This document shows, one piece after another, positions 1-64,000 of a stretch of DNA of 64,000 nucleotides. A program made the translations under genes and the position numbers. The DNA comes from Perkinsela sp. CCAP 1560/9 (taxonomy: Eukaryota > Protista > Euglenozoa: Kinetoplastea): the NCBI GenBank assembly GCA_965644495.1, contig CBFFSA010000011.1, forward strand, positions 372,001-436,000, given 5' to 3'. Positions within the stretch are counted from its first letter, which is position 1. Every line of letters begins with the position of its first letter. Below the pieces are notes generated by a model, which was not told where the DNA came from, did no database searches, and saw only the letters and a program-made list of their open reading frames with translations.

Positions 1-2
1 TA

Positions 3-281
3 GAATCGTCATGCATAGAAAACGGGCGAACGAGGTTTCTTTCGATCCGTACTGCTCTCTCGGAAACAACAGAAGTGTACAAGCGGGTTACTATGGCGCT
101 CTCTTCGGCATACCGATCTCTGAAGCTAGGCGACGAGAACAAAGATTTAAATCCTGCATCTACATACCAAGATGTCCTAAAACCAGGTGAAATAAATGGC
201 GTTCCTTTAGAAATCACAGATGAATACGGGTTAGATGTCTTCTCTCTGCCATCCGGCCTACGTTTGTTCTTTGAAATATAG
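3..281 (+). CDS. 3' end of a hypothetical protein that starts upstream of the window
   Basis: Frame open from position 3 to the TAG at 279-281; same strand as all host genes. Confidence 0.45.
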   Translation, partial: ESSCIENGRTRFLSIRTALSETTEVYKRVTMALSSAYRSLKLGDENKDLNPASTYQDVLKPGEINGVPLEITDEYGLDVFSLPSGLRLFFEI

Positions 282-359
282 AAGTGACAACATAGAAGTG
301 GCAAAGAACAGTATAAGGTAAGAGTCCACATCTCTTTGATTTTTTTCAAGATTTATTCA

Positions 360-860
360 AGGCGAAAAAAACGTTGACTGGCGTGTACCTTCTATTCGGC
401 CACGCTCCAAATCACCGTATCGTTTCCGATCGTTTACAATGCTGGACCACATTTCTATGTCTGTATAATCAGGAATACTGGTACGAGTGGTTCCACTACG
501 ACGGCGTTGTACACGAATTCTCCCCCGACGGAGACAACCCTCCAAATTTTGACCCTTGTTCCGACTAATAAAACCGTAAATCGCCTTTCGGGAAATGCTC
601 ACACCTTCTTTGCGTAAAGTAACAGATGATACATGTTGAGGGTTAAAGCGCCTACGTAGAAGAGACACCTAACTCTCTTTGATGTCCCCTTGAATTTTTA
701 TTTGCGCGGGATTCCGTTTACTTGTCGACTGGTTCGCTGCTTGTTCGCCCTGCTTGGCGTTGTGCGCACCATCTCGATCTCCGCGTGGCAGTTCTCGACT
801 TACAAACGACCGATTTATTTTTCCCTTTCGCGTAATTTGCACCTCGGTAAAGTCTTCTTT
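360..860 (-). pseudogene. IS30-family transposase remnant (N-terminal HTH region up to the first catalytic Asp region)
   Basis: One minus-strand frame reads ...SFVSRELPR...KES*VSLLRRRFNPQHVS...VSISRKAIYGFI...LRRGR...IPDYTDIEMWSSIVNDRKRYGDLERGRIEG. This matches IS30 motifs STISRELKRN, WSPEQI, IS.ETIY and IP....I..RP..V.DR...G.WE.D.I.G in order. In-frame TAG at 669-671. Confidence 0.75.
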
Positions 861-1076
861 GTATCGAATCTTAGTATCGAATCTCGATAAATTTTAAATA
901 AGCTTTTTTTGTAATTGACGCGTGAAAGAATGGCAGAATGTCTTTTATCACATTACATTACGCATTACCAGGATACGTGGTACTCTTCAATATCAAAATT
1001 TTACGCTTTATAAAGGTACGGGTGTTATTAACAAAATTGATTCCGTTGTCATAGTTTTTCTTATATTTATGTCAAT

Positions 1077-3071
1077 ATGTATGTGCGAAAAAAGCACACG
1101 AAACAGAAACGGATGCTACTGCGATCCTTATACAACTTTTCTTCTCTCACACCTTTTTTACAAAGGCACCGCAAAGTAGTTGTACAACTTCCCGAAGACC
1201 TTCTGCCCTATGCCCTCCTAATTCAAGAACTAATTAAAGAAGAGTGGAACCATAGTCCTCAGAACGAAACTCTCTGTGCTAAAGCTGAGTCGTTAGGAGC
1301 ATGTGGCATGACATGTGCTTGCACTCCTAACATGGACGAACAGGGTGTCGCACTAAATACACTGGACGAACTAGCTTGTCCAAAGCCGAATGTTACCTGT
1401 ATCACCGAGAAGAAATCTTCCTGTGATCAAGGAAAATACGGAGCGCCGTCTATTGCGATTATGGCAGACACAACATTTACCTCATGTTGTCCCGATGAGG
1501 TATCCGCTGAACACCTTCCCGGGGTTGATGGAATTGTACACTTTGGAATGGATTGCGGGATTAAAACTTCCCGAATACCCATCCAGTATTGCAGACGAAG
1601 CTTCTCGTCTACGTTTCTTGCAAAATGGGAAAGCGTTTTAGAAAACGAGCTGAAGTCTGTATTTCATACTTTAGAGAGCTCTGAACAAACATCTGGGGAT
1701 TTCATTTCGAACGCAAAGGATGGCATAGCATCATTACGTATTTTGAGTATTGTTCTTGCTGCGGAGGCATATGAGCTCCTACCTATTATACGAACCGTAG
1801 CCAACCAACTTGCGGATGAGGCCAAACAACTCGGATGGGAATTCATTGTCGGTTCTACCACTACAAATGAAACGACCCCAGAGGGTTTCGATACAATACG
1901 CCTGGGCGCACTTCAGATCCCTCTGAAGGCCTCGGTCTATTTCCTTGTCGATCCTACGCTATCCGATGGTTCCCACGTGGGTGCTCTCCACGGGGCTTCC
2001 GAGCGTGCAACGATCTCCAATCCCGAATCCCACCCGCTCTTTTTTCTTACCGGATTGCTCGCCACACACTACGGCGTCCCTCTCCACATCTCCTCGGTTC
2101 GTTTTCCTTCACACGTAAAGGACGAAGCCCGATCGGAGTCGTTCGTCTCTTCCCCTACGGTGCCCAGCAATGACGGAGTAAAAAGTCTACTCCCTATTGA
2201 TGAATTACACAACACCACCGCGAAAATGAATCGTTCAAAACTATGGGCTTCACACGAAGAGCGTGTTGCTGTAAAATCAGCACGATCCAGCGATGCAGAA
2301 TTGGACCCCTGCCGACGTCGTGCGACCCAATCTGTCTATCTGCGTGCGAAACTGCGGTCCTCGCTTGCGGTAGGGATTGTGGTCCATACCCTCAGTGCGG
2401 TCGGGTCGAATCTTTTAATCCGCTACTTGTATGATGTGTTAAAACGAGCAGGCAAGCGCCCGTACGTGTTGTATACGGGACGTCTTAATGTGCCGAAACT
2501 GGCCAATTTTACCGCCGATTTAGATCTCTGTGTGCTGGTGGGGTGTGCGTACCACGGCGTAATGAGCTGTTCACAATCCAGGGAGTATCCGATACCTGTT
2601 CTCACCCCGATGGAGGTGTGGACGGGATTGTTTGTGGATAACTACCCGGAATTAAACGTTTGTATGGGAAGTGAGGTAGATCCTGCGTTCCTGTCCCGCA
2701 CAAACGATGTTTCGCCCCTTTTTGAATCCTCCCCTGTGCCCACACTTCCACTGATTCCCCATGCGCTGCGTTGGTTTCGACACGCCTATGAAAAGCTGGG
2801 CATGTCAAAGCCAGAGGAAGACACATCGAATGTGGTAACAGGAGGAAACTGTTCGTCACAAAATACCCTTTCGCGAGGGATTAAGTCTTCCGCACTAACA
2901 GTGGCCCCTGCACTCTCACTTTCGACAATAACACGTTGGCACTCGCGCAGCTACAAGGGGTTAGACCCACAAGTGGGGCAGACGCCTGTACAGACAGAGA
3001 TTTCAGAGGGCATGAGTGGGATACCCAGCGTTTACGACCATGAGAAGAGCGAGGAAACAGCATTGCAGTAA
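1077..3071 (+). CDS. DPH2: Diphthamide biosynthesis protein 2
   Basis: Motifs VVVQLPEDLL, ADTTFTSCCPDEVSAEH, IVHFG, GRLNVPKLANF, PVLTPME, and C-terminal RSYKGL...EGMSGIPSVY. Confidence 0.88.
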   Translation: MYVRKKHTKQKRMLLRSLYNFSSLTPFLQRHRKVVVQLPEDLLPYALLIQELIKEEWNHSPQNETLCAKAESLGACGMTCACTPNMDEQGVALNTLDELACPKPNVTCITEKKSSCDQGKYGAPSIAIMADTTFTSCCPDEVSAEHLPGVDGIVHFGMDCGIKTSRIPIQYCRRSFSSTFLAKWESVLENELKSVFHTLESSEQTSGDFISNAKDGIASLRILSIVLAAEAYELLPIIRTVANQLADEAKQLGWEFIVGSTTTNETTPEGFDTIRLGALQIPLKASVYFLVDPTLSDGSHVGALHGASERATISNPESHPLFFLTGLLATHYGVPLHISSVRFPSHVKDEARSESFVSSPTVPSNDGVKSLLPIDELHNTTAKMNRSKLWASHEERVAVKSARSSDAELDPCRRRATQSVYLRAKLRSSLAVGIVVHTLSAVGSNLLIRYLYDVLKRAGKRPYVLYTGRLNVPKLANFTADLDLCVLVGCAYHGVMSCSQSREYPIPVLTPMEVWTGLFVDNYPELNVCMGSEVDPAFLSRTNDVSPLFESSPVPTLPLIPHALRWFRHAYEKLGMSKPEEDTSNVVTGGNCSSQNTLSRGIKSSALTVAPALSLSTITRWHSRSYKGLDPQVGQTPVQTEISEGMSGIPSVYDHEKSEETALQ

Positions 3072-3347
3072 GCTGAAAGAAGACGTACGTACTGTACGCA
3101 CTGTATGTAAGATGCCAAAAGATTATTGTTATAAGAAAATAACACGAAAGCCGAAATACTTATATTTGATATTTGGGCCGCAGTTTTGTACACTTTTGCG
3201 AAATTTATAGCGCCATCTTTAGTATTTCATCGCTCTCCTGCTTCATTTGCCTCTCTAAGCGTAGTCACCTTTCGTCCACTCTCGACCATTCACCTCTCCT
3301 TATCATTTCCAAATCTACCCTCAACGAACCCCACCAAAAAAAAGAAC

Positions 3348-4817
3348 ATGTCGCCCCCCACCCCTACCCTCTTAACTGAAATCCAACACGGACACGATGC
3401 CGGGATTAGCTATGTGAAGTTCGTCTCTCTGCGCCCCAACGCACCTCTTTCCTATGACGCTCTACTCGTCACCTCTCTTGATGGCACGGTGTCAATATGG
3501 GAACGCGGTCCCGCTGCTTCAGCCTCTGGGCGGTCTTCCCATAAAAACATGCCTTCTTTTTCCTGTCTCACACGATGGGGAGCGCCCTCGGAGGGTTTAG
3601 GCCCTTCTCATGAGGAACAGGAGCGCAGTATGATTAACTGTGCGTGTTGGTTAACCCCGACAGTATGGTCTCCAGGTTCCCTCCTGCTGGGATGGGAGAC
3701 CGGGGCGATTTCTCAAATCGTTTTTACCGGAACGACCCTTTCAGAAATCTCAAAAAAGATTTTGTGGCATTCCCCTGAAGATGGAGGGGTGAATGCGATC
3801 ACAAAGGTATTGGATCTCAACGCGTGGTTCAATCCTAATCCTCGAGATGAAAATCCGGATCCTCGAATCAGGGATTGGTGTTGTTTCGGTACCGAGAACG
3901 GGCGGGTGGGGATTTTAGATCCCCGCAGACCGCACGCGTTGCTCGCCTCGATTCAACTTGCATCGGACATTACCTCACTTTGTGTGATGCCGCTTAACGA
4001 GAAGATGAGAGAAAAACAGGAAGACCAAAGGTTTGAATTTTCACAAACGGGTCTCTTGTTTGTGGGAGAGGGCTCGGGGACGTTGTCTTGTTGGGCTTCA
4101 CCCCTTCTGAGTGGGAATGATCTTAAAAAAGAAAGAGGGGAGCCGAGGGAGGTGGTTGGCTCCGATGGAATTGAGCTGAAACAAGTGAAGCTACACACGG
4201 ACGAGACGGAGTACGGTATTGGGATCAATGGAATGGTAGGTTTGCCTGTTGAAGCGTGGGATGAAAAATTAAGCTGTGTAGAAACAAAGGAACGCCATAC
4301 ACAGGGTGGATTTAGGAGTCCTCTAGCAGGCAGTGTGGCTCGACTGCTGCTGTATTATGGTACTTCATGTGAAATTCGGGAGCTTCGTAAGATGGATCCT
4401 CTAAAAATTGGACTGGAGTGTGATGATGCTTCAATGGCAGATTTTGGCCTTGAATTACGTTCCACCGATGCTCGGCTATGTAGTGCACATGATGCATCGA
4501 GAGTACATAGCGACTACGTACGTTCCTGTGTCCGTGTAAACGATTCTAAAGGGTGTTGCTTGCTAACTTCTGGCGATGATGGGCGAATCTCTGCATGGTC
4601 GTACTCTACGAAATCTATGAGATCTTTTTACAAAGATGTCTGTAACGAAACTTGGCCATTGTTTGAATTAGCGGCTGATCAGGATCCCATAATGACTATC
4701 GATGCCATAGTCAACACACCCACGCATGAACGTCGGGAAGGAAATAACTCTGAAGCAATTGTTTTTGTCAGTGGTTCAGAGGGTCCCTTTCTACGAGTGT
4801 GGGAGTGGCCTTCATAG
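3348..4817 (+). CDS. WD40-repeat protein
   Basis: GH...LLVTSLDGTVSIWE, HSDYVRSC...LLTSGDDGRISAWS, FVSGSEGPFLRVWE; ATG at 3348 follows a polypyrimidine tract. Confidence 0.75.
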   Translation: MSPPTPTLLTEIQHGHDAGISYVKFVSLRPNAPLSYDALLVTSLDGTVSIWERGPAASASGRSSHKNMPSFSCLTRWGAPSEGLGPSHEEQERSMINCACWLTPTVWSPGSLLLGWETGAISQIVFTGTTLSEISKKILWHSPEDGGVNAITKVLDLNAWFNPNPRDENPDPRIRDWCCFGTENGRVGILDPRRPHALLASIQLASDITSLCVMPLNEKMREKQEDQRFEFSQTGLLFVGEGSGTLSCWASPLLSGNDLKKERGEPREVVGSDGIELKQVKLHTDETEYGIGINGMVGLPVEAWDEKLSCVETKERHTQGGFRSPLAGSVARLLLYYGTSCEIRELRKMDPLKIGLECDDASMADFGLELRSTDARLCSAHDASRVHSDYVRSCVRVNDSKGCCLLTSGDDGRISAWSYSTKSMRSFYKDVCNETWPLFELAADQDPIMTIDAIVNTPTHERREGNNSEAIVFVSGSEGPFLRVWEWPS

Positions 4818-5023
4818 GTAAAACAACAAAACGACGACTAGGATAGTACTCTGCTGAAAATTTTCCTCAGTGCATTCTTTAAACACACCTTTAATTAAAA
4901 CTCCCTTTCTTTTACCAAAACGGTGTTTTTTTAAAAACCTTTTTTATATCATCTACAACCATCTTATTTTTTTGGTCTTTTGAAGTATCTTGCCACAAAC
5001 TTTATTTCCCCGAAACTTTTTCA

Positions 5024-5392
5024 ATGCTGTGGTCGGTAGTGCAATCAGTCTTCGGTTGGTACGATGTGGCGAATGGGAACCCAAAAGAGATTCCTGTAAA
5101 TTACGTCTTCTCCAACGGATATCACAGTTCTCAGCCCATAGCTGTTTCGAATACTGTCCCGACACAACTTCGTACCTTTCCACGAACTCCCAGTCTTGCG
5201 CGTTCTTCGTCGCTCTTTACACTTGAACGACAACCTTCTACGGGACTCTTGCATTCACCCCTCCCTCTGGCACCCGGGGAGAGTTACCTGACCCCCCACC
5301 GTTACTTGTGGTTTTGTTATGGATCATACGTGCTGCTTTCGCTTTTTGCAATGCTTTTCATTGCATTTGTGCGGAACTTGTTTTTTGGATAA
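5024..5392 (+). CDS. Small hypothetical protein with a C-terminal hydrophobic (putative TM) segment
   Basis: 122-aa ATG ORF on the coding strand with hydrophobic tail YVLLSLFAMLFIAFV. Confidence 0.4.
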   Translation: MLWSVVQSVFGWYDVANGNPKEIPVNYVFSNGYHSSQPIAVSNTVPTQLRTFPRTPSLARSSSLFTLERQPSTGLLHSPLPLAPGESYLTPHRYLWFCYGSYVLLSLFAMLFIAFVRNLFFG

Positions 5393-5574
5393 GGGACGCC
5401 TTGGGTTATCATTCAGAAACCTTTGTTACTTAAATCCTTCGGTGGCTTCACAGGGATTTTATTGGAGCGAAGGAGAAGCGCATTTTTCGTAATAAAGATG
5501 TATATGATACGACTATATATATTGTACGTATACGGGCTATAAAACCTTTTCTCATTTCCGTTTTTCGATATCCA

Positions 5575-5902
5575 AAACTCATTCTTCCTCCGGATGGTCA
5601 CTGGCAAACCAAACGCTTCACAGACAGATTTGGAAGTTTCGAGACGGACGTCCTCTACCAGTTTCCGCTTGTCCAAGTCGGCACAACGCGTTGTTTCCAA
5701 CCTCTGGGTCGACCAATCTTACGTCATCACGGCTTACCCAAGAGGTGTAAGCCGTGCAAGGGAGCTGGTTCCCTAAGGGGGGTCGGTCTTCCGAGTACTG
5801 GCCAAGACGGATCTCGACCCAGCCTCTTAGAGTGAGGCCACCAGGTATTATGCGGGAGGCGAGAGTCGAGGTTGCCGTCTGCTTCAAGTTCTTGCCCACT
5901 TA
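5575..5902 (-). repeat. SINE-like dispersed repeat, copy 1 (5'-truncated)
   Basis: Reverse complement aligns over about 300 bp with 45800-46155 (e.g. GGCCTCACTCTAA, GGGAACCAGCTCCCTT, CCTCTTGGGTAAGCCGTG, CAAGCGGAAACTGGTAGAGGACGTC, CTTCCAAATCTGTCTGTGAAG, TTGCCAGTGACCATCCGGAG). Confidence 0.8.
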
Positions 5903-5905
5903 CTT

Positions 5906-6030
5906 GAGGGGCCGCGGGTGGGGGTCAAAACGAGATCATGATACACGAAAAAGACCGAATAATAACCACTCACGCGCGAAATACTTTTTTATGTAGTCGT
6001 GAAATCACGCGAGATCATACTTAATCAAGA
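5906..6030. mobile_element. Partial copy of the GAGGGG(C/T)-terminated MITE family seen at 19049
   Basis: Starts GAGGGGCCGCGGGT and contains CGAGATCA(T/C) subterminal repeats like 19049-19116. Confidence 0.5.
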
Positions 6031-6123
6031 GCTGACGTGAATGAAAGTACTATGAAAGTAATATGTAGACGCGTCCTTGATCTCACAAAATTGTTTCAGA
6101 ATATTACATTGTAACTGCTTCAA

Positions 6124-7014
6124 TTGTATCTAGCAGACTTTGACTGGTTTCGCTTCCTCTTTGTCCATTCGATGCACTTAATCCCCACTCCAGATATTCC
6201 ACGTGTGGTACGCGCGGGTAAGGTACGTGGAAATCTTGCTCAGGAATATCAACTGGAACGATGTGTACATAATCTTACACAGCGGCACCAGTCCTGGACT
6301 TCAGAGACCCCTGCTTGTATGTGGTACGGTGTGAGTTGTCGCCACGGGGATGTTTATGTTATTGAATGGAATCATGAAAAACTACGAGGCATACTTGACT
6401 TCTCGGCCTTACCTGTCTCCGCTGTGGGTTTCCAGTGTAAAGAAAATCATCTTACGGGTCCCCTTTCCCTCGTTGAATTTCCTCCTTCTCTTTTAGAACT
6501 TAACGTTGCCGTTAATCAGCTCTCAGGTGGTTTAGACATGGGAGAACTTTGGTCAAAGATTACATTCTTTGAGGCGCAGGTAAATACAATGTCGGGACTG
6601 TTGGATTTTACACAAATACCTCCCGATTTGTGGGAAATGCGTCTTGCATGGAATGGATTCTATGGTAATTTAGATTTCACAACTTATCGGATACCGCGAA
6701 ATCTGAGAGTTTTGGATCTTTCACAGAATAAATTTCGTGGCACGCTTTGCTTGAAAGGCTTATGGGCGCCCGATCTTCAATTATCAGTGCAGGGCAATTC
6801 CTTGATTAAACATTTTGATGTCAGACAAGTGAATATCGCTCTGCTTACCGTAGACAGAAAAATGAAGTTGCTTGATGTCCCCCGCTTCTCACCAGTAGTT
6901 ATAAAGTACGTCCCCCGCAGTAAATCACGACCGACTTCAAGATCTATATCTACTGATCCTCATGGCCTGTCAAAACGAACGTGCATGTCAGTTGCATGTC
7001 TACTCTATGTATGA
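6124..7014 (+). CDS. Leucine-rich repeat protein (LRRNT cap plus LxxNxLxGxLDLxxLP repeats)
   Basis: W..ETPACMWYGVSC cap; repeats such as LDLSQNKFRG; close paralogue of 8429-9280; the real start may be a downstream ATG. Confidence 0.8.
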   Translation: MYLADFDWFRFLFVHSMHLIPTPDIPRVVRAGKVRGNLAQEYQLERCVHNLTQRHQSWTSETPACMWYGVSCRHGDVYVIEWNHEKLRGILDFSALPVSAVGFQCKENHLTGPLSLVEFPPSLLELNVAVNQLSGGLDMGELWSKITFFEAQVNTMSGLLDFTQIPPDLWEMRLAWNGFYGNLDFTTYRIPRNLRVLDLSQNKFRGTLCLKGLWAPDLQLSVQGNSLIKHFDVRQVNIALLTVDRKMKLLDVPRFSPVVIKYVPRSKSRPTSRSISTDPHGLSKRTCMSVACLLYV

Positions 7015-7511
7015 GGTAACCCATCACAAACACCCATCACGAACCCCACACTCATGATCGGCCGTTTCAGGTCCACTGGGCGGTTGGTTCAGTGTGGTGT
7101 CTCCAACTTCGAAAATAGGTTCCCCAGTAACCAGCCGTCCTTCCCCGCACATGCTAAATTTTTACCCAAACACACAGCAGCAATGTAGAGTTCCATAAAG
7201 TTAGCTATTAGTATACAAGCGGTCCGAAGCATTTTTCATTTAATTAAGTATATTATAGTACAGTGTAAGCTTAGTATGTATTGAAATGAAGTAATTGTAT
7301 ACATTGCGTAGTTCGGTACATTGTATACCCCATCTAGGGGGATGTACCCCCTAGTTATGTTAGCAGTTAGATAATTGTTGTAAATGCATGTGCCTGATTG
7401 CAAATTTAATTCTAATTTCCTTGCATGTGATTACGTAAATGGATTCTTCAAAATCCATTTTAACTATTTGAGTTTTTAGGTGCACCCGTCGACCCTTATC
7501 CAATACAATAA

Positions 7512-8165
7512 ATGTGTTACATTTTCTTCAATACAGCAGACTCATCAGTTCGATCAGGAAAGGTGCGAAGAGCTCTTTTACCTCAGGAGTTCACTCTCGC
7601 GCAGCTCGTACAGGATATCACCACCTCCGAAGCGTCCTGGACTACTTCCACTCCTGCATGTGAATGGTCGTACGTGAAGTGTAATGCTGAAAAGGAAGTA
7701 ACTAGTTTGCCATGGTGCTTCAGTTTGTTTGCATCAGATTGTCCCACACTACAAGGAAAACTATCTTGGAAATACTTACCACGTACCTTGTTGTTTCTTG
7801 ATGCTTCTTCGCAGTCTTTGAGAGGGCCCGTGGATCTTTCTGTTCTACCTCCGGAACTACAAGATTTCCACATTAGTATGAATGAGTGTAGCGGATCACT
7901 GGATTTAACGCGCTTGCCCCCTACTCTTAAATCCCTATATCTCGATGATAATAGATTCAAAGGTGAAATTGATCTCACGTGTCTTCCGTTGTCGATACGC
8001 GAAATCTCCTTGTGCTACAATGAGCTATGCGGTGAGCCGGACGTCACGAAGCTTCCGGAACATGTATTCGAAGTTGACCTTTCTCACAACCACTTTACAT
8101 GGCATGGAGACGTACCATCAATAGTTATTATTTGGGATGAAGAGGAGACAAAAGCAATCGATTAG
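7512..8165 (+). CDS. Leucine-rich repeat protein
   Basis: TPACEWSYVKC cap; LYLDDNRFKGEIDLTCLP repeats. Confidence 0.85.
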   Translation: MCYIFFNTADSSVRSGKVRRALLPQEFTLAQLVQDITTSEASWTTSTPACEWSYVKCNAEKEVTSLPWCFSLFASDCPTLQGKLSWKYLPRTLLFLDASSQSLRGPVDLSVLPPELQDFHISMNECSGSLDLTRLPPTLKSLYLDDNRFKGEIDLTCLPLSIREISLCYNELCGEPDVTKLPEHVFEVDLSHNHFTWHGDVPSIVIIWDEEETKAID

Positions 8166-8428
8166 GTGACGGTAAAGCACTTGTAGATTTTTGAAGTTTT
8201 GCTATAAAAACGGCCTTTTCAGTTTTGCCGACACATTAGTATCAATGCAATGTCTACCATTCTGTACTATACATTATAAAAGGCTACATACGTTTCTCCC
8301 ATTCAGCCGGTCATTAATCTAATCAGATCAAATTGATTCAATCGTTCTGAAATGCATTTTTCTGTCCCGAGGACCAGTGGCGCACTTCCGCCGCGATTGA
8401 CACAAGCAGACAATACTTTGCAACAAAA

Positions 8429-9280
8429 ATGACGAAAACTGATAAAAGAGGCGTTGAATTTCTCAGTATGGAAAACGTTTTTCAAACACAAGTACGAAAA
8501 AACCAATTTCCTTTTTTTTTTGTTTCTTTGCTTTGCTTGCACATGTATCTGACGTCTGCAGCTGATATTCCACGTGCAGTACGCGCGGGTAAGGTACGTG
8601 GAAATTTGGGTCAGGAATATCAACTTGAACGATTTGTACATAATCTGACACAGCGACATCCATCATGGACCTCAGAGACTCCCGCGTGTAAGTGGTACGG
8701 AGTCAGTTGTCGAGACCAAGAAGTATTTTCGATTGATTGGGAAAAAGAAAAATTACGTGGTAGTTTTGAGTTTTCGGGTTTGCCTCCGAGTACAGCACGA
8801 TTTTTGTGTTCTAAAAATCGTGTCTTTGGTTTTTTGCCACTTCTTGAATTTCCTTCCTCTCTCTTGCGAGTTGTCGTTGCGGCGAACCAGTTTTCGGGCC
8901 CCTTAAATTTGAATGACTTGTGGTCCACAGTTATTTATTTTGAGGCACACGTAAATGTGCTTTCTGGAGCTCTAGACTTTTCTACGCTCCCACTTGATTT
9001 GCGGGAATTGCGTTTAGCTAAGAATAACTTTGACGGCGAGCTCCACCTGGTGACAGGACGCGTGTTACAAAATTTGCAAGTTCTTGACCTCTCTTATAAC
9101 TCATTCAATGGTGCGCTTCGTTTAAATGGACTGTGGGCGCCTGCTTTGCAACTTTCACTACAAGGGAATCATTTTATTGCTGCACAGGAACTTCGTAATG
9201 TTTCACTTTCCCGTTTGAAGGTAAGTAATTCGCTAAGAAATCTCGTACGATACTCTTCCATGCCCGTAGAATACGAATAG
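8429..9280 (+). CDS. Leucine-rich repeat protein
   Basis: Paralogue of 6124-7014; LDLSYNSFNG, LRLAKNNFDG. Confidence 0.8.
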   Translation: MTKTDKRGVEFLSMENVFQTQVRKNQFPFFFVSLLCLHMYLTSAADIPRAVRAGKVRGNLGQEYQLERFVHNLTQRHPSWTSETPACKWYGVSCRDQEVFSIDWEKEKLRGSFEFSGLPPSTARFLCSKNRVFGFLPLLEFPSSLLRVVVAANQFSGPLNLNDLWSTVIYFEAHVNVLSGALDFSTLPLDLRELRLAKNNFDGELHLVTGRVLQNLQVLDLSYNSFNGALRLNGLWAPALQLSLQGNHFIAAQELRNVSLSRLKVSNSLRNLVRYSSMPVEYE

Positions 9281-9846
9281 GAGTTCGTATAGTTTGCGTG
9301 TACAGTATTAGTAAATTTGGTTAGACTGAAGCAATGTGAATACAATGTCTTGTAAAAATTATAATCGTCTTTATAATCGTTTTGTAATCTTTATAATCGT
9401 TCCTCTAGTTTTGCCTAGTTTTTGGACCCAGAGAGCACAAAGTTGTGTCTTTTTGTGTACCAACCTTTTTCTGTCCACCGTCTTCCATGATCAGTTTGAA
9501 TTGCATTTTTTCATTTCTCTTAATATTTTCACTGTTTTTGTTCACTTTTTTTGCAATAATCGAGGGTAGAGCAGTAGTTATACAACAACTGCAATGCATA
9601 AGGCATATTGATAATGCATAAGGATTGCCTTTTACACAGCCTCACGTAGACCATTCTGATCCTCGGGCTCAAAAAAATATCAGCCTTAAAAATACCTGAT
9701 TTCCTCTAGTTATAAAAACGAATGATTTTCTCCTATGGAAAACACTGCGATCAAAGTACTTTCTCACGAGAACGAGAACTCACGAATGTATCAAAATTAA
9801 GCAAAACCGAATAAAAGTTTAATCTTTAGAATTACATGACGCAGAC

Positions 9847-11473
9847 TGAGGGAGTTGCTATGCCCTGTCCATGGTATCGTGTTCAGGGGAACAGCAATCC
9901 CCCATTATCTCGGCGTAGTAAACACGCCTTGGCTTGCCTGGCACCACGATTGCCGAAAAAAAAAATTCGGTTCATTTCGCAGCCCAGTTGCTTCCCACTT
10001 AAGGGGCCCGCTCCCACAACCGAGTGATCTCCCCGGCAGCACGGTTTTACCCATGCGTCGAGAAGGCTGGGGTGTGAGACCAGGGTGCATTAGTAGAAAA
10101 TTTTCGGAAGAAGAAATACGGAGATTTTACTGCATAATGGCGTAGAAAACTTTGAGTGCAATAGAACAAAGGGTTGGCGTAAACCTTTGGTTAACGTTTT
10201 TTCTTTTGGGGGGATTTACTTTCTTTGCCATTCCTCATGCTATCAACTCATAAATTTTACCAATTACTCTAGATTCGTATATTTGTTTCCTCCAGTTACG
10301 CTTTCCATAATTCTTACATAGGGTCTACATGTACATCGCCAGCTCTTAGAGCTGAGTTCAGGAGTGCTTCTTTTCTGTCATATTTATGCTCTTCTCGAGT
10401 CAACCCGTCCGCTGGGTTTTCTTTAGATTTAATATGGAAAATTCGAAAAGAATGTCCATGTTTCCCTATCTGTTCATCCATTTCCGTGATCTCATTACAC
10501 ATCGATCTCGTAACTGATGTACGCCCCGATTCTGATGGTATTTCACTCTGGTGAAACCAGTGTCACATATCAGCGGATAAAAAGTTTACGTTGGGGAAAT
10601 TCTCTATTACATGGATAATTTCAGCGATAGCTGGAAAATTCAAGCAAGGAGGGCGATTGCACATCTCATTTGGTGGTGTTCCATCCGCAATACTTCTTGA
10701 CAATTCCTCCGCTTTTGGTACCTCAAAGTAACGTAAATATAAACGTGATGATGATGATCGAGAGTCGTGTGCCACACGTAGCACCCCGCATTCCACGAGT
10801 TCTAATAAATGTTGTAACCAAACCCCGGAGGATAGTTTCCTTATTTTCCCGTGAAAAGGGGGACAATTTATCTATTCAATAAAATTTTGGGTACTTTTCA
10901 ATGCCGTGCAACATTTGATACCCCATGGTAAACCATGTTTTAGGTGTGTTGATGTAAAGAAACCAAGTTGTTCCTTCAGTATTTATGATGAATCTTCGTT
11001 AACAAAGAATTCGGGTATAAATGCATCAAGCAAAGCAACCGTTGCTTTTTTTTCTAGTTCTCTTTTTTTTACTCCACCGAATAAGCACTAACGCGTTCAC
11101 TATCGTCGGTCTGAATTTCTGATTCAATATTCCTACCAGGCGAGATATCCTGAAAAGCCGTATTCCGAGCGTCAACCCGAGACGTCCGGTGTGTGCCTCG
11201 ATACTTCCATATGGGAGGATCTATAACGCACGAACAATACTCCCCCCCCCCCTTTGTTTTCTCTCCCCCGAACACTCCATATTTTTCAACTTCAAATCTT
11301 CTTAGGGGGGAGGACTCCCGTTAACATGCCTCAAGTGAGGATTAAGGAACTATTTCTTTTTTTTCGGCAATCGTAGTGCCAGGCAAGCCAAGGCGTGTTT
11401 ACTACGCCGAGATAATGGGGAGTTGCTGTTCCCCTGAACATGATACCATGGACAGGGCATAGCAACTCCCTCA
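9847..11473 (-). mobile_element. Internally deleted retroelement (DIRS/VIPER-like RT-RNase H) bounded by about 118-bp inverted terminal repeats
   Basis: 9847-9965 is the near-perfect reverse complement of 11355-11473; the interior carries RT and RNase H fragments on the minus strand. Confidence 0.75.
10314..10815 (-). pseudogene. Reverse transcriptase N-terminal motifs fused by deletion to an RNase H C-terminus
   Basis: One frame reads LLELVECGVL...YFEVPKAEELSRSIADG...N...FLSADM*HWFHQ..IP (RT F.VPK..R.I.D..N and D...F.Q motifs), then HIKSKENPADGLTR (RNase H end motif). The YxDD region is missing. Confidence 0.78.
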
Positions 11474-12576
11474 TTATCACTCCTTCGTAAGCACCATGTT
11501 ACCGGGACCAAGCCCTAGGTGCCAGGCATGCCATAGCACGTCACAACTTCCCACCCTCTCCCTTCTGTTTTTATTCTGTTTTCACTTCATTAAAAAAACA
11601 TGCTGGAGAGGAGGATGTATAGCGCAAATGGAACGGCAAGTGTGCCCCGAAGGACACGGAGCCCATGGGCCTCCCAGCACGAATGCTGGGGCGGTGGTAC
11701 CCCGAAGGGTACGGAGCCCATGGGCCTCGTTACAGAGGATGTATAAATGCAACGGCAAGTGTGCCCCGAAGGACACGGAGCCCATGGGCCTCCCAGCACG
11801 AATGCTGGGGCGGCGGTACCCCGAAGGGTACGGAGCCCATGGGCCTCGTCACAGAGGATGTATAAATGCAACGGCAAGTGTGCCCCGAAGGACACGGAGC
11901 CCATGGGCCTCCCAGCACGAATGCTGGGGCGGTGGTACCCCGAAGGGTACGGAGCCCATGGGCCTCGTTACAGAGGATGTATAAATGCAACGGCAAGTGT
12001 GCCCCGAAGGACACGGAGCCCATGGGCCTCCCAGCACGAATGCTGGGGCGGTGGTACCCCGAAGGGTACGGAGCCCATGGGCCTCGTCACAGAGGATGTA
12101 TAAATGCAACGGCAAGTGTGCCCCGAAGGACACGGAGCCCATGGGCCTCCCAGCACGAATGCTGGGGCGGTGGTACCCCGAAGGGTACGGAGCCCATGGG
12201 CCTCGTTACAGAGGATGTATAAATGCAATGGCAAGTGTGCCCCGAAGGACACGGAGCCCATGGGCCTCCCTGCACGAATGCTGGGGCGGTGGTACCCCGA
12301 AGGGTACGGAGCCCATGGGCCTCGTTACAGAGGATGAAGTACTGCCAGGCCGGGACCAAGCGAATTGATGTGTGACATTTTCAGGCGTGTAAGATTGTTT
12401 AGTTAAATGGAGCTAAATGTAGTAGTTATACTGGACACTAGAAACAAGTAATTCAATTATATTTAGTTTATAATCGTGCTATAGATGTATTGAAATCTTC
12501 ACCCTCACACTCCGCCGAATATGGCGGTGCCGGGCTTGGGACCGGTAACAAGCGTGTTTACGAAGGAGTGATAATG
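11472..12576. mobile_element. Non-coding element with 44/45-bp imperfect TIRs enclosing a 119-bp tandem array
   Basis: 11472-11515 CATTATCACTCCTTCGTAAGCACCATGTTACCGGGACCAAGCCC versus the reverse complement of 12532-12576 CATTATCACTCCTTCGTAAACACGCTTGTTACCGGTCCCAAGCCC (first 19 nt identical). Confidence 0.75.
11611..12336 (-). repeat. Tandem array, 6 x 119 bp, each unit a diverged dimer of structured half-units
   Basis: Units start at about 11611, 11734, 11853, 11972, 12091 and 12210; GGAGCCCATGGGCCTC occurs 12 times; the minus strand folds into three UUCG hairpins per unit. Confidence 0.95.
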
Positions 12577-12706
12577 TATATTTCATAAAAAGTGTATGAT
12601 TTTGTTTTTACCGATCAAAATTAGCGTTCTAAACGGAATTACATATGTAGATGGCAAGAAGTATGACATACCAGAAAGATAGCACGCGACACCTTTAGTT
12701 CTTTTC

Positions 12707-14761
12707 ATGTACCGCGCGTTTTCCATTACTCACAAGTCCTGGTCTTCCTCCTGCGGGACGACTTCCTCACATGCGTCCAGTCGATACCACCTCACGGGTA
12801 TGGCACAGCCCTTAGCCAAAATTCTACACGCCAAAGCTACCCTTCATCGTGAAAGGATTCAAAAACTACGAAAGGAGAAGGGCAATGAGAGTCTGGGACC
12901 CATCACAGTTGACTCGTTGTATAATGGCGCACGTGGGCTCACGTGTCTTCCCCATGAGCCTTCGACGTTGGACCCTCTGGAGGGCATTCGCTACCGTGGT
13001 ATGAGCCTTGCGGCGTGCCGAAACAAACTGCTAGATTGCTCCGAGATTGGCACCGAGCCGCGGCCGGAGGCGTTGTTCTGGCTCCTGCTCACAGGAGAAC
13101 TCCCCCATGCGGATGAGCTGCGTGAGCTCTCTGCGGATCTCCACAGGCGAAGCACCGAAAGTACCACACTACCCTCGGTGCTGTCCTTTCTCGAGACCCT
13201 CCCTCGCTCCATGCCCCCGATCACACAACTCACCATCGCACTGCTCGCGCTCCAACCCCACTCCTTACTCGCGCTCGCCCAAACGGAGGGCAAAGCCACC
13301 AAACGAAACACCCCCGATTTCATGCTCGAGGACGCCCTTAACTGTGTGGCCTGGGTCCCCGTCCTGGCCGCCGCGATCTACCGCAGGCACTGTGCTCCTG
13401 TGGATTCCAACGACACCCTCCCCCCTTCCGAACCAACCCACAACATCTCCTCAACAGAATCTCCCCTCTTCGAGACCACACCCTATTCTATTTCAAACCG
13501 TGAAACTCATGAGGGGGAAACCCATGAGGGTAACAACAATAACCATACGAACAACGCTCATCCTCTAAACCCCTTCCCCCCCTTATCCCACCCACGACCT
13601 CAAAATCCTCAAGACCACAACTCTCTTCACCTTCACGACAACACCTTGGAGAGCTCACAAAACACACGACCCACGAGTCGTGCTCCAAATTCAAAGTCGG
13701 CTCTCTCCTCCGATCCCTCTTTGGGGTCTTCTTGTGAGTCTTCTGGTGAGTCTTCTGGTGAGTCTTGTGAGTCTTCCGAGGCTCTGGGCTCGGACTGGAC
13801 CGCGGCCTTTGCCCGTGGACTCTCTCTCCACGGTTCTGGGGCCCACGACCTGCTCCGGCTCTTCCTCTTCGTCCACGCCTGCCACGACGGGGGGAGTCTC
13901 TCCACCCATGTGGCCTCGATGGTCGGGGGGGCGCGGGGGGATGTGTTTCTGTGTCTCTCCAGCGCCTGTGCCGCCCTGGGCGCCCCCGGGCACGGGGGGA
14001 ACATGGCGCAGGGGCTGGAGTTTTTACACGCCCTGCAGTGTACGTTGCGGAGGAAGAATAGAGGGGTTGGAGGGGGAGGTTTAGAGGTTGGGGGATTTGC
14101 CCCGCATTCGGCTACGAAGGGGGTAAATGCCTCCATCTCTTCTTCCTCCTCTTCTTCCCCTCTTTCTTTTTGTTCCTCTTCTTCCTCTTCTTCTTCTGTT
14201 TCCGGGGACGAGGGTCTCCGTTCGATTCTCTCCGAACTCACGTGGGAGTATTACCACAACGGAGCGGACCACATCCCCGGCTACGGTCATGCGGTGCTTC
14301 GAGGCCCCGATCCGCGATACGATCTGCTCTATCGCTTCGCCTCGCAGCACTGTGGGGGTAACCCCTACTTTCGCATTCTCCAGCAGATCCACCCGATCAT
14401 GCCGGAGGTGTTAGCGCGGCATGGGCGCGGGGGTAATCCGCATGCAACATCGGATGCCATCTCGGGGCTGTTGTTGGCCCATTACGGGATGAGGGGAAGG
14501 CAGTCGTTGTCTTCTTCATCTTTTTCTTCATCTTCTTCTTTTATTCACTTCTTTCCCGTGCTGTTGGCCGTAAGCCGACAGCTCGGGATTGTGAGTGGGT
14601 TGGTTTGGGACCGCATGGGTCGACGCCCGGTGGAACGGCCGCGGTCGGTGTCGGTGGGGGAGCTGGGGCGGCGGTTTCAAATCACAGAGAGGGGGGAGGG
14701 GAAAATGGGGCAGAGGGGGAAAATGGGGGAGAAAGGGGAGAGGAGGGAGAAAGAGGGGTAG
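12707..14761 (+). CDS. Divergent eukaryote-type citrate synthase with low-complexity insertions
   Basis: LGPITVDSLYNGARG, EPSTLDPLEGIRYRG, PEALFWLLLTGE, HACHDGGSLSTH, PGHG, IPGYGHAVLRGPDPRY, DAISG, PVERPRS. Confidence 0.85.
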   Translation: MYRAFSITHKSWSSSCGTTSSHASSRYHLTGMAQPLAKILHAKATLHRERIQKLRKEKGNESLGPITVDSLYNGARGLTCLPHEPSTLDPLEGIRYRGMSLAACRNKLLDCSEIGTEPRPEALFWLLLTGELPHADELRELSADLHRRSTESTTLPSVLSFLETLPRSMPPITQLTIALLALQPHSLLALAQTEGKATKRNTPDFMLEDALNCVAWVPVLAAAIYRRHCAPVDSNDTLPPSEPTHNISSTESPLFETTPYSISNRETHEGETHEGNNNNHTNNAHPLNPFPPLSHPRPQNPQDHNSLHLHDNTLESSQNTRPTSRAPNSKSALSSDPSLGSSCESSGESSGESCESSEALGSDWTAAFARGLSLHGSGAHDLLRLFLFVHACHDGGSLSTHVASMVGGARGDVFLCLSSACAALGAPGHGGNMAQGLEFLHALQCTLRRKNRGVGGGGLEVGGFAPHSATKGVNASISSSSSSSPLSFCSSSSSSSSVSGDEGLRSILSELTWEYYHNGADHIPGYGHAVLRGPDPRYDLLYRFASQHCGGNPYFRILQQIHPIMPEVLARHGRGGNPHATSDAISGLLLAHYGMRGRQSLSSSSFSSSSSFIHFFPVLLAVSRQLGIVSGLVWDRMGRRPVERPRSVSVGELGRRFQITERGEGKMGQRGKMGEKGERREKEG

Positions 14762-15231
14762 GGGTAGGTGGGGGTGAGGTGGGAAAAGGGAGTTGTAGCA
14801 GGATAGAGGGGGGGGAAGTAGATTGTTGGTTACGAGTAGAAGATGCAATAGAGGACAAGTGTTTGCATCGCTACAGGGGTCATTATAAATTTGTAGTTGG
14901 GTGGGGACGTTTAGACAAACTTATGGATAATGATAGGTTTTTGAATTCACTTGTTTTTGTTATGATTTCTTGTCCAGATCCCTAGTAGTAGTATTAGGAG
15001 TTGAGTTTGTTGTATTTTTTACATGATTTTTACTGTTTTTCAATGCAGCAGGATATTTAGACAGATCCCCATTGAATTTTTAGTCTTTTTAGATATCACT
15101 TTGTTTTCCTGAAAAATTATTATAGCGTTGGTTTTTTTGAAAATCTATTTAACCATTCTTTTCGCTAATAAACTTCACAATAAAAAATGAATAGTTTGAA
15201 TCCATTTCCTTAACAAGCTTATTCTCTTACT

Positions 15232-15663
15232 ATGACGAAAGCACACGGAATTAACGCGGGACGTAAACTTGTTCGTCTGCGCCGTGAGAATCGCTGGGCC
15301 GACAAGAAATACAAAAAGCGTCACTTGGGCACCGCATTGAAAGCTAATCCCTTCGGAGGGTCCAGTCACGCCAAAGGGATTGTCCTGGAAAAAATTGGTG
15401 TTGAAGCCAAGCAGCCCAACTCTGCCATCCGAAAGTGTGTACGAGTCCAACTGATCAAAAACGGAAAGCGTATTATCGCGTTCTGTCCCCGCGATGGATC
15501 GCTGCACTTTATGGAAGAAAATGACCAGGTCCTCGTCGCGGGTCTCGGACGTAGTGGTCACGCTGTCGGAGATATTCCCGGGGTTCGATTCAAGGTTGTG
15601 AAGGTAAGTTCCGTGGGGCTCTACTCTCTCTTCCGTGGCAAACGTGAGAAGCCACATCACTAA
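15232..15663 (+). CDS. RPS23: 40S ribosomal protein S23 (uS12)
   Basis: [37 protein letters not shown]; [13 protein letters not shown]. Confidence 0.98.
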
Positions 15664-15938
15664 ACAGAGGACTTTCCTGTAAGAATAAAGACGAAGAAAG
15701 TTTTGAGAATGGTAGTTTATACATAAAGTTAAGCGTAAAGTCATTCAAATCGCGTTATTAGTTCATCCGGAGAGTAACAACATCCACGCAAACATTTTTT
15801 AATCTCGACTCCTATTTTTACCATTTTATTTTACCCTTTTATCCCTTTTTTATCCCCTTCTTTTTTTCTTTTTCCTTAGCTTTTTCCATCCCCCTTTATC
15901 TCTCCCCCCCCTAAAAAAAAATATTAAATAAACCAACC

Positions 15939-16409
15939 ATGCCCCGCCCCAAACCCTCCGCGGGTTTCTCCCACCAAGACTGGGCCCCCCAAGCCGCCCA
16001 CCCCGCCGCCGCGGCCTCCGCGGTGCACAAAACCCACAACCCCGCGGAGATTGCCAGAGCCCAGCAAGCCAACCAACCCGTCACCGTGACCACGCGGCAC
16101 GATGCCGGGCACAACCGGCAGCACGGCGCCTCCGAGCACTTACATATGAAAAAGATCGAAAACGAGGAGGACGCCTATGTGCACAAAACCGTGGACCGCT
16201 CCCTCGCGGTGAACCTGCGACGGGCCCGGGCGAAGAGGGAGCTGACCCAGGCCCAGCTCGCGCACGCGATGAACGAGAAAGCCGCGGTGATCCAGAGCTA
16301 CGAAAGCGGCAACGCGATCCCGAATGGGTCGCTGATTGCGAAAATGGAGAAGGCGCTGGGGCTGAGGCTGCGGGGGCCACAGGCGTTGGAACCGCTGGGG
16401 AAGAAATAG
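15939..16409 (+). CDS. MBF1: Multiprotein bridging factor 1
   Basis: N-terminal QDW; C-terminal HTH LTQAQLAHAMNEKAAVIQSYESGNAIPN...KMEKALGLRLRG. Confidence 0.93.
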   Translation: MPRPKPSAGFSHQDWAPQAAHPAAAASAVHKTHNPAEIARAQQANQPVTVTTRHDAGHNRQHGASEHLHMKKIENEEDAYVHKTVDRSLAVNLRRARAKRELTQAQLAHAMNEKAAVIQSYESGNAIPNGSLIAKMEKALGLRLRGPQALEPLGKK

Positions 16410-16824
16410 AGACAGGGGAGGGGGTGAAAAGGGTGTGAATAGAGGAAGATATTATAGACATAATATAGATACCCTATAGAAAACCCTATAGATATAGGGT
16501 TTTGCTACAGGAAATGTGAAGAAGTGAGATCAAAATGAAATTTGCTGTTTTTGGGAATTCGGTGTCGCTTTGCAGCCCTCCGTTGTTGTACAGACTGACG
16601 CTGATGGCCCATGGTCCATATTAAATAATTTTAGCCCTTACATATCGTTTCCTTTTTATCTGCTTTATTCAGCAGTATTTTCGTTTGGTGACTCCTTTAA
16701 AAGAAGTTTGTTTTTTGAAGGTTGTGGAAATGGCTACGGCGCTGCTAGGATGGGCTGAAGTTGATTCTTATGCAAACAAGATTATATCTTTTTCGACCAC
16801 ACATTACTACTGCTTTATGATAGT

Positions 16825-17494
16825 ATGTTTACGTTACATTTTATGTCCTGCCTGAATTTTCATACCGCTGACTCGTCCTCTCGATCAGCAAAGGTGCGAG
16901 GTGCTGTTTTACCGCAAGAATTCACGCTGTCACAATTGGTGAGTATTCTTTCCTACAACTCCTAAGCGTCCTGGACGAATGACACTCCTGCATGTGAATA
17001 GTCGTACGTCCAGTGTAACACTGAACAGAAAGTAGTTCGACTATTTGTGAGATTCTCGGGCCTATGGTTTTGATTGTCCCACACTAGAAGAGGAAGATTA
17101 TCCCACACTAGAAGGCGAATTGTTGTGGAAATACTTGTCGCCTACGTTGTTATACTTTGGTGCTTCGTCGCAGTCCTTGAGCGGGCTTGTGGATCTCTCA
17201 ATTTTACCTCCCGATCTTAAAAAAATCAATATCAGTATGAATCAGTGTAGTGGATCATTGGATTTGACGTGCTTGCCCTCTACTCTTCAAGCTATGTACC
17301 TCGATAAAAACAGATTCAAAGGTGAAATTGATCTGACATGTCTTCCACCATCGATCCGCGAAATCTACTTGGGCGAAACTGAGCTATGTGGGGAACCGGA
17401 TGTCACGAAGCTGCCCGAAGGGTTACAGGTACTGGACCTCTCTTTCAACAAGTTTGGTTGGCGTGGGGATATACCTGCTCTAGTAAGAATCTAG
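16825..17494 (+). pseudogene. LRR pseudogene, paralogue of 7512-8165
   Basis: TADSSSRSAKVRGAVLPQEFTL followed by stops and frameshifts and a TCCCACACTAGAAG duplication (about 17077 and 17101); the 3' half is still an open LRR frame. Confidence 0.8.
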
Positions 17495-18606
17495 ATTAAG
17501 ATGCGTCAACAACTGTTTGCCATGCATGATTAATGCACTTTACTTTTTGTGATTTTCTTTTCGAAGAAATAAATTGATTAGGTTTTCCTAAGAACATCGT
17601 TTACCATATACGTTATGCGCCACACTCCTACATGGAGAACCCCCAGAGAGTCACTTGTAGCAGGAAAAAAGTACGCCCAGCACTATGACCTGATGATGGT
17701 TAGGATCAGGCTTGGGAGAAATCTCTAGTGACACAGATCACTACGAATAAATGAATGGCGTAGATTAAATTTGGTTTGTAACTCGACGCAGATGAACTTC
17801 CAACTTAAACGGTTTAAATACTTCTATTCATGCATTCTTTTGGTCATTGTTATTCCTTAACCACGTGACGGGCTGCAGCTGTTTCGCCCAAGATCGGGAT
17901 CGCGGTTTCTATTTTATAGTCCCCATCTTTCGGAGCTACCTTAGTTTAACTAAGTTACTGTCCCGCTGCTCAATCTTTTTACTCTTTGCATTAATGGTTC
18001 TCCGAGGTTGGAGCCGATTGCACTGGACAAAATTCCGCTGAGGAGGAATATATCGTGACCCAAAGCGCTTGTCGTTGTTTTGATGTGCCGAATAGGTCGA
18101 ATTATGTCCACCAAACATTCGGAAATTTCCCGAGCCTCTTCCTCTTTGGGCGTTGTGCTTTCTCGCTTTCGCCATTTCGACTGAATGGCCGCACTCGGAA
18201 CACTCACTTGGGTGGCTGTTGGGACGAGACACACGCTTTCTCGGCATGCTTCCAGGCACGGCGCTTTGGAGGCAGCTAAATAATTTGCATTATATGCAAG
18301 AAATTGGGCAGCCAGCTCCAGTAAGAAATGGTTAGCAGGCACCTGAGCGGCAAGGGAACGATGATGGGGACGATGAAGCTAACGAGCTCCGACTCCTGCT
18401 TTCCAATTTCGTCAGTACAACACTACGCATGACCATTCTCCTAAAACTAGAATAGAAAAACAAATAAAAGTTTCGCTTGTAACTTTTTTAAAATTTTCAA
18501 GTTATTTTGCGAAAAGGTGACAGATAAATAGGGGCGATGGTGGATAAAAAAAAATTATTAGAAGCGCTGAAAAGCGACATATAACTAGGGGGGTGGGAGT
18601 GACAGG

Positions 18607-18774
18607 TACTATCCCCCCTATCCTAGCGTTGCCTCGGTACCCCCCTCATTAGCGTTGCTTTTTAGACTGTCTCTTCAAGACCCTCTTGCCGCGAAGCGGC
18701 GATTTTTTTTCTGACCCCCCATCCTAGCGTTGCCTGGTTTTGAGAAAAACCAGAAGAGTAACTAGGGGGGGTAC
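18607..18774. repeat. MITE-like dispersed repeat (TATCCTAGCGTTGC family)
   Basis: Shares CCCTATCCTAGCGTTGCCTCGGTAC and CTCTTGCCGCGA with 20700-20810 and 62268-62341; a related fragment lies at 39660-39716. Confidence 0.7.
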
Positions 18775-19048
18775 AATACATCATATACGTCAGTCCAAAC
18801 GAGAGAAAACAATCTCCCACAAAAACAATACTGTTTCTGTAAACACGAGCTTACGTTTTGCATGTAGGAATCTCCGTTAGACTTGCGCTTACACAAGGAC
18901 AATACTAGCAGATAGTGGTAGCGAGATAATTTGCGACGCGAAAGATAGATTGCGACGCGAAGCGGTGTAAGATTTTTTTTCCTAATTTTCCTCAAAATTT
19001 GTAACCCTCTTATTTAAAAGTTCCTTTTCCTGAAAAGCGGTGACAATT

Positions 19049-19116
19049 GAGGGGCTGCGGGTATGATCTCACGTGATCTCGCGTGATCTCGTCGTGGGCC
19101 TCACCCGCAGCCCCTC
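19049..19116. mobile_element. 68-bp MITE with 14-bp TIRs and AATT on both flanks
   Basis: AATT-GAGGGGCTGCGGGT...ACCCGCAGCCCCTC-AATT, with three internal GATCTC repeats. Confidence 0.7.
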
Positions 19117-19638
19117 AATTAAGTAGGAGGGTACAGTATTACTTCTCACAAGTTCAACACAGTTGAAGTATAAAGGGGGAGTCACAGTAATCCGTGCAGT
19201 TCTGAATCTTCGTTTCGAACTGTACGCGGGGGAGCCAGCTGGCCGTCCGCTGGCACGTCTTCGAACGTGGAGAGGGAGCAGTGGCGGCAGTGCACAAAAC
19301 TACTGGGGGTGTACTGGCATCTTTACTCTTACAAAAAGGAGACAAAGAAAATGCTACTTATAGAACTGCGTTCTTTGGTGGGTCGCCCAATACGGTATTC
19401 GGGTGAGGTATTACACCTGACCGATCGGTAAAATATGGCAAGATTAGCTGTTCACTTCCCTCTGAATTGTTATTTTCACGTGTACCAGAAATTCATAGTT
19501 TCGAATTGTGCACAAAAACAAATTTTTTGTTTTCGTTTAATTTTTCTATCTGCATATTATCGTGAGAGCGCCAGTGTTAAAAGGTTAGTAAAAGTTTCCC
19601 TCTGCTTCTCCATGTCTCATCCCCTCTAACCCCTAACC

Positions 19639-20253
19639 ATGACGGATCATCTCTGCTCCACCCACTTCCCCCCGTTAGTATTTTTCATCGTCGGGGGACC
19701 GGGCAGCGGGAAAGGAACAAACTGCACGCGATTCGCCACCGAGTTCGGTTTCGAACACATCAGTGCTGGGGAGCTCCTGCGCGCGGAGGCCGCAAAGGAT
19801 ACCCCCCGGGGGCGGCACGTGTCCTCTATCCTCTCCTCCGGGCATATTGTCCCCTCGGAGATTACCATGGAGCTCATGCAGCTGGCTTTGGTAGGGACCA
19901 AAAGAAACGAGACCTCCCCCTCTCCTGCAGGCTTCTTAATTGATGGGTTTCCGCGAAAACGGGACCAGGGGGAGATGTTTGAGCAACGTATCGGTCCCGC
20001 ACGAAAAGTAATCCATTTACGCTGTAGTGAGGGGGAAATGCTGCGTAGGTTACGGGAGAGGCAGGGTGCTCGCAGGGATGACTCCCCGGAGGTGATTTTG
20101 GAACGGCTTCGGACCAACACGTTGCAGTGTGTTCCAGTGCTGGAGCAGTACCGCAGGGAGGGGAGGGTGGATGTGGTGGACTGTGATACGGGGTCCGTGG
20201 AGGAGGTTTACCAAAGGTTTCGGAAGTGTGTTCTACAACATGCGAAGTTGTAA
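19639..20253 (+). CDS. UMP-CMP kinase / adenylate kinase family
   Basis: GGPGSGKGT P-loop, HISAGELLR, GFLIDGFPR, RRDD (short LID). Confidence 0.92.
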   Translation: MTDHLCSTHFPPLVFFIVGGPGSGKGTNCTRFATEFGFEHISAGELLRAEAAKDTPRGRHVSSILSSGHIVPSEITMELMQLALVGTKRNETSPSPAGFLIDGFPRKRDQGEMFEQRIGPARKVIHLRCSEGEMLRRLRERQGARRDDSPEVILERLRTNTLQCVPVLEQYRREGRVDVVDCDTGSVEEVYQRFRKCVLQHAKL

Positions 20254-20699
20254 GCAAAAATTTGGAGTGGGATTTGTGATGGGCGGAACTGGTAAAAAAA
20301 AATCCATTTAGAGCCACATTTTATAGATTCTACGAATTTCCTAAAGCACTATGTAGGAGGACTACAATATGGCAGTACAATATAATTTAGCGTATATTTT
20401 AGCATATGGATTCATTCCCGTGTGCGATCCCCACATACTATTTTGAAGGGCAGTGTTAAATTTTATACTTCGTCCATAAGACAACAAGTACAGCTCGACC
20501 TGTGATTATTGAAAGAAAGTGAACAAATTCCCTGCGAAATTGAGAGTAACACACAATAAAAACGGCAAAATAAAAGGCGTTCCGGTGATCTAAAATCGGG
20601 CAAAAGGAAATTGGAAAACAGTGGCATTAGGGCCCCTTATGATCCACGTGAAAATCCTATATAGAAATCCGAATTATAATTTGAAAACAACTTTCACCT

Positions 20700-20810
20700 C
20701 CCTATCCTAGCGTTGCCTCGGTACACCCCTTATTAGCGTTGCTTTTACGACTTAACTCTTGCCGCGATGCGACAACTTTTTTTACGCCCCTTAGGGTTGC
20801 TTTTTACTAA
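20700..20810. repeat. Copy of the TATCCTAGCGTTGC repeat family
   Basis: Aligns with 18615-18700. Confidence 0.65.
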
Positions 20811-20941
20811 ACGGAAGCCCGGTTTAGTATACCTGTGAGGTTTAGCATGCCTGTGGAAGAGAGTATATTAGAAGGACAGTCTTTCTTGACGTTGACTAGT
20901 ACTTTTTACACAACTTTTGCTAAGCGTGTTAGGTAATTTTC

Positions 20942-21604
20942 ATGAATTCCACAAGTACGACCCCGCATCTTCGCACTTCGAAGGTCCGTCACACCGAGCT
21001 ACCGGTAGAGTATCGGATGATGCATCTCATTAAAGATATTGAAAACCCACACAAGAGTTGGTCTGAAGACACACATCTCTGCAATTGGTCTGGCGTGAGC
21101 TGCAACCGCACTGCTCTACCCCTCATAAGTATCACGGAAATTTTATGGAGAGGTCGAAATCTAGCAGGAAGGCTTCGCTGGGAATTTCTACCCCCAACAG
21201 TACGAAACCTAGACGTCGGCCTCAACACGTATTTTGGCTGGCAGCAGAATATGCTTAAAGGACCACTTCCACTGTACGATATGCCTACACAGTTAAAGAA
21301 AATACTAGTCGGGTACAATCAATTGTCGGGGGAACTAGCTCTTACGTCGCTTCCCTCTAACCTTTGGATGCTCAATGTTTCTTCGAACGATTTCGAAGGA
21401 AATGTAGACTTAACAGCATTACCTCGAACGTTAGAATTTTTGCAGATGGATACGAATCCTGGACTACGTGGTCCCACGGACCTTTCTTGCCTTCCACTTT
21501 CATTGTGCTCGCTAACAATGATTCAGACGGGGTTATATCCTTCTGATACTCAGCATGTTCCACGATTTGTGAAATGGTCTAATAAAACCGCGTATGCGAG
21601 GTAG
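20942..21604 (+). CDS. Leucine-rich repeat protein
   Basis: LCNWSGVSC cap; LNVSSNDFEGNVDLTALP. Confidence 0.85.
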   Translation: MNSTSTTPHLRTSKVRHTELPVEYRMMHLIKDIENPHKSWSEDTHLCNWSGVSCNRTALPLISITEILWRGRNLAGRLRWEFLPPTVRNLDVGLNTYFGWQQNMLKGPLPLYDMPTQLKKILVGYNQLSGELALTSLPSNLWMLNVSSNDFEGNVDLTALPRTLEFLQMDTNPGLRGPTDLSCLPLSLCSLTMIQTGLYPSDTQHVPRFVKWSNKTAYAR

Positions 21605-21962
21605 ATACAACCAAAATGCGGTGGTTGACGGAATGGTTGAAGGGTACTTAAATTATCAACGACCATGAATAGTTGACCGGTAGTTGCATTCGGTAGTTGT
21701 ACAAATACGCGCGTATGCGTAGCAATATAAACAATCTCATTTTACACGAAATTTTACACAAGGATCATTTACATTCTCAACGTATCATTATTTTACAAAT
21801 GTATTTATAAAACATTTACAAACCGTTTTAGAAAGGTTTTAAAAACTTTTCAATTAAAATCCCAGCGGTGTGTTTGCTAGACAAATGTAATGTTAGTTCA
21901 TTTTTTGAAAGACATAAGTTTTACTTCCGATTTTCCTTTCTCATACAGCTTCTTCACTCCCA

Positions 21963-24452
21963 ATGATGGAAAATCTTATCTCTGTCATGAATTCCCTTCA
22001 TGACGTGTTTTCACGCATCGACATGGGTGGCACGCTGGCTAAGTCTTTGGAATTTCCTCAAATCGCCGTTGTGGGCTCTCAAAGCTGTGGAAAAAGCAGC
22101 GTCCTGGAGGCTCTCGTGGGACGTACCTTCCTCCCTCGTGGTCAGGGCATCGTGACCCGGCGACCGCTTATCCTACAACTCCATCCCGTCGATGCGCATG
22201 GGAAACCCAAGTATCAATCCTCCTCCTCGCTACCCCTCGGGAGTAGTGCAAAATACCCCTCGGGGTCGGATTCGGTTCTACGCGGGGCATTTCCTTCCCC
22301 TCCCCCTTCTTCACGATCTAGGGGATCGGATTCCGAATTACTAAATGAGCCCAGGAGCTCACGACCGACCCTCTCCTCCAAGACTCCCTCCTCTCATAAA
22401 GTAGAGCTGCTCTCCTCTCTTCCCGAGGTGCCCCCGAGTCGTCCGGACTCACGCAGCGGGGAGCAAAGCTTCTCCGGAAGCCTCGAGGCCATGGAGGAGT
22501 TAAATGGGCGACCGAGCTCACCGGGAAAAGAGGATAACGGGGTAGCAGGCCCCTCCTTTAATAAGGAGGATGGAGGGACACGTCCAACCGAGTGGGCGGA
22601 GTTTCTACATCTTCCGGGGGTAAAATTTACCAATTTTGATGAAGTCCGGCAGGAGATTGTGCATGAGACCGAAAAGGTGGCGGGACGACAGAAAAATATT
22701 TCCCCAGTGCCGATTGTGTTGAAAATTTACAGTCCCCATGTGCTGGCGCTTACCCTGATTGACCTTCCCGGGTTGGTGCGCAACCCTGTCGCGGATCAGC
22801 CGAAGGATATTGATCGACAAGTGCAAGCCATGGTGTTGGATTACGTCACGCAGCCCAATACACTCATCTTGGCCGTCTCTGCGGCTAACGCTGATATTGC
22901 CACCTCGGATGGCATTCAGCTCGCGCACCGTGTCGACCGTGAGGGAGTGCGCACGCTTGGGGTGCTGACAAAGATTGATATTATGGACGAGGGCACCGAT
23001 GCGGCTGACATTCTCGAAGGCCGCGTCATCCCTCTTCGTCGCGGATTTATCGGGGTTATGAACATGAGCCAGCGGGATCTCGATTTGGGAAAGAATGTAG
23101 GGGAGCACCGAAACGCCGAAAGAGAGTTCTTTGCTACCCATCCTAAATACCGGCACATGGCTGAGCGCTGTGGGACGGCGTACCTTGCCGAGACGCTGTC
23201 CTCCATGTTGCTGCAGCATATCCAATCTACCTTACCTACTCTACGGGGAAAGATCGAGGACTTGTTAAAGTCCACCAAGGCGGAACTTGCGAAATACGAC
23301 GAGGGCTCGCCCTCCTTACTCCACGCAGGATCAACGCAAAACGCAGCCCAGTTGTTACATCTCCTCACAGCCTATGCGAACGCCGTCTCCGAGTCCATCT
23401 CTGGACGAAGCGAGGATAGTTCCAAGGCCCGGGAGCTCTACGGCGGGGCGCGGATCAATTTTATCTTCCACGAGCGTTTTGTGCCGTACATCGCCTCCCT
23501 CTCCCCCTCCAAGGACCTTACGGATGAGCAAATCCGCATGGCGATTAGTAACAGCCAAGGCAACCGTACCGCGCTGTTCCCCTCCGAGCCCGCATTCGAG
23601 ACCTTACTGGTGGCACAACTCGCGCGGCTAAAGAAGCCCTCTTTGCGCTGTGTCGGGTTTGTCTTCGAGGAGCTGGTCCGGATCGCGGACCAGTGTGCTC
23701 ACAAACTCGAGCGCTACCCGCTGCTCCGTCGTCGTGTGTTTGAGGTCACCGTGGAGCTTTTAAATCTTCACCGCCCCATGGCCGAGGAACATCTTACGGT
23801 TAACCTCATGGCCGAGCGGCTCTATATTAACTCCAACCACCCCGATTTCGGAGACTCCTCGGCGATTTTACAAGCGGCCTATGGTGTCAGTGGGGCACAC
23901 GCGCCGAGTGAAATACAGCATGCTGCGCCTCCCGCTAGCGCTCAGCTGCGTACGCGTGCGACGACCACAGCCGTAAACCCCAATGTTGGAAATCAAAATG
24001 TCGCCCCCTCCACAAGCTCCATGTTTCCTCCCGCTCCGGTAATGGAGGGGAAACCAACAATAGAGCGTGTGCCGTTTCCCGCTCACGGGTTTGACACCAT
24101 CCCGGATCAAATTACCCACACCGGGCCATTAAGTGAGCGCGAGGGCAGGGAGCATTTTGCGCTACGCAGCCTCATTGAGTCCTATTTCCGTGTGGTGAAA
24201 AAGACGGTGCAGGACCAGACCCCGAAGATTGTGACCTATTTTTTGGTCAAGCGGCTCACGGAGAGGCTGCGGAATTTTTTGGTCGAGAAACTCTACAAGG
24301 AGGGGCTGCTGGAGGCGATGTTGCAAGAGAATGAGGAGGTGGTGCGTCGGCGCTCCGCGGCGCAACGTATGCTGGCCTGTTTGAACGCCGCAAAGGAAGT
24401 CCTGGATAGTGTGAATGACGGTTCCTTTGCCGCAGCCTATCGTGGAAATTAG
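21963..24452 (+). CDS. Dynamin-related protein (DRP1/Vps1-like) with a Ser/Pro-rich insert in the GTPase domain
   Basis: PQIAVVGSQSCGKSS, LPRGQGIVTRRPL, DLPG, TKID, LYGGARINFIF, C-terminal GED. Confidence 0.95.
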   Translation: MMENLISVMNSLHDVFSRIDMGGTLAKSLEFPQIAVVGSQSCGKSSVLEALVGRTFLPRGQGIVTRRPLILQLHPVDAHGKPKYQSSSSLPLGSSAKYPSGSDSVLRGAFPSPPPSSRSRGSDSELLNEPRSSRPTLSSKTPSSHKVELLSSLPEVPPSRPDSRSGEQSFSGSLEAMEELNGRPSSPGKEDNGVAGPSFNKEDGGTRPTEWAEFLHLPGVKFTNFDEVRQEIVHETEKVAGRQKNISPVPIVLKIYSPHVLALTLIDLPGLVRNPVADQPKDIDRQVQAMVLDYVTQPNTLILAVSAANADIATSDGIQLAHRVDREGVRTLGVLTKIDIMDEGTDAADILEGRVIPLRRGFIGVMNMSQRDLDLGKNVGEHRNAEREFFATHPKYRHMAERCGTAYLAETLSSMLLQHIQSTLPTLRGKIEDLLKSTKAELAKYDEGSPSLLHAGSTQNAAQLLHLLTAYANAVSESISGRSEDSSKARELYGGARINFIFHERFVPYIASLSPSKDLTDEQIRMAISNSQGNRTALFPSEPAFETLLVAQLARLKKPSLRCVGFVFEELVRIADQCAHKLERYPLLRRRVFEVTVELLNLHRPMAEEHLTVNLMAERLYINSNHPDFGDSSAILQAAYGVSGAHAPSEIQHAAPPASAQLRTRATTTAVNPNVGNQNVAPSTSSMFPPAPVMEGKPTIERVPFPAHGFDTIPDQITHTGPLSEREGREHFALRSLIESYFRVVKKTVQDQTPKIVTYFLVKRLTERLRNFLVEKLYKEGLLEAMLQENEEVVRRRSAAQRMLACLNAAKEVLDSVNDGSFAAAYRGN

Positions 24453-24814
24453 GTTTGAATTTATTAAAAACGTATGTGTATCTTTGCGTTTTGTTTTGAA
24501 ATTGATTTGTACAAAGCTCCCACTTCTCGAAAATGGGAGTACTTGAAAACCTGATCGAATACAGTTTGAACTATGGAGTCATGGCCAAATGTGTTCCACG
24601 GTGAAATAAGAAGGCATTGACATAATGCTGTAAACGAATATCCAAAACAATATTATCCTTGATTTATTTAGGTGATATTCTTGAATTCTAACTGTTTCTG
24701 GTAAATAGAGGTTTTTACTCCCAAGTACCAAGAGTTCTATTATTTCTTCGAAATTTGAACACAGACCATCTCTCCTTTCTTTCTACTCAAAGACGTTGGA
24801 TTCTTTCTATTTCC

Positions 24815-27418
24815 ATGTCAACTAATCCATCACCAACCCCGTCGGAGAATCGTCCTAGTGATCCATTATGTCTGATTAATGAAGACTGTATTTTTACATC
24901 AACAGAAAAGTTTAATCAGTTCCTGTCTTTCGCTGCACACACATCGGAACCTGCAGCGGAGACATTTCCCCCGTCGACTGAATACAATATCATTGGAATC
25001 CTCGGAGGTCAAAGTACCGGAAAATCGACTCTTCTCAACGCACTATTTGGGACAACCTTTCCTGTGATGGACGAGGACGCGGGAAGGTATCAAACCACAA
25101 AAGGGTTATGGCTTGCGCACGCACACTCATCTTCGACGAAAACTCCTTTGTTTGTAATGGATGCAGAAGGCACCGATGGTCGTGAGCGGTTTGATGACCA
25201 AACGTTTGAACGGCGCGCTTCTTTATTCTCTCTCGCCACTTGCGACCTACTTGTGATTAATCTTTTAAGCTCTGAAGTGGGACGATACAACGCCGCGAAT
25301 CTGAGTTTGCTGCGCTGTGTTATGGAGCTCTATCTCCAGTTGTTCTCGAAAAGTGTGGAGCACACCAATAATGGTGGGGAAGAATCACAACTAGAACACA
25401 CGGAGGAAAGAGAGTTTGTAGAGACTGAGAAAGTTACGGAGCGCTCTAACGAATTTGATGCGTCTACAGAGATTAGAAATGAGACTCCTCGAATTAATGA
25501 AGAAACACCTAAGACTGAGCCCAAGGTTCCGGTAAGCGGCCACCGTCGTATGCAGCTTCTTTTCATTCTTCGCGACCATGTCAAGACTTCTTTTGACACC
25601 GAAGTAACTGTCCTGGAGAAATCATTGCGTCAAGTGTGGAGTGGTGTCTATCGCTCAGGAAACGCAACACCGAATGTTACGCCTCAGCGAAATACCGATC
25701 GCTCGAATGTCAGCACCTCGAAACGCAGCGCCAAACGACGTAATCGCAAATTTCATGCACACAAATCTTACAACTCGGGGTTGGCAGAATCATCGGGCCA
25801 TACCCACGAGCTCCCTACAGATAGCACTTTCGAACCCGAGCACATGTTTGAGGATTACTTTGATGTCTCTTATTTCGCTCTCCCACACTACCAGTTGCAA
25901 CGTAGCGAATTTGACCAGCAAATTGAAACTCTAAAACACAAATTTCGTTTCGACGCGGCGTGTATTCTTCCCTCGCTCCCACTTCGTGCCGCACGTCCAT
26001 GCGGCCGAGGTCTGGACGTCCCCCTCGAAGCGCTCTACATTTATATGAGTAACTGCTGGGCTACGATTTGTGACAACAAGGAAATTGACATTCCTTCTCA
26101 AAAAGAGCTGATTGCGGTGCACCGATGTGCAGAGCTTCGTCGAGACACCCTCACGGTGGTCGAGAAAACGCTATCGGAATGGAATGCGCAGCTTCGGGAT
26201 AAAAAGCCAATCCCGCGTTTGATGGCACAAGTCCGTTCGTTAGCCCACGCCCACGAGCGACAAATGCAGCACCGCGCGGAGCTCTACCCCCGTCATACGG
26301 TCTCCAAACTGAGCCATGAGCTGCATGAGGAGATTTTACGGCAGGCGGAGCCCATTTTAGAGGCGCAGTTACAGCTTGTGCTCAGCAGCGCTCAATCCGC
26401 GCTAGAAGCTGAACTCTTTCTCCCCCTGGATCGAATTCTCCAAGCTGGTTTACCTGTAGAAACGACATGGCCTCAAATTCGAGAATTACTCCAGTCCTTG
26501 CGGAAAGGTCTGATTCCTCGTTTTATTCGGTTACAGGAAAAGGCACAAACATTAGATGAAGCGCTGAGCGATTCTGCAATTTCACGATTGGAGCTCAATC
26601 TTGAAATCACGTTTGATCGACGACTACGCGCCTTAGCTCGTGATGCGCACAAACACATGGCTTCTCTTTTTGAGTACGCGTTGCATCACAAAAAGGATGG
26701 CGCCCTACGGGTCTACCCCTCCCTTGCAGGACTGATGAAGCGTGCGAGTGTGGTCGAGAAACTCGGGGTGCGGTATTTGGAAAATGTCTGCTGCAATCGG
26801 TTAAAAAACAGAGAATGGGATTCAAGTGTTGGTATAAAAATCGAGGGCCCGAATGTTCATTTATGTGTGCCGTTAAGTAAAACCTGGTCTAGTGATGTGG
26901 AGAAAGCTTTGCAGGTCATAAAATCGAGTGGAGAAGTTTCGGAGGATAAGGCGAATACGGAAGAGATTGACCATGGAGATGTCGTACCGTTGATCTTACA
27001 AGAGTGGGAGCTACAACGTGCCTACGAGCTTTATAAGCAGCAAACGCAGTTCACGGTACAGCTTTTGCAGAGGACTATGGAATCCCCTTCACGGACGCAC
27101 ATTCCGCTTTGGTTTTGGGCGTTGTTTGCTTTTTTTGCATTCGACGATGTTTGTTACATGCTGACGAGTCCTCTGTGGTTGATGCTTGCGCTTACGCTGG
27201 GGTATTTGTTCCTACATGAATGGATCTCAGTGCGTTGGGAAAAAATAAATCGAATCGGAGATCTACTGCAACTGCAAAACGTCTTTAGTTTCTTGCAACC
27301 CCTTTCTGGAGACCTTAAAACGCGTAAAATGGACACTCCGCCAGATCGCTCTACGAAGGATAAAGCAAATAAAAGGATATCATCCAGCACAGATTCCCTT
27401 AGTGGAGATTCCCCTTAG
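24815..27418 (+). CDS. SEY1: SEY1/RHD3 ER-fusion GTPase
   Basis: GGQSTGKSTLLNALFGTTF, QTTKGLW, DAEGTDGRER, LFILRDH, C-terminal TM hairpin IPLWFWALF. Confidence 0.93.
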   Translation: MSTNPSPTPSENRPSDPLCLINEDCIFTSTEKFNQFLSFAAHTSEPAAETFPPSTEYNIIGILGGQSTGKSTLLNALFGTTFPVMDEDAGRYQTTKGLWLAHAHSSSTKTPLFVMDAEGTDGRERFDDQTFERRASLFSLATCDLLVINLLSSEVGRYNAANLSLLRCVMELYLQLFSKSVEHTNNGGEESQLEHTEEREFVETEKVTERSNEFDASTEIRNETPRINEETPKTEPKVPVSGHRRMQLLFILRDHVKTSFDTEVTVLEKSLRQVWSGVYRSGNATPNVTPQRNTDRSNVSTSKRSAKRRNRKFHAHKSYNSGLAESSGHTHELPTDSTFEPEHMFEDYFDVSYFALPHYQLQRSEFDQQIETLKHKFRFDAACILPSLPLRAARPCGRGLDVPLEALYIYMSNCWATICDNKEIDIPSQKELIAVHRCAELRRDTLTVVEKTLSEWNAQLRDKKPIPRLMAQVRSLAHAHERQMQHRAELYPRHTVSKLSHELHEEILRQAEPILEAQLQLVLSSAQSALEAELFLPLDRILQAGLPVETTWPQIRELLQSLRKGLIPRFIRLQEKAQTLDEALSDSAISRLELNLEITFDRRLRALARDAHKHMASLFEYALHHKKDGALRVYPSLAGLMKRASVVEKLGVRYLENVCCNRLKNREWDSSVGIKIEGPNVHLCVPLSKTWSSDVEKALQVIKSSGEVSEDKANTEEIDHGDVVPLILQEWELQRAYELYKQQTQFTVQLLQRTMESPSRTHIPLWFWALFAFFAFDDVCYMLTSPLWLMLALTLGYLFLHEWISVRWEKINRIGDLLQLQNVFSFLQPLSGDLKTRKMDTPPDRSTKDKANKRISSSTDSLSGDSP

Positions 27419-27797
27419 TGAAGAGGGCACGAAAAATGATTCGTATTAACTCACGTAGATTGTAGCAGACTTTATCGTACTAGGTGTACGAGATGTGTAT
27501 GTGTACTGGTTTGGAATGTGAGTAACTCCTTGCACAACAGCCTCTTTCTTAGCAAACGGTGGTCGGGGCTATGTTCCGACATATTTTTTAAATGACTCTT
27601 AGCAGATGCCTTCTCCAACAGATTGGTTTTTGTTGTACATGACTTTGCTTTTAGATTCATGTTATTTATTTATTTTTCATCCCGAATGACAAGTAACAAC
27701 GTACTTTCCATTCAACACCTTTTTACCAGCTTTTTACCACACAAATTTTCAAATTCAAAATTCAGGTTCACCAATGTTTTTTTAATAATCTACCTAA

Positions 27798-28676
27798 ATG
27801 GCGCCACACAATCTTACCCCATTCTTGCAATCTAAACTGCAAGAGTATCGTGGAATCAAACATTTTGACCCATTGGCATGGGTTGACTCAAAATGTCTTG
27901 CCCTCAACCAATACATGACGAAGCATAACCTCTCCGGGTGTGTCACCTCCGTCTCCGGTGGTATCGACAGCGCAGTGACTCTCTTTCTCTGTGCTCGGGC
28001 AAAACAGATGTCGCAGTCGCCTATTCGTCGAAATATTGCGCTGTGTCAACCCATTGAGAGTAGCGACTGGGCCACGGAACGAGGGATGGAAAATGCAAAG
28101 GCCTGCGGGGCTGAAATCGTGCTGATCGACCAAACCGCATCTCATCGTTTGCTCTCGGCTAAGATCGAAACGGCAATGGGTGTCGAGAAACCGAACACTT
28201 TTGCTCGTGGTCAACTTCGCTCGTACATGCGCACTCCGGTTAGTTACTATGTAGCGCAGCTTTTGGGTGCACAAGAATGTCCAGCGATTGTAATGGGCAC
28301 AGGCAATGAGGACGGCTATTTGGGCTACTTCTGCAAGGCAGGAGATGGGGTGTTTGACGTATCACTAATATCAGATTTACACAAATCGGAGGTGTACGCT
28401 GTGGGACAGCATTTAAGCGTGCCGCTGAACACCTTGAACGCCTCGCCTTCGGCTGATCTGTGGCCAAATCAGACGGATGAGGATGAGCTAAACGTTCTCT
28501 ATGACACTGTTGAGCTTTACACTGGATGGTTTCTGCAACTTGCAAAGGAGGAACAAGATCAGTTTTTGTCCTCTATGGATGAAACCTCTAAAAGCATTTT
28601 CTTGAAAGATGCCACTCAAATAGAAAGTTTACATAGGCGAAACGCGCATAAGCTATCGCCGTCCGTACTCTTGTGA
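27798..28676 (+). CDS. NH3-dependent NAD+ synthetase (single domain)
   Basis: SGGIDS PP-loop, GQLRSYMR, GYFCKAGDG, DLHKSEV, PSADLWPNQTDEDEL. Confidence 0.92.
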   Translation: MAPHNLTPFLQSKLQEYRGIKHFDPLAWVDSKCLALNQYMTKHNLSGCVTSVSGGIDSAVTLFLCARAKQMSQSPIRRNIALCQPIESSDWATERGMENAKACGAEIVLIDQTASHRLLSAKIETAMGVEKPNTFARGQLRSYMRTPVSYYVAQLLGAQECPAIVMGTGNEDGYLGYFCKAGDGVFDVSLISDLHKSEVYAVGQHLSVPLNTLNASPSADLWPNQTDEDELNVLYDTVELYTGWFLQLAKEEQDQFLSSMDETSKSIFLKDATQIESLHRRNAHKLSPSVLL

Positions 28677-28947
28677 GAGTAAAATTTCTCACGCTTTGTG
28701 ATGACGGGCCCTATTGTGCATCCATTTACTCACTAACCGCAAAAACCTTTTTAACAAAAATCTTTCTCAAAGACGCACACAAATCATTGTATCACTATAC
28801 AACCACCATACACATGATTTTTATCCCTAAATTTATTCTTGTAACGAAAAACAAAAATCTTTTCTGTCTTTCCTAGACATCTCTGTTTTACTTACTGTAG
28901 ATAGACATCTCTCTTTTTACTCCCCATCTCTCCCCCCTCTCCCCACC

Positions 28948-31900
28948 ATGGATTTCCTCAGCACCATTGATTTCGCCGCCGCTCTCGACGAGGAGGAGGA
29001 GGAGGAGGCCAAGAACCACGCCTCACGGTACGGCCGGCTCCACCCCTCCCAGCGTGGGCTTCACCCTTTCCTCCCCTCACCCTCTTCAACGACCACAACC
29101 CCGATGGCCCCCTTTACACGTCAAACTACCCAACCCAGTGATTTCGGTCCCACACAGGATTCGGTGTATTCGCTCGGTACCACTCAAGAGGATACCCAAG
29201 ATGATTTCAGTGATACTGAAGAAGACGAAGAAGACGAAAACTCCGAAGACCATGAAGATGAAGAAGAAAACGATGAAACCCCAAACGGTGACCGCGACGA
29301 AAATCATCCCAGTGTGTTTGCTCTTCACTCTGCCTCTTCTACACTATTATCTCAAAATACGGAAATTCAATCCATTGCCCCTTCTGAGGTGAACAGTGAT
29401 GAGAGCAGCTGTTCAAGTCTTGAGGAAGACGAAGAAGAAGACTATGAAGAAGGAGAGGATGGAAGGAAGGGGAAACGTAAAAAGGCCAACGGGGCCTTAT
29501 CCCATCTCCCGGCCCATGCCTGCGCGTACTGTGGGTGTGGGGACCCGGCCGCGGTGGTCCAGTGCGGGGTGGGACGCTGCGGGAAGTGGTTCTGTAACGG
29601 CCGCGGCTCCACCGCGGGGTCTCATGCCATCCACCATTGCATCCGGAGTAAACACAAGGAGGTGGTGCTGCACCCGGAGGGGTTGCTCGGGGATACCACC
29701 CTGGAGTGTTTCGTTTGCGGCAATAAGAATGTGTTTGTGCTGGGGTTCGTGCCGAGTTGTACCGAGAGTGTGGTGATTTTGCTGTGCCGGGATCCGTGTT
29801 TGGGAACGTCCCAGGCGGGAAGTGGGACGGATTGGGATCCGTCGACGTGGTTGCCGTTGATTGAGGATCGGAAGCTGTTGCCGTGGCTGGTGAAGTCGCC
29901 TTCGGCGGCGGAGATGGCACGGTGTCGGAAGATTACCACGGAGCAGATTGTGAAGCTGGAGGAGTTGTGGAAAACGAACCCGCAGGGGAGCATTGAGGAT
30001 TTGAATCCGGCGCAGGCTTCTCGTACCGGTCCGCTGGAGTCCGTTTGTTTCTTTTATGAGGATGCTTACCACTACCAAGCCGTGTTTACCCCTCTGATTG
30101 AGATGGAAGCCGCCTATGACGAGGCCATGAAGGCGTCACAAGCCATCACGAATGCGACAATATCGTGGACGCCGGGGATTAGTGGAAAAACCATGGCCAC
30201 GTTTGTGTTTCCTCGCGCCGACAGCGACACACGACTGGTCGTGGGAGACGAAATTCGTATTATACATCCCTCGGAAAAGCTCGCCGCCGAAAACCAAGGA
30301 AAGCTGTCCGGCGGTGCGAAAGACCCCACCTTGGGTGTTTTGTCGCGGGCTGTGGCGTCAAAGTCCGGAAAATCGAAATCTATATCGCTGCGTTCCTCGG
30401 GTGCGACCTTAAACGAATCCATTGCGCTGACGCTGGAGCAAAAGATTTTATCCCAGAAATGGCAGCAAGGGGCGTTCGACAAGAAGCCCGGCGACAAGAA
30501 GGTAAAGGGTGAGGACGAGGGGCTTGGGGTCGTGGGCACCGTCGTCCGCATCAATGTCACCCCCACCTCCACCGATGAGATCACCGTCGAACTCAAACCC
30601 ACGGAAGCGCAAAAAGTCCACACCGAGCTCACCCACGGGTACATCTGCGAAATGGTATGGAAACCGGTCACCTTTGAGCGCATGAAACAAGCCATGCGGG
30701 TGTTCGCCGCCGACGAGAGCAGCGTAAGTGCCTACCTCTACCACCGTCTCCTGGGCCACGCCGTGGAGCACCACCCCACCCTCCCCGTGGACCTCCCCAA
30801 AACCCTCCACGCCCCCTCCCTCCCCAAACTCAACCCCAGCCAGGCCGCCGCGGTGCGCAGTGTGCTCCCCCAGCCCCTGAGTCTTATCCAAGGCCCCCCG
30901 GGGACGGGGAAGACGGTGACCAGTGCCACCCTCGTCTACCACATGGCCTCCCTGAACAAAACCCAGGTCCTGGTCACCGCCCCCAGCAACGTGGCCGTGG
31001 ACCACCTCGCGGAGCGCATCGCGAAGACCGGGCTCCGTGTGGTCCGCATGTGCGCCCGGTCCCGGGAGAGCGTGCTGAGTGTCGTGGAGCCCCTGACACT
31101 GCACGCCCAGGTGGAGAGCCTAGCCACGAACAGCCCCCAGTGGAGCGAGCTGTACAAACTGCGCAAACTCCGCGACGTGCTGGGCCATCTCTCCACCGCG
31201 GATGAGCATAAATATGTCCATTTGTTGCGAAAAATGGAGAGCGAGCTGCTCCGGGGGGCGGATGTGGTGTGCACGACCTGTGTGGGGAGCGGGGACAGCC
31301 GTCTCGGTCGGTTTCGGTTCAAACATGTGCTGATTGATGAGAGCACGCAGTCGTGTGAGCCGGAGACGCTGCTGGCGCTGGTGCGCGGGGTCCGGCAGGT
31401 CGTCCTCGTCGGGGACCACTGCCAGCTGGGGCCGGTGATTTTGTGTAAGGAGGCGACGAAAGCGGGGCTCGGGCGGTCGTTGTTCGAGCGGCTCGTGCTG
31501 CTCGGGGTGCGGCCGTACCGTCTGCAGGTGCAGTACCGGATGCACCCCGCGATCTCGGCCTTCCCCTCCGCAACGTTCTATGAGGGGACGTTACAGAATG
31601 GGGTGACGCAGGAGGAGAGGCTGCGGGAGGAACACCCGTTTCCGTGGCCCTGCCCCCATAAGCCGCTGTTCTTTTACAACAGCATTGGGGCTGAGGAGCT
31701 CAGTGGGAGTGGCACGAGCTACCTGAACCGGGTAGAAGGGGCGCTGGTTGAGAAATGTGTCACCCAGCTCCTCCAAGTCGGGGTACTCCCCGATGATGTG
31801 GGGATTATTACCCCCTACGAGGGCCAACGGGCCTATGTGGTCCACTATCTACAACGAAACGGTACTCTCCCCTCGGACCTCTACAAACGTATCGAGGTCA

Positions 31901-32625
31901 GCTCCGTGGATGCGTTCCAGGGCCGGGAGAAGCAGTACATTATCCTTAGCTGTGTGCGAAGTAATGACCACCAGGGGATTGGTTTCCTCTCGGATGCGCG
32001 ACGGCTTAATGTCGCGCTTACCCGAGCCCAGAGCGGGCTGATCATTATCGGCAACGGTCGGGTGTTAAGTCGCAGCCCTCTGTGGCACGCGCTGATCTCC
32101 CATTACAAGGCCATGAGTCTGGTCGTGGAAGGGCCACTGAGTGGGTTAAAGGCTGTGAATCTCACTTTGCAGCGCCCCTATGAGATTCGCAGTGGGTTGT
32201 TTCGAACCCAGACCGAGTTGGTCGCGGGGGTCGGGGGGACAAAGGAACAAGCCGCAAATGTTGCTGTCCCCAAGACAGCGATGGAGGCCGCCCCTGAGAT
32301 GTATGACACCCCGATCGATGGGTCCTACTCCCGGGCCCTGCGTGAGGGGGGGAGGGGGGAGAAACCCTCCGCGGCCGGGGGTGAGGGCGTGGGCGGCACG
32401 CGGGAGGCCGCACTTCCGGGGTTGAACAAGGGAAAGGAGGCAGCGGGTGGGAAAAACAATGAACAAACAAGCCCAATGGAGACAGGAGCTGTCCCGTATC
32501 ACCCTCGCATGACGCCCGCGGCTCAGGCCCAGTCCTATGTGAAGGCGCTGGAGACCCATTTGCGGAAGCAGCCGGGGAGGGAGGCGGAAGGTGGCAGGGG
32601 GGCGGTCGGGGGTGGGAGGAGGTAA
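28948..32625 (+). CDS. UPF1: Regulator of nonsense transcripts 1 (SF1 helicase)
   Basis: CH domain (HACAYCG, KWFCNG, LECFVCG), QGPPGTGKT, IDESTQ, GDHCQLGP, QYRMHP, VDAFQGREK, NVALTRA. Confidence 0.97.
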   Translation: MDFLSTIDFAAALDEEEEEEAKNHASRYGRLHPSQRGLHPFLPSPSSTTTTPMAPFTRQTTQPSDFGPTQDSVYSLGTTQEDTQDDFSDTEEDEEDENSEDHEDEEENDETPNGDRDENHPSVFALHSASSTLLSQNTEIQSIAPSEVNSDESSCSSLEEDEEEDYEEGEDGRKGKRKKANGALSHLPAHACAYCGCGDPAAVVQCGVGRCGKWFCNGRGSTAGSHAIHHCIRSKHKEVVLHPEGLLGDTTLECFVCGNKNVFVLGFVPSCTESVVILLCRDPCLGTSQAGSGTDWDPSTWLPLIEDRKLLPWLVKSPSAAEMARCRKITTEQIVKLEELWKTNPQGSIEDLNPAQASRTGPLESVCFFYEDAYHYQAVFTPLIEMEAAYDEAMKASQAITNATISWTPGISGKTMATFVFPRADSDTRLVVGDEIRIIHPSEKLAAENQGKLSGGAKDPTLGVLSRAVASKSGKSKSISLRSSGATLNESIALTLEQKILSQKWQQGAFDKKPGDKKVKGEDEGLGVVGTVVRINVTPTSTDEITVELKPTEAQKVHTELTHGYICEMVWKPVTFERMKQAMRVFAADESSVSAYLYHRLLGHAVEHHPTLPVDLPKTLHAPSLPKLNPSQAAAVRSVLPQPLSLIQGPPGTGKTVTSATLVYHMASLNKTQVLVTAPSNVAVDHLAERIAKTGLRVVRMCARSRESVLSVVEPLTLHAQVESLATNSPQWSELYKLRKLRDVLGHLSTADEHKYVHLLRKMESELLRGADVVCTTCVGSGDSRLGRFRFKHVLIDESTQSCEPETLLALVRGVRQVVLVGDHCQLGPVILCKEATKAGLGRSLFERLVLLGVRPYRLQVQYRMHPAISAFPSATFYEGTLQNGVTQEERLREEHPFPWPCPHKPLFFYNSIGAEELSGSGTSYLNRVEGALVEKCVTQLLQVGVLPDDVGIITPYEGQRAYVVHYLQRNGTLPSDLYKRIEVSSVDAFQGREKQYIILSCVRSNDHQGIGFLSDARRLNVALTRAQSGLIIIGNGRVLSRSPLWHALISHYKAMSLVVEGPLSGLKAVNLTLQRPYEIRSGLFRTQTELVAGVGGTKEQAANVAVPKTAMEAAPEMYDTPIDGSYSRALREGGRGEKPSAAGGEGVGGTREAALPGLNKGKEAAGGKNNEQTSPMETGAVPYHPRMTPAAQAQSYVKALETHLRKQPGREAEGGRGAVGGGRR

Positions 32626-33514
32626 AAGGCTTCGTGATTGAAGGAAATATAGGGAAACGAGATCTGTGGGTGGTGGAATACGGCATATGATATTTTTCTG
32701 TACGAAAACATTACGAAACGATTATTTTTGTGAGCGTGTGTGAATGACAGTGCCTGAATGCGAGGGTATCAAAGAGGTGACAATAGCGAAATGTGGTGAC
32801 TTTCGGACTTTTGGGAAAAGAACATCGTACTTTGCTTCAATGCGTGTTTCGCACATGTAATATTGCTTTTCCACTTATGATCAATGTGTAACCAGTAGCT
32901 TCCAAGACCCTAAAGATATGCGAAAGGTCTAACTCTTGGGAAACATCGTTCACATCCACAATTTTCGCGCATGGGCAACTTACAGTAAACATACTGAAGT
33001 GCACGTGTCTGTGAAACCTATTGCTTCTCTCCCGATTATGGAACCTTTCAAGACTCTCAATTTCGATGCACGTGCTCTCAGAGTATTATCCCTTTGAAAA
33101 GTGTGCGCCACATTATTTATTTCTTACATTATGTATGCAATACTGTTTGCTAATATTATTTTTATTTTTTCTCAAGGTATTCTTCTGGTAGGGTGCTCAA
33201 GGTGAGAACTTCTGTCACTCTGCATTTACTGCTATTCAAAGCATTTCGAATTGTAGTAAGAGAATACGTACTGTCGCTATCAGTAATGTCGCCACGATAC
33301 GGTAGCTAGTGTCGCTACTTTGTATGAAATTGTTTTGATGAACCTTGAAGAATCATGATGTCCTGCATTTATCAATTAATGATCGATTATTTTAAAATAA
33401 ACCGTAAAGGCTTGGATTCTAAAATTTTGATATACATTTCTCGGAGTAGTACTCCAGTGATTTTAATCTTTACTCCAATAGCAGACTCTTTTTTACATTG
33501 CACTCGTTCCAATT

Positions 33515-34003
33515 ATGTCGTCTTCCAACGCCGATCCTCATGATTACTTTACCCAACTCACTACAGAGTTGGTATCGCTCGACGAAATACCCCCGAAACT
33601 TCATCCCTTCTCTGTCTCCAGTGCTTTTCCTGAGACAATAACAGGATGCAAGGCTTTGCTACTGCTGCACTACAATCGTCTACTCGCCTATCGTGGCTGC
33701 GCAGTACTCACACGTGAGAGGGAACTTATGAAAGCCATGCGAAACGGTTCGGTTGCCTCCCGAGATGAGATTCAACAATGGGTGGAGAGTTATCACACTC
33801 GAGAGATTGACTCACAGTCCATGGAACAGCCAGAGGTAGATGAGATTACACAAGCAAGCGCAAGCAAAATGGATAGAAATATCAACTGGGAAGTGCCTAA
33901 AACGTTGCGAGAAATTGATAATGCGCTTGCTCATCTCCGATACCTGTTAGATGCCGCAATTAAGCTGGAGGGGCCCAGAAAGGGGCTCGCGAAAAGCAAG
34001 TAA
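33515..34003 (+). CDS. Hypothetical protein (weak resemblance to GINS Psf1)
   Basis: 162-aa ATG ORF on the coding strand; CKALLLLHYNRLL is only loosely like Psf1 KRCLLAY..RL. Confidence 0.5.
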   Translation: MSSSNADPHDYFTQLTTELVSLDEIPPKLHPFSVSSAFPETITGCKALLLLHYNRLLAYRGCAVLTRERELMKAMRNGSVASRDEIQQWVESYHTREIDSQSMEQPEVDEITQASASKMDRNINWEVPKTLREIDNALAHLRYLLDAAIKLEGPRKGLAKSK

Positions 34004-34202
34004 ACTAACTTACAGTGTCAAATCTGGCTTCATGCCGAAATCCCGTCGTTGGTTGTTTGAAATTGTTTTTTTCGAATCTCTTTTCTCCACTCTGTGAGAG
34101 CTCATCGGCGATTACTCCGCAGTTAACGTCACATACCGACTTCCAACAGCCATATTGAATTAAAAGATCATCTCCTACAACCGCATCCTTCTTATTTTAT
34201 AG

Positions 34203-35540
34203 ATGCGATTTTTACGAGCCTCCTTTCTCTCTAACCCCTCTTACCTCCTTCCCCCCATGTTCCGCTTCCTTCGACATTTTCATTCCCCCTCCATTTTTCC
34301 CGCACTCCCCTCCCCTCTCCCCATTCACCCCACACTCCCCGACACGGACCCACAAAATCCCGAACACCTCGACGACGACGACGACATCTTTTCTTACCCC
34401 ACAAACTCTACCGCGTATCTTCGCGAGTCGGATGCTAAAATGTCTCCCCCCTCTTTTTCTTCTTCTTCTTCTTCTTCCAGCGAAAACAAAAATGCAACCG
34501 GAAAGAAAAAATACAATCCTCTCACGGCACGTCTTCAATGGTACGCGGCGCTTAACAACGCTGAGGACCTTGTAACGCCTGGGGGAATCCATCAGTGCCT
34601 TGAACGTGCAGAAAAGAGGCCATCACTTTCGGGTTCCGAGGCCCATCACACGGAATACGGCAACCCCCATCCGTTTCCGCACTATTACGGCATCGATGGG
34701 TTTACCTCTCCGGGGTTTTGTATTGCCGAGACCCACGCGGACCCCAGCCAGGGGTTTTGTCTCTCGATGGCTTATCTCCCGAAACAAGCCACCGTGGAGA
34801 TGCGCTATTTGCCGCAGAAAGCAAAGTTCGCCCCCGCGGTGGGGCTACGGAGAATACAAGACGACCGTGGAGAACGGTTTAAGGAGGACAGTGAAGCCTA
34901 TCTGGGGAGGGGGGAGGAAAAAGGGAGAAACACCTGCGAACTGGTGATTGAACCCAGCGATCCCGGAGCCCCCGAATTTGACCCGCGACGGATGATGTAT
35001 AAAAGAATTCATCCGATTTGTGTGGCGAAAATAATAGCGGTGGTGGAAAATCGCATTCCCGAGATGGAATTTCGGAACTTCGATAAAGAGGTTCGTGTAG
35101 CGTTTTGGAAGATGAGGGAAAACGGTTTTGCGCTGTTTCTGGCAGGGAACCAGATGCGACTTCCCGGAGCGCCTCATATTGAGACCACATTGACGTTTGA
35201 AGGCGAACATGTCACACAGTTACATCAGTTTCTAATCAATGCGCTCATAGCTAGTTTTAGCCGATCGGAGGGTGGGGTAAAACTCCCAGAGCTTCGCACA
35301 CGCGCACAGTTGCGGCAGTCCGCAATGGAAAAATTTGGATCTTGTCTGTTTTGTAAGGCGAAGGGTCACTATGAGAGCATGTGTCCGATACGAGAGAGAG
35401 TTCACAAGTGTGTGTATTGTTCGCAGGAAGGGCACTACGAGGCGCGCTGCCCTAGATGTAAGATATGCAGTCACTGTCGGCAGCGGGGTCACGGGTCACA
35501 GGATTGTCCGCTGAACGTGTGGTTCGGCGCAGCAAACTAG
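34203..35540 (+). CDS. MRP1/gBP21-like mitochondrial guide-RNA-binding protein with three C-terminal CCHC zinc knuckles
   Basis: Presequence-like N-terminus (MRFLRAS / MFRFLRHF). Central DPSQG, YLPQ, PEFDPRR, ENRIP and LHQFLINALIASF follow the MRP1 motif order as I recall it. Knuckles: CLFCKAKGHYESMC, CVYCSQEGHYEARC, CSHCRQRGHGSQDC. Confidence 0.75.
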   Translation: MRFLRASFLSNPSYLLPPMFRFLRHFHSPSIFPALPSPLPIHPTLPDTDPQNPEHLDDDDDIFSYPTNSTAYLRESDAKMSPPSFSSSSSSSSENKNATGKKKYNPLTARLQWYAALNNAEDLVTPGGIHQCLERAEKRPSLSGSEAHHTEYGNPHPFPHYYGIDGFTSPGFCIAETHADPSQGFCLSMAYLPKQATVEMRYLPQKAKFAPAVGLRRIQDDRGERFKEDSEAYLGRGEEKGRNTCELVIEPSDPGAPEFDPRRMMYKRIHPICVAKIIAVVENRIPEMEFRNFDKEVRVAFWKMRENGFALFLAGNQMRLPGAPHIETTLTFEGEHVTQLHQFLINALIASFSRSEGGVKLPELRTRAQLRQSAMEKFGSCLFCKAKGHYESMCPIRERVHKCVYCSQEGHYEARCPRCKICSHCRQRGHGSQDCPLNVWFGAAN

Positions 35541-35997
35541 TACACCGACGTACCGTATCAAATGCAATCATTATGTAACAGGTTGCGTTACGGGAACCCG
35601 TCAGTGGTATCGTGCGGTGCAATCCGGTAATACAATATGGGACGCCGTATTTTACCTTCAGTGGGATAGTTTCGGCAATCACCCTGGTTGACCCCGGTTG
35701 TGTCCAGAGTAGAAAAGTCCGGATCAAGGTCGCATTTTGAGTGAGGTCTCTCCCTCGTGGTCTCTTTTTTAAAATCGTGGTGTGTGTTCTGTCCTTCATC
35801 CGGGCGTCTTCCTTGAACATCTCAACTACATAACTTTGTCCATATGAAACTCACAAAATATAGTATATTTTTAATCTCACACAAGATGCTGAGCACAATG
35901 AAACAAAAACTTTCTCATTACCATCTCAGCTCCACAAAAACAAAACTTTCTAGGCCTTTTTATCTTCCTCCTCTCCCTTCCCACCAGCCCCCCCCCC

Positions 35998-37923
35998 ATG
36001 TTCTCTCGCTGCCTTCGTCGTCTCTGCGCCGTCCCCCTGGACCCCTCCTACACCGCCATGAATTTTCTTCAAACACCCAAAACGCTTTGCAAAGGGGCAA
36101 GAGCAGCCAAGGAGGTCTGCACCCAGCTCTACCAGCTCCTGGAGAAGCCCCTAACGCCGCAGCACCGACACGACGTGCTGGACTCCATGTCGAACACGCT
36201 TTGCTTGGTGCTGGACCCATGTGAGTTTGTGCGGCACATGCACCCGGGGAAGGCGTATAAGGAAGGCGCCCAGGAAGCGTTCTCAGAGGCCCACACGTTC
36301 ATGTGTGAACTCAACACCAGCGCGTTTCTCTACGAGCAGTTGTTGATTGTAACCAAGCCTGAGGCGTTTGCCACGCTGGACTCAGAATCGAAGAAAAATA
36401 TTGTCCAACTGAAACGGGATATGGAATCCAATGGCATTCACCTCCCCGAGAGTCAGCGTAAAGAAGTGATGGAGTTGAATTGTGAGCGCGAGGAGATCGC
36501 GGCGCTTTTTCTACAAAAAGAAGGTCAGCAAAATCCCATAGGGACGTTACGGAAGCTGCTGTTGTGTCGTCGGGCCTTAGCAAAGCGGCTGGAGTTTGAT
36601 AGTTTTGCGGCGCAACAACTGCGGGGCACGATTCTGGACTCCCAGGAGAAAGTGTGGCACTTTTTATGTGCGGTCTCTCATAAGTATTGGCCCCAGGCGG
36701 TAAAGGAAATTGAATTTCTTCGCACGCTTCAGGGAAATGCGAAATGAACCCAGGAGTTTACAGATGACGCCCGAGCCATGACTTCGCATAGCTATCGACG
36801 CCGGGAGGATGCTCTTCATCTGGAGGAATACTTTAGCGTGGCGAATTGTTGGAAAGGGATTGAGATTCTGTGTGCAGAGGTTTTCGGGCTCACGTTACGT
36901 GAGCTGCCGATGCCTGCCCATGAGCGGTACCACCCGGAGGTGCAAAAATTTGCCGTGATGCATGACACAGAGGGGTTTATGGGGACCATCGTGGTTGATT
37001 TGTTTAGCCGCCCGGATAAAGGGTGCCAGGCTGGGCATATGACCGTACAACTGGGTTGTCGCCCACACGCAGGGGTGATGGAACAAATTGGAGTCAAGGT
37101 CCCTCCTCGACAGTTTCCAATAGTGGTGCTAACCTGCAACGCAGGTAGTGTCTCTCTACCCCAGCGTAATCCCGATGGTACCTGCAACCGGGAGACCACT
37201 CGGATGCACGCCCATGAGGTGACAACGCTGTTTCACGAATTCGGCCACGCCGTGCATAGTATCTTTGGTCAAACTACGGTGCAGAACCTCGCGGGAACCC
37301 GCAGCAGTATTGACTTTGTCGAGACTTTTAGTCAGCTGTTTGAGCTTTTTATCAGCTCCCCACAGTTTGTGCAGCGTTTCGCAAAGAATATGCAAGGGGA
37401 GCCGATTCCTCGAGAAAAAGTGGAGAAATACGCGGAGATACGAAACCAGCTCCGGGCGTGTGACATTATGGATCAAGTCGTGATGTCGGGGATTGACCAG
37501 GCCGTACATGGGCCACAGCCTATCGCGACGTATTTCCCCAAGCCCGGGAGTAGAAAAGGGGAACTTGCGAAACTCGTTATCGGCCATTTTGATGATTTTG
37601 GGGAGGGCATTTTGGATATGGCAAAGTTGATGGTGCAGATCGGTAAGCCACTGAGCCCAATAGTCCCAACCGAAAAGGGTGTCCTGCGTTCCCTGTCGAC
37701 CGAGCACATGGCGTCCTATCCTGCGACTTACTACGGTTACCTCTACAGCGCAGTATTTGCACGACGTATCTGGGATAAGTTTTTTAGTCGCAATCCTCTA
37801 AGCCGAGAGGAAGGCGACCGGCTACGTAAAGAGGTACTGAGCTACGGAGCCGATTGCGATCCACGACTAACTCTACAAGAATATTTGAAGGAGGATTTGG
37901 ATAATTTGGAGGTTTGGGTATGA
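35998..37923 (+). CDS. MIP: Mitochondrial intermediate peptidase (M3 family) interrupted by one in-frame TGA at 36745-36747
   Basis: DSMSNTLCLVLDPCEFVR.MHP, DMESNGIHL, EYFS, DLFSRPDK, TLFHEFGHAVH, DFVE, Y.ATYYGY. The two ORF-track segments are in the same frame (offset 780). Confidence 0.88.
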
Positions 37924-38243
37924 GCATTTCAGAGGGCTACCTTTCCGTAATCTAATCTACTTTTCTATATTTGAATGAGTATTTAAAAAGTCGTTTTCAG
38001 GAAGAAGTGGTTTTCTTCAAATGTTTTTTTCAGCTGAATTCCATCCAATACACTCCGTTTTTTTATAAAAATAAGGATACGAGGAACATTCACTTTTTCA
38101 AACCCTTTTTTCCAACACTCTCATAATTTTGTCCTCTCTTTACCTTAATCGTCATCTTTCCCTCTCTTATCTCAAACTTTAAAACCAAGCTTTTCTTCTT
38201 TTTTATCCAACGCTCTCTTCCCTCTCCACCCTCCCCACTCCCG

Positions 38244-39080
38244 ATGGAAATCGAGTGCAAAGTGATTCTCCCCACCGCCTCCGACGTCTCCGCCCTTCTC
38301 ACCCTCCTCGGTCAACCTCTCGCCGAGGAGCGCCAAGAAAACCATTTCTTCGACTCCCCGGACGACTCGCTTCGTAAAAACCACAGCGCGCTACGGCTGC
38401 GGCGGGTCCACGGCAACCCCCTGGCCGAGTGCTCGCTCAAGGAGGATTCCGAGACCTCCCACGGGACGACACTGCGCTGGGGGACACGAGCCTCGGTTCC
38501 CGAGACCCTCGCGAATGAGATTTTACAACATCCTGATCGTTTGCTATGGGAAGAGGCCGAGACCCAAACCGAGAAACTAAAAAAGGTACAAAGTACGAAT
38601 AAAAAAGAGACCGACGTGGAAGGCAGTAAGGAAGCACAGCATGAGGGTAACGAACAACAGGTTGAAAAGGACAGTCTGAAGCAGAAGCGTAGTATGGCTG
38701 CCGTGCCTACCCAGAATCCGGTCAGCACGGTGTTACGTTCCAAGTACCAGATCGAGACGCTTCACTACCTTGGGGGGTTTCGTAACTACCGTCGGGTGTT
38801 TGCGTACCCCAATCCGGTGGTCCAGCCCCACGGGTTGTTAGTCAAGCTCGATGAGGTCACGTTCCCGTTTCATACTTCCCTGTTCGAGGTGGAGGTCTCC
38901 GGGATTGTGGTCCCGATGGGAGATGTGCTGGAGGAGTTTTGTACACGGCTCCAAGAGGCCAACGTGGGGTATCGTAAAAGTGAGGGGTCGAAATATGAAA
39001 CGTTTGTCAAGGGAAAGGCGAACGCCATGATGTCGTGTGATATTCGGAACACGGAGACGTCGCAAGGGGCAACGAAATAG
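38244..39080 (+). CDS. CYTH / triphosphate tunnel metalloenzyme
   Basis: MEIECK (ExExK), QENHFFD, ALRLR, LGGFRNYR, LDE, FEVEV, SKY. Confidence 0.88.
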   Translation: MEIECKVILPTASDVSALLTLLGQPLAEERQENHFFDSPDDSLRKNHSALRLRRVHGNPLAECSLKEDSETSHGTTLRWGTRASVPETLANEILQHPDRLLWEEAETQTEKLKKVQSTNKKETDVEGSKEAQHEGNEQQVEKDSLKQKRSMAAVPTQNPVSTVLRSKYQIETLHYLGGFRNYRRVFAYPNPVVQPHGLLVKLDEVTFPFHTSLFEVEVSGIVVPMGDVLEEFCTRLQEANVGYRKSEGSKYETFVKGKANAMMSCDIRNTETSQGATK

Positions 39081-39489
39081 GGAAGGGGTCTACCGATTTA
39101 TGGGACAATGATCTGGATAGGAAAAATAAAGAGGAGGCTTTTCAAAGATTTTGCAGAGAGTCTGTATTATACTTTTTATGTGAGAAAAAAGGTACGGAAA
39201 TAGTTGAAGAACACTATATTTTTTTGGAGAAACGAGTTTGTTTCTTTTTAAAATTGGCGTTGCAATGCACAAGAAATATCAAAGCGCACAACGAAGTTGC
39301 GTGCTTCTACATCAAGCTTCTATGTACTGTATGTGTTGCACCGGAGATACACATGAGCTTGTAGATCTTGGTGACATCATTTTGCAATGTATCAAACGCC
39401 AGAATGTTCTTGAAGGAAGCATATTAAACAAATAATACGCTATAGCACATATTTTGTGTCCATGTTTCAATGTTTGAAATAGGAGTATG

Positions 39490-39716
39490 TTATAACTGCT
39501 TTATACAGGCGGGGGCACGGAAACGGACAAGGTCCGCATTTTAGTGTCCTGGTGCCGTTTGAGCTATTTTTTGTTGCAAACGAGAGATCTGGTTCTGAAC
39601 ATCGTGTCTACGCTATTTAGAGCTCGTTTCTACTAATTATATTTTAATTAATTTCCACGCCCCTCCTAACGTTGCTTTTTACCAAAACCGGGTAACACTA
39701 GGATAGGAGGGGAGTA
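39490..39716. repeat. Degenerate DNA-transposon-like repeat fragment
   Basis: Shares AAACGAGAGATCT(G/C)GTTC with about 46523-46540 and ends in CTAGGATAGG...GAGTA, inverted relative to the TATCCTAG family. Confidence 0.45.
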
Positions 39717-40150
39717 AATAAATTATGAGCATACTTTCTAAACCACTGACCGGATTAATGTTTTCATAGGCTCGTAGTATTTCTACCAGAAATATCAAGT
39801 GTCCCAATGGTGCTTAATATTACTACCCCCTGCTCGACGACTATCCGCATCTCTACTTCAGCTCCATACATTTTCGACCCATAAATTCAAAATAAAATTG
39901 TGCTTTTCATGTTAGAATGAAGTTAAATGCATGAAAAGACCCAAAAATAGAAACAAACGACCATAAAAGGAGCGACGTTTTTTGATCGTTTTGTTTCTAA
40001 TTTTTTAATGTTTCTATACCTCGTAATATTACCATACACTCTTAATGTTCCTTCCAGGAATATTAACCCGGACAGTGTTTTATATTCGAAGTCAAATTGT
40101 TTAGTATCTCATAAGTCACAAAACAGTTGCAATAGACAGCGAAACAATTA

Positions 40151-40879
40151 TTGTTTTTTATGGATATCGATTCATCAACCACGAAGCGTGGAAAAGCAAA
40201 AGGCTGCTTACTTCCTATCGAATATAATCTTGTCCGCGTCTTTGAGAAAATAAGAAATCGCGATCCCTCATGGAGTTTGGAAAATCCGCCACGTATGTGG
40301 TCAGGAATTGAATGCAACGCAGAACAACAGCTTATTGCGTTTCGCTGGAATGAATATTATTCTCTTGACGGACCATTGATGTGGGAATTCGTGCCGACTA
40401 CACTTCAGACTATTAGTATCAGTTGTACCTTACTTAGTGGCAGTATACCGTTTGAACAACTTCCTCCAAGGTTGGAAGATTTAAGCCTCTACAGTAACAA
40501 ACTTGTAGGCAGTATTGATCTGACTAGGTTGCCTGTGACACTCTTCAACCTTTTTTTGTGTTCAAACTCCTTCTCCGGAGAGGTAGTGTTGAACGCTCTT
40601 CCTCCTCGGCTATGCCAACTGGACTTATCTGGAAACGATTTCTCGGGTGCACTTGATTTACGAAACCTTCCCGCTTCATTATCCGAACTCTACTTGCACA
40701 ACAACAAGTTTGGGGGATTCTTACACTTTGACAGGCTTCCAGTGGGTTTGAATGCTCTTACGTTGGGAACGAATGAGAATTTGACAGGTACCATTGATGC
40801 TGCGCTGCTTCCCGCATCACTCCCTATCGGCGACATTGACTACAGTGAGACTGGAATTCAACTTCTACTCGAGGGATAA
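40151..40879 (+). CDS. Leucine-rich repeat protein
   Basis: WSGIEC cap; LSLYSNKLVGSIDLTRLP, LDLSGNDFSGALDLRNLP; first ATG at 40160. Confidence 0.85.
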   Translation: MFFMDIDSSTTKRGKAKGCLLPIEYNLVRVFEKIRNRDPSWSLENPPRMWSGIECNAEQQLIAFRWNEYYSLDGPLMWEFVPTTLQTISISCTLLSGSIPFEQLPPRLEDLSLYSNKLVGSIDLTRLPVTLFNLFLCSNSFSGEVVLNALPPRLCQLDLSGNDFSGALDLRNLPASLSELYLHNNKFGGFLHFDRLPVGLNALTLGTNENLTGTIDAALLPASLPIGDIDYSETGIQLLLEG

Positions 40880-40991
40880 TACTCTTAATAGTTCATGAAG
40901 ATGTTTCCTTACGAGTAAAGGAAGAACTTACAATTTCTTTCAAATTTCGCGAATATAGAAAATCTTATACTACAGATATAAATTTGGCATA

Positions 40992-41815
40992 CAGTCAGCA
41001 AAAAAAAAACTTTCGAATGTTTTGATTTTTTTTTCTTTTGTATACAGCCATTGATTAAATATCACTGTTGCGCTGGTAATGTGTGCTAAGTAGTGTAGGC
41101 ATGAGTGTCACCCAACAGCACCCATAGATAGTTCACCTCAGTTCGTTCTACCCAAGAATTAAGAATGAATTTAAAAAAATGTAGCCTTCGAAAGGTTTTT
41201 TTGCCTAACATAAACCAAACCTAACATAAATCACGTACCCGCAAGACCCCTAGCAAGATACAGTTTCTGTACCTTGTGCCCTTCCTTTCTTTTCCCGGAA
41301 AACTTCCGACCACACAACTGGAGACCAGTTGTGCGCTGTCCAGTGCTCATGGGCCGTGGCAAAGTCCATCCGAAGCTTGCGATGGCGCTTGGACAGGTAG
41401 AGCTTTCGGACACGCTTTCTACCTTTGTGTCCGAAACGGTGCATCGAAACTCGGATAGACTGAGGAACAACTTCGGCAACGCTCTCGCGGCGCAGCTGAG
41501 ATGAAACCTCTCGCGCAGAATTGCCAGAGAACACAAGTCGTCGCACACGGCGTGTGCACGGCTCGGAAAGCTTTCGAGGGAGTCCACCCTGCAGAGAGTA
41601 TCAGGCCTTTCTTGTTTTAGTATCATAGAAATTGTTGAGATGCTTAAGTTAACTGTATCAGAGATGGACCTCATAGACACGCCGCTGTCGTACTATTAGG
41701 TGACACTCATGCCTACACTACTAGCACACATTACCAGCGCACCGGTGATATTTATTCAATGACTATATACAAAAGGAAAAGAATTGAAACATTCGAAAGG
41801 TTTTTTTGCTGACTG
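40992..41815 (-). mobile_element. Internally deleted Tc1/mariner transposon with about 120-bp TIRs and TA target duplication
   Basis: TA-CAGTCAGCAAAAA...TTTTTGCTGACTG-TA. Minus-strand fragments SMRSISDTVNLSISTIS (HTH) and GRKRVRKLYLSKRHRKLRMDFATAHEHWTAHNWSPVVWSE (Tc1 motif). Confidence 0.9.
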
Positions 41816-42246
41816 TACATGTGCACCTGCAGGTACACCTGAGAATTATTTTTTACCCGAGAATTATTTTTCTTAAAGTTCCATAATGAATGGGGATTTC
41901 AAAAAATAATAGAAAAGTTTTTATTGGGTTAGAATACGTATGGTGCACTAACTGTAAACAAACTGCGATAAGAATGGCTGTATACTGGTAGAGCTGTATG
42001 ATATAAAGGGCTACATGTACTGAGAAACACAGGTCTTCGAAAGCTAAACCACAGAAAATAAAGTTTATGTTAATGCATTTCGGTTTTCGTTTAATAAGCA
42101 GTTTGCAAGCCAAAGTGGGAACAGAAAAATACTTTCCACATGGCGAATACATGATGTAGAACAGCGAGAATATGTTTTTTTCTTTCCTTTCTTTCTTTCT
42201 TTCTTTTCACTGTAGTTGGTACTTTCTTTCCCCTCATCGATTACCC

Positions 42247-42840
42247 ATGGGACTTTTCGACTGGTTCTGGGACCTCCTCGCCTATCTCGGCTTTGGCGGC
42301 AAGGAGGGGAAGATTTTATTCCTTGGCCTAGACAACGCTGGCAAGACCACGTTGCTGGGGAAACTCACCACGGATGAGATCCACATCCACCGACCCACAC
42401 TTCACCCGAATGTCGAGGACCTCGCGCTTGGGGGAATTAAACTCAAGACATTTGATCTTGGAGGACACGCCGAGGCCCGACGTCTGTGGCGGGATTATTT
42501 CACGCAGTGTGACGCTGTGGTGTTTATGATTGACGCCGCGTGCCCGGAGCGCTTTCCGGAGGTCCGCGCGGAGCTGGAGCAGCTGCTGCAGGCCGAGGAG
42601 CTTCTAACGGCCCCGTTCCTACTTCTGGGGAATAAAATCGACATGGTACATCGTGCGGTGAGTGAGGAGAGTCTGAAACAGGCGCTGGGAGTTACGGGGT
42701 TCACGACCGGAAAAGCAGTAGGTGTGGTCTCGAAAAGGAGCGGGATACGTCCCGTTGAGGTTTTTATGTGTAGTGTGGTGAAACGGACCGGGTACGGGGA
42801 TGGGTTTCGCTGGCTGGCGCAGTATTTAAAAAACGTGTAG
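42247..42840 (+). CDS. SAR1: Small GTPase Sar1 (COPII)
   Basis: MGLFDWF, GLDNAGKTT, PTLHP, FDLGGH.EARRLW.DY, GNKID, EVFMCSV. Confidence 0.97.
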   Translation: MGLFDWFWDLLAYLGFGGKEGKILFLGLDNAGKTTLLGKLTTDEIHIHRPTLHPNVEDLALGGIKLKTFDLGGHAEARRLWRDYFTQCDAVVFMIDAACPERFPEVRAELEQLLQAEELLTAPFLLLGNKIDMVHRAVSEESLKQALGVTGFTTGKAVGVVSKRSGIRPVEVFMCSVVKRTGYGDGFRWLAQYLKNV

Positions 42841-44155
42841 TGCGGTGGGGAAGTGAGTAGGTCTGGAGATAGGGGGTAAATAGCGGGAAGAAAATCATTG
42901 GTCAGGCTTTCCGGAGTGTTTAAAGGAGGCACCCGGAGTCAAGGTATAAACATACGAACCGACTTGCGCTGAACAATGAGTTGTTAATGTTGCTATTTTA
43001 TGCTAATTGGGTTTTATACATGTGCTTAATTTTATTTGGGTCCTCTTTTTATATCCAAGGTTGTGAGAACGTCGCTTGTTCCTGGGTTTGTTTTTATAAT
43101 CTAGTGGCTTCGTTAGACGCGGTGATTGTTTTCAACGTAGAAGTCATTGCAGCTACGCGTTTCGTTGGGAAAATTACCTCCACCTGAACGGAGTGACTAA
43201 AACATGGGCAAGAGAAGCGGAACCACGGGTATTTGAGCCAAAAGTAGGATCAAAGTTAGTATTGTTAAGGAATCGAAGTATCGATTCATATTGCCCTTTT
43301 GGGCAGGTGAACATACATAACATACCCTTATGGGTCTCATGGGTCCGGACCCACCCGGTCCCAGGTCCGTGCGTATCCGGACTCGGGCACACCATAGAGA
43401 CGTTTCTCATACACCGTTTCTCATACAGAGTGTACATGTATCTCGCGTATCGAGAGTGGGTGAAGTAGTTGAAGGACTTCTGCAGTACTGGTATAATGTA
43501 ATACATTGTACCACTAAGGTTGTTCACTACTAAACTACTACACCACTAAGGTTGCTATACATTGTATAGCACATGTGCATGTTTTCACATTAACGGCGTT
43601 ACAGGTTAGCATACTGTGGGGGAGGGGCATGTTATGGTGCTACAGGCATGTTAACTTTTTGAACCTTCGTTTGAAAGTGATCGCACAAAAAATGGTATTG
43701 ACCTTAGTGTGAAATTAAACGCTACAAAACTTTGCTTTAAACTTTACAGCTTTCGAAACTCGCTTACTTCCTCAGGGCTTCCATTATTCCTGACTTGCAC
43801 TTTTGAAATCCACTTTTGTATAGTGCAAACATAGGCTCCTCCATAAAGATACAGTTTCTGTACCTTGTTGGTAAATTTTGCTAGCCCTTCCTTTCTTTTC
43901 CCGGAAACGGGCATACATTTTCCTTTTAAATGCCCGTTTCCGGCTGACGGCTAGCGGAAACTGTCCCTCTTTGTCGTGGAAGTAGGGGACGTACTTCCGA
44001 CTTTTCACCCCTCCCCGGCTCACTCCTTGAGTGAGTTTTCTTCCCTCCCCGGCTTTCTTCTTCTCGCGCCTGTCTCTTCCCGGGAGCTATGCGCCATGGT
44101 GGCCTCCCTTGAGGACCTCCGGGCGTGACTCTGCCTTGCATTATCGCGAGGCAGC

Positions 44156-44300
44156 GGTCGGTTGCAGTGCGCCCCTCCGGCTGCGTAAAGAGATGGTGAG
44201 TTGCCTGGACCACCTCTACCGACTGGGACCGAGTCGGTTGCAGTACGCCCCTCCGGCTGCGTAAAGAGAGGGCGAGTTGCCTGGACCCCCTCTACCGACA
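44156..44300. repeat. Two-copy tandem repeat, 77-bp period
   Basis: GTCGGTTGCAGT(G/A)CGCCCCTCCGGCTGCGTAAAGAGA...GAGTTGCCTGGACC(A/C)CCTCTACCGAC occurs twice. Confidence 0.85.
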
Positions 44301-44786
44301 GAGTCCGTGTCGAACCCCCTTTGGCGACATCCGTTGTGGGCGGATTATGTGCCGATGATATCGGCCGTCGCAGTAAGGGGATTATCTCTGCGCCAAAGAG
44401 CGCATGATAAACAAATGATAAACAAGCGGGTCTGTTGGTACAGTTAGGCTTGGTAAATTAATGACGCTGTTGCTCCACGCAGCTACAACTCCATGCGAAC
44501 CATCGACTCCAATCTTGTGGATTAAGTGCTGCACGAACGCTGCAATTAAGGACAACGAAAGTAATGCACTTCTTAGTAGGAGTAGAAAAATTCATTAGAT
44601 AATAGTCCATTAGGTAACAAAAGCGAAGTTTTATCGAAAAAGGAAGAACTACACTATACAGAATTTCGGGGGGAAAAATTTCCTTTTCACCTTATTTCTT
44701 TACTATCTAGTAGCATGTGGATGAGAAATTAATTCTTTGTAGGATTTTCTTCGTCTTAAAATTTAGTTGATGTTCGGGTACTCCAC

Positions 44787-45548
44787 ATGGCAGAGACTTT
44801 GCTGCGACAAAATCGCTTAGGAAAAGCGCGAGCCAAACTGCCAGACGAATACCATTTAGCTCAATTCCTACAGAAAATTGACAACAAACATCCCTCCTGG
44901 ACGACGAATACTCCCGTATGCAAATGGCATAATATAGAGTGTGATGCCAACGGTGAAATTTTTCGAATTAATTGGACAATGCTCTCTCTCGACGGAACAC
45001 CGCATTGGACCCATCTATCAAATATAAAGTGCATTTTCATATTCCTTAACAGTAACAAACTACTGGAAGATATCGTGTTGAAATGGTTACCCCCGAACAT
45101 TCGACTTTTCAATGGTAGAGGCAACAAGTTTGGTGGCGGTTTAAATTTGAACGAACTGCCGAAACAGATAGAAAGCCTGCAATTAGATAGCTGCCACCTA
45201 CGCGGGACCATTTCTCTACACGATCTGCCCCATGGATTTCAGTCGCTGCAGTTAGGGCAAAATCAGCTCTCGGGTTGTCTTGACTTTCGAGCGTTACCTG
45301 TCTCAATCAACTTGTTGGGTTTCTCATACAACAACTTTTCAGGACCTGTAGATTTACATATTCTTCCATATTACATCCTTTTATGGTTAGACAACAATCC
45401 GAATCTCTGCGGAGAGTTTGATCCAATACGCTTCGAACGCAGCATTAACACTTATGGCACACAAATCAAGAAACTCCCGCCTCGCGGTTCTTATAGTTGC
45501 TTTTTGTCTCTGCGATATGTTTTTGACTCCGATATCTGGAGGTTTTAG
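44787..45548 (+). CDS. Leucine-rich repeat protein
   Basis: TPVCKWHNIEC cap; LQLGQNQLSGCLDFRALP. Confidence 0.85.
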   Translation: MAETLLRQNRLGKARAKLPDEYHLAQFLQKIDNKHPSWTTNTPVCKWHNIECDANGEIFRINWTMLSLDGTPHWTHLSNIKCIFIFLNSNKLLEDIVLKWLPPNIRLFNGRGNKFGGGLNLNELPKQIESLQLDSCHLRGTISLHDLPHGFQSLQLGQNQLSGCLDFRALPVSINLLGFSYNNFSGPVDLHILPYYILLWLDNNPNLCGEFDPIRFERSINTYGTQIKKLPPRGSYSCFLSLRYVFDSDIWRF

Positions 45549-45782
45549 GAAAACGAATTGTATCTCCTTTTTTTACCTATGCTACTCTATTAATCTGATT
45601 TCCCAAAATCTTTATAAGCCAAAATTCGAGTTATTGTCCCTAGAAGGGACAATGAGAAAGAAAATCCTAACCAGTAAACGATAAAAAATATACTCAAAGA
45701 TAATTATGGAGATAGGGCTTTTTCAACTGAGTTCTTAAAGGACAACCTATCATAACAGTCCCACCCTTTAACTTTAGATAAG

Positions 45783-46155
45783 GCGGAGGTGGCGGAGTGG
45801 CAAGAATTCAAAGTTTGAAGCACATGGTGCTCAGACGGCGAGTTCAAACCCGCTCATCGCAATATTCCTGGCGGCCTCACTCTAAAAGGCTGGGCTGATA
45901 ACCGACTAGGCCCAGTACTCGGAGGACCGTCCCGGACCCTCCCCTCAGGGAACCAGCTCCCTTACCCGGCTTAAACCTCTTGGGTAAGCCGTGTTGACGT
46001 ACAATTCGTCGACGCAGCGTGTTGGCAACAGCACGTTGGTGCCGCCTTGGGCAAGCGGAAACTGGTAGAGGACGTCGGCCTCGGAACTTCCAAATCTGTC
46101 TGTGAAGGGTCTGGCTTGCCAGTGACCATCCGGAGCAATCTGGAATGATTTGGAT
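45783..46155 (+). repeat. SINE-like repeat, copy 2, with a tRNA-like head (Pol III A and B boxes)
   Basis: A box TGGCGGAGTGG (45790-45800), B box GAGTTCAAACCC (45840-45851); the body is homologous to 5575-5902. Confidence 0.7.
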
Positions 46156-46809
46156 TTTTTAACTTTAGTTCAGGTGGAGTTCAGGAGTATACATGCCTTA
46201 TATGAGGGTAGGCGAAAATGTCGGGGTGTGTGAATCGAAAATACTAAGAATAATAAAGCGTCGTAGAAGCCTAATAGAGGTTGAAATGGATTTTTTTAGG
46301 GTGGAAAATTTTCAGACCCCCCTTATACTTTAGTTTTCCCCAAAACAAGTGAAGTACAAAGGGTCACAGTAATACCACTCTGCCCTCGATTATCGAAAAG
46401 CATAGGTGAGCAAAAACAGTTCAGCAATAAAGAGGAACACAACAATACAGTTCGCGTTATATTGATACATCCCCCCCCCCGGAAATTGGCGTTTCTTGTC
46501 CATTTTTGCTTATTTTTATTGTAAACGAGAGATCTCGTTCGCATAAGACGTTAGCCGTAGCTCCCCCCTGGAACGTAGTTAAGAGTGTCTGACTTACGTG
46601 TGTCTCACACAAGACAAAACATGGTAAAAAAATTAATTCGTCTCTTTCTGGGAGATGTTTGCGAGAAAATTTATGTATGAGGGTGAGATTTTTATTCCTT
46701 TGCGCTCCATGTAGTTATACCACCGCAATTATAAATTTAAATACACTATATCACCTATTAGATTCTCTTCTGGCATGGTACACTTATCTGATGCACACCA
46801 TATGAATAC

Positions 46810-48567
46810 GTGTCTTATGGAAAAGCCTACATTCCTTCACTGCAAAACCGTGACACGATTACATCTTCGCTGCACGTTTTAGGTCAAACTATGAAATTCA
46901 AAACTATGTGCAGTGCACCTGGTAAACGGTGGTACCTTTCTTTATCGTTTCCCCAGCATCATGAAAGATTCATTTCCGTTCACTTACCTCTTACCGACGA
47001 GCGATTCAACCATTCTTTAGTTCAGTCCAATTCTTTACACAGACTTCACGTTGTTGAGCACCTCTCCCCAAGCTACACAGCACTGATTTCTCCATCCGGA
47101 TTTTCGAGATCATTCCCTCGGTTGGATAGCAAAGAGTCTTCCATAGCCTCACGCGACACGCTGAAACCTCCCCTTCTCATATACCCTGTTCCTCGTTCAA
47201 AGCGAAATAGTATCTCAAGTAGCATTCCTTCATTATCATCGAGCGTTTTTCCTCGTTGCACCACCTCGTTATCCATCCCTTTTTTCTTCCCTTTCCGGAC
47301 CTACACCGCCAAACATGACACATCGCGTGTCCCCACTTCTCCACCTCACCCTCCTACACCACTAAATCCTAAAGCCCCGCACAAACAAACCCGTCTTCAA
47401 AAATCAGAAAAAATGACTCCCAGTGCAAAGGAGGACAAAAGGGCTTCTCCTAAAAATCCAAATTCGGAAAAGGCACCAAACCTGAAAAGTTCCAAAAAGG
47501 CGGAAAATGTACAACATGTGAAAACTACGCCTCACGCGAAATCTCCACCCCCTTCGGACCTCCCTGAAACCCCACCCCCCTCCCCCCCTTCCGAGCCCCC
47601 CTGCGCCAACCCGCCCCCCTCCCCTCCCCCCCTCGCCTCCACCGCCTCCGCGCTCGAGACCGACCTCGTGCTGGCCCACTCCGCGGCCTGCCTCCGTGCG
47701 GAGGGCCGGGAGCACCAGATCGAGCCCCTGGTCTGGGCCGAGGACACCCACTACCCCCCCATCCTCAGCCGCCCCGGGCAGCGCAGCGTCTACTACCACA
47801 TGGACGACCTCCCCCCCCACGTCTCCCCGCTCTACCCCTACCTCCACTCCCAGCGCCGTGAGTTCTTCCAAACCGAACGCAACAAAAGGCCCTGGAGCCA
47901 AACCCTCTTTCGTTTCGGTTTCTTTTTTCTAAGTTTTATTTTGTTTGTTTATGCGCTGGTCGCGGCGGAGGTTTGGATTCACCAGCCCCGGGATGTGCTG
48001 CTGATGCGGGAGGAGATGCTACAGAACGCGTATGGGAGAGTGCTGGAGCTGGGCGCGGGGCAGGGCTCCAATGTGGGGCTGTACCCGTACCCCGCCCATG
48101 AGGTGTGGATGATGGATCAGGATGTGGTGTTGCTGCGACGGTTGGAGGCTCGACTGCCGCGGACCTCGTTCCCGGGGTATCATATTTTGCAGCAAAAGGT
48201 GGAGGATTTGGAACGGATTCCGAGTGGGTCGTTTGATACGGTGGTGGATTCGTATGGGTTGTGTCACTATCGGGATCCGGTGAGTGTGTTGCGGGAGGTG
48301 CAGCGGATTGTGAAGCCCACGGGGGTGATACTGTTGCTGGAACATGGACGAACGGAGTACCCCTGGGTGAATGCGTTCTTGGATTTTTATGCGGATCGGC
48401 ACGCGGAGAAAACGGCGGGGTGTCGATGGAATCGACCGGTGGAGGAGTTCGTGAAGGAGTCCGGGATGGTGATAAAGGATCTGAGGAGGAAACACTTTGG
48501 GGTGAGCTTGTATTGCGTGGGGTATCCAACGGAAGGGGCGGGGGCAAGTAAGGAGGCAGGGGGGTAG
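46810..48567 (+). CDS. Class I SAM-dependent methyltransferase with one TM helix (OMS1-like); true start uncertain
   Basis: VLELGAGQG, FDTVVDSYGLC, VKPTGVILLLEHGR, GCRWNR. Confidence 0.85.
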   Translation: MSYGKAYIPSLQNRDTITSSLHVLGQTMKFKTMCSAPGKRWYLSLSFPQHHERFISVHLPLTDERFNHSLVQSNSLHRLHVVEHLSPSYTALISPSGFSRSFPRLDSKESSIASRDTLKPPLLIYPVPRSKRNSISSSIPSLSSSVFPRCTTSLSIPFFFPFRTYTAKHDTSRVPTSPPHPPTPLNPKAPHKQTRLQKSEKMTPSAKEDKRASPKNPNSEKAPNLKSSKKAENVQHVKTTPHAKSPPPSDLPETPPPSPPSEPPCANPPPSPPPLASTASALETDLVLAHSAACLRAEGREHQIEPLVWAEDTHYPPILSRPGQRSVYYHMDDLPPHVSPLYPYLHSQRREFFQTERNKRPWSQTLFRFGFFFLSFILFVYALVAAEVWIHQPRDVLLMREEMLQNAYGRVLELGAGQGSNVGLYPYPAHEVWMMDQDVVLLRRLEARLPRTSFPGYHILQQKVEDLERIPSGSFDTVVDSYGLCHYRDPVSVLREVQRIVKPTGVILLLEHGRTEYPWVNAFLDFYADRHAEKTAGCRWNRPVEEFVKESGMVIKDLRRKHFGVSLYCVGYPTEGAGASKEAGG

Positions 48568-48896
48568 AAGGAGGATCTCTCTACAAATAGATATCCCATC
48601 GAAGGATAATACGGCTCCTGGTGGGTGTTTAAATCTGTTTTTCCGTTCGGCAGACTTAAATATTGTTTGAACAAAAGAAGTCCTTTGAAAGTGTTTTCGT
48701 ATAAGACAGAGGTTAGTTACATGTAGTGTAGTCATGCTATAATTAGCTTTTGGTTTGCTGTACGTATAGTATTGTTCAGAATACCGTTCCCCTAAGCATT
48801 CATTTATCGTTACTCTAAGAAGCACTTCATAGCCTCCTTTTTACGTCAAGGTCACGACTCGAAGTGTAAATTGTGCCTATAATATAAACAACTTTT

Positions 48897-49961
48897 TTGT
48901 ATTATTCAAACAACGTACTGGTTGCTATGGAATCCCGTCTTGGTCGTCCACGAAAAAATCTGATTCTCCCTCCCGATGAAGCAATCCACCAATTTCTACG
49001 AAACACGACAGCACATCATCCAACATGGAGTAATGTATACCCCGTAAAGCATTGGACTGGATTTAAATTTCGCGCGAACGAATTGGACAACATTACATTG
49101 GATAGATCCCAGTGGCCGAGTTGGTCACCCAACCTATTGACGGGGACGTTAAGCTGGTCATTTCTTCCCCGTTCGTTGCTCTCAATTTCGATCATTCGTT
49201 TGCCGGTAGAAGGATTTTTGCCCACTGCTGATCTCCCCCAATCTCTTCAACGTTTGAGTCTCGTAAGAACAAGGCTTGGTGGGGATTTTGATTTCACAAC
49301 ATTGCCTCCAGGGCTCGTCCGGTTACGCGTGGTAAATTCTAATTTTGGAAGTTCATGTGATTTCTCTTTTTTGCCTCCTACACTCGAGTGTTTGAATTTT
49401 CAGCATAGTCGTTTAGAGGGAAAAATCGATTTGACTTGTCTCCCCGATGGTCTTCGTATCATTCGCTTGAATCATAACTTACTAAAAGGTTCCCTTCAAC
49501 TGGGAGAATTGCCACCTAAGCTGCGATGCCTCGATGTGGAGGCCAATAATTTTACTGATGTACAAGGAATGTGTTGCCTACCCTACACTTTGCTAACATT
49601 GAACCTTTCTCACAATCGTCTACAAGGACCCCTGGCGTTTAGGAATCTCCCCGCTACCTTGCATGTTCTCAATTTTTCTCATAATCACTTTACCGGAAAT
49701 CCAATTCTTACGTATCGTCATATTCCAAAGGACTTGGAAGTTCTTGACCTTTCGGAGAATCCGTTACTTGCCGGATTTTTAAATACTCGTCTCATCGTGC
49801 CTCGCACGATAATACGCACCACGGGGACTCAAGTGCACACCGTACCCTTGCCTCGTACTTCTGTAGATATTCGAAAGGAAGAAAACAAGCAAACGGGAAT
49901 TGTTCTTGCTGGCGCACTCGCTGTAATGGCAGTGGTTATTTGGGGTGTTTATGCTCTATAA
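48897..49961 (+). CDS. Leucine-rich repeat protein with a C-terminal TM anchor
   Basis: About 9 LRRs (LNLSHNRLQG, LDLSEN); tail IVLAGALAVMAVVIWGVYAL; likely ATG at 48927. Confidence 0.85.
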   Translation: MYYSNNVLVAMESRLGRPRKNLILPPDEAIHQFLRNTTAHHPTWSNVYPVKHWTGFKFRANELDNITLDRSQWPSWSPNLLTGTLSWSFLPRSLLSISIIRLPVEGFLPTADLPQSLQRLSLVRTRLGGDFDFTTLPPGLVRLRVVNSNFGSSCDFSFLPPTLECLNFQHSRLEGKIDLTCLPDGLRIIRLNHNLLKGSLQLGELPPKLRCLDVEANNFTDVQGMCCLPYTLLTLNLSHNRLQGPLAFRNLPATLHVLNFSHNHFTGNPILTYRHIPKDLEVLDLSENPLLAGFLNTRLIVPRTIIRTTGTQVHTVPLPRTSVDIRKEENKQTGIVLAGALAVMAVVIWGVYAL

Positions 49962-50429
49962 ATTTTATAGAGGTTTTCGTTTTATAGTATAAAAAGAAGA
50001 GCAGTCTCAATAAGAACATTAATATTTTTTTATGAACCGTTCAAAGCTTCCCTTAATGTTTCTAATAAATAGGAAAAAGGGAATTACAGTATGGTGATAA
50101 AAAATGTGTGTATTTAATGCGTTCACATTCAGCGTGATGGTACGATGTTTTCATGACTGTAACCTCTTTCAAGAAAAGAAAAACTGAAATCAGAAAGACA
50201 CAACCAATTTTTTTAAACTCCGTTCCCCGATCAACGACTCAAATAACATTAAAACTCAAATATGATATTATAAAAACTGCTAAAGCATATGCGGCGCGCA
50301 TACAAGTTGAGATTTCTTTTAAGGTTATGATTCTCTTCAATAAATTTTGTAACGGCTAACATAACAAGGTTATGATTTCACAAAGGTATCAGTCTCCTAT
50401 CGGACTTTATTTTAATCCTCTGGCCCAAT

Positions 50430-50900
50430 TTCGCAGCGCAATTCTTTTTCCCTCCAGCTAAGATTACCACCCTCTAGATTTCCACGAATGAACTTCTGTG
50501 TCGCGATCGTATCTCAGTGAAGGAAAGATTTTGACAAGAATCCGGGTTTCGTAGACGTCTTCGTCGTGCGCAACTCGCGTAGCTTTTCATCAGCCCCGAT
50601 AGAAGACAATCTTCTCCGGGGAGATCTTGACAAGTTTCTCTGCTACTTCCGTCCACCTGGTCACTGCCTTCCAGCACAATAGAATTGTCATTGCCTCGCA
50701 GTACCCTACGTTCGTAGTTACCCTGCGGCATAGCTCTCTCAGAAGATAAGGCATCAGGGGTCTCATTTGGCGTTGGGGCTCCAATCCGCCCTGCGCTTGC
50801 AACGCGCTTGCGTACAGCCTTAGCGGGGTTTTTTCGGCATTTACGTGAGCGTAAATGGTTTGGAGATTTCGTGTGAAGGTCAGCCGAGTTCGAGCCCTGG
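50430..50900 (-). pseudogene. Tyrosine recombinase fragment of VIPER/TATE/DIRS-type retroelements
   Basis: RQMRPLMPYLLREL...ILLCWKAVTRWTEVAEKL...IVFYRG**KATR resembles the W.TA.R..E...L (catalytic Arg box) and downstream K motif. Confidence 0.6.
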
Positions 50901-51384
50901 GGGTAAGAGTTGTTATCTTAGATAACTGATTCCCATAACAATGTTTTGGATGGCAGCGCACGGCATTGGATGGCAGTGGACAACTGCATAGTGTACCAAG
51001 ACAGCTGTGTTTTTCGCATGGAAAGCCGATACATACATTTTTGTCATTCACCCAGGCACATACGTGTAATAAATTTATAAGGTTCATAAGCAAATTAATT
51101 GTGCTTACACATCGAAGAAAAAAATGTTTAGTTGGGGTTAATGATGTTTAATTGACCCGGAATTACGTTCAGTGCATGTGAAGGCTTGTGTCGTAACTAA
51201 ATGTAGCTTTAATTTCTCCGAGATAAAAATGTATGCATACTTTGTAGTAAGTTACTGCAACTTCAATGCAGGGTGTGAAGAAGAATGCAGGGTATGATGA
51301 GACTAACTAGAACAGCTAGATGTTGTGCAGCAAGACTGCATGAACAACAAGCAAGTTTAAAATATATATTGTATAGACGAAAGA

Positions 51385-52110
51385 ATGTATCATATTCGAA
51401 ATATGTACGGATTAGAAAATCTGGTAAGCGCAATTCTTGGTTGCTGCTTCTTATTTTTGGTTAGCGTCGCATATTTGGTAAGGTCGGCCGATCCTCACTT
51501 TCGTCAGAACTCCACACAGTATGTGTCGCTACCACACACAGATATTGACTTCGCCTTTTTTCCTTCTCTCTTGGTTGCATTCTTCACAGGTTGGTTTTTA
51601 GGTAATCGATGGAAAACGGATTATGATCACGAAGAAAAGGTTCATCAGGAAAATAAAACAAGCGAAATAAAACAACCAACGAGTACCAGAACATGTAATA
51701 AGGAAGCAAAGAGTATAGCATCTCAAGCATCTTCGACAAAGATGGTGCTTCTTGTTCGCACAGATTTAGGTATGACTACAGGAAAAATAGCAGCTCAATG
51801 TTGTCACGCGGCGGTAGGACTTGTCGAAGCCATAGTTACGGAACAAAACACAGCCAGATTGAAAAAGGTACACTTTCAATGGTATAAATCGTGGCAACGC
51901 ACTGCTTGCGCCAAAATTACTTTGCATGTACCGCACGAGCATGATCTTCATAGTTTTGCCGAGCAGGCAGAAGAGAAGGGATTGCCTTACTATTTGGTTC
52001 AGGACGCTGGACGAACTCAAATTCCTACGGGTTCTTACACAGTACTAGGTATAGGCCCCGCACCTTCCGAAGCCATTAATGAGATATCAGGTGAACTCAA
52101 ACTATTGTGA
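51385..52110 (+). CDS. PTH2: Peptidyl-tRNA hydrolase 2 with N-terminal TM segments
   Basis: KMVLLVRTDLGMTTGKIAAQCCHA, VQDAGRTQI, TVLGIGP, ISGELKLL. Confidence 0.95.
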   Translation: MYHIRNMYGLENLVSAILGCCFLFLVSVAYLVRSADPHFRQNSTQYVSLPHTDIDFAFFPSLLVAFFTGWFLGNRWKTDYDHEEKVHQENKTSEIKQPTSTRTCNKEAKSIASQASSTKMVLLVRTDLGMTTGKIAAQCCHAAVGLVEAIVTEQNTARLKKVHFQWYKSWQRTACAKITLHVPHEHDLHSFAEQAEEKGLPYYLVQDAGRTQIPTGSYTVLGIGPAPSEAINEISGELKLL

Positions 52111-52645
52111 TCCAATGCTTTGTAATGGCGACGCTAATTGTCTGTTTTGCGTTCGTTATGATATGTGCTATTCCAAATTTTGCGAACGGCCTTCAACTCT
52201 AAATAGTACTCGTCTCCACAACTGTGATTTACTGTTATGAAATGTTTTTACAGTCCCGTTCCGAATCCTTGGAACAAACTTTTAGAGAACACGAAAAGAG
52301 CTTTTTAGATGCGGTTTTTTCTCAGTTACTCATATTCTTGTGAGGTTTAGTGCAAAATTATGCCATCCTTTTGTCATTTATGCATTGCCACTTGATCTCT
52401 TAATTATGCATAATTTAGCTTCCCTTCTCTGTTCGACCACATATATTTTTTGATGCAACGTTTGATACTGCAGACATTACCACGGGCTCTGAGATGACGA
52501 TATATCATGCTCATCCGGGTACAGCACCGACGACAGCGACTCTAGCGAAGACGAAACGCCTCTTTTCACGGGGTGGACTCACGAAACCTCTCATACTCCT
52601 TTACCTCTTATTTCCTCACCCGTTTCCGCTACTTCTCATGTCGAG

Positions 52646-53935
52646 GTGCAGCCCATTATTTATGAAGGACAACTCATGGATCTACTACAGAAAACAGAGG
52701 AAACGACTCATGCCGCGTGTATAAGTGATGCACGCCAAGATTACGAAACCGAAATCGATGGGTCCACGGAGAAAAAAAACGTGATGGTTCTGGAGCAGAA
52801 CATCAGCGTTGAACCTTGTGATGTCACTACCCACGTGCCGGGGATAGATCATTATGAGCATGAGATCGCTAACCTTGAGAACAGCCTTTGTACGAAAATT
52901 CGAACTATACACGCGCTTCGCCGAAAGCTGTAGAATCTTAAAGCGCAAGTTAAGAGACTAAGGGTCACAGTGGATGAGAAAAAAACACTTTTAAGCAAAG
53001 CAAATCAGCGCGAACGAGAGCTCGCAATTGAACTAACTCTTCTGAAAGGAGAGTTGAAAACGTCTACCGAGCTTTGCGAACACTACAAAGCGCAGTGTGA
53101 AATTTTAAAAAAAAGCGAAACGACATTGCTACTTTCTATCGCTCGCCTTAGGGACGAAAATTTTTTACTCAAGCAAAGTGAGGGATGGAAAGGAGAACCG
53201 AAAAAACAAGTTGGTCGTCCGCAGAGTCGTCGAAAAAGAAATCGAAGAGGCCTACCGCGCATTTGGTTCGGAAAAGGTGGTTTGACCGAAACAGGCGTCA
53301 TCACGGTCAAACTTCCTTTTAAGACTGGGATGTTCACACAAGCTGACTTGTGTCACATGCTGTTCCTTACGCGAAGCACTTGCAGCAGAATTTTGCAAAG
53401 TCCGGAAGGTGACGAGCGACTAAAGAAACTTGCATACACATGTACCACTTTACAGAGTTGGACTGGTTACGAGAATGCGAAAAACTTGCTTCCCAAAGTA
53501 TTGGCTGTTGTCAACTCGCAAAGAACACTTACTAATCTTCGTTGCACAATGATGCAAATGAGTGAAGTACCTTTACATGTTTCTAGGCGACGAATGCGGG
53601 CCCTTCTGTATTATCATGGTTATCGATTCCGCTCGAAGGAGCACACGCTTCACTTGATAGAAGCGAAACGCAAGGCTCGCGTAGAATTTTGTCATGCCAT
53701 GCTTAAAGAGAACAGCATGTCTAATGGATCATTTTTTAGTTGTCTGGTCTTCACGGACGAGGTTAATGTACACGCTGGAGACCTGTCTCGAGGCGCTTGG
53801 CAAAGTCCCGAAGATCGCGTTCCGAAAAGCCGTTCTCATCATCCGACAAAGGTGATGTTATGGGGGGCTATCGACAGTGATGGTCGGGTAATTTTTCATT
53901 GGTGTGACGAAAATTATTATAGAGCTTTCTGTTGA
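52646..53935 (+). pseudogene. IS630/Tc1/mariner-type transposase with a long coiled-coil N-terminus; in-frame TAG at 52931-52933 and truncated C-terminus
   Basis: KRKARVEFC, VFTDE, HHPTKVMLWGAIDSDG; the second Asp and final Glu are not reached. Confidence 0.75.
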
Positions 53936-54390
53936 CTTCTACGTCGTTCTTGAAATGCTTTGTGTCTTAGCAAACGATCCTGTACTTCGTATACATTTCC
54001 TTCGTATACATTTCACACATATTTATGTCAAAAATTCGACAAAAGAGGGCCGAAAAATTGCGTCTTACCCAATATTGGGACCGCAAACTTAATCATTTTA
54101 TTTAAAAACTGTTTCATCAAACTATTTTTACACTAAAGCCCCCACCCTAAATGATGCGTTTCCACCACTTATTTCATCTGAGGACCTTTCCTATGAGCGA
54201 AACGTTTGTTGCAATATGGCTGGAACGGCACTGTAGATGTTAATACTGTTACGCCTTTACTTTTTCGTACTGCGTCAGAAAAAAGAAACAAGTTTTTTTG
54301 TTTATAATTAGTTCATCAGGAGGAACCAAAGATATCCATTTTTCTACGTAGCAATCCGATTTATTCTTACTCTTTATATTCTGTCCCAGC

Positions 54391-55464
54391 ATGGCAGTCC
54401 GAGTCTTAGGCCTCCCGCATTCGATCACCACAGAACACCTTCGTCAAGTGTGTGCCTTTTACACCCCTTCACACAATTTAAAGGACATAACCCTCAAAGA
54501 GGAGACGAGACATGACAGTGTAGGAAACTGTGAACGTGTTGAAGAAAATTTTCAATCCTCAGAGGAGGATCAGAAAATACAAAATGCTGATCCCATGCAA
54601 AGTACGCCTGCAGATGTTCGAGGAAAATCTGCTGAGATTTTCTTACGTCGCGGGGCCACACGTCTGGCTCAAGCGCTGCATCATTCCGAGTTTGATGGTA
54701 AGCCCATATACACATGTGTGCTGGTCGAAAACAGTGAAAGTACCGAAAGAGAACGGGAGGAAAATGAGGTAAAAGGTGAAGGTAAATACGATGAAGATCA
54801 ATTCAGACATTCACCAGAACGAAGAGTCACAAGGTCGTATAGAACACATCGCCGCAGCCCAAGTCCTGTCCTCCATCGTGATTCATATCGCAGAGGAGAC
54901 TATCACTCGAGTCGGGATACCAGAGCGGGGTACAGCCACTCACGTTCGAAAAACCGACGAAGATCTTGTCGTTCTCGAAGCAGAGGGAGGCATAGGCGAA
55001 CGCGCAGAGAAGAATCCAGTGATGAGAGGGTCGAGTACCCCAGCAGACGTCGAGAGAACTCCTACATAAGAAGTCACCGTGTCCATGATTCACGTTCTCG
55101 ACGTCGTGAAAAGTCTTATCGGCGTTCCTACCGAGACAGAAAAGATAGTTTGGAGAGAGGCAACTCCACAGCAAGAAGGAGACACGCCTATGAATATGAA
55201 GGACGTTCTCGTTCGTACAAACGGAGACGATATGCAAGTCGAGATAGAGAATGTTCTCGGCATCCTCTAGATTCCCATGAGAAATACAGATCGCGCAGTC
55301 GCAGTCATGGGAGAAAAAGGTATCGCAATGATTCGTACGAGAGACGTCGAAGTCTTAATTCAGAATACAGCAGAGATCGAAAACGGTCACCTAAATATGA
55401 GGAAAGTAGGCATGCCCCCCTGAAAGAGTCCATATGGGATGTGTGGGATGCGCAGAATCGTTAG
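54391..55464 (+). CDS. RS/RE-rich protein with a degenerate N-terminal RRM
   Basis: VRVLGLPHSITTEHLRQV...ALHHSEFDGKPIY, followed by long Arg/Ser-rich repeats. Confidence 0.7.
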   Translation: MAVRVLGLPHSITTEHLRQVCAFYTPSHNLKDITLKEETRHDSVGNCERVEENFQSSEEDQKIQNADPMQSTPADVRGKSAEIFLRRGATRLAQALHHSEFDGKPIYTCVLVENSESTEREREENEVKGEGKYDEDQFRHSPERRVTRSYRTHRRSPSPVLHRDSYRRGDYHSSRDTRAGYSHSRSKNRRRSCRSRSRGRHRRTRREESSDERVEYPSRRRENSYIRSHRVHDSRSRRREKSYRRSYRDRKDSLERGNSTARRRHAYEYEGRSRSYKRRRYASRDRECSRHPLDSHEKYRSRSRSHGRKRYRNDSYERRRSLNSEYSRDRKRSPKYEESRHAPLKESIWDVWDAQNR

Positions 55465-55846
55465 ACAAGTGCTAAGACCGTTCCTTCTGGTAGATTCGTG
55501 TCGTAATGTGATTTCTCTTCATACTATTTACTGGTCTTAAGCGTTCACTAGGCAATCAATACTCAGGAACTGGTGTCTGCTCAATCCCCCGAAAACATTA
55601 CGAATATTTTGGAATCCGCATGCTGTGTAAAGCCCGTTATTTCGTTGCATTCTACACGATGCAATTTTATACTCACTTTCGTAATTTTTCTTACGCGCAA
55701 ACAAAAATAATTTAAATGAAGGCACTCCAATCAAGCAGTTGAAATTAGCTTCGGAAATTAGCCTTTCTACATTCGAAATCCATCTAACAGCTACATGTAC
55801 TCACTTCTAGATCATCAAAATATTTCTTACGTTTCTTTACTGTACA

Positions 55847-58800
55847 ATGACGGATACCTTCTTAACTCCTCCCCCTCTTGTCTCTCACACACGTTACGGC
55901 ACCCTACACGCCACGCTTCCCTTTCCGTTAAGTACGGAGGAGCTCAGCAACGCCGAGACCGCACTCAAGGATTTGCCCCGGGATGTTCACTCCGCAGACG
56001 CCTTTCTTCCCTTGACTCATCCGGATCATTTTACCCCATGGAATGCATCGGCCTATATGAATTCCCCTGGATATCGTGCTCCTCCTGAAACACCTTCACA
56101 GATTGTTGTTGGATCTGCAATCACAGAAATCGTAGAAAACACGCGGTCGCCGTGTGTGACCATCGTGCATGGTGGAAAAGGGAGTGGGAAATCCACCTGG
56201 GTTCCGCTGGCTCTCCTGAACGCTCATTCTGGAGCACGCGTCTTTCTGGTGTCCCCTTTTCCCGCAAGTTGCGCACTAGTAGCTTCCCGTATTGTGGAGT
56301 TAACAGGATGGACCATGGGGGTTGAAATTGGTATTCAAACCTCACTGATTGATATGGAGATTGCTCCGACTTCTCGTTTGGTTATTTGCACACCAGAGAT
56401 GATGGTGAGACGACTACAAAATGGGTGCGACCCCCACTTGATCAACTCGTTGCTTGTGTTGGATGAAATCCAAACACGTCATCCGTATTTGGATTTACTC
56501 CTCTTGCTGGCGAAGCAATTCGTACATGTGTTAAATCATTCTGTGGTTGTAATGGCAGGTCCGATGGACGCCAGCTCATTCATCTCTCGACTACGTGCTT
56601 ACATGGAATCAGGCACGGAGGGGAGCTGCTGTGTGGTAACAGTTGCAGATTCCCCCATTGGTGGGCATGAGGTTTTTCAGGAATCTTTACCTACTGAACA
56701 AGCAAACGAAACCTCGGAAAAGGGGTTGAATGAAGACATCATTCGGGCAGTACACGCTTCTACACCTGAAATTTGGGACTTGGAGCGCCTACTGGGCATG
56801 GTTACCAAGCAGGATGACAACACTTCTCAACTTTTTGAAGAGCGCCTATCTTCTTTTTCGAATCTCGATGCAGATTTCACCACCATTTGTACTGAAGTCA
56901 TTTCTCCCGTACTCACCACAATGCATTGTGATCTAGCCCATGACAACGGGGGCTTTATTGTCGTTTTGCCCGATGAGGCTTCCTGCACCTTGGTAGCTGA
57001 ACATTTGCAATCCGCCTACATCCCCGCCTCCCAAGCACCCCTAACCGTGTTTACCCTACACGAAAATTCAACCTCCGAACATGCACAAGAAGTCGCAAAC
57101 GCCACATTACCCTATCGTCAACCCTTTGCCACACCAAAATCTGAAACCACGACCCCCACACCACCCCGCCCGCGCCCCGTACTCCTCTCCACCTACGCCA
57201 CCCTCCCCACCCTCCCCATCCTCCTCTCCCCCACCGCCCTCCTCCTTGACACCTGTCGTCGTACCCTCCACCGTTACGACCCTATCGAAGACACTGAATC
57301 CCACATCCCCACCTGGATTACCCTTGACCAACTTCAAGCCAGTGCACAGACCCTTATCGCCTCGAATCCCCGTCACTCTAACGCTGTCTCGTCTACCGCC
57401 TCGAATCCCCATAGTCATCCTAACGCTACCTCTTCTACCTCTGCTTCTACCCCCTCTTCAGAAACCGCTTCTTCGGCTCCTCCTTTTACCAATACCACTA
57501 CCTCTTCTCCTTCTGCAACCCCCTCTCCATCCAGCGCTTCTTCGGCTCCTCCCTTTACGAATACTGCCTCTTCTGCAACCCCTTCTTCATCCATCCCTTC
57601 CGCTCCCTTTACGAGTCCCACTACTTCTTCTTCCACTCCCTCTTCTTCCACTCCCTCTTCTTCCACTCCCTCTTCTTCCACTCCCTCTTCTTCTTCTTCT
57701 TCTCCTGCTGCTGCTGCCCCCCCCTCCCGCCCCCGCCACCTCCTCCTCCTCCCCTCCCCCGCCCTCTCCGCCACCCTCGCCCTCGAGTCCCCCTCCCACG
57801 ACCCCATCCAGCACACCCCCCGCCTCCACGAGCTTATCCTCCAGCTCTACCCCCTCACCGAGGCCCTCCGGCAGCACAGCCCCGAGCGCGTCCTCTGGCA
57901 GCTGCTCCGCCCCCCGGGCCCCGCGGCCGTGGAGGCCGCGCTGCGGGGACTCGCCCAGCAGGGGCTGCTGACCCCGGGGGGGGCAGCGCTTTCCCCGATG
58001 GGCAGAGTGGTGGCCCACCTGGGGCTGCCGGTGGGGGTCGCGCGCCTGCTGGTCGGGGGGCTGGGGCTGGGGGTGGGGAGACCGCTATTGTGGTTGGCCG
58101 CGGCTGCGGGGATGCCGGGGTGTGAGGGGTGGAGGAAGGGAGGACCAAACCGCAGGGATGGGGCGCAACCCGGGGAGGGGGGTTCGATGAGATGTGACGC
58201 GGAGGTGATCGGGGGACTGGCGCAGCGGTACTTGGGGGAGATGGACCGTGTGGGGTTTTGTGCTCGTGTGGGGTTGGATGCGGAGGTGATGGGTCGGATC
58301 ACGAGGACAGCGTCGCGAATGGAGAGGTTGCTGCAGTCGTGTGGGTTGCTGGGGGAGAGCGCTGGGGTGTATGTCCCGCCACTGTCGAGGAGTTTTACCG
58401 GGTCGCTGGGGTTTACGGGAGCGGCGCATCGGGATCGGGAGGTTCATAGCCGGTTGGTACAACATGCTGTGGTGAGTGCGCTGTATCCCCGGGTTTGTTG
58501 TATCGAACGCGGAGGCTCTACGGTGTTTTTTCCTCATCTTACGACGGAGAAACGGGAAGTAAAAGTATCGTTTGACACACTTGCTCAGCTTTCTTTTACC
58601 GATGGCACGGTATTGGCTTATTCTCGTAAAGTGTCTCACTTGGATTCCTCCGGGACTGAACACATTACGTTATCAGGCCTCTGTGAAGTTCCATTGCTCA
58701 GTCTCGTGCTGTGTAGTGGTAGTGCAGGAGTAGAAGAGACACCCAGCTCAGAGTTGACAAGAGGAGCGATAAAATCAAATAGCCGAAAACCTCGACAATG

Positions 58801-60070
58801 TCGTGGGTGGTGGCCGAGTCCTTTCGATGCGGTCGATCCAGCGGTACAAAGCGTCGTGGCTCCGATCTCACGACACGCAACGTTATCCGAAAGGGAGAGA
58901 GAAACCGAAACCTCTCCGTTTTCTTCCTCTGTGAAAAGCACATGCCCCCGAAATCCTACAGTACCGTGCTACATCCTGGCTCGCACTACAGAGAAGGCTT
59001 GGATCCGGCTCGACCATGCGTTGTTAATCGCGGTAGATGCGAGTGCGTTACGGTTGTTGTTTGCGTTACGCAGTACGCTCTATGCTGCCGTGCTGCACTG
59101 GCTGGCGTTCTCGCGCAAACAAGCCCCCGGGTCGGTACTCCCGGCTCCGTTACGTGACGTGCTCCCGTGGCTGTTGTTTCTTACGCACCGTAACCCGAAA
59201 AAGCTTACAGAGTATTTAGCGGAGATTGGGTTTGTGAACAGTCGTCGACTTTTACAAGACGCCACCGCGCCGATTCATATTATGCCACGCTGGGGTTCGT
59301 ACTTGTTACGACGGAAAGAAGAAAAACGTGGAGAAAAAACAGAAGAGCAGAAGGCTGTGGATGCCGCAGAAAGTCAGTCACAGAAAGGAGAAGGCTCTGC
59401 CGCGACGACGCGTGTGGGTTCAATGCCAGAAATCGAAACCGATTCCCTTTCCGCGCCCTTCCCCCAACTGCGTGCAAAAGAGCTCGAGCTCATCCATCGC
59501 ACCGTGGAGATTCTGGTCAAAAAAGGCACGAAACAATTCGAAATGGAGTTTCGTCGTCGGGTCGCGGACAACCCCTGTTTTCGTTTTCTGCAAGACCACA
59601 GCCCCGCCCACCCGCACTATTTAACGCTCTATGCCGCGGAACGACGACACGCGGAAGCCAAGATGGATGGAGGCCTGGTTTATCCTCCTGTTGAGGGGGG
59701 GAACGAGAATCATCTTTCGGGGGAAGAACTTCCCCAAATCCAGCTGGAGTACCTCCCCCCTCATCTCGCAGCTGCGTTCGCGCTCACGGCGGTGTCGTCC
59801 TCTCCCGCTTTCGCGCATAAACCCATGGAATACAATTTAGAGGGCTCCACACTGAATACGGTTTTGCGTTACTACAGTGTGGAGTTTAGCTCGGTACGGC
59901 TGCCGAATGCTGCTGTCCATCGAGCGCTGCTGCTGCCTCGGAGTTTTGTCCCGATCCGTACCGCCGAGGGGAGGAAACGGGAGGTGCTGCGCGCGTATCG
60001 CACAGCGGGGCTGCTGGAGAGTGATGGGCTCACGGCACGACGCGCCGCGATGCGACGCATAGGGGAGTGA
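55847..60070 (+). CDS. Degenerate DEAH/RHA helicase-like protein with a SURP-like C-terminal domain
   Basis: GGKGSGKSTWVP, CTPEMM, LDEIQTR, HA2-like LSPMGRVVAHLGL, VVSALYP; SURP-like IHRTVEILVKKG..FE...NPCFRFL...SPAHPHY. Confidence 0.75.
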   Translation: MTDTFLTPPPLVSHTRYGTLHATLPFPLSTEELSNAETALKDLPRDVHSADAFLPLTHPDHFTPWNASAYMNSPGYRAPPETPSQIVVGSAITEIVENTRSPCVTIVHGGKGSGKSTWVPLALLNAHSGARVFLVSPFPASCALVASRIVELTGWTMGVEIGIQTSLIDMEIAPTSRLVICTPEMMVRRLQNGCDPHLINSLLVLDEIQTRHPYLDLLLLLAKQFVHVLNHSVVVMAGPMDASSFISRLRAYMESGTEGSCCVVTVADSPIGGHEVFQESLPTEQANETSEKGLNEDIIRAVHASTPEIWDLERLLGMVTKQDDNTSQLFEERLSSFSNLDADFTTICTEVISPVLTTMHCDLAHDNGGFIVVLPDEASCTLVAEHLQSAYIPASQAPLTVFTLHENSTSEHAQEVANATLPYRQPFATPKSETTTPTPPRPRPVLLSTYATLPTLPILLSPTALLLDTCRRTLHRYDPIEDTESHIPTWITLDQLQASAQTLIASNPRHSNAVSSTASNPHSHPNATSSTSASTPSSETASSAPPFTNTTTSSPSATPSPSSASSAPPFTNTASSATPSSSIPSAPFTSPTTSSSTPSSSTPSSSTPSSSTPSSSSSSPAAAAPPSRPRHLLLLPSPALSATLALESPSHDPIQHTPRLHELILQLYPLTEALRQHSPERVLWQLLRPPGPAAVEAALRGLAQQGLLTPGGAALSPMGRVVAHLGLPVGVARLLVGGLGLGVGRPLLWLAAAAGMPGCEGWRKGGPNRRDGAQPGEGGSMRCDAEVIGGLAQRYLGEMDRVGFCARVGLDAEVMGRITRTASRMERLLQSCGLLGESAGVYVPPLSRSFTGSLGFTGAAHRDREVHSRLVQHAVVSALYPRVCCIERGGSTVFFPHLTTEKREVKVSFDTLAQLSFTDGTVLAYSRKVSHLDSSGTEHITLSGLCEVPLLSLVLCSGSAGVEETPSSELTRGAIKSNSRKPRQCRGWWPSPFDAVDPAVQSVVAPISRHATLSERERETETSPFSSSVKSTCPRNPTVPCYILARTTEKAWIRLDHALLIAVDASALRLLFALRSTLYAAVLHWLAFSRKQAPGSVLPAPLRDVLPWLLFLTHRNPKKLTEYLAEIGFVNSRRLLQDATAPIHIMPRWGSYLLRRKEEKRGEKTEEQKAVDAAESQSQKGEGSAATTRVGSMPEIETDSLSAPFPQLRAKELELIHRTVEILVKKGTKQFEMEFRRRVADNPCFRFLQDHSPAHPHYLTLYAAERRHAEAKMDGGLVYPPVEGGNENHLSGEELPQIQLEYLPPHLAAAFALTAVSSSPAFAHKPMEYNLEGSTLNTVLRYYSVEFSSVRLPNAAVHRALLLPRSFVPIRTAEGRKREVLRAYRTAGLLESDGLTARRAAMRRIGE

Positions 60071-60461
60071 AAGGGGGGAAGGGGTGGAGTGGAACAATGT
60101 AGTTTTATAGTTCAAAGGAGATTCTGGGCACAGGATACAAAAGTGCATGTGTTAGGGGGATAGGTGAAAAGGGGATAAAGGATGGGTTAAAGTATAACCC
60201 TTTCGTGGCTTGAGAGGACCGCGGCATGAGTTTTGCATGAGTGGGGCGACACCAAGGCGCGCAAATCAATGCAGAAAAAACTATTGTTTGATGAATAAAT
60301 TATACGCTTTCTAGTGGATATGATAGCAATTTTAAAGTCCTTTCGGTTCTATACTTTTTTCAGCTTGTTTTATAAAATAGTGCTGTAGCGTAGATTACGA
60401 AGTATCGCATTACGAGTATTTAATCTATGATACCTTAACCTCTACACAATAATAGAAACCA

Positions 60462-61064
60462 ATGCAAGGTAATACAAGTATTGATACCTCGTTCCTTAAA
60501 GCCCGCCGACGTTTGAAAATACTAATACGCTCTGTCCCTCAAGACCGAACGGTTGAGCTTGAAATTGAAGCGATCTACAAGGCATATCCGAAACTTCAGG
60601 AGGAGATACCACGCCCTTCATTGCAGGCAAGTGATGCGCTAAGGCAATGCCCATTCTTGAAGAATGAGCAAACTAACTGCACTAATAGTTGCTTTCCTCT
60701 GATATTAAATTTACTGAGCATGATTTTAAATATACGGCAGTACCTTCTTCAGCTTCCTAGATACACCATTATGAGCGTGGCAGTCTGTTCGATCGCATGC
60801 GCAGTGTTAGAGCATGTTAATTTCCTTCATGTGGATCTTTCTATTTTGAAGGAAGCATTAAGTGTATATCAGAACCACTTTTACTTCGTTGCTATTTTTC
60901 TTTCTTTTACTTTATTTTATTTGCTTTGCACAGGATTGCACGGTTCGAGAATATCGTTTATCAGCCTCAAACATGTATCCTTTTTTGCTTTGTCGTGCAT
61001 TGTTTTCGCATGCGTTAGGAGACTTGTGCAAGTTCTTCTCGGCATGTATGCGTTACCATTATAA
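60462..61064 (+). CDS. Hypothetical membrane protein
   Basis: 200-aa ATG ORF with 3-4 hydrophobic segments. Confidence 0.4.
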   Translation: MQGNTSIDTSFLKARRRLKILIRSVPQDRTVELEIEAIYKAYPKLQEEIPRPSLQASDALRQCPFLKNEQTNCTNSCFPLILNLLSMILNIRQYLLQLPRYTIMSVAVCSIACAVLEHVNFLHVDLSILKEALSVYQNHFYFVAIFLSFTLFYLLCTGLHGSRISFISLKHVSFFALSCIVFACVRRLVQVLLGMYALPL

Positions 61065-61283
61065 CAAGAGTGGGAAGACGTTGTCTTTGGTGTTGCGACG
61101 TACAAAAAACATTCCATGTACTACGACGAAGAAGGGGTACTACAGTGTATGGCCGAAGCGATAAGATAGAGAGATGCAGACTCGCTAATGTCCTTTCCCG
61201 GAGGGGTGAAGAAAAGAATATGCAACAGTTACATAATCCCAAAGAAATAGTAAAAACGTGTACTGTGTTGTTTTTCTCTTTTT

Positions 61284-62201
61284 GTGGGAATCATGTGTGA
61301 GTTTTGTTACTACTGTGGAAAAATTACTTACATTGCAAACAAGAGAACTGAGATTCATCATTTTTTATCATTTATTCCGATGTTCGGCAGTACGATGCTG
61401 TTACGGGCCAGCTATGCTGTCGATGATCAATCGGACCTTCGGCGCGGACGCATTGAAAGTTCCCTTTTGCCCCAGGAGGTATTGCTCTGGCGTTTAACCG
61501 AAAATTTAAAAGTACGGCATTCGAGTTGGAGGCTTACCAAAAAGAATTTCTTCCGTACCTCCAATGTGTCGCCTTGCACATGGGCGGGCATCGCATGCAA
61601 CGACAACAAAAGCGTCGTAACACTGGATATGTCTGCGGTGTCCCGATACAAAATGGAAGGCAATCTTACTTGGGAAAATTTACCACAAACAATCGTTCAC
61701 GTCAATGTCGCTAATCAGGGTCTACAGGGCACAATGGACACACGCCTGTTCCCACCAGGTTTAAATTTTTTTTCTAGCATGGATAACTGGCAATCCGGTC
61801 CAATTGATCTCTCTCAGCTTCCAGTGGGAATCACTATCGTACGGTTTAATAAAAATGCACACACAGAGTATCTTGATCTAACTTCTCTGCCCGATACCCT
61901 TCGCCAACTGAACGTTTCCTCAAATTTATTTATCGGGGAAATCAATCTAGATTCTCTTCCCGCATCGCTACGTCGACTTGAGCTCTCCAACAACCGACTG
62001 TACGGAACTCTAGGTTTTAACGAACTTCACAGACGATATCCGTCAGACATCAGAAAAGATGAGAGTGAAAGACGAAAATTGAAGAACCGATTCGTGCCAA
62101 CTCTTGCAGTTGACTTAAGTAATAATTACTTTTATAAATATGTGCCCGAGGGCGTCTTACCGAAGGGTATAACGTACGGTTATCAAAATTTCTCTAATTA
62201 A
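61284..62201 (+). CDS. Leucine-rich repeat protein
   Basis: SPCTWAGIAC cap; LNVSSNLFIGEINLDSLP; likely ATG at about 61380-61395. Confidence 0.85.
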   Translation: MGIMCEFCYYCGKITYIANKRTEIHHFLSFIPMFGSTMLLRASYAVDDQSDLRRGRIESSLLPQEVLLWRLTENLKVRHSSWRLTKKNFFRTSNVSPCTWAGIACNDNKSVVTLDMSAVSRYKMEGNLTWENLPQTIVHVNVANQGLQGTMDTRLFPPGLNFFSSMDNWQSGPIDLSQLPVGITIVRFNKNAHTEYLDLTSLPDTLRQLNVSSNLFIGEINLDSLPASLRRLELSNNRLYGTLGFNELHRRYPSDIRKDESERRKLKNRFVPTLAVDLSNNYFYKYVPEGVLPKGITYGYQNFSN

Positions 62202-62267
62202 GACCAATTCAGAGGGGAAGGGTTGTCTAGATTTCTTACAGTATAGTACAGTGCATAATAATCCTCT

Positions 62268-62341
62268 ACCCCTTATCCTAGCGTTGCTCGGAGACCCCCT
62301 TAATTCACCATTGAGGGGATTGACTCTTGCCGCGAAGCGGC
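62268..62341. repeat. Copy of the TATCCTAGCGTTGC repeat family
   Basis: CCTTATCCTAGCGTTGC...CTCTTGCCGCGAAGCGGC. Confidence 0.6.
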
Positions 62342-62479
62342 ACGATATACATTTCGTCTGGACCCCCCCCCCTGTATTTTGACCCCCTTCAATACTAGTA
62401 GTATTATTTGGGTATTTAAACCTTCGCGTACGTGAATATGTGCATATTCACATATTTTTGACCAACATACCTCAAGGTA

Positions 62480-62570
62480 AGATGCACAATGCATACTGCC
62501 CCATAGCATTACCTTTGTAGGGTGATGAGTTCGACTCCTTGCAACTTTATCGTCGGGATTCTGTATCATT
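62480..62570 (-). pseudogene. Short fragment of the same Tc1-like transposase family as 52646-53935
   Basis: QNPDDKVARSRTHHPTKVMLWGS versus QSPEDRVPKSRSHHPTKVMLWGA. Confidence 0.75.
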
Positions 62571-62726
62571 CGTATCGAATATCTTCGTTACGTGTATCAT
62601 TCGTATCGAATATCTTTTCGTCAGAAAAGACTATTATTTTAGAACCACCACTCCAAGTGGAAGCAAAATCAACTCTGTTTTCCTTCTGTCATGCACTCAA
62701 GGCCATTGTAATAGGCCTAATAGGAT

Positions 62727-63297
62727 TCGTTTCGAATCCGAGGTCCTTTTCACTCGTGGACACCTGTATCATACCTAAGCCGGAAAAAAACTGCAAAAAA
62801 GTCGATTTTTTTTCACAGAGTACATTTTTTTCAAAATTGGTACACTTGTTGGTGATTCATGAAGAAGCACCGCCCCCTGTGCTTACCTTCCACGAGGCAG
62901 GAGCCTCGTGTGCCCCGAGATGCGCACGGCACTCGCGATCGATTGAGAGCGACTTAAGTCCTATAAGACACTCGAAAATTTTCATAAATTTAGCCCCGGG
63001 TCCATTATTGAAACTTTTCGCTTTTTTTCTGAAGATTAACCGGAAACGTTTAAGAAAGCCTTCCGGGACTATAGTAAACGTTTTCTTTTGGTCAAGGAGG
63101 CTAAAGTGCATATGACTAAATACTAGAGATTACTTTGCACACCTTTTCCACGTCTTCTGACCTACTTTACTACTGTTCCTCATCCGAAACATTCAAAAAA
63201 ATGAGCCCAAAAAAATTGTAATTAGCGTTTTTCACCCCTACCTGGCTAGGGGGGGTAGGGGGTCGCTCGAATGAAAAGGACCTCGGATTCGGAACGA
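62727..63297. repeat. 30-bp inverted repeat pair (likely subterminal repeats of a non-autonomous DNA transposon)
   Basis: 62727-62756 TCGTTTCGAATCCGAGGTCCTTTTCACTCG versus the reverse complement of 63268-63297 (2 mismatches). Confidence 0.7.
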
Positions 63298-63542
63298 TTA
63301 GGTCGAAAAACGGTGGTATACCAAATATTTCCAAAATCGGACAAAATACAAGACCTGTAGGGGGGGGGGGGTAAAAGACGCTGAACACCACTGTACAAGT
63401 ATGTATACTGCTATGTACATGTGTATTTCTCATTAACATAAGATTTACAATTTATTTCACAGGTTTCCATTTTTTTCTGCTTATCTCGCTCCTCCCGACA
63501 TAATTTCAACTGCTACTTCTCATTTACCCCCCTCTCATCCCC

Positions 63543-64000
63543 ATGTCTTCCAGCCACCTCCACCACCACACCCCCCACACCACCCAAAACCAAGGCAACG
63601 CCCTAGGCACACGCTCCAGCATACGTCTCTGTACACACGGCAAATCCCAAGGCCATGGAGGTGCAATGAAAGATCTTCTCGGTCTCTCCTCCTCCGGTTC
63701 TGTCTCAAAACCACCTACCCCCTTCTCTCATACACCCTCTTCTAACGTTCAGAACGTATCAAACAGCAGCAAAGAAGAAGCTCTACCCGCGAAAAATACA
63801 GATATTGAAAACATAAACACAATCTCTTCTTCTTCTTCTCATCCGAACGTGTTGAATACCACAACAACTCGTAGCACGACGCGGTCTCAATCTCACCTTC
63901 ACCTCTCGTGCCCCAGTTCCACACAGAACCAGGGGAACGTGCTAGGGGAGCGTCCCTGTGTGAGACGCAATGTGATTGGCACCCGCCATGGTGGGGGGAA
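63543..64000 (+). CDS. 5' part of a protein with repeated QNQGNxLGxR motifs (SPIRAL1/Jupiter-like), running off the window
   Basis: ATG at 63543 after a polypyrimidine tract, frame open to the window end; TQNQGNALGTRSSIR...HGG and TQNQGNVLGERPCVR...HGGG. Confidence 0.6.
   Translation, partial: MSSSHLHHHTPHTTQNQGNALGTRSSIRLCTHGKSQGHGGAMKDLLGLSSSGSVSKPPTPFSHTPSSNVQNVSNSSKEEALPAKNTDIENINTISSSSSHPNVLNTTTTRSTTRSQSHLHLSCPSSTQNQGNVLGERPCVRRNVIGTRHGGG

Follow-up and report, generated by a model that had tools for sequence, protein, structure and literature searches.

In DIRS1-like retrotransposons, the two termini are each complementary to one of a pair of neighbouring internal complementary regions (ICRs), whose overlap of 2-3 bp is the circular junction; there is also a right extension, and all four repeats have a core of at least 10 nt in common (PMC3266345). 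The ICR of DIRS-1 has been found experimentally to be essential, acting after first-strand synthesis; truncated elements are served by the DIRS-1 proteins in trans, and priming from a 3' hairpin has been suggested (PMC7192593). The tyrosine-recombinase elements described in kinetoplastids, VIPER and TATE, have split direct repeats in the order A1 ... B1 A2 B2, and no ribozyme has been described in them (PMC6681497, PMC12278014). Self-cleaving RNAs are known from another type of retroelement, for example, in Schistosoma, where Perere-3 non-LTR elements are headed by twister variants (PMC8501958).

The locus considered here occupies 2730 bp of a 64-kb window (the whole stretch of DNA that was analysed). 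An initial annotation had divided it into two adjacent modules joined by a palindrome, module A with remnants of RT and RNase H and module B with an array of 119-bp units, and had proposed a candidate new retro-mobile system. The segment represents one defective member of a tyrosine-recombinase retroelement family that is headed by a twister and has an ICR of the DIRS1 type. The best explanation of the whole, mechanism included, is that of an internally deleted, trans-dependent kinetoplastid retrotransposon of the DIRS order, and this reading is considered likely. Its features are collected in Table 1.

Table 1. Features of the element in the window, from its 5' end to its 3' end (strand in brackets).
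Feature	Position	Strand	Remarks
Whole non-autonomous element, 2730 bp	9847..12576	(-)	5' end 12576, 3' end 9847; TG (CA in sense) at both borders
Left terminus (lTer, arm b1)	12532..12576	(-)	Inverted repeat with 11472-11515; overlaps twister 5' half
Putative twister ribozyme, type P1 with extra P5 hairpin	12497..12565	(-)	Predicted cut between 12560 (U17) and 12559 (A18)
Tandem array, 6.0 units of 119 bp	11626..12336	(-)	98% matches (TRF)
Left ICR half (lICR, arm b2)	11472..11516	(+)	Inverse copy of the element's first 45 nt, identical through position 19
Right ICR half (rICR, arm a1)	11344..11473	(-)	Inverse copy of the last 130 nt
RT fragment, N-terminal part through motif A	10563..10796	(-)	77-aa ORF; tblastx match to RT of full-length relative
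RNase H C-terminal fragment	10314..10502	(-)	ORF and tblastx; ends in NPADGLTR, ADG aspartate invariant in family
Right terminus (rTer, arm a2)	9847..9976	(-)	Inverted repeat with 11344-11473
3'-terminal hairpin (right extension)	9847..9904	(-)	Ends ...CUCA; -27.8 kcal/mol, z -4.4

Termini, ICR and coding capacity of a single element

The window contains exactly four occurrences of the motif CATTATC-N8-GTAARCAC, starting at 9903, 11395 (minus strand), 11472 and 12554 (minus strand), where the initial annotation had placed them, against 0.01 expected from shuffled sequences; genome-wide, it has 71 matches versus four for the reversed control. The inverted module ends are longer than had been noted, with one pair of arms of 130 nt and 92% complementarity (9847-9976 and 11344-11473) and another of about 45 nt (11472-11515 and 12532-12576). 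The 119-bp array, the GTGCCRGGC boxes and the junction palindrome were all recovered as well, the palindrome (11418-11470) being equal to the right extension, a hairpin.

In the sense of the element, the 5' end starts with CATTATCAC and the 3' end closes with AACTCCCTCA. At the internal junction (plus strand, 11455-11494), the sequence of the 3' end runs into that of the 5' end, the two overlapping by the 2 nt CA precisely in all copies. Since the junction is composed of the 3' end and the 5' end, the segment 11344-11516 corresponds to the two termini joined and reverse-complemented and is, thus, an ICR, the two halves of which overlap at the dinucleotide CA (11472-11473), the complement of the circle junction. 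Positions 9903-9976 constitute the inverted-repeat core homologous to the left terminus, minus 8 nt of twister P4, and the core common to all four repeats spans about 50 nt in an alignment of the short and long families. In the window copy, the ICR occupies nt 1061-1233 out of 2730, and in the long relative L061 about nt 1185-1348 out of 6947, upstream of the ORFs. The 3'-terminal hairpin is retained, with differing stem letters, in three subfamilies, namely that of the window and two others. This DIRS1-like layout accounts for the four ends with a common motif: instead of being independent, two of them are the left and right termini of the element, and the other two are the halves of a single ICR. 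What had been taken for two modules with their own ends is, thus, one element, with B as its 5' leader and A as its body and 3' end.

When the 21-Mb assembly, in which the window occupies C11:372001-436000, was searched with module A and with module B, the same loci were retrieved. At least five copies share both ends, at 92-96% identity, in unrelated flanks; read in minus-strand sense, the homology of full copies starts exactly at 12576 and stops at 9847. An empty site was also found, in contigs from two further sequencing runs, X2 and X3, that are assigned to the same organism; these contigs join 9846 directly to 12575. They lack 2728 nt, and two letters at the join can be assigned to either side. 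The target before insertion was, therefore, a single TG (CA in element sense), and after it TG stands at each border. As the empty site skips A and B jointly, both were inserted together, recently enough for the insertion to be polymorphic; it also shows that the element family was mobile until recently. The flanks of seven copies contain no target duplication and share only CA, so that insertion took place without target-site duplication at letters common with the circle junction, as is typical of the DIRS order. A circle junction in direct orientation was found in none of the contigs. The initial annotation had named an ordinary DDE transposon family with simple target duplications as the finding that would speak against its proposal; neither a DDE transposase nor a target duplication was found, and RT sequences and arrays accompany these ends elsewhere in the genome.

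As the window copy only keeps fragments of RT and RNase H, it is non-autonomous. Three relatives of about 7 kb (L061, L062 and L070) possess the same two pairs of arms, of 126 nt (96%) and of 45 nt, and carry ORFs of 347, 293 and 585 aa on the element's strand, in the order unnamed ORF, putative tyrosine recombinase (YR) and RT/RNase H. The 585-aa ORF of these full-length relatives has weak Pfam matches to RVT_1 (22.9-28.5 bits) and RVT_3 (up to 22.2 bits). It has 985 relatives at E <= 0.001; RT motifs A-C are conserved, with DN as motif C in 8 of 8 aligned relatives, and the D, E, D, D of RNase H are invariant. The closest named RT relative is a protein of Bodo saltans (26-28% identity), and the Atlas clusters closest to the RT/RNase H ORF are from Euglenozoa. 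No methyltransferase follows the RNase H: the ORF stops about 30 residues past the ADG motif, with no further Pfam match. Word-index protein searches returned six matches each, nearly all in one ENA assembly.

The 293-aa ORF contains an R..K..HxxR..HY motif that is invariant in four sequences at 51-99% identity. Pfam matches are weak (Phage_int_SAM_4, E 7e-4; Phage_integrase, E 9e-3), and with Foldseek the best match is Cre, also weak (E 4e-3) and on a low-confidence model. The AlphaFold model of the recombinase has a mean pLDDT of 53.7 and is poor in its catalytic half, which explains the weakness of the Cre matches. The recombinase profile had no match among the sequences of solved structures. 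Weak profile matches, motif and low-confidence model argue, with moderate confidence, for a tyrosine recombinase instead of a DDE integrase. The two kinds of gene by which the DIRS order is recognised, RT/RNase H and, with that moderate support, tyrosine recombinase, are both represented in the full-length relatives. The host genome encodes KMP-11 (150 bits), which identifies it as a kinetoplastid, and together with the ORFs of the 7-kb relatives this bears out the suspicion, already voiced in the initial annotation, of a kinetoplastid tyrosine-recombinase retroelement.

The putative twister, the inverse copy of the left terminus and the hairpin leader

The 5' end of the element folds as a conserved twister, for which self-cleavage is predicted 17 nt inside the element. 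From end to end, the Rfam model RF03160 can be aligned with 12498-12564 (minus strand), at 28.2 bits (E 8.3e-5). This falls short of the gathering score of 67.2, owing to the missing P3 and to an additional P5 hairpin. The full-length alignment was obtained with a 77-nt stretch only; Rfam searches on 7 kb at E <= 1 gave no twister, and those on 161 nt gave a local P4 match to RF02684 only. Eighteen distinct 5' ends from several subfamilies were, furthermore, aligned, and a covariance model, R1, was built from the alignment. Over P1, P2, P4, P5, T1 and T2, 91.9% of the cells of these 18 sequences pair, versus 35-48% when the partners are slid, and compensatory changes are found in six of the seven P5 pairs. 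The features by which a twister is recognised, that is, P1, P2 and P4 with two pseudoknots and conserved core letters, are all found. The model R1 gives 118.9 bits at the window twister and retrieves at least 60 sites genome-wide.

The 5'-end motif CATTATC-N8-GTAAACAC is the start of this twister. Given the fold, the "N8 core" at the 5' end corresponds to the 5' strand of P1 and GTAAACAC to the cleavage loop and P2, so that what had been presumed a bipartite recombinase site consists, at this end, of twister parts, namely a strand of P1, the cleavage site and a strand of P2. The a-type motif was tried as a second ribozyme and rejected: it has no R1 match, 8 nt of P4 are missing, and its candidate P1 is not retained in the long family. 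Matches to 150 nt of module B on contig C4 come without twister and without arrays.

Comparison of the left terminus with its inverse copy in the ICR was possible for eight pairs from four subfamilies. Positions 1-19 are identical within every pair, with the subfamily-specific core varying in step in the two copies, and position 20 differs consistently, the terminus having A and the ICR having G in 8 of 8 pairs. Identity, thus, ends 2-3 nt past the predicted cut in the four subfamilies. Genome-wide, 20 of 21 AAACAC sites coincide with matches of the twister model. The 19 AAGCAC sites are absent from the genome-wide R1 matches, and the site C1:787099 obtained 27.5 bits on re-scoring, against 119 for the window twister. 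Such a pattern is what would be expected if the letters 5' of the cut were recopied from the ICR in each cycle, while the letters 3' of it descended from the RNA.

Between the twister and the ICR, the leader carries the tandem array, in the same sense as the RT/RNase H remnants (both on the minus strand), in line with the initial annotation. In sense orientation, the 119-nt unit forms three UUCG-capped hairpins (-61 kcal/mol, z -5.7, versus z -3.4 for the other strand). The window array contains 17 UUCG hairpins in sense and 0 in antisense orientation, and autonomous relatives have 8-10. In other subfamilies, UUCG-hairpin arrays with periods of 78, 36 and 124 nt occupy the same place, always in sense, even though their sequences are unrelated. 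A compensatory stem pair distinguishes the two sub-repeats of the 78-nt unit; among the 119-bp units, which vary too little within the family, no compensatory pairs were found. Because 119 cannot be divided evenly by three, the array more probably has a role as RNA than as coding sequence. Nothing was found in support of an origin of the array by rolling reverse transcription, as had been suggested; the number of units merely varies among copies, from 1 to more than 10.

Proposed cycle and alternative readings

A cycle can be proposed in which the element would be transcribed inside a long host transcript. The twister would then cut between U17 and A18, setting the RNA 5' end inside the element and freeing the element RNA, with loss of the host sequence and of the element's first 17 nt. 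RT, provided in trans for the window copy, would make cDNA, for which the 3'-terminal hairpin may serve as a primer. The 3' end of the cDNA would anneal to the ICR and be extended on it, which would restore the 17 letters and build the end-to-end junction. The recombinase would finally insert the resulting circle via a crossover at a target CA. As the ICR is located near the 5' end, whereas in DIRS1-like elements it adjoins the right terminus, not every step of the DIRS-1 model need apply here. A 5' self-cleaving RNA would suit the polycistronic transcription of kinetoplastids. A bolder version, offered tentatively and judged somewhat less probable than its negation, is that twister and ICR constitute one device that lets a promoter-less element ride polycistronic transcription, with the UUCG arrays as cis signals for packaging or RT recruitment, multiplied in defective copies; the extra hairpins of the latter would compete for the proteins made by autonomous copies.

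Other readings of the locus were weighed against this one. That of two separate cassettes, each with its own recombinase sites, B being an RNA cargo and the array a product of rolling reverse transcription, draws on the observation that each module has inverted ends sharing the core motif, and on the differing number of array units among copies. It is nevertheless very unlikely. A and B are contiguous in all full copies and in autonomous relatives of several subfamilies, the inner arms, back to back, are the complement of the joined outer ends, and the empty site, which covers both modules, already contradicts it. As for B as a separate cargo, no complete B with both arms was found away from A among the loci checked; the B-only loci checked lack the inner arm and are, therefore, truncated copies. 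The same empty site also bears on an accidental origin of the arrangement, in which a short B-type element would have inserted, by chance or target preference, at the end of an A-type element. Recombinase elements often insert into their own copies, as noted for DIRS-1 (PMC7192593), but here a single empty site spans both parts, the junction is the same precise 2-nt overlap in all copies, and the A+B order, with arms diverged in step, recurs across the short family and three long subfamilies, which makes such a juxtaposition extremely improbable.

A further reading leaves the unity of the element untouched and concerns the twister, which could be a relic or serve another purpose, the RNA 5' end arising from a promoter or from processing of the polycistron, and the ICR repairing an otherwise shortened transcript, as in DIRS-1. 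The sub-threshold Rfam score, the changes of U17 or P1 in some copies, such as the one in L061 with its altered U17, and the sister family L069 (41% identity), in which no twister is detectable with R1, all fit this reading. However, the fold is retained with compensatory changes across subfamilies, R1 matches are numerous in the genome (at least 60), and an identity limit located 2-3 nt past the cut is not predicted by an unrelated RNA start site. It is, thus, regarded as unlikely.

Comparison with known systems

With respect to the type-P1 twister (RF03160, clan CL00120), the 5' end of the element has the same P1, UAA cleavage loop, P2, and exact P4 and loop, as well as the GAGGG strand and both pseudoknots. 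It differs by the absence of the optional P3, by the added P5 hairpin and by its sub-gathering score. If the reading is right, the family would provide a clear biological role for a canonical twister outside non-LTR elements.

The likeness to DIRS1-like elements (PMC3266345, PMC7192593) covers the termini complementary to adjacent ICRs, the short junction overlap (CA here), the right extension past the inverted-repeat core, the short core present in all four repeats, and the insertion without target duplication at a site sharing the junction letters. Gag-like, YR and RT/RNase H genes and defective copies that can be mobilised in trans are also common to both. In contrast, the ICR of the present family precedes all ORFs, at about 1.1-1.3 kb from the 5' end, and is not beside the right terminus; the true inverted-repeat core is short, of about 50 nt, and diverged; a methyltransferase domain is absent; RT motif C is DN; and a twister occupies the left terminus, with a UUCG-hairpin array in the leader. 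As a natural experiment, these elements also offer a test of the long-standing model of repair by the ICR, since the missing piece would be 17 nt long and set by the ribozyme, and the expected signature is already present in the sequences.

With VIPER, TATE and SIRE, the elements share a kinetoplastid host, the ORF order (a domainless first ORF, YR, RT/RNase H), the absence of target duplication, and the existence of short non-autonomous derivatives, SIRE being a short derivative of VIPER. They are set apart from VIPER and TATE, as far as the published descriptions go, by inverse termini with an ICR instead of split direct repeats; in L061, direct repeats are internal tandem repeats only, and the terminal repeats are inverse. 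The impression that this layout is unlike that of known kinetoplastid elements, thus, held. A DIRS1-type ICR is hereby found in kinetoplastids, where only split direct repeats were described.

No published description of a twister-headed recombinase element family was found, and, in the full-text literature, no paper was found in which DIRS, Ngaro or VIPER elements are connected with a ribozyme. The family would, if the reading is true, constitute a second, independent kinetoplastid retroelement case of ribozyme-based escape from polycistronic transcripts. There is a parallel with non-LTR elements that have a 5' self-cleaving RNA, the element RNA being freed from an upstream co-transcript in both (cleavage is predicted here). 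Those elements are target-primed and are cut at the element border, with a P1 strand derived from the target duplication, whereas in the present recombinase element the predicted cut is 17 nt inside, and the piece that is lost can be regained from an inverse copy within the element.

Terminus, internal complementary region and a possible rearrangement

In every subfamily, the copy of the element end carried by the internal complementary region (ICR) reads CCGGGACC, while the terminus itself reads CCGGTCCC, the four middle letters being reverse-complemented between the two. The twister's pairing partner for T1 is consequently gone from the ICR copy, and any pairing between terminus and ICR in RNA would contain a 4-nt bubble at these letters. 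In one copy (L004 / L047), about 600 bp interrupt the right arm of the ICR and the leader ends abruptly 55 nt past the ICR, which suggests that the ICR was there a site of rearrangement or insertion. A citrate-synthase-like open reading frame (ORF) of 684 aa that contains long Ser-rich and low-complexity inserts begins outside the window element, on the opposite strand and 131 nt from the element 5' end.

Features and their coordinates
Feature	Sequence	Positions	Strand
ICR copy of the end	window	11497-11515	
Terminus	window	12532-12550	
119-bp array, word depth	window	11619-12325	
Citrate-synthase-like ORF	window	12707-14761	+
Copy with insert in right ICR arm (L004 / L047)	C1 (genome contig)	784871-787153	
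Frame through 78-nt array	L061	7089-7766	minus
RT (motif C)	L061	1677-3434	minus
Sister family L069	ENA ERZ24900291 ctg3751l	1663-6043	

Hairpin arrays and leader variants

In the contigs of sequencing runs X1-X3, word depth over the 119-bp array exceeds that over the element body by a factor of tens, reaching 22701 in run X1 versus about 50-300 on the body; this suggests that array units far outnumber element bodies in these samples, contig depth being a poor measure. In run X1, one contig passes directly from 11489 to 12306, leaving out 816 nt and having six different letters at the join; it may represent a leader variant without the array or another subfamily. In the long relative L061, an open frame of 225 aa crosses the long family's array of 78-nt hairpin units and would translate it as a 26-aa repeat; the frame has a TTG start and no family match, and is probably not a gene.

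Sister family and reverse transcriptase

The sister family L069 shares 41% identity in the reverse transcriptase (RT) and 51-52% in the recombinase, with an ORF order identical to that of the long relatives of the window element. No twister was detected in it with the covariance model R1 across 14 kb. Just upstream of the L069 element lies an ORF with a zf-RVT domain, part of a different retroelement. RT motif C reads (W/Y)-x-D-N in place of Y-x-D-D, its D and N being invariant in all eight relatives of alignment A4; among these, at 25-41% identity, are a protein of Bodo saltans and others from metagenomes.

Follow-up and report, generated by a model that had tools for sequence, protein, structure and literature searches.

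The window analysed here is a 64,000-nt stretch of the Perkinsela sp. CCAP 1560/9 assembly (contig CBFFSA010000011.1, positions 372,001 to 436,000), and positions given without a locus name refer to it. On its minus strand, positions 9847-12576 hold a 2.73-kb mobile element, a non-autonomous DIRS-like retrotransposon whose sense strand is the window minus strand; dispersed copies end at both of these limits. Read in the sense direction, the element comprises its 5′ end, a twister-like motif, approximately 160 nt, a hairpin array, approximately 70 nt, an internal complementary region, a dead reverse-transcriptase (RT) remnant and the 3′ end. The array, at 11611-12336 on the minus strand, consists of six units of 119 nt, or 12 half-units of 55 or 64 nt. 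An earlier note on this DNA, made from the letters alone, had described the array and had read it as selected single-stranded structure, with a protein-binding scaffold, a satellite or viroid-like multimer and an unknown ribozyme as the options.

Structure of the tandem array

The array was called by TRF at 11626-12336, with a period of 119, 6.0 copies, 98% matches and zero indels; a partial first unit pushes its start to about 11611. Half-unit parsing showed that every 119-nt unit of the minus strand is made up of a 55-nt half and a 64-nt half, and the two methods together reproduced the repeat that had been described in the earlier note. Both half-units open with one identical 15-nt core containing the palindrome GCCCAUGGGC, so the 10-nt palindrome that the note had placed in an invariant core is present in both halves. 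The CATCCTC repeat is present at both ends of the array. A further GC-rich tandem repeat was found elsewhere in the window, at 44157-44299 (76-nt unit, 1.9 copies, 94% matches).

In a representative unit (12085-12203, minus strand) the first core (12189-12203) is followed by hairpin 1 (12173-12188) and hairpin 2 (12149-12166), and the second core (12134-12148) by hairpin 3 (12118-12133) and hairpin 4 (12085-12111), all on the minus strand. The hairpins of one half-unit are GUACCC-UUCG-GGGUAC and CCCAGCA-UUCG-UGCUGGG, and those of the other are GUGUCC-UUCG-GGGCAC and CGUUGCA-(13 nt)-UGUAACG, that is, four hairpins per unit, three of them with UUCG loops, as the note had written them. Two of the three loops are C(UUCG)G, with a C-G closing pair on a Watson-Crick stem, and are of the cUUCGg type; the third is A(UUCG)U, closed by A-U. 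A variant of the fourth hairpin, UGUAACG or UGUGACG, alternates through five successive units, which generates a 238-bp higher-order repeat and replaces U-A by U-G. In the third and fourth hairpins, the internal G-U pairs can form on the minus strand only. Both the alternation and the strand specificity of the wobbles had been claimed before, and both were borne out.

The minimum free energy fold of a single unit on the minus strand (-58.7 kcal/mol, z -4.7, the structure accounting for 29% of the ensemble) consisted of the hairpins proposed in the note together with a 12-bp helix joining the two palindromic cores. The plus strand gave -53.0 kcal/mol, z -2.8 and a diffuse ensemble. Folds of two units gave z-scores of -5.8 for the minus strand versus -4.1 for the plus strand.

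A search of the whole window against Rfam returned zero matches at gathering score. In the region 9800-12650, no Rfam family, and hence no ribozyme family, was found inside the array (11611-12336) at E values up to 10. One match to mir-202, at 11565-11636 (15.9 bits, E 5.3), is at chance level and merely touches the edge of the array. A coding role for the array was also considered and rejected, since 119 cannot be divided by 3 and the frames that cross the array are open just for lack of stops.

The array lies in a recently mobile DIRS-like element

The 5′ terminus of the element in the sense direction (12532-12576, minus strand) has an inverted copy at 11472-11515, within the internal complementary region, and the 3′ terminus (9847-9960, minus strand) has an inverted copy at 11360-11473. 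An inverted-repeat search likewise identified the left end, 9847-9940, as an inverted copy of 11380-11473. Over its whole length (11360-11515), the internal complementary region corresponds at 148 of 157 positions to the right and left ends, joined in that order and reverse-complemented. The element thus has the hallmark of the DIRS order, inverted termini together with an internal region complementary to the joined ends. The tip of this region forms a hairpin at 11418-11470 with a 16-bp stem (88% complementary), and the block 11380-11527 is, as a whole, a long imperfect palindrome.

No open frame for RT, RNase H or tyrosine recombinase is present in the window copy. What is left is a decayed RT remnant without an open frame at 10389-10739 on the minus strand, recognised by its nucleotide match to the RT open reading frame (ORF) of a related locus, L044; element positions 1845-1964 and 2060-2195 match that ORF at 69-70%. 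The window element derives from a DIRS-like retrotransposon and is itself non-autonomous or decayed.

In contigs of X2 and X3, two further samples from this organism, position 9846 is joined straight to 12575, with the letters TG shared. Both samples carry an empty site; the precise absence of the element from them means that the insertion is polymorphic and, consequently, that the family has been active recently. Consistent with DIRS-like mobility, the element occurs at at least nine dispersed loci, and insertion was without a long target duplication, only two letters being shared. Insertion linked to tRNA genes was considered and rejected, as there was no tRNA gene near the window copy or near twelve related loci.

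The 5′ head of the element carries the twister-like motif (12497-12565, minus strand), with a predicted cut 17 nt from the terminus. In the window copy the motif is detected as a weak, partial Rfam match to Twister-P5 at 12530-12561 (17.9 bits, E 1.5, against a gathering score of 37.6). Thirteen of 20 related loci gave, at their heads, full-length twister-P1 matches with a conserved core, invariably on the strand of the array; these scored 24-36 bits, below the gathering score of 67.2. The gathering score is therefore reached neither in the window copy nor in the relatives; the core is conserved, and a search for the conserved 16-nt twister core gave 62 occurrences in the genome versus 0 for the control. 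Judged by its sequence, the head is twister-like and a putative ribozyme. It is the single ribozyme-like motif of the element and sits outside the array. The twister-like head, together with the ORFs of the relatives, identifies the minus strand as the sense strand of the element, and an RNA carrying the hairpins is therefore to be expected.

A citrate-synthase-like gene (12707-14761, Pfam Citrate_synt, E 8e-41) has its ATG 131 nt away from the 5′ head of the element, the two being divergently arranged across the gap 12577-12707. Antisense transcription upstream of the promoter of this gene could feed the ribozyme-headed element.

Distribution of the 119-nt unit

Arrays of the 119-nt unit were found at nine places in the 21-Mb genome, every one of them inside a copy of this dispersed element. 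The 12-nt core has 71 exact copies, all within eight arrays, and the reversed-pattern control gave 0; the ninth array, which is decayed and lies on C5, is additional to the eight that hold exact cores. The number of units per array varies from 1 to 12 among the insertions, and half-unit length is not conserved, ranging from 54 to 87 nt among the genomic copies. Two elements, L049 and L054, have a single unit, which shows that multiplicity is not required. At L055 a lone decayed unit was found, in which the palindrome is lost.

The largest array of the family, at L052 (G000:C1:3865469-3866972), has 12 units, with a 314-bp higher-order block repeated three times. Some of its hairpins are chimeric, with the 5′ arm of one half-unit type, the 3′ arm of the other and an A-C mismatch, and this copy is apparently without the twister-bearing end.

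Exact-pattern scans of metagenome contigs revealed no relatives outside this genome. A search of sequencing runs for the stretch returned DNA-like assemblies only, and the one possible RNA run gave nothing.

Sister families carry other hairpin arrays at the same position

Relatives share both termini and the internal block with the window element at 77-83% identity. Their ORFs, on the strand that corresponds to the window minus strand, have RT, RNase H and tyrosine-recombinase signatures. The Pfam matches (RVT_1, E 4e-5 to 8e-5; RVT_3, E 0.002; Phage_int_SAM_4, E 7e-4; Phage_integrase, E 0.009) were all below the curated cut-offs and were mutually consistent. The coding relatives L043, L044 and L045 and the short derivatives L041, L056, L057, L058 and L059 have a different tandem array on the sense strand at the same spot, which is flanked by the head on one side and the internal complementary region on the other. 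In the coding relatives the array is upstream of the first ORF, whose protein has an arginine/glycine-rich C-terminal tail; in L044 this ORF is at 5359-6402 on the minus strand.

The 78-nt unit of these families comprises halves of 36 and 42 nt, in each of which a UUCG hairpin, GGUCC/GGACU or GGUUC/GAACU, comes after the palindrome CCUCGAGG. In other families a 124-nt unit contains GGUCA-UUCG-UGACU, GGUCUU-UUCG-AAGACU and a relative of the third hairpin of the window unit. Both hairpin types occur together in the 124-nt unit; the unit types therefore share a common descent, which allows comparison between them. An 83-nt unit, in which a long stem encloses three hairpins, and a 31-nt unit whose stem has 7 bp are among the further unit types.

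A survey covered 20 of about 47 further twister-headed loci. A tandem repeat with a period of at least 20, located 150-1400 nt downstream of the head, was present in 12 of the 20, and in all six 78-type loci the array lies at that same distance, 150-1400 nt behind the head. UUCG-loop hairpins with a stem of at least 4 bp were found in the 20 loci 57 times on the sense versus 7 times on the antisense strand, and the repeated ones were all sense.

The 83-nt units (L059:1457-2100, L058:1828-2081, L056:1709-1990 and L065:412-597) form a second array type in the same leaders. They fold in a cloverleaf-like manner, with three short hairpins, including GGUCC-UUU-GGACU, closed off by a long stem. At L073:633-1246 there are nineteen copies of the 31-nt unit, each a 7-bp hairpin with a GAG loop, and this array follows a twister-like head with one changed core letter. 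ORFs of 225-303 amino acids at L044:7192-7869 and L041:957-1923 were rejected as genes, being 78-nt arrays read through; 78 is divisible by 3, and two frames stay open. Two further features were recorded. An ORF for a DDE_Tnp_4 (PIF/Harbinger-type) transposase, on the minus strand at L041:3432-4613, is a nested insertion within a DIRS-like copy. At L077:2106-2230, a 125-nt, near-perfect long hairpin matched a plant miRNA family (E 2e-6, well under gathering score); rather than a miRNA, a small inverted-repeat transposon is its probable identity.

Conservation of the hairpins

Comparison of the two half-units within the 119-nt unit showed that their fixed differences break no pair. In hairpin 1 two pairs differ, both altered on both sides; in hairpin 2 four pairs differ, three of them altered on both sides and one changed from G-C to G-U. 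The earlier observation that the stem sequences differ between halves with the pairing kept therefore amounts to five pairs changed on both sides and one wobble. A similar series was found among the unit types, in which the UUCG-loop hairpins have the arms GGUCC/GGACU, GGUUC/GAACU, GGUCA/UGACU, GGUCA/UGGCU and GGUCUU/AAGACU. In this GGUNN-UUCG-NNACU pattern, C-G, U-A and A-U occur at the two loop-adjacent pairs, there is one extra pair, and UUCG is constant. A fixed, non-palindromic loop with covarying arms is the pattern of a single-stranded hairpin, the opposite of that of a dimeric double-stranded binding site.

Recent copies gave a different result. Among 63 parsed half-units, 7 stem substitutions were pair-keeping versus 9 pair-breaking, and the stems had 0.31 events per site versus 0.17 for the core, loops and linkers. 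Units with broken stems are present in, for example, L047, L051 and L052. The 78-type units gave 5 pair-keeping versus 6 pair-breaking events. The substitutions among recent copies resemble neutral decay after insertion, and are no support for constraint. A formal covariation count over five sequences gave pairing in 96.7% of cells and two-sided changes at 2 pairs; this was not significant, as 44 of 500 shuffles were as good.

The evidence from folding energies was similarly reduced by controls. In 9 of 10 arrays the sense strand had a more favourable folding energy than the antisense strand. After dinucleotide shuffling of each strand, the z-scores of sense and antisense were similar, from which it follows that the folding advantage of the sense strand is mostly one of composition. 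The 78-type array was not more structured than its shuffles (z -0.2). What is left of the strand-specific evidence is a small number of internal G-U pairs, the way the UUCG loops are oriented and the location in a retroelement; the loop orientation could be inherited instead of selected.

Two of the results that the earlier note had named as speaking against selected structure, namely mutations random with respect to the stems and a lack of covariation among other copies, were obtained in part. Randomness was indeed found among recent copies, but not in the fixed differences; close copies added no covariation, and the sister unit types were consistent with it. The claim of selected single-stranded structure is accordingly supported in part; it draws on the old stem differences, which are compensated around a fixed UUCG, and gains nothing from the recent substitutions, which are random with respect to the stems. 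Taken together, the comparisons make the hairpins look maintained, not accidental.

Discussion

Direct observations are the element with its boundaries, its recent movement, the restriction of the unit to this family, the fold and the presence of other hairpin arrays in sister families. The reading that we favour, at a probability of about 0.62, is that the array is a tandem-repeat module in the 5′ leader of a non-autonomous DIRS-like element, and that its hairpins are a selected cis-acting RNA structure, likely a packaging or dimerisation signal. The array is probably a working part of the RNA of the element, and not a viroid or a new ribozyme.

In the proposed mechanism, the element would be transcribed through the array, so that the hairpins would be present in its genomic RNA. 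The module of palindrome and UUCG hairpin would then work in cis as an RNA structure that selection maintains in the active lineage. Its most likely role would be that of a multivalent binding site for the basic-tailed first protein of the element, which in the coding relatives is encoded just downstream. A second role may be RNA-RNA pairing through the palindromes, which would provide a packaging or dimerisation signal. Coding-dead deletion derivatives retain the leader and lose the genes, as would be expected if the leader held cis signals. The unit number is unstable and probably unconstrained in itself, and each copy would decay neutrally once inserted.

A broader and more tentative proposal, which we hold to be less likely than not, is that an entire clade of tyrosine-recombinase retrotransposons with twister heads has tandem modules of palindrome and UUCG hairpin in common as an RNA organ under selection. 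The organ would be a multiplied packaging and dimerisation signal, bound by the first protein; coding-dead parasites, the window element among them, would inflate it and so out-compete their coding partners for this protein.

Three other explanations were weighed against the cis-acting RNA structure. The array might be a neutral, transposon-borne minisatellite, in which slippage, or unequal exchange between the short CATCCTC repeats, duplicated one structured part of the leader; the copies would serve no function, and the hairpins would persist only through the youth of all copies. We regard this as rather improbable. It would account for the CATCCTC repeats at both array ends, for a copy number of 1 to 12, for the 238- and 314-bp higher-order blocks, which are typical of unequal exchange, for substitutions that fall at random with respect to the stems among the copies, and for the single decayed unit alone at L055. 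It leaves unexplained why all fixed stem differences are compensated around a loop that is constantly UUCG, and why a hairpin array occupies the same position and strand in diverged families, the coding ones included. A function at the level of DNA, with the monomers acting as an internal promoter or enhancer, or as double-stranded sites for a recombinase or host factor with the palindromes as dimer sites, appears unlikely. The hairpins keep a non-palindromic 4-nt centre and vary their arms, which is the reverse of a dimeric DNA-binding site, and the internal G-U pairs are sensible on one strand only. The core is found nowhere else in the genome, which argues against a general host factor site, and the palindrome is lost in the diverged L055 unit and differs between unit types. 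Set against these points, the cores are perfect DNA palindromes (GCCCATGGGC in the window units and CCTCGAGG in the 78-type units), the 17 nt upstream of the predicted cut leave no room for an upstream promoter of the element's own, and with composition controlled both strands fold almost equally well.

The small chance that we allow to an autonomous small RNA, a monomer or circle of 55, 64 or 119 nt set free by host nucleases or by a self-cleaving motif of a new kind, is far lower still. Units arranged head to tail, with strong local structure and on the ribozyme-bearing strand, would suit such an RNA, and ribozyme satellites are known; yet no Rfam ribozyme family is found inside the array at E up to 10, the lone ribozyme-like motif lies outside it, half-unit length varies from 54 to 87 nt, single-unit elements exist, and the unit never occurs outside the element. 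The suggestion in the earlier note of a satellite or viroid-like multimer or an unknown ribozyme was not supported, given the same lack of an Rfam match in the array and because the unit is confined to one transposon family with a copy number of 1-12.

Very little is known of the cis RNA signals needed by tyrosine-recombinase retrotransposons. This genome offers diverged, recently mobile families, both coding and non-coding, each with a different hairpin array behind a ribozyme-like head. The series is natural material for the study of RNA recognition, pairing and packaging, and of the competition of non-autonomous elements for machinery. There is also a lesson for annotation, in that a striking "structured satellite" turned out to be transposon sequence and not a free-standing RNA gene.

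Fungal members of the DIRS order have been described (PMC3783388), and the words "tandem" and "hairpin" are absent from that survey. Papers on DIRS elements describe the inverted repeats and the internal complementary region; "tandem repeats" was not found in the DIRS literature searched. The literature search returned no paper linking the twister ribozyme with DIRS, and none linking UUCG, tandem repeats and retrotransposons. Like DIRS-order elements such as DIRS-1 of Dictyostelium, the window element has inverted termini and a block complementary to the joined ends, its relatives carry sub-threshold RT, RNase H and tyrosine-recombinase signatures, and its insertion shares just the 2-nt TG. 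It differs from them in that its internal complementary region is upstream of the ORFs, not beside the 3′ repeat, and in having a twister-like start and hairpin arrays in the leader; the window copy, in addition, is without ORFs.

Repeat arrays inside transposons are common in general. In ribozyme satellites and retrozymes, hammerhead repeats give circular RNAs and every unit has its own ribozyme. The window array resembles retrozymes in that tandem structured units accompany a retroelement and a motif of the small self-cleaving ribozyme kind. It differs in that its one twister-like motif is outside the array and that none of its units matches a ribozyme family. The tandem monomers at the 5′ end of mouse L1 act as promoters at the DNA level and have no tetraloop hairpins. 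As in mouse L1, the window units are present in variable number in a retroelement leader, upstream of the first ORF, and their copy number is insertion-specific; unlike the L1 monomers, they are compact sets of hairpins with conserved UUCG loops and compensated stems.

In the Psi region of murine leukaemia virus, palindromes and paired tetraloop hairpins are packaging and dimerisation signals. The module described here similarly places palindromes, which could pair from one molecule to another, beside very stable tetraloop hairpins, between the 5′ end and the first (Gag-like) ORF, and is retained in coding-dead derivatives. There is no sequence relation to the retroviral leader signals, and the window module is tandemly multiplied; the likeness is one of working principle, drawn by analogy.
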